Shown: one piece after another, positions 1 to 14,942 of the stretch
How the letters are laid out: every line of letters begins with the position of its first letter
Numbering within the stretch: the first letter of the stretch is position 1
Assembly (NCBI GenBank): GCA_019057475.1
Contig: DXJO01000035.1
Coordinates: 1-14,942 of the forward strand
Length of the DNA: 14,942 nt
Direction of reading: 5' to 3'
From: Candidatus Thorarchaeota archaeon
Lineage (GTDB): Archaea > Asgardarchaeota > Thorarchaeia > Thorarchaeales > Thorarchaeaceae
Position numbers and translations under genes: made by a program
The notes under the pieces: generated by a model
Database searches by the model: none
Told to the model about the DNA's origin: nothing
What the model saw: only the letters and a program-made list of their open reading frames with translations

Positions 1-101
1 GTTCCTGATTCATTGAGGTCCGCTCTGCAGATCCTGCTGAATCTGCGACTAGTTTCACGTCCTCTCCACAGGCGTTTTCTGTTTCCGTCCAACTGGCGGC
101 G
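1..101 (-). ncRNA. IS607/IS605 TnpB omegaRNA (right-end RNA)-like structured element, copy 1; 3' end and guide cut off by the window edge; no tnpB upstream
   Basis: Minus strand reads CCGCCAGTTGGACGG...AAAACGCCTGTGGAGAGGACGT...GCAGATTC-AGCA-GGATCTGC...ACCTCAATGAATCAGGAAC. It is collinear with 14792-14891 (17/19, 24/28 and 15/21 identities in three blocks). The GCCTGTGGAG...GAA(G/T)CAGGAA pattern is typical of tnpB 3'-end RNAs (recalled). Confidence 0.7.
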
Positions 102-166
102 ACCAAATTACATGGAGGCTCTAGCAATCAGCATTGAACATCCACACCACTCAATCCTGAGCATAT

Positions 167-174
167 GTTATAAC
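167..174. promoter_or_regulatory. Palindromic TATA-like box GTTATAAC; could drive the copy-1 RNA (minus, start about 143) and/or lipS1 (plus)
   Basis: TTATAA core in the divergent intergenic region; archaeal TATA-to-start spacing is about 24 nt. Confidence 0.4.
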
Positions 175-284
175 CACCTACAAAATGTCTAAGATTGTAC
201 AAGTTCTTGGCAGCTGTTGCTTGCCCTTAGGCCCCATCATAATCCTAATAGCGGGTGCCTTGCAGTCTGACTAGAGGTTGAACA

Positions 285-1307
285 TTGGTCTTCGAAATAC
301 TCTCCGATGGTCGTAAGGTGATGGGCGCATCAGATGAGGAATTAGAAGGCTGGATGAACGATGCATTCGAAAGACGTCTTCGTCGCTTTGGAAGAAGCCT
401 GTTCTGTTACAGTCCTACAGCCTATCCTTACAGAATACCAGACCATACGCAATCGAGTCCCCACAACTTCGTATCTCTCAGCGTGACTGGAACCGCATGT
501 TCCCTAAATTGTGAGCACTGCGATGGAACGCTGCTGACAGGAATGGAACCCACACTCACACCGGAGAATCTCTTCAAGAGATGTACGGATGTGAAGACTA
601 GAGGGGGTGAGGGAGTTCTCATCAGTGGCGGCTCGGATTCCAAAGGGCATGTGCCTCTTGACAGGTTTGCAGAAGCGATTGGCCGAGTCAAGTCCGAGCT
701 TGGCCTTAAGGTAGTAGTTCACACTGGTCTGGTCAGTCCCAAGACAGCTGAACTCCTAGGAACCGCAGGCATTGACGCAGCCATGCTAGATGTAATTGGG
801 GACGCTGATCTTGCAGAACGTGTGTATCATCTTAAGGACGGCCCCCGACAAATGGAACGGTCCCTTGAGATTCTGAATGGATATGGAATACCAACGGTTC
901 CACATGTGCTGGTCGGATTGAACTATGGCAAGCTAGCCGGCGAGATTAAAGCACTGGATATGATTGCTCAGAATTCACCTGCTGCAGTAGTGTTCATCGT
1001 CCTCTTTCCAGTCCGAAATACGCCAATGGAGCACATTACTCCACCAACCCCCCGACAAGTCGGGAAAGTGATGACAGTTGCTCGCCTTGGAATGGAAAAC
1101 ACGCCCGTGTTACTGGGTTGCGCTCGCCCCAAAGGCAAACACAAAATCCAATCAGATCTGTACGCAATTCGCAGTGGCGCTAACGGAGTAGCTCTCATAA
1201 GTCAGGAGGGAGTGGAGGCTGCACGTGCAGCTGGTCTTGAGCCAATCTTTGCGGATGTCTGCTGCAGTCTCGCGTACCAACATGTAACTACTGCCGTTGC
1301 CGAGTGA
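285..1307 (+). CDS. lipS1: Radical SAM protein, biotin-synthase-related; probable archaeal lipoyl synthase subunit LipS1
   Basis: CxxxCxxC (CSLNCEHC) and LISGG, plus the LipS1-type auxiliary motifs GC(M/A)R (LLGCARP) and C-terminal CC (DVCCS). TTG start preceded by GAGG. Confidence 0.8.
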   Translation: MVFEILSDGRKVMGASDEELEGWMNDAFERRLRRFGRSLFCYSPTAYPYRIPDHTQSSPHNFVSLSVTGTACSLNCEHCDGTLLTGMEPTLTPENLFKRCTDVKTRGGEGVLISGGSDSKGHVPLDRFAEAIGRVKSELGLKVVVHTGLVSPKTAELLGTAGIDAAMLDVIGDADLAERVYHLKDGPRQMERSLEILNGYGIPTVPHVLVGLNYGKLAGEIKALDMIAQNSPAAVVFIVLFPVRNTPMEHITPPTPRQVGKVMTVARLGMENTPVLLGCARPKGKHKIQSDLYAIRSGANGVALISQEGVEAARAAGLEPIFADVCCSLAYQHVTTAVAE

Positions 1308-1833
1308 CCCACCCAGCTAGCTCATACCCAAGGTCGAACATCCACAGTCCCACTGCAGATGCCAGAAACTGTGGCCACGGTATTGTAAGAAGCAGAACAG
1401 ATAGTTTGAGAGTTAATCGATAGCGGAAGAACTTGAATACTCTCGGGGAAATCTCTTCATCCGTCCAATCAATACCTTTCTCATCAAGCACAGATGCGAG
1501 GAAGAGCATGAGGAGGAGGGCTGACCAATTAAGCCAGTCAGTGACCGCAGGAACACCTCTCACCAGCATTATGAGTGCAATAAAGAAAAATCCAACTGCA
1601 AACTGCGGCCTGTTTACCTTTCCTGAGAGAAGCACACTAACTACTATGGCAGCAAGCAGAACCAAGTCCCACTCCGTTTGCGTCATGAGGTATCCAAATA
1701 GAATGCCAGACACCGCGAGAGGTAACCAGGCGAATGTGGACCGCTCCATCTCGTCAAGAAGATCATCACCTAGTTTGAGTGTGAAACCCGCACACAGGTA
1801 CGCAAGAAAATAAAACGCCCACTCAAACATCAC
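1288..1833 (-). CDS. Conserved-looking archaeal multi-pass membrane protein with two acidic motifs (KLGDDLLDE, ASVLDEKG)
   Basis: 181 aa with about 5-6 hydrophobic segments; convergent 20-nt overlap with the radical SAM gene; start is GTG 1833 or ATG 1830. Confidence 0.75.
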   Translation of the reverse strand: MMFEWAFYFLAYLCAGFTLKLGDDLLDEMERSTFAWLPLAVSGILFGYLMTQTEWDLVLLAAIVVSVLLSGKVNRPQFAVGFFFIALIMLVRGVPAVTDWLNWSALLLMLFLASVLDEKGIDWTDEEISPRVFKFFRYRLTLKLSVLLLTIPWPQFLASAVGLWMFDLGYELAGWVTRQRQ

Positions 1834-1848
1834 AATCCCTGTCCAGCC

Positions 1849-1874
1849 AGCTTATCGTCATGTTCTCAGAAGCC
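1849..1874 (-). promoter_or_regulatory. K-loop (D'/C'-type L7Ae binding motif) in the leader of the 181-aa membrane gene, just 3' of the C/D sRNA
   Basis: Minus strand GGCTT-CTGA-GAAC-ATGACGA-T-AAGCT: box D' and box C' closed by a GGCUU/AAGCU stem. Confidence 0.45.
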
Positions 1875-1884
1875 ACTTCGAGGT

Positions 1885-1957
1885 GGCTCCTCAGTCTAAC
1901 TATGATTCGTCTCTGGGCATTTCTGCTCTCAGTTAGCCAATTTCCATCATCGGAGCC
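1885..1957 (-). ncRNA. Box C/D guide sRNA with two guides, predicted to target LSU (23S) rRNA H69 and H70-71
   Basis: Minus strand: GGCTCC stem, G, C box ATGATGG, guide AAATTGGCTAA, D' CTGA, GCA-GAAA-TGC hairpin, C' GAGACGA, guide ATCATAGTTAGA, D CTGA, GGAGCC stem. The guides are complementary to UAGCCAA(UUU) and UAACUAUGA. A TATA-like TTTATC lies about 24 nt upstream. Confidence 0.85.
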
Positions 1958-1980
1958 TTGTTAGCATCCGACGGGATTCT

Positions 1981-1987
1981 GATAAAG
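1981..1987 (-). promoter_or_regulatory. TATA-like box (CTTTATC) for the C/D sRNA
   Basis: Sits about 24 nt upstream of the first base of the sRNA terminal stem (1957). Confidence 0.5.
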
Positions 1988-1999
1988 TTAGTGTGAGGG

Positions 2000-2284
2000 C
2001 TACAGAAGTTCCAGAGGTGTACCAATGGCCTGTCCTGGCAGATTCGTGCGGAACTTGGCACGTACGGCACCACTGTTGCCATGCACATTCAAGACCTTAC
2101 CTAGAAACTCCTTTCCTGTAGGTGAAATCCACTTAGTTCTCCGACCGATGAGTGCCGCAGCTTCGGGCCTTGTCTTAATGTCATCAAACACCAGAATCAC
2201 TTGATTGGGATGCTGCAGGTGCTTGCCTCTCCGGTAGCTTACGACAACACCTTTTCGGCCTTTCAGAACATCTTTCTTGGACAT
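2000..2284 (-). CDS. rpl35ae: 50S ribosomal protein L35Ae (eL33)
   Basis: KGVVVSYRRGKHLQHPNQVIL...GKVLNVHGNSGAVRAKFRTNLPGQAIG is the L35Ae signature. Start taken at ATG 2284, preceded by GGGGAGGA. Confidence 0.95.
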   Translation of the reverse strand: MSKKDVLKGRKGVVVSYRRGKHLQHPNQVILVFDDIKTRPEAAALIGRRTKWISPTGKEFLGKVLNVHGNSGAVRAKFRTNLPGQAIGTPLELL

Positions 2285-2391
2285 GTAGATTCCTCCCCTA
2301 GGGGGGGGTTCGAGGTGACGCCCTAGAGACTTCATATAAGACTTACTGAATGAGCCCAGATTATCTACCTGCTGCAGATGACCTAAAACCT

Positions 2392-3009
2392 TCAGGTTAG
2401 TTCAACGCCGGATCCGACGTTTCCTGCGGTATCATCCTTCTGCGGTTCACTTGGTTCTCTGCTCAGGCTAAGGAGGACATCACGTGCTGAGTAGCCCACA
2501 GGGTTCGGTTGCTGTGCCACCTCAAATAGAACAAACCAAAGCCTGCCATCTGCATTGCGTCCAGCTACATGAAGTGCTTCCACTATGTCCCTAGCTTTGC
2601 CAACAAAGTCATCTGAATTACCAATGTCTGCGGCCATCTTTGAACGGAGTTTCACAAGGGTTCTGACCCTGAATGACATCTGCAGGCCACTCATGAGCGA
2701 GAGAGTCATTACAAAGATACCAACCCACATCGTGTATTCGATGAACGGGAACCCTGTCGTGAATTGAATTACTCCAAGAATAACCAACAGGAGTAGGGCT
2801 TCGAAGAGGAATGATTCCAGCAATGCGTTGCGGAAGTCGATCACTCGCCAGGAGTAGTATCTAGCAAGAGGGTTAGAGGGCTTCCGAAAGTGAGTAAGAT
2901 CCCGGACGTAAGCATCGCGACCCTTGCGAGCCAATGCAAGCCAAAGGAATTGAAGCGCCAACCCAATCAGGATAATCGAGTAGGTAAGCATTGTCGCTAG
3001 AGTCTGCAT
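2392..3009 (-). CDS. Hypothetical membrane protein (about 3 TM helices plus a soluble C-terminal domain)
   Basis: 205-aa ORF; TTTAAA box 24 nt upstream of the ATG suggests a leaderless mRNA. Confidence 0.75.
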   Translation of the reverse strand: MQTLATMLTYSIILIGLALQFLWLALARKGRDAYVRDLTHFRKPSNPLARYYSWRVIDFRNALLESFLFEALLLLVILGVIQFTTGFPFIEYTMWVGIFVMTLSLMSGLQMSFRVRTLVKLRSKMAADIGNSDDFVGKARDIVEALHVAGRNADGRLWFVLFEVAQQPNPVGYSARDVLLSLSREPSEPQKDDTAGNVGSGVELT

Positions 3010-3032
3010 GAGTCTTCTGCATTCCTATTTGG

Positions 3033-3040
3033 GTTTAAAC
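3033..3040. promoter_or_regulatory. Palindromic TATA box GTTTAAAC, possibly bidirectional
   Basis: 24 nt from the minus-strand ATG at 3009 and about 20-25 nt from the start of the structured block at about 3060. Confidence 0.5.
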
Positions 3041-3058
3041 ATGTTGAATGGTGACAGC

Positions 3059-3226
3059 AGACCCGAGTACTTTCGGTGGTCTCTCCCCGTGTATTCGATA
3101 CGCGCCAACAAATCACAAGCGGTCGGAAACCTGAACCGTGAAGGGCTGCACGTATGTGGTGGACTTAGTTCCAATCTGCGAGTCTGAGTCACGCCCTCCC
3201 GGCAACCGACCTAGACTCGCACAATT
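3059..3226 (+). ncRNA. Candidate structured non-coding RNA of unknown family (H/ACA-like features)
   Basis: Successive hairpins AGACC/GGTCT with CCGAG/TTCGG, CGTGTAT/ATACGCG and ATCACA/TGTGGT; K-loop CCT-GA-ACCGT-GA-AGG (3130-3144); terminal GCGAGTCT/AGACTCGC stem followed by ACA and a T-rich tract. G-U pairs favour the plus strand. Confidence 0.4.
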
Positions 3227-3276
3227 TCTTTTCTCAGGCACAGAATAACTTATCACTGAACCTCAAGGGTCTCACA

Positions 3277-4206
3277 TTGGTGACAGTCATGGAGAGGGTC
3301 AACCATATCCCTGTGAAGACTAACATGTCCGTTGATGAACTCGTGCAAGCCATGCTCAAGGCTGGGGTTCTAGGGGCTGGACGCCTTGGAAGAGCTGCAG
3401 GAATCGTCAGACGCATGTTCGAGGACTCTGAATACTTCACACTCTTGTCAATGTCAGGTCCCATGGTGCCAGGCGGACTTAGAGCACTCATTTGCCATCT
3501 TGTTGATATCGGACATATCGATGCTATTGTCACCAGCGGCGCGAACATAGTCCATGACCTTTTGGAAGCGTACGGCGGAGCACACTATCGAGTGCCAACA
3601 GAGAAGAACGACCAAGAACTGCGTGAAGCAGGGATGGGGCGCATTGCGGACCTCTTCGTGCATGAGAAAGACTTCGAAGTATTCGAGAAGCAAATCTATG
3701 GCTTTCTGGACGGTCTACCGAAAGACAAGATGACGACACTGTCCTCCAGCGAATTCCTCAAGGAGCTTGGAATGACCCTCACAGACGATAAATCAATAAT
3801 CCGACAAGCGGCAATCAAAGGTGTACCCATCTTTTCTCCTGGACTCATGGATTCCATGCTTGGTTTCCACATGTACACCTACAGCACGACCAAGGAGTTC
3901 ACAATGGACTTTGTGAAAGACCTCAGGATATTAGGCTCAATAATCAAAGAGAGTAAGAAGACCGCCGCGATAATGCTCGGCGGCGGGCTCACAAAACACT
4001 TCACGATGGGCAGTACTATTCTCAGAGGTGGATTGGACTTGGCTGTACAAATCACTCTTGACCGTCCTGAAGCGGGTAGCCTGAGCGGGGCCCCCCTAAA
4101 GGAAGGAGTGTCATGGCAAAAAGTTCAGACTGATGCAAACTACGAAACTGTGATTGGCGATGCTACCATAGTCTTTCCTCTTCTTATCCTCGGTGCGCTG
4201 TCTTGA
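3277..4206 (+). CDS. dys: Deoxyhypusine synthase
   Basis: SGPMVPGGLR, VTSGANIVHDL, RIADLF, LGGGLTKH, GSLSGAPLKEGVSWQK (catalytic Lys present) and GDATIVFPL. Start may instead be GTG 3280 or ATG 3289. Confidence 0.93.
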   Translation: MVTVMERVNHIPVKTNMSVDELVQAMLKAGVLGAGRLGRAAGIVRRMFEDSEYFTLLSMSGPMVPGGLRALICHLVDIGHIDAIVTSGANIVHDLLEAYGGAHYRVPTEKNDQELREAGMGRIADLFVHEKDFEVFEKQIYGFLDGLPKDKMTTLSSSEFLKELGMTLTDDKSIIRQAAIKGVPIFSPGLMDSMLGFHMYTYSTTKEFTMDFVKDLRILGSIIKESKKTAAIMLGGGLTKHFTMGSTILRGGLDLAVQITLDRPEAGSLSGAPLKEGVSWQKVQTDANYETVIGDATIVFPLLILGALS

Positions 4207-4227
4207 TATGATGGACACTGAGTTAGG

Positions 4228-4449
4228 TCAGAAGTCCGAACTGCGGGCAAGGACCAAGATCCCTATCACCATGATGAGGGCGCCAATGTAGAGATGCTCA
4301 AGGTGAAAACCCCCTATGACTACTGGGGTGAAATCCGGCATCCAGTGAAGCCACTCTGTGCCAGGCACGAAATCGTGGAGGTCGTCCACGAAGATTCCAA
4401 GTCCGATAACAAGCATCAACAGTCCCAAGATTTTCTTTCCATTTCCCAA
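4228..4449 (-). CDS. Small two-TM membrane protein with an Asp/His-rich loop (DDLHD...HLEHLY)
   Basis: 73-aa ORF with two clear hydrophobic helices; TTG start after GGAG; fills the gap between dys and the next gene. Confidence 0.65.
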   Translation of the reverse strand: MGNGKKILGLLMLVIGLGIFVDDLHDFVPGTEWLHWMPDFTPVVIGGFHLEHLYIGALIMVIGILVLARSSDF

Positions 4450-4521
4450 GGTTTTTCTCTCCGGTATGCGAAATGATGGTCCTCACTACATACTAGCATG
4501 AGTCGTTATGAATCATTCTTT

Positions 4522-4905
4522 TCAAAAAGAAGACAATGCATCGACCTGCTTAGATTCAGATTGGTTCGCTGCTCTAAATCTGTACCTTGTCTTCAAAACA
4601 TAGATTATCAAGTCTAGCATCATCAGGACCCACACTGCAAGTGCAGGCAGAAATACAAAGTAAACGGCAATTGAAAACAAGGTTTCTGGGGTTGGGAGTT
4701 GTATCGGCTCACCAGGTCCCGGGGGTGGCGGTGGCATGAGCATGACTGCATATATCAAACCAGCAAGCGTCCATATTGACCACAGGACCGCTAGCGAGGT
4801 GCATGTCCGTTGATTGCCTGTTCTTTGGCGTTTCCAAGCTTCCCACGCATATAATCCACCTATTCCGACGGGTAGAACAAGGAAAAGGAAGGGGTTGAGT
4901 ATCAT
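4522..4905 (-). CDS. Hypothetical three-TM membrane protein with a polyproline loop
   Basis: 127 aa; three hydrophobic segments; MPPPPPGPGEP; GAGG upstream of the ATG. Confidence 0.7.
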   Translation of the reverse strand: MILNPFLFLVLPVGIGGLYAWEAWKRQRTGNQRTCTSLAVLWSIWTLAGLIYAVMLMPPPPPGPGEPIQLPTPETLFSIAVYFVFLPALAVWVLMMLDLIIYVLKTRYRFRAANQSESKQVDALSSF

Positions 4906-4948
4906 GCTACCTCATCTTTAATAGAGGCTTCAAATCCATATAGAAACA

Positions 4949-5062
4949 TCGTTACACGTAAGGGGGCTTTGTATCTCTCACAGCACTTCCTGATTCTGGG
5001 AGCTGAAAGCCACGCCGTAACCCTTTTATTCTCTCCACAAAGTTTTCCGCTGACTCTGGCCA
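4949..5062 (-). repeat. Probable degenerate third copy of the omegaRNA-like element
   Basis: Same order of motifs as copies 1 and 2 on the plus strand: CGTTAC (4950), TTCCTGATTC (4987, identical to 2-11), CTCTCCACA (5031, identical to 62-70), GTTTTC, CTGGC. Central minus-strand hairpin AGGGTTAC/GTGGCTTT is held by G-U pairs. Confidence 0.4.
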
Positions 5063-5096
5063 CACTAGGCCATAGATATCTCTCAGGTGGAATAAG

Positions 5097-5639
5097 ATGG
5101 GAAAGAGACCCGGACAATGCTACAGAGAATGTGATCGCCCCGCATTTGTTCGCAAAAAATATATTCATCGTAGACCAGCCAGCAGAATAGTCAGCTTTGA
5201 CATGGGCAATACTGGCGGTGATTTCGAGGTAGTGCTATCGCTCGTTGGCCTAGAGAGATGTCAAATTCGACACCAGGCCCTTGAGGCGGCCAGAATAGCC
5301 TCAAATCGTTACATGGGCAAAGTGACCGGTCGAAGTAACTACCATCTTAGAATTCGTGTTAAGCCACATCATTATCTTCGAGAAAACAAGATGATTTCTG
5401 GTGCAGGAGCAGATCGTGTTCAGGACGGTATGCGAAAGGCTTGGGGCAAGGTGATAGGCAGCGCTGCAAGGGTCAAGCCCAACCAGCCACTCATTACTAT
5501 CCGCACGAACAGGAATCACATCAAGAATGCGATGAAGGCGTTGAAGAAGGCAGCACCCAAGTTACCGACTCCGTGCAAGATTCGTTTCGATGAGATTGAT
5601 CCGGAGCTGAAGCGCAAGTTGGGTTATGGTGGGCAATAG
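5097..5639 (+). CDS. rpl10e: 50S ribosomal protein L10e/uL16
   Basis: MGKRPGQCYR, ALEAARIASNRY, LRENKMISGAGADRVQDGMRKAWGK; GGTGG SD upstream. Confidence 0.97.
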   Translation: MGKRPGQCYRECDRPAFVRKKYIHRRPASRIVSFDMGNTGGDFEVVLSLVGLERCQIRHQALEAARIASNRYMGKVTGRSNYHLRIRVKPHHYLRENKMISGAGADRVQDGMRKAWGKVIGSAARVKPNQPLITIRTNRNHIKNAMKALKKAAPKLPTPCKIRFDEIDPELKRKLGYGGQ

Positions 5640-5684
5640 GTACTGGCTTAACCTGATACGATTTCTTGGAATCTCGAGTGACTG

Positions 5685-6422
5685 TCAAATACTCACACTT
5701 TTCCCCTTTTCAGTGAGTTCTCTTATCTTACGAATGGTCCCAGTGAGTGTTGCTATCTCACGTCCGGTCATGTAGGATCGCCCGAGTAGATTCCGAAACA
5801 CCTGTTTAGCGATGGGTTTCCTGAAGTCCTTGATTCTTGTTTCATCGACAAGCTCGTCAAAGAAAATGCAGACTTGATCTCTCTCTTTCCACGTGGCCGC
5901 ACGAGCATCAGTTGGCACTCGTGGTTCTTCAGGAGCATATCTCACGAAGAGCGAGTAGAGTACGACTGCCACTGCGTGGCTCAGATTCAAGCTATTGTAT
6001 GATCTGGATGCCGGAATCGTAAAGATAAGGTCGCACAAGGAAGCCTCTTCGTTTTTCAGTCCAATGGACTCCCTGCCAAACACTAGGGCCACTTGCCCAT
6101 CCCGAGATATAGGGTCGGGGAGTTCAGGGAGAGGCACCGCAGCTCTGGTCACGCTATGATTATGGCCTGTTCTTGCTGTTGCAGCCCAAGCTGCATCTAT
6201 GTCACTCAATGCTGATTCAAGGTCTGGAAAGACCTCTGCGGCCTCAAGAATATCTACAGCGTGAACCGAGAACATCTGCGCATACTGGTTTTGTTTCGGG
6301 TTAGTACCGACTATTCTCAGGTTCGATACTCCGAAATTTGCCATGACTCTGGAAACGAAGCCTACGTTTCCAGGATTCTCTGGTTCAACGAGAACAATGT
6401 GAAGGTTTGGAAATTTGGTCAA
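5685..6422 (-). CDS. trmJ: TrmJ/LasT family SPOUT tRNA (C32/U32) 2'-O-methyltransferase
   Basis: IVLVEPENPGNVGFVSRVMANFG, LVFGRESIGL, SLNLSHAVAVVLY. Confidence 0.9.
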   Translation of the reverse strand: MTKFPNLHIVLVEPENPGNVGFVSRVMANFGVSNLRIVGTNPKQNQYAQMFSVHAVDILEAAEVFPDLESALSDIDAAWAATARTGHNHSVTRAAVPLPELPDPISRDGQVALVFGRESIGLKNEEASLCDLIFTIPASRSYNSLNLSHAVAVVLYSLFVRYAPEEPRVPTDARAATWKERDQVCIFFDELVDETRIKDFRKPIAKQVFRNLLGRSYMTGREIATLTGTIRKIRELTEKGKSVSI

Positions 6423-6444
6423 AACAAGGGCTCCCTTCGGTGGC

Positions 6445-7650
6445 TCATCTATGCATCAGCTGAAGAACATCCCCGTCCTTCAACGGATAGTTAAGGCCCA
6501 CCTGTCTTCGTTTAATCTTGTCATTATCTCGGATTATGATAGCAGTACGAAATCGCTCCACGAAGAGTTCCTTGTGGACCTTCATCGCTGCATCCTCAAC
6601 TACTGACCCCTCCGGAAGAACAATGGGCTTCATTTCACGTTTCTTGCCTGGTATCTTGGTATATACTCGCAGTATGTCTAGATGTTCATAGAGCGCCCAG
6701 CTCATTCCATCAAGGTTCTCTCCTTTCTCTGCAGAGATAGGGACTATGTCAAATCTCTCACCATACTTATCCTGCAGCTCTTCGAACCTTTCCTCAGAGC
6801 CCGGAGTGTCTCCTTTTGTTGCAATCACAAGGGCGCGAACGTATGCGACGCTTGCGTCCATTGCATCCACGAACTGCTGGAATGTGGCCGGCTTCTGTAA
6901 ACGCACAATGATGTTTGTTACTCTTCGTGCTTCGAGGTATTCATACAGTTCTTCCTTGTTGCCTTGGTAGTTTTGCACTCCATATATCATGAGCCCTCCT
7001 AATCCGACCCTCTCCACTCTTACAGCAGTCTTCTCTTTGTTAAGTCGTATTCTAGCACGGTTCAGCTCTTCAAGTAAAACCATCATCTGAGCATCTATGT
7101 CTCTTGAAAGGTCTATTAATAGAGCAATGCAGTCGGTGTTTCTCGCAACGCCAAGAGCTTGTCTACCGATGCCTGCTTCATGACTTCCTGCAAAAATACC
7201 AGGCAGCTCAATTAACTGGATGTTGATATCTTCAAGTGTGAGCATCGCAGGTGTTGGGATGGGTGTTGTGAACGGATAGTCCCCCACATCAAACTCAGCG
7301 TTCGTGACCGCGTTTATCAATGATGATTTTCCACAGTTTGTCACGCCGATTAGACAGATTTGACCTGCTCCCTCCTTTCTGATGACTCCCTCTTCCGCTC
7401 CCGCACTGCCTCGACGGGTGCGTTCTTGATCCTTCCTCTTCTCGACTTCTGCCCTCAGTTTAGCAAGCTTCTTCCGATAGTCCCCTCTCATCCGCTCTGC
7501 GCCCTTGTGCCTAGGCGCGAGACTGATGAGCTTCTGAAGTTCTATTATCCTCTGTTCCAGACTCTTGGTATCTTCATAGATCTGCCTTTGCTTATCGAAT
7601 TCGGGAGTAACATTGGTCGGCAGCAGAATCACGCTCGGTTTAATGCTCAT
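6445..7650 (-). CDS. DRG/Rbg-like OBG-family GTPase with C-terminal TGS domain
   Basis: PRHKGAE, G1 GVTNCGKS, G2 YPFTT, G3 ELPG, G4 TKGD, G5 ISA; TGS domain RVYTKIPG...DGDVLQL. Confidence 0.9.
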   Translation of the reverse strand: MSIKPSVILLPTNVTPEFDKQRQIYEDTKSLEQRIIELQKLISLAPRHKGAERMRGDYRKKLAKLRAEVEKRKDQERTRRGSAGAEEGVIRKEGAGQICLIGVTNCGKSSLINAVTNAEFDVGDYPFTTPIPTPAMLTLEDINIQLIELPGIFAGSHEAGIGRQALGVARNTDCIALLIDLSRDIDAQMMVLLEELNRARIRLNKEKTAVRVERVGLGGLMIYGVQNYQGNKEELYEYLEARRVTNIIVRLQKPATFQQFVDAMDASVAYVRALVIATKGDTPGSEERFEELQDKYGERFDIVPISAEKGENLDGMSWALYEHLDILRVYTKIPGKKREMKPIVLPEGSVVEDAAMKVHKELFVERFRTAIIIRDNDKIKRRQVGLNYPLKDGDVLQLMHR

Positions 7651-7695
7651 ATAGCAATCGGATGGTCGTTTTATGAAGATTTCTTCAAGACCACA

Positions 7696-8262
7696 TTACA
7701 GTTGGTCACAATACAGGTTGATATCCAAAATGAAGCGTTCAGGATGAGGAGGGCGGGGAAGTAGGTTTCCCGGGATATTGATGATCAAGTCTGTCAAAGC
7801 TGTACTAGTCAGCTCATAGAGGAATAATCCTTGCGGGCGAACATCCACTTGTTTCGGTTGAATGCTTGGGTCAAGAAATGACACATAGATTCGAGATGGT
7901 TCCCATCCCTGAAGTAGATCTGTGGCATTCGTTCTCTGAACCACAATGCCATTGTCCATCCTCTTCTTGCTACCCAGCGGCAACTCTCGAAGCACATTCA
8001 TGGCTTTCAGAAGGAAAAAGGAAATCGACCGTTCATCTGGCGAAACGCGCTTCAGGTCGCGCCCGGGGTATGTCACAACTCCTAGATCTTCTGGCTGACC
8101 GACTGCAAGGCTAACCTCTACATTCCTCCTCAGGTCACCTGAAACAAAGAGTCCCACGTTTACACATCTGCACGCGGTCACGACTTCCGGGCTATTCTGA
8201 CCGGATTTAACAGACACGACGTCTATAGGTAACCTTTCAAAGAAAATCAAAAAGCGGCGCAT
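7696..8262 (-). CDS. trmY: TrmY-like (tRNA pseudouridine-54 N1-methyltransferase) protein, C-terminally divergent
   Basis: N-terminal MRRFLI, CRCV..GLFVSGDLRRNV and VSPDERS match TrmY; the usual FVLGDH/ISLGP knot motifs are not recognisable. Confidence 0.65.
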   Translation of the reverse strand: MRRFLIFFERLPIDVVSVKSGQNSPEVVTACRCVNVGLFVSGDLRRNVEVSLAVGQPEDLGVVTYPGRDLKRVSPDERSISFFLLKAMNVLRELPLGSKKRMDNGIVVQRTNATDLLQGWEPSRIYVSFLDPSIQPKQVDVRPQGLFLYELTSTALTDLIINIPGNLLPRPPHPERFILDINLYCDQL

Positions 8263-8292
8263 TGTTTCATCAGGACCTTATTATTCCGGGAG

Positions 8293-9642
8293 CTACTGCA
8301 TCCCATCCAGTCCAGGTAGGCCAGGTATTCCGCCGCCTCTTCTTCCTCTACGCTGCTTTCCCATCGTTTTCATCATCTTCTTCATCTGATTGTACTGCTT
8401 CAGTAGGTCTCTCACATCTCTGGTAGCCGTGCCAGATCCCATTGCGATGCGCTTAAGCCGTGAGGATTTGAGAAGTTTGGGATTGTCGAGTTCTTCTTTT
8501 GTCATAGAGTTCATTATGACTTCGAAGCGCTCCAAGTTCTCCTCCTGAATCTCGGCGACATTATCAGGCAGTTTGTACTGCAAACCCAGCATCTCCATGA
8601 CTTTTCCAATCGGCCCCATCTTCTTCAATTGCTTGAGTTGGGCCATCATATCAGTCAAGGTGAATTGCCCCTTCATCAGGCGCATGGCAGCGTCTTCATC
8701 GATCTCAATCTGCGCTTCTCGAACCTTCTCAATAAGGCCCTTGATGTCAGACATGCCCAGCAGTCTACCTGCAAACTTGGTTGGATTGAAGGGCTCCAAG
8801 GCGTCCATCCCTTCACCTGTGCCGATGAACTTGATTGGCGCTTGTGTGGCTGCCGCTGCTGATAGCGCTCCACCACCTTTTGCGCTGCCATCGAGCTTGG
8901 TTATTACAATTGAGCCAATATTGGTCGCTTTCTTGAACGCTGCAGCCTGTGAGCCTGCTTGTTGTCCAAGTGTTCCATCTATGACGAGAATTATCTCCTG
9001 AGGCTTCACAGCTTTGGAGATACTTTTCATCTCTTTGATGAGACTAGTTTCCTCTCGATGCCGTCCTGAAGTGTCCAGAAGAATGAGTTCGATGCCTCGT
9101 TTCCTCATCTCGCTAAAGCCCTTCTTTGCGAGCTTGACAGCATCCTTTCCATTCTCATCGCCCCAGAATGGGATGTTGGACATCTCTGCCAGCTGCTTGA
9201 GCTGACTGTAGGCACCTGGACGGAAATTATCGGCGCAAATGACTCCGGTCTTAATGCCCCTTTTTTGGTAGTATCGTGCAAGCTTGCCAATTGTCGTTGT
9301 CTTACCAGAACCCTGAATTCCAACTAGCATTACCAAATTCGGTTTTCCCGGATTAATGGTCAGTGGTACGGCTTTCTCGCCAAGGAAGTAGGCAAGGGTA
9401 TCCCATACGACCTTAACGATATGCTCACGACGGGACACACCTCTGGGAAGATTCTCGTCTAGTGCCTGCTTCTCCACCCTCTTTGTGATGCCCATCACCA
9501 GATTCACATCTACATCTGCCACCAACAGCGCTCGTTGAATATCCTTCACAAGCTCCTTGACAAGATCCTCGTCTATGACGCCAGCGCCAAAGAGGCGTTT
9601 AAGAGCCGAATTCAAAGACTTTCCAAGACCGTCTAGGACCAA
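8293..9642 (-). CDS. srp54: Signal recognition particle protein Srp54
   Basis: GIQGSGKTT, DTSGRH, TKLDGSAKGGGALS, Met-rich M domain (IMNSMT.EE...SRLKRIAMGSG). TTG start with GGTGA SD. Confidence 0.97.
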   Translation of the reverse strand: MVLDGLGKSLNSALKRLFGAGVIDEDLVKELVKDIQRALLVADVDVNLVMGITKRVEKQALDENLPRGVSRREHIVKVVWDTLAYFLGEKAVPLTINPGKPNLVMLVGIQGSGKTTTIGKLARYYQKRGIKTGVICADNFRPGAYSQLKQLAEMSNIPFWGDENGKDAVKLAKKGFSEMRKRGIELILLDTSGRHREETSLIKEMKSISKAVKPQEIILVIDGTLGQQAGSQAAAFKKATNIGSIVITKLDGSAKGGGALSAAAATQAPIKFIGTGEGMDALEPFNPTKFAGRLLGMSDIKGLIEKVREAQIEIDEDAAMRLMKGQFTLTDMMAQLKQLKKMGPIGKVMEMLGLQYKLPDNVAEIQEENLERFEVIMNSMTKEELDNPKLLKSSRLKRIAMGSGTATRDVRDLLKQYNQMKKMMKTMGKQRRGRRGGGIPGLPGLDGMQ

Positions 9643-9801
9643 TTTTCTTCACCAAACCAACTTGGTGCGGTCTGGACAGTTTCCATATCAACTTTCTCCT
9701 ATATGGAATATGCCTTGGCTGGAACTCCTGCGAAGCACTTGATGAAAGCAAAATGCCTAAAACTGCATGACCTACATCTAGAACACAAGCAGGTGGTCTG
9801 T

Positions 9802-10290
9802 GTGGCAGGGAAAAAGAAGAATGAAACGATTAGAATCGTCAAGATAACAGACGGGACAGTAATTGATCACATAAGCGCTGGTCATGCTCTTGAGGTTTTG
9901 GAGATATTGGGAATTACCGGGAAGGAGGGCAGCGTTGTTACACTCGCCATGAACATCAGTAGCTCCAAAGTTGGAAGAAAGGATATCGTCAAGCTAGAGA
10001 AGCGTGTCTTAGAGCAGTCTGAGCTGGCCAAGATTGCATTGGTAGCTCCTGACGCAACAATCAATATCATACAGGACGGAGAAGTTGTCAAGAAGACAAG
10101 AGTGGAACTCCCCGATAGCATAACGAACGTAGTTGCGTGCCCCAACAAGAGGTGTGTCACCAACAAGGAGCGGGAGCCCATACATGCCAAGTATCAAGTA
10201 GTGTCAAAGCGTCCGACAGTGCTCAAATGTCAATATTGTTGGACCTTGATTGAAGAGGCCGATATAATAGCTCAGTTCATGGAACACTGA
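9802..10290 (+). CDS. pyrI: Aspartate carbamoyltransferase regulatory chain
   Basis: GTVIDHISAG, KDIVKLE, Zn ligands CPNKRC and CQYC. Start reassigned to GTG 9802 (GGTGG upstream). Confidence 0.95.
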   Translation: MAGKKKNETIRIVKITDGTVIDHISAGHALEVLEILGITGKEGSVVTLAMNISSSKVGRKDIVKLEKRVLEQSELAKIALVAPDATINIIQDGEVVKKTRVELPDSITNVVACPNKRCVTNKEREPIHAKYQVVSKRPTVLKCQYCWTLIEEADIIAQFMEH

Positions 10291-10407
10291 AGGTGTAAGT
10301 GACATTTTCCACAGCATTTTCCCTTGCATACTGGAACAGATGCTTTGCAAACGCTTTTTAGCGAAATTTCAGCAGACAGCTCGAACCACGACTGCTGAGT
10401 GAATCTC

Positions 10408-10731
10408 ATGGTTAGCGATAAGATTGCTGTAATAGGTGATAGGGACACTGTCACCGGTCTTCGAATGGTGGGAGCCACCCAACATTTCATGCCCAAGTCT
10501 CCCGAGGAAACTCGCAGTAAGCTGCTTGAGTACTTCAGAGACCCAAAGATGGGGCTGATTATCATAACTGAGCCCCTTGCCAAAATGGTTGAAGACACGA
10601 TCCTTGAACTCTCAGAAGCTCCTGTACCAGTGATTCTATTGATACCGGATAGATACGGGCCAACTGGCGAGTATGAAACGATATTGAAGGAGCTTATACG
10701 CAGAGCGGTTGGCATTGAGATTAAAATATAG
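10408..10731 (+). CDS. atpF: A/V-type ATP synthase subunit F
   Basis: KIAVIGDRDTVTGLRMVG, GLIIITE, LIRRAVGIEI. Confidence 0.93.
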   Translation: MVSDKIAVIGDRDTVTGLRMVGATQHFMPKSPEETRSKLLEYFRDPKMGLIIITEPLAKMVEDTILELSEAPVPVILLIPDRYGPTGEYETILKELIRRAVGIEIKI

Positions 10732-10756
10732 CACAGTGATTCCAGAGGAGCTAGCA

Positions 10757-12565
10757 ATGAAGCCTGACATCGGATATATCGAGAACATCGCAGGGCCTGT
10801 CATCAAGGCGAGTGGCCTCCCCTCGGTTCGCATGTATGAAGTAGTTCGAGTGGGCAAAGAGCAGCTCATCGGCGAAGTGATTGAAGTAGGAGAACATTTC
10901 TGCATTATCCAGTGCTATGAAGAAACATCAGGCATAGCTCCTGGGGAACCAGTTGCTGCAACTGGGGATACACTATCAGTGGAACTCGGCCCCGGCTTGC
11001 TTGGGGCCATTTATGATGGCATACAAAGACCCCTGCCAGAGTTGAAAGAAATTTCAGGCGATTTCATCTCAAGGGGACTCACAGTCGAGGGTCTTGATAA
11101 GGAGAAGAAGTGGAGCTTCACTCCTACGGTTAAGGTTGGCGCGAATGTTATTTCCGGGGATATAATCGGCGAGGTTCCAGAAACTGGAATAATCACTTCC
11201 AAGATCATGATCCCCCAAGGTATAGAGGGGGAGATAGTCGAGATTGTTGCGAAGGGAGAGTACACAGTAATTGAAACAATCTGCAAAGTCAAAGACAAGC
11301 GTGATACAGTTCTTGAAGTCATGATGATGCAGAAGACACCCGTACGTGTAGGACGCGCCTTCAAAGAACGAGTTGCGTTCGATACCCCCCTTCTCACCGG
11401 GCAGCGAGTAATCGATACTTTCATGCCTCAAGCAAAAGGCGGCACAGGAGGGATTCCTGGGGGATTCGGAACTGGCAAGACTGTCACTCTGCATCAATTT
11501 GCGAAATGGGCCGATGCCCAAGTCGTTGTCTATGTTGGTTGCGGCGAGCGCGGCAATGAGATGACCGAGGCTCTTGAGGAATGGCCTAAATTGAACGACC
11601 CTCAGAGTGGAAAGCCTCTGATGGATCGCACAGTCCTTATCGCGAATACATCCAACATGCCTGTTGCTGCTCGAGAGGCGTCAATTTACGTTGGCGTAAC
11701 CATTGCTGAGTACTTTAGGGACCAGGGTTTTGATGTTGCACTCATGGCTGACTCCACTTCACGGTGGGCTGAAGCACTCCGCGAGATATCTGGTCGTCTG
11801 GGCCAGCTACCATCAGAAGAAGGCTATCCTGCCTATCTTGGGTCGAGGCTTGCACAGTTCTACGAGCGTGGTGGTAGAGTCAAGCCCCTTGGTTCCGATG
11901 ATCGGCTTGGATCGATCACAATCTGTGGTGCTGTGTCACCACCTGGCGGCGACTTCTCAGAACCGGTTACTCAGGCCACACTCAGAATTGTCAAGGTATT
12001 CTGGGCTCTGGACAAAGACCTCGCTGCTCGGCGCTTCTTCCCAGCAATCAACGTGCTGACTAGCTATTCTCTCTATCACATTACACTCGAGAAATGGCAC
12101 AAGGAAAACCTGGGTCCTGACTGGCCAGAGGTAGTGAGGGATTCCTTGGCACTGCTCCAAAAGGATCAAGAGCTGAGGGAGATTGTGCAACTTGTGGGGC
12201 CTGATGCACTACCCGAATCTGAACGAGCGGTCCTTGAAGCGGCTCGGATGATTAAGGAGGATTTCCTAACCCAAAGCGCCCTACATGAGATAGACACCTA
12301 TTGCCCCATAGGGAAGACTTACCGGATGCTGCGTACGATCATGAAGTTCTCCAAACAAATGGCGGCTGCAGTAAAGCTGGGTGTGAGTGTAAGGCGGATT
12401 CTGGAGTTCAGTGTTCTCGATAATATCGCCCGAATGAAGACTCTACCTTGGGACTCCTATGAAGGAGCAATTGACGCCATAGAAGACAAGATTGATCGGG
12501 AGTTCCAGTCGCTATTCACAGAACCTGATGGTTCTGGAGTGTTAATGCCCGGCGTCGTAGAGTGA
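10757..12565 (+). CDS. atpA: A/V-type ATP synthase subunit A
   Basis: IAGPVI, Walker [33 protein letters not shown]; no intein. Start ATG 10757 after GAGGAG. Confidence 0.98.
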   Translation: MKPDIGYIENIAGPVIKASGLPSVRMYEVVRVGKEQLIGEVIEVGEHFCIIQCYEETSGIAPGEPVAATGDTLSVELGPGLLGAIYDGIQRPLPELKEISGDFISRGLTVEGLDKEKKWSFTPTVKVGANVISGDIIGEVPETGIITSKIMIPQGIEGEIVEIVAKGEYTVIETICKVKDKRDTVLEVMMMQKTPVRVGRAFKERVAFDTPLLTGQRVIDTFMPQAKGGTGGIPGGFGTGKTVTLHQFAKWADAQVVVYVGCGERGNEMTEALEEWPKLNDPQSGKPLMDRTVLIANTSNMPVAAREASIYVGVTIAEYFRDQGFDVALMADSTSRWAEALREISGRLGQLPSEEGYPAYLGSRLAQFYERGGRVKPLGSDDRLGSITICGAVSPPGGDFSEPVTQATLRIVKVFWALDKDLAARRFFPAINVLTSYSLYHITLEKWHKENLGPDWPEVVRDSLALLQKDQELREIVQLVGPDALPESERAVLEAARMIKEDFLTQSALHEIDTYCPIGKTYRMLRTIMKFSKQMAAAVKLGVSVRRILEFSVLDNIARMKTLPWDSYEGAIDAIEDKIDREFQSLFTEPDGSGVLMPGVVE

Positions 12566-12715
12566 AACGAGTCTTCAGCAGTTTACTAGCAAGTGTACTG
12601 GCGTTTATCATCAGGGAGCACATTAAAATTGTGAGATGAATTGGGTAGAGATATTGAGAGGTCTGTCTTTAGTGGTGAATATATTCCAATATTGCGACGC
12701 ACACCCGTGAGGTCC

Positions 12716-13228
12716 ATGGATCCATCCAATACAGCTTACCATGTGCTCCAACAACCCATGTTTGACGGGCCATTCGCATCTTGGTCGGACTTCATCAGCT
12801 TTGTATTGAATATCACGTTCGCCCTCTCGATTCGTGGATACTTGATTTTCGTGCTTATCGGACTCATGATATACATGACCGGACTCAGCGATGGTCTGAG
12901 CAAGACACTGGTTATCATAGGAATTGCATTGTATCTACTAAGCCCTTTCATCTTGGGTATCCTTGTGGAAGTGGCTGGTGTGATCCCAATCACTCTGGAG
13001 AGCGCAACTTACGCTTGGATAAGCTTGGTCGGCATAGCTGACAACGAGCTGATTGCACTCCTTGTTTTCTTGGGAGATGCATTAATGGCCCTCTGCATAT
13101 TGATTGGAGCCATCTTGTACTTCACCCCTACATCAAACGACCTTACGGCAAGAGGGCAGTCACTGATAGTTCGAGCCTTGATATTTGCTCCAGTCCTTGT
13201 GTTCTTTCATTTGTCGCCATGGCTCTGA
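12716..13228 (+). CDS. Membrane protein with two tandem TrbC/VirB2 pilin-like helical hairpins, inserted between atpA and atpB
   Basis: Two similar repeats: IFVLIGLMIYMTGLSDGLSKTLVIIGIALYLLSPFI and LCILIGAILYFTPTSNDLTARGQSLIVRALIFAPVL. Start uncertain (12641 TTG, 12716 or 12758 ATG). Confidence 0.6.
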   Translation: MDPSNTAYHVLQQPMFDGPFASWSDFISFVLNITFALSIRGYLIFVLIGLMIYMTGLSDGLSKTLVIIGIALYLLSPFILGILVEVAGVIPITLESATYAWISLVGIADNELIALLVFLGDALMALCILIGAILYFTPTSNDLTARGQSLIVRALIFAPVLVFFHLSPWL

Positions 13229-13319
13229 AGAAATGTGACTTGTAGTACGTAACTCTTAAAACATCACATCTTCTACGAGCTTCAAACGGGTTATTTGACC
13301 TCCGTTGGTGCTTCCTCCG

Positions 13320-14720
13320 ATGACAAAGGAGTCTTCAATTGTCTACCGCACGGTTTCAGAGGTACGTGGTCCTCTCCTAATTGTGAAACACACACACAAC
13401 GTCGGATACAACGAGGTAGTCAAGATTAGATCTCCAAGCGGAGAGATGCTGACAGGGACCGTCCTTGAAACTGGTCGTGGAAAGGCAATCATCCAAGTGT
13501 TCGAAGGAACCCGAGGTCTTGATACAGATAAGACTGCCGTACGATTCACCGGTGACACATTGAAACTACCGGTTTCAACGGAAATTCTTGGGCGTGTTTT
13601 GGATGGCTCTGGAAACCCTCTGGACAAAGGCCCGCCGCTCACGGCTCAGGACCACAGGGACATCAACGGTTCCCCAATCAATCCATATGCGAGACAATAC
13701 CCCCGGCAACCGATTCAGACTGGATTGTCAGTCATTGATGGACTCAACACTCTAGTCAGGGGTCAAAAGCTTCCCATTTTCTCTGGCTCTGGCTTACCAC
13801 ACAACCGGATTGCAGCACAGATTGTTAGACAGGCCGAGATTCCTGGGGAAAAGAGCGATTTTGCCATTGTATTCGCAGCAATGGGCATCACAGCGACTGA
13901 GGCACAGTTCTTCATGAATTCCTTTGAGGAAACTGGTGCACTCGAGCATACCGCACTCTTCCTCAATCTCGCAAATGACCCTGCGATTGAGCGAATAATA
14001 ACGCCACGTGCAGCACTGACTGCAGCAGAACATCTGGCATATGAGGCGGATTTGCACGTTCTCGTGATTCTTACGGATATGACTAACTACGCGGAAGCTC
14101 TTCGCGAGATTAGCGCAGCAAGGTCTGAGGTTCCTGGCAGGCGTGGTTACCCTGGTTATCTCTATACGGATCTTAGCATGATTTACGAGAGAGCCGGAAG
14201 GATTAGGGGCAGAAAAGGGACAGTCACTCAGATGCCAATTCTCTCAATGCCACAGGATGACATGACTCATCCAATCCCCGACCTTAGCGGGTACATCACT
14301 GAAGGACAAATGATTGTTGCCCGTGATCTTCATAGACGCGGCATCTATCCGCCAATTGATCCGGGTCCATCATTGAGCCGCCTGATGAAGGAAGGCATTG
14401 GCAAGGGTATGACACGCTTTGATCATAAGGAGCTTCAAGCACAGCTCTACTATGGATACTCTGAAGGAAGGGATTTCCGAGACCTCGTTGCAGTAGTAGG
14501 CTCTGAGGCTCTCACAGACCGAGATCAGAAGTACCTTGCATTCGCAGACAGGTTCGAGCAAGAGTTCATCAATCAAGGTGATCACGAGAATCGATCCTTT
14601 GAGGAAACCCTTGACCTTGGATGGGACCTTCTGAGTGAATTTTCCGAGAGGGAACTGAAGAGATGCGATACCAAGACGATAGATTGGGCGCGGGAGCGGG
14701 GCGTATACGCTCCCTCGTAA
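13320..14720 (+). CDS. atpB: A/V-type ATP synthase subunit B
   Basis: [52 protein letters not shown]. Confidence 0.98.
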
Positions 14721-14893
14721 ATCTCTGTGATTGCTAGCCGTTACCCGAAACCTCGACAATCCTAGACATCAAGGTCCTGAACTGATGTTCGGTTCCTGCT
14801 TCATCGAGGTTGCTTTTTGTTAATTCCGAAGAATTAACTGGAAGTCTTACGTCCTCTCCACGGGCATTTTACGTCCCCGGCCAACTGACGGTA
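14721..14893 (-). ncRNA. IS607-type TnpB omegaRNA-like element, copy 2: complete scaffold 14893-14738 plus putative guide 14737-14721; no tnpB C-terminus in the 49 nt visible upstream
   Basis: Minus strand: TACCGTCAGTTGGCCGG...AATGCCCGTGGAGAGGACGT...GTTAATTC-TTCG-GAATTAAC...CCTCGATGAAGCAGGAACCGAACATCA...TGATGT...GGTAACGG then CTAGCAATCACAGAGAT. 5' CCGT can pair with the terminal ACGG; it ends in GG like IS607 ends; the cUUCGg tetraloop supports the minus strand. Confidence 0.75.
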
Positions 14894-14942
14894 GAGTCAT
14901 CCTTGGACTTGGTTCTCGTCCTGGACTGACACTACATGTACA

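Follow-up and report, generated by a model that had tools for sequence, protein, structure and literature searches.

The 14,942-nt stretch of Candidatus Thorarchaeota DNA analyzed here (the window) carries on its minus strand a 73-nt gene that very probably encodes a stand-alone archaeal box C/D methylation-guide RNA (sRNA) of Thorarchaeia. Judged from sequence comparison, this sRNA would target the equivalent of E. coli A1913 in 23S rRNA and would belong to an old guide family of TACK and Asgard archaea. The reading draws on the anatomy of the sRNA, its complementarity to host rRNA, its conservation, covariation and synteny, and the presence of the genes for its partner proteins, all of them observed in the genomes. 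The host assignment agrees with the L10e/L16 protein of the window, the members of whose 90% cluster are named Candidatus Thorarchaeota.

Anatomy and conservation of the sRNA locus

The features of the locus are the following (window coordinates, all on the minus strand).

1885..1957 (-): predicted box C/D sRNA gene, 73 nt, intergenic; homologs in 19 of 24 same-family genomes by BLAST, with covarying stems
1952..1957 (-): terminal stem, 5' arm; 6 bp with 1885-1890, double changes at 2 pairs
1885..1890 (-): terminal stem, 3' arm; pairs with 1952-1957
1944..1950 (-): box C, AUGAUGG; 6 of 7 consensus bases, the final base being G and not A
1933..1943 (-): D' guide, 11-nt spacer; 7 bp with 23S H70/71
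1929..1932 (-): box D', CUGA; canonical
1915..1928 (-): internal GAAA hairpin, the likely closing stem of the C'/D' K-turn; double changes in 3 of 4 pairs among homologs
1907..1913 (-): box C', degenerate GAGACGA; canonical AUGAUGA in some homologs
1895..1906 (-): D guide, 12-nt spacer; 10 Watson-Crick bp with host 23S helix 69
1891..1894 (-): box D, CUGA; closes the sRNA with box C and the terminal stem
1981..1986 (-): TATA-like TTTATC, predicted own promoter; position kept in most Thor homologs
2000..2335 (-): rpl35ae (L35Ae), upstream neighbor, syntenic; Pfam PF01247, E = 8e-20
1288..1833 (-): 181-aa hydrophobic ORF, downstream neighbor; no Pfam match, conserved at Thor homolog loci

A first-pass annotation had proposed a complete C/D'/C'/D architecture, a 6-bp terminal stem, a GAAA hairpin, and a TATA box. 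The stem and the hairpin lie where it had placed them, and its TATA box corresponds to the TTTATC element, which is found ∼25 to 30 nt upstream of the sRNA in most Thor homologs. The architecture was recovered with reservations: boxes C, D', and D are present, but C' is degenerate and C ends in G. The terminal boxes C and D are closed by a stem, as in a K-turn. Internally, a canonical D' faces a C' whose GA and pairing G are invariant in the homologs, and the degenerate C' and the GAAA hairpin most likely form a second K-turn. In an Rfam scan of the window, no family, archaeal sR families included, matched the sRNA locus at an E value of ≤5.

Within the host genome, the statistical support was modest. 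Among 104 C/stem/D'/D architectures found by a genome-wide scan, the sRNA locus was the only dual-guide match. Of 500 shuffled rRNA sets, 18 yielded at least one match; the thresholds were chosen after the locus had been seen. Looser genome-wide C/D scans of the host were without power, as the real count was not above that of shuffled controls, so we claim no host sRNA catalog. The comparative evidence, in contrast, is decisive for treating the predicted sRNA as real. Across 32 distinct homologs, 97% of the cells of both stems were paired and 5 pairs showed double changes; none of 500 shuffles scored as high, a count that overstates the case because related sequences are not independent. In the same set, the UGA of box C and its G paired with box D were invariant, and 9 to 11 bp were formed with H69. 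The set was picked with a pattern that contained the guide cores, so the invariance of the cores is partly by construction; unselected comparisons give separate support. At all examined Thor loci with enough flanking sequence, rpl35ae lies upstream of the sRNA.

Two related elements of ∼71 nt lie near both ends of the contig (window 2-72 and 14793-14864, both on the minus strand), with weak scores of 27 and 25 bits (cutoff, 44.9) for RAGATH-18, which we take to be the RNA of IS607-type TnpB systems. Elsewhere in the genome, a candidate C/D sRNA was noticed on contig G000:C26 near 71661 (+); its C, C', and D boxes are canonical, and its D guide faces 16S rRNA near position 605 of the extracted gene.

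Guides and their targets in 23S rRNA

The host 23S gene lies on contig G000:C46, where the target of the D guide reads C-UAACUAUGA-G and the duplex is therefore 10 bp long. This uninterrupted Watson-Crick duplex with the helix-69 loop was the unique and best match of the guide among host rRNAs and tRNAs. D+5 faces the second loop A, the E. coli A1913 equivalent (G000:C46 position 49041, minus strand), as the first-pass annotation had predicted, and the duplex exceeds the 9 bp that it had set as a minimum. The extra 3' U of its proposed target is not part of the match, the real extra pair lying on the 5' side. Since yeast psi2258 is E. coli 1915 (PMC2794176), A1913 corresponds to yeast A2256. 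Am2256 is made by snR63 (PMC2794176, PMC5199042), and the equivalent human site is A3739, modified with SNORD46 (PMC6461891); the eukaryotic site assignments made at first pass thus agree with the published mapping. The length of 10 to 12 nt, the complementarity to host rRNA, and the Watson-Crick pair at D+5 are those of a C/D guide. As cited in PMC7089733, Yang 2016 found 10 bp to be the optimal duplex length and 8 to 10 bp to give high methylation in vitro. From its pairing, the D guide should direct 2'-O-methylation of the A1913 equivalent in host 23S rRNA.

The D guide tracks the H69 sequence of its own genome. Thor guides mostly carry G at +2 where position 1910 is C, whereas in non-Thor Asgard genomes 1910 is G and the guides carry C. 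Loop variants at 1916/1918 are matched by guide changes as well: UAUAA in G046, G063, G254, and G287, UAUGA in G031, G054, and G294, and UGUGA in G121; the pairing in G060 includes a wobble. This comparison left out families f5 and f22, for which 23S H69 was not retrieved.

Some features of the rRNA itself were also observed. In Thorarchaeia, the pair that closes the H69 loop is C1910-G1920, the reverse of that in other Asgard and most archaea (G000:C46 near 49044 and 49034), and it is A-U in G024. The host 23S gene (G000:C46:47545-51083) spans 3,539 nt against a 2,987-position model and hence carries insertions. The 16S and 23S genes lie on separate host contigs (G000:C9 and G000:C46).

The D' guide has its +5 position on the C1934 equivalent (G000:C46 position 49020, minus strand), 21 nt downstream of the D target in the same rRNA, in keeping with the second guide to an adjacent segment proposed earlier. 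The position held but the length of the duplex did not: the predicted target UAGCCAAUUU is absent from the host 23S, which has UAGCCAAAUG at this place, so that the guide forms 7 contiguous bp, one mismatch, and one further pair, short of the 9-bp minimum. A duplex of 6 to 10 bp with H70/71 was found in 21 of the 21 Thor genomes with both the guide and their own 23S. In the Thor homologs, the G at +5 and its neighbors are kept and the 5' half varies freely; in two homologs, the guide is shifted by one base. The yeast modification map has no modification at C2277, the C1934 equivalent, although m5C2278, Am2280, Am2281, and Gm2288 are present (PMC5199042).

Whether both guides are active in methylation is thus uncertain, as the D' duplex is 7 bp and yeast C2277 is unmethylated. 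A double guide that methylates A1913 and C1934 alike would explain the canonical D' box, the retention of the +5 G and its neighbors, the pairing of at least 6 bp in all 21 genomes (10 bp in some), and the prediction that Methanopyrus kandleri sR43 acts at the same C. Yet 7 bp is below the 8- to 10-bp range, half of the guide drifts or shifts, and the yeast site is unmodified; on balance, we rate methylation of C1934 by the D' guide, and with it a fully active double guide, at slightly less than an even chance. The guide could instead have its real or an additional target in the 23S helix-88 region, ∼470 nt downstream (G000:C46 near 48549), or in 16S rRNA. In the host, the helix-88 match is longer than that with H70/71 (9 bp, -11.8 kcal/mol, versus 7 bp, -9.6 kcal/mol), and it reaches 9 to 12 bp in several genomes of genera g1, g3, and g5. 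However, it falls to 3 to 6 bp in 11 of 21 genomes, shows no guide-target covariation (matched mean, 6.9; permuted mean, 6.6; fraction, 0.15), and varies opposite invariant guide bases; moreover, archaeal double guides usually act on sites within 100 nt (PMC6009581). We consider such a target unlikely, and candidate sites in the helix-88 region, 16S rRNA, and tRNA D-stems were rejected as lacking covariation or being too short. We infer that H70/71 is the conserved partner of the D' guide. Binding there probably provides, at a minimum, a second anchor, which may help to open or hold this crowded region, and the site is perhaps weakly methylated.

The host genome encodes the expected partner proteins, with adjacent fibrillarin and Nop5 genes on contig C18 and L7Ae-family genes on contig C54. 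By analogy with known C/D biochemistry, the sRNA would be expressed and bound by L7Ae at its C/D and C'/D' K-turns, and Nop5-fibrillarin would assemble on it. The D guide would open helix 69 of pre-23S rRNA over 10 bp, the D' guide would bind H70/71 21 nt downstream over 7 to 8 bp, and fibrillarin would 2'-O-methylate A1913 in the loop of bridge B2a.

Distribution of the A1913 guide in archaea

The guide-plus-box pattern was found in 22 of 22 genomes of family f22, 29 of 31 of f5, 6 of 6 of f19, 5 of 5 of f17, and 4 of 4 of f16, and in other Asgard families too; nearly all inspected matches lay inside complete C/D RNAs. The first patterns missed Thor copies with a degenerate C' and f9 copies with one guide change, and a covariance model regained some of these, with further copies in f2 and f9; a missing match is accordingly not read as absence of the gene. 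The search across Asgard genomes suggested at first pass showed the guide to be widespread, but not specific to them, as described below. The D' guide of most non-Thor families differs from that of Thor and is directed to helix 71 near G1945 (near G1940 in f5). The sRNA lies beside rpl35ae in Thor and in four other Asgard families whose partner guide differs, and this shared linkage implies that in Thor we most likely see the same gene, its partner guide having been swapped. G1945 is the equivalent of yeast Gm2288 (snR75), and at loci L179, L184, L187, L191, L193, and L195, the G1945 partner guide follows its own helix-71 sequence.

One f9 genome (G042) has eight near-identical repeat copies on eight contigs, each with the guide-plus-D-box motif. 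The motif may belong to a mobile repeat that is akin to the sRNA, or its presence may be due to chance; MITE-like sRNAs have been described for Pyrobaculum.

Our literature search turned up neither a paper on C/D guides of Asgard archaea nor a measurement of Am1913 in any archaeon. Dennis et al. (2015), whose entries are sequenced RNAs with predicted targets, describe helices 68 to 71 as a methylation hotspot and place E. coli A1912 at alignment position 2178 (PMC4644070). The predicted targets of Ignicoccus hospitalis sR91 are 23S A2179, which is A1913, and G2211, which is G1945 (PMC4644070, Additional file 1). In the highly expressed Sulfolobus acidocaldarius sR113, the D guide +5 faces A1913 (PMC4644070); the table entry "A21779" is evidently a typing error, since the guide sequence gives A2179. 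These two are the closest known counterparts of the Thor sRNA. Like it, sR91 is a double-guide C/D RNA with a nearly identical D guide to the same A, a partner guide on nearby H71, and a hairpin between D' and C', and its layout is nearly the same as that of the sRNAs of non-Thor Asgard families; unlike the 7-bp Thor guide to C1934, its D' guide faces G1945. sR113 shares the D guide to A1913, but its D' guide has no predicted target and it lacks a long internal hairpin. The D' guide of M. kandleri sR43 is predicted at C2200, the C1934 equivalent (PMC4644070), and its D guide also lies on helix 69; however, the latter targets the stem position G2173 and not A1913, and M. kandleri is a hyperthermophilic euryarchaeon; this resemblance is probably convergent.

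In Thermoproteota, 63 of 251 genomes contained the guide pattern and 6 the reversed control; most of the pattern matches lay within complete sRNAs whose partner guide faces helix 71. Many Bathyarchaeia have full C/D sRNAs in which the A1913 guide occupies the D' slot and the D slot holds a guide to A1937. The pattern was at background in Methanobacteriota (8 of 151 genomes; control, 8) and Thermoplasmatota (1 of 121, the seed; control, 1); Halobacteriota and DPANN were outside the survey. At the Bathyarchaeia loci (L053:1637-1700, L139, L141, and others), the guide order is swapped relative to Asgard and Ignicoccus, and the D-slot target A1937 is the equivalent of yeast Am2280 (snR13). A short-pattern scan of all genomes gave mostly chance matches in bacteria, only the Bathyarchaeia matches being complete C/D RNAs, and matches in Methanobrevibacter and marine euryarchaea were rejected.

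The first-pass view of a eukaryote-type site particular to Asgard archaea therefore did not stand: sR91, sR113, and the RNAs of Bathyarchaeia and other Thermoproteota carry the same guide, as far as predicted targets go, and with them its claim to novelty was lost. As Sulfolobus, Ignicoccus, and Bathyarchaeia share the guide, the Thor sRNA is one ordinary representative of a long-standing archaeal family. On the sequences compared, this predicted family is a TACK and Asgard guide in which the A1913 guide is fixed and the partner, aimed at E. coli 1934 to 1945, is exchangeable.

Relation to eukaryotic snoRNAs and significance

Yeast snR63, human SNORD46 (RF00218), and Giardia GlsR7 resemble the Thor sRNA in addressing the same nucleotide with a D-box guide of the same complement. 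They differ in that snR63 and SNORD46 act in a eukaryotic snoRNP, with no similarity shown beyond guide and boxes, and in that yeast has no methylation at the C1934 equivalent. With the SNORD46 model, the second-best match in the host genome fell exactly on the sRNA locus, but its score of 15.9 bits (E = 2.1), which boxes and guide alone explain, is well below the gathering threshold of 40 bits. The sRNA is predicted to carry a D-box guide for Am at the A1913 equivalent and would thus work like snR63/SNORD46; its score does not place it in the SNORD46 family. Of the earlier suggestion of a precursor or analog of a eukaryotic snoRNA, the shared target and similar function were retained and the special Asgard link was not.

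That the locus is a forerunner of snR63/SNORD46 peculiar to Asgard archaea, at a site untargeted in others, would fit the same site and D-box position in SNORD46, Giardia GlsR7, and nucleomorph GtNM-R8 (PMC6461891), the wide occurrence of the guide over Asgard families, and the background levels in Methanobacteriota and Thermoplasmatota. It is very improbable given that the D guides of Ignicoccus sR91 and Sulfolobus sR113 point to the same A, that the Thermoproteota matches are far above their control and mostly in complete C/D RNAs, with full sRNAs in Bathyarchaeia, and that the SNORD46 score is low. We give equally little credence to a chance match or a cis-acting K-turn of the rpl35ae 3' end or the downstream gene leader that guides nothing in trans. 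Archaeal L7Ae does bind K-turns in mRNAs, the sRNA sits between two co-oriented genes, and loose scans yield chance-level matches; but the locus has its own TATA-like element, its guide covaries with rRNA, its neighbors and orientations are quite different in other lineages, and orthologous-looking RNAs are expressed as small RNAs in Ignicoccus and Sulfolobus. The trans-acting guide RNA of an old TACK and Asgard family remains our preferred reading. Descent of SNORD46/snR63 from an archaeal A1913 guide is possible but unproven: the occurrence of the guide in TACK, Asgard, and eukaryotes is consistent with inheritance, but 10 bases complementary to invariant rRNA next to a CUGA can also come about several times independently. 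We propose only tentatively, as a doubtful scenario, a single origin in the TACK-Asgard ancestor, retention by the majority of Asgard families, five of which keep the rpl35ae linkage, with exchange of the partner among 1934, 1937 to 1940, and 1945, and inheritance as snR63/SNORD46/GlsR7.

Methylation sites in archaea are generally described as showing little conservation from one genus to another (PMC6009581), and the A1913 guide has nevertheless been kept across Asgard and Thermoproteota. Its absence above background in two euryarchaeal phyla fits a TACK-Asgard-eukaryote inheritance without singling out Asgard, and two positions addressed by partner guides, 1937 and 1945, are the counterparts of yeast Am2280 and Gm2288. 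If the single-origin scenario were true, the A1913 guide would offer a rare case of an archaeal guide RNA that can be followed from phylum to phylum and on into eukaryotes. Thorarchaeia themselves gain a previously unannotated guide RNA and a predicted methylation at A1913.

Follow-up and report, generated by a model that had tools for sequence, protein, structure and literature searches.

Two related intergenic repeats lie at the two ends of a Thorarchaeota contig, and they raise the question of whether they encode guide RNAs for a TnpB encoded elsewhere and, if so, whether such guides serve the host or the elements themselves. The window, that is the whole stretch of DNA analysed (14,942 nt), is the entire contig C15 of a 3.3-Mb genome labelled G000. 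Positions 1-99 and 14792-14891 aligned collinearly with 69 identities over ~100 nt, and this pair was the longest direct repeat of the window (49 nt, 80%; E value of 3.6e-5 in a BLAST search of the pair against the genome). An earlier note on this DNA had described diverged collinear copies, both on the minus strand and both intergenic, and this was borne out, as were its two 8-bp hairpins, the UUCG loop and the GAGG/CCTC pairing. Since the copies sit at opposite ends of a whole contig, each was truncated by the assembly. Copy 1 continued onto contig C34 through a 100-nt overlap with 2 mismatches, and copy 2 onto contig C2, the final 30 nt of which are identical to the window end. Both joins were backed by empty sites in relatives and gave elements of 279 bp (copy 1) and 311 bp (copy 2), whose features are listed in Table 1. 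An intact tnpB just past position 14942 was ruled out because C2 supplies the left end of copy 2 ~106 bp further on.

Table 1. Features of the two elements in window coordinates; G000 contigs are named where a feature continues outside the window.
Feature	Position	Strand	Remarks
Copy 1, TAM and GG crossover core AAGGG	224..228	-	Left boundary is the GG at 225-224
Copy 1, 6-nt tract equal to the first 6 nt of its own guide	218..223	-	Candidate repair scar of a TnpB cut (proposed mechanism)
Copy 1, left-end body with subterminal motifs mirrored at the right end	174..217	-	Left ends match the right-end query on the opposite strand
Copy 1, TATA-like box, former tnpB promoter	166..173	-	Same box in tnpB-bearing copies
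Copy 1, first tnpB codons and ~1.05-kb deletion junction	113..134	-	Common to family-A mini-elements; alignment to full element
Copy 1, omega-RNA scaffold, 5' part	1..103	-	P1 103-81; RAGATH-18-like core 72-2; remainder (~54 nt) and guide at G000:C34:69146-69199 and below
Copy 2, predicted 20-nt guide, flanking host DNA	14718..14737	-	Antisense into the atpB stop codon; guide length borrowed from ISFba1
Copy 2, right end with terminal stem, 3' strand of predicted pseudoknot and AACGG end	14738..14792	-	
Copy 2, RAGATH-18-like core with variable hairpin	14793..14864	-	Rfam 25.3 bits, E 0.51; covariation
Copy 2, hairpin P1 with invariant AGUU loop	14873..14892	-	
Copy 2, 5' leader hairpin P0 with 9-nt loop (consensus RAGARCCAA)	14891..14935	-	Found only on protein-less cassettes
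Copy 2, end of promoter spacer	14936..14942	-	Continues on C2: TATA at C2:15009, left end at C2:14926

A family of non-autonomous IS607 elements

The earlier note had counted two members. BLAST and a covariance model together recovered 39 pieces, corresponding to about 30 elements in the genome. The majority belong to family A, the copy 1 type, several members of which are 1.34 kb long and carry a 404-aa TnpB; family B, the copy 2 type, has five elements and the related type C one. A full-length family-A element (C18:13644-14981) aligned with window positions 228-113 and 117-1, and a single deletion, common to the short A copies, has joined the start codons of tnpB directly to its last ~45. 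Copy 1 retains the first codons (MLIARA) and an open C-terminal frame, CNLVAASW...SMNQE, from position 112 to 2, and is thus a deleted tnpB element. The statement that no TnpB C-terminus precedes the copies therefore held for copy 1 as regards the CxxC and DRDxNA motifs, which are absent, but not as regards this residual coding sequence.

Elements start with GG and almost all end in AACGG. At 57 independent sites the four bases ending in the left GG were AGGG (40) or GGGG (8), and the commonest TAM 5-mer was GAGGG (19/57), a TAM known for some IS607 TnpBs (PMC11061315). The crossover lies at the GG core: the closest empty sites hold a single GG at the joint, and there was no regular target duplication. 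The left boundary of copy 1 was set from an alignment of ~25 left ends, the single GG of the empty sites and the RGGG consensus of the 57 sites. For copy 2, homology among all copies stops at position 14738, empty sites connect atpB directly to the C2 flank, and the guide DNA sits behind an RGGG-like motif in some of them. Copy number varied from 0 to 38 among 61 genomes of the host's taxonomic family, related RNAs were present in 29 of 121 genomes of the phylum, and 2 of 30 insertions lay deep within open frames. The earlier note had proposed examining the synteny of the loci and their 3' guides; both loci were empty in five congeneric genomes, and a few sites were shared between species. With GG crossovers, filled and empty alleles, variable copy number and an IS607-type cognate TnpB, the copies are non-autonomous IS607 elements. 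This is the alternative that the earlier note had called less exciting, and the matching left ends and polymorphic positions it associated with simple MITEs are indeed present; the elements do not look inert, however. Membership of IS200/IS605 or of its PATEs was ruled out, as no Y1 transposase (PF01797) was matched in G000, which is 96% complete.

Element interiors are not uniform. Chimeric copies combine a family-B left half with a family-A hairpin, and since interiors are exchanged between copies, sequence could persist without selection. Scaffold-less remnants also occur, mostly as single copies. In the genome G004, two of them (L141 and L142, 65 and 44 bp) consist of nothing but the left and right tips. 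L138 and L139 have the final ~50 nt of the right end in common; their interior differs, includes a separate TATA-like box and may be a cassette for some other RNA. The same guide was seen at two right ends in G000 (C53:1-91 and C34:41-319), probably an assembly duplication or overlap. Elements L244 (G070:C373) and L122 (G005:C154), from different genera, share a guide and a 98% identical flank, which likely reflects a misbinned contig. The right flank of the copy 1 guide (G000:C34:68190-69145) is another repeat, with relatives on C18, C21, C42 and C54. Beside copy 2, the A-type ATPase genes at window positions 10272-14720 are fragmentary: probable atpF, atpA, a 195-aa membrane ORF without an NCBIfam match, and atpB. 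They are preceded by pyrI, and no atpD follows them within the window.

RNA scaffold, leader hairpin and predicted promoters

RAGATH-18 (RF03064) was the sole Rfam match to the scaffold, over the full model length but at 25-27 bits against a gathering threshold of 44.9; the scaffold is RAGATH-18-like and below the threshold for family membership. Copy 1 scored 27 bits and was also matched by our covariance model, R1. The scaffold closes at the transposon right end and is followed by a variable flanking guide. Its 32-pair structure was 94% paired over 28 diverse copies, and 16 of the 32 pairs change on both sides, a count reached in 0 of 500 shuffles and at most 8 in slid controls; these counts overstate significance, given the relatedness of the sequences and the fact that the structure itself was built from them. 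The P1 loop is predicted to form a pseudoknot with the bases immediately ahead of the guide, with a single covarying pair in its support. These results support the claims that the RNA structure covaries and that the copies are IS607/TnpB-type omega-RNA scaffolds without a protein of their own. From P1 onward, the scaffold is kept in four families of cassette (A, B/C, D and the G014 type) whose origins differ. In the CboIStron, CboTnpA requires just 60 bp of right end (10.1101/2023.11.20.567912), and by that analogy retention of the whole scaffold would count in favour of a working RNA. Private mutations were not significantly rarer in the scaffold than in the leader (family A, p=0.33; family B, p=0.77). 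In their sequences, the elements still look like working RNA genes. Copy 2 and three other copies in G000 have lost the outer 5' arm of P1 through a 6-nt deletion, and copy 2 may be impaired by this loss.

Upstream of P1, copy 2 carries a further 45-nt hairpin, P0 (fold z -3.4). The P0 stems covary around a conserved 9-nt loop, with 20 double-change cells against 0 of 500 shuffles, the pair count by itself being non-significant. A P0 model matched 91 sites in 15 genomes of five genera, all within the host's family; none was found outside it among the 121 phylum genomes searched, nor any match in Rfam. In a pattern scan of metagenomes 42 loci fitted the model, and 41 of them adjoin a scaffold with the pairing kept. 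P0 was absent from every tnpA- or tnpB-bearing locus tested, which speaks against its being a 5' UTR of either gene. Most likely, P0 is a stability or processing cap. The earlier note had assigned a TATA box and a 5' hairpin to copy 1; the box stands, and the covarying hairpin belongs to copy 2 (14738-14942), the TATA of which is on C2.

In archaeal promoters the spacing from the TATA box sets the start of transcription. A TATA box lies 26-29 nt ahead of P0, while its distance from the left end varies from ~70 to 115 nt; given the archaeal geometry, the predicted transcription start coincides with the first base of P0 or lies close to it. Types D and G014 have no P0 and carry a TATA-like box 28-30 nt before P1, a position occupied by coding sequence in tnpB-linked copies. 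The box is thus at a fixed distance in three cassette types and missing there in tnpB-linked copies. Since the tnpB copies tested lack both P0 and this spacing, gene conversion from them cannot maintain the two features. From the TATA-like box of copy 1, a transcript would start ~40 nt ahead of the scaffold. A GAAC motif ~12 nt before P0 is conserved amid a variable spacer (C2:15009-15040 in copy 2). In other Asgard families, three loci (L296, L300 and L302) have no adjacent tnpB tail and a TATA-like box ~30 nt before P1; promoter-bearing ghosts may therefore occur phylum-wide.

Candidate partner proteins and putative left-end scars

The 404-aa TnpB is intact in at least three G000 elements, with a complete RuvC D-E-D triad and two CxxC motifs (zinc finger). 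It passed the guided_TnpB profile and scored 342.8 with IS607_TnpB, just below the cut-off of 350. Among solved structures its nearest relatives were the ISDra2 and ISFba1 TnpBs, with a far lower score for the Fanzor2 chain 9b0l. To judge from these residues, the cognate nuclease looks active. The earlier note had offered a dead, TldR-like TnpB or a Fanzor as partners: the intact triad contradicts the former, as do the transposon ends and the lack of a conserved guide with a host promoter target, and the structural matches lend no support to the latter. Use in trans of a TnpB encoded elsewhere, which it had also proposed, is the best reading. No intact cognate TnpA was found in G000, where the nearest has two frameshifts and another is degenerate. 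The congener G005 has an intact 216-aa TnpA homologue with similar left-end motifs, and G012, of another genus, has a complete element with both tnpA and tnpB and a matching right end, its TnpB 67% identical and its TnpA scoring 173 bits with NF033518 (cut-off 110).

In G000 there are several times as many protein-less cassettes as tnpB copies; in G014 the ratio is about 15 to 1, with about 15 cassettes and one close tnpB. A close TnpB was not detected in the cassette-bearing genomes G050, G062 and G006, and the best TnpB in G044 and G035 was just 38-39% identical (assemblies 81-90% complete). About ten further TnpB-like ORFs of 110-770 aa occur in G000, and no R1-type RNA was found beside them. 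Long TnpB-like frames with IS607-like ends of their own lie at C42:187607, C53:9035, C54:173640, C39:69437, C9:22325, C18:47630, C42:35620 and C54:74875 (up to 570-770 aa; one of 300 aa). By motif matching, four long frames apparently have G at the RuvC-II glutamate (IGRL/IGKL/LGRL) and may therefore be rearranged or dead nucleases. The locus L197 (G000:C53:600-9500) is an IS607-like element of ~8.6 kb beside rpl37ae, with a frameshifted tnpA and a 766-aa TnpB frame at its ends and cargo between.

Directly after the left GG, 11 of 139 elements carry a 6-21-nt tract equal to the start of their own guide, compared to 0.7 expected from shuffled guides. The tracts fall at 10 sites, nine of them protein-less and copy 1 among them; its tract departs from the left-end family consensus at two bases. 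When just the first base is considered, the guide base is present at 9 of the 13 left ends that deviate (p about 0.001). The longest tract is 21 nt; the cuts of ISFba1 TnpB lie 16 and 22 nt away from the TAM (PMC11061315). At right ends, the mirror-image pattern was seen in a single 8-nt case and nothing longer, in a control that is imperfect because detection favours intact right ends. Several junctions can be read as lying within short stretches of microhomology to the left end. One site is occupied by a different leader-type cassette in each of two genomes, with a scar in only one of them. At another site, which bears a 20-21-nt tract, the mismatches in the tract differ between two genomes, as expected if they allow escape from self-targeting (a single case each). 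We infer that an empty allele was cut within guide-matching DNA and repaired from a filled copy, the TAM-side end being incompletely trimmed. Artefacts of transposase or recombination could instead account for these patterns, the one-base matches especially, and a scar could be older than the loss of tnpB at its site.

Explanations for the protein-less elements

We consider it probable (about 0.75) that these are 'ghost' IS607 elements that promote their own retention by providing guides in trans. Insertion and excision at the GG core behind RGGG would be carried out in trans by an IS607 serine transposase. From an internal archaeal TATA promoter, an omega-RNA of ~160-205 nt with ~20 nt of flanking guide would be transcribed and would load the apparently active 404-aa TnpB of tnpB-only sister elements. 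By extension from IS607 experiments and from the scars, the complex would then cut the element's own site in alleles that lack the insertion, and the filled copy would template repair; the filled site would be spared because the guide there follows AACGG rather than RGGG. Copy 1 would have arisen simply by deletion, with the tnpB promoter kept in use for the RNA; copy 2 would belong to an older RNA-only lineage, present in five genera, which has a promoter placed where the RNA begins and a 5' hairpin of its own. More tentatively, the leader-type cassettes could be old, self-sufficient RNA-only parasites of TnpB, in which the P0 loop is bound by TnpB or by some host protein, allowing the cassettes to outcompete tnpB-linked RNAs or to switch partners across Thorarchaeota genera; the scars would then record homing in trans.

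The earlier note's principal suggestion, a domesticated, distributed array of guides loaded into a dead or regulatory TnpB or a Fanzor-like protein for host control or defence, is very unlikely. Dedicated promoters with a dedicated 5' hairpin would suit it, as would insertions that mostly avoid the depths of open frames, the few sites common to different species and the other TnpB-like ORFs, some with G for the RuvC-II glutamate. The guides, however, are plain DNA flanking each insertion. For 30 of them one RGGG-flanked 12-nt seed match was found in the host against about 3 expected, and at shared sites guides were no more conserved than flanks (91.8% versus 91.7% identity), which leaves such an array unsupported. 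The emptiness of both loci in five congeners, the range of copy number across the family and the lack of R1-type RNA beside the other TnpB-like ORFs also weigh against it, and the one leader match on viral contigs failed both models. A 10-nt match of the copy 2 guide to window positions 121-130 has no TAM and was treated as chance.

It is hardly more credible that RNA made from the cassettes binds TnpB but serves chiefly as a decoy, titrating the nuclease, or runs antisense into neighbouring genes, with homing incidental. The excess of cassettes over tnpB and the predicted run of the copy 2 transcript into the 3' end of atpB are compatible with this; the left-end scars nevertheless link elements to breaks at their own guide sequence, and positions are not conserved, making a host benefit at any given locus unlikely. 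Of more weight, though still improbable, is that the elements are inert MITEs moved by TnpA, their RNA unused, with structure surviving from recent amplification and gene conversion by tnpB-bearing copies and the tracts arising from transposase error or ordinary recombination. The non-significant private-mutation test, the chimeric copies, the scaffold-less remnants and the cassette-bearing genomes without a detected close TnpB all agree with it, and CboTnpA accepts altered cores, which could account for the one-base matches. Against inertness, conversion cannot sustain P0 and the fixed TATA spacing, both absent from the tested tnpB-linked copies; leader-type RNAs only 67-91% alike still keep their pairing; and a 2-bp recombinase core leaves the 10-21-nt tracts unexplained. 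Inertness suits family A, and hence copy 1, better than copy 2. Retention through guides supplied in trans remains the preferred reading: the scars suggest that a borrowed TnpB restores elements at vacated sites, which points to selfish elements and not to a host guide array.

Known systems share parts of this picture. The RAGATH-18 reRNA of the ISFba1 IS607 TnpB (PMC11061315) resembles the Thorarchaeota RNA in its core, which is flanked by ~45 nt on the 5' side and 55 nt on the 3' side, and the systems are alike in a G-rich TAM, a ~400-aa TnpB and, in related elements, a serine TnpA. The ISFba1 RNA is independent of coding sequence, whereas the Thorarchaeota RNA overlaps the last ~45 tnpB codons, scores far below the family threshold and has an archaeal TATA promoter and an additional 5' hairpin, and most of its copies have no protein. 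The CboIStron (10.1101/2023.11.20.567912) has a GG core at both ends, an NGGG target and short inverted end motifs, by analogy with which the subterminal motifs of copy 1 are likely TnpA binding sites. Its RNA ends in CGG, so that the filled site is not cut, as would hold for the Thorarchaeota elements, and its omega-RNA works in trans. The Thorarchaeota system thus resembles the CboIStron TnpA/TnpB retention cycle, with the guide presumably coming from protein-less copies; unlike the CboIStron, it has no group I intron, natural protein-less copies dominate, and it has left-end target-derived tracts, of which no description was found in the CboIStron passages searched.

These loci qualify as ghosts: they have element ends and an RNA and lack an effector gene, which other copies in the genome carry. 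Like the SpuFz1 Fanzor ghosts (PMC10432273), protein-less copies outnumber protein-bearing ones, with distinct ends and a non-canonical RNA structure; the SpuFz1 ghost RNAs are active with the protein. Those ghosts are eukaryotic, with symmetrical 30-nt inverted repeats and a 75-90-nt RNA, in contrast to the archaeal, IS607-ended, TnpB-associated elements described here. PATEs (10.1101/2023.03.14.532601) are likewise minimal, non-autonomous transposon ends without an ORF, but need a Y1 transposase and DNA hairpin ends in place of IS607-type ends. Standalone omega-RNAs (PMC10691335) are a parallel in being mobilised RNA-only loci with effector loci in the same genome and a reported function in trans; the Thorarchaeota elements differ in forming a specific IS607/Asgard lineage that has a promoter and a 5' domain of its own and scars suggestive of self-retention. 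We found no description of a P0-like hairpin or of left-end target tracts in the literature searched, nor a publication on Thorarchaeota TnpB or non-autonomous Asgard IS607, most subscription journals lying outside that search.

The system reveals no new host immune or regulatory mechanism. The biological role of standalone omega-RNAs has been called unknown (PMC10691335), and one compact TnpB with dozens of protein-less cassettes per genome, known empty alleles and a predicted RGGG TAM offers a direct test of it; the candidate scar could serve as a tally of homing events in whatever genome is examined. A natural 5' hairpin is of practical interest because an added 5' stem-loop improved a Fanzor guide (PMC10432273).
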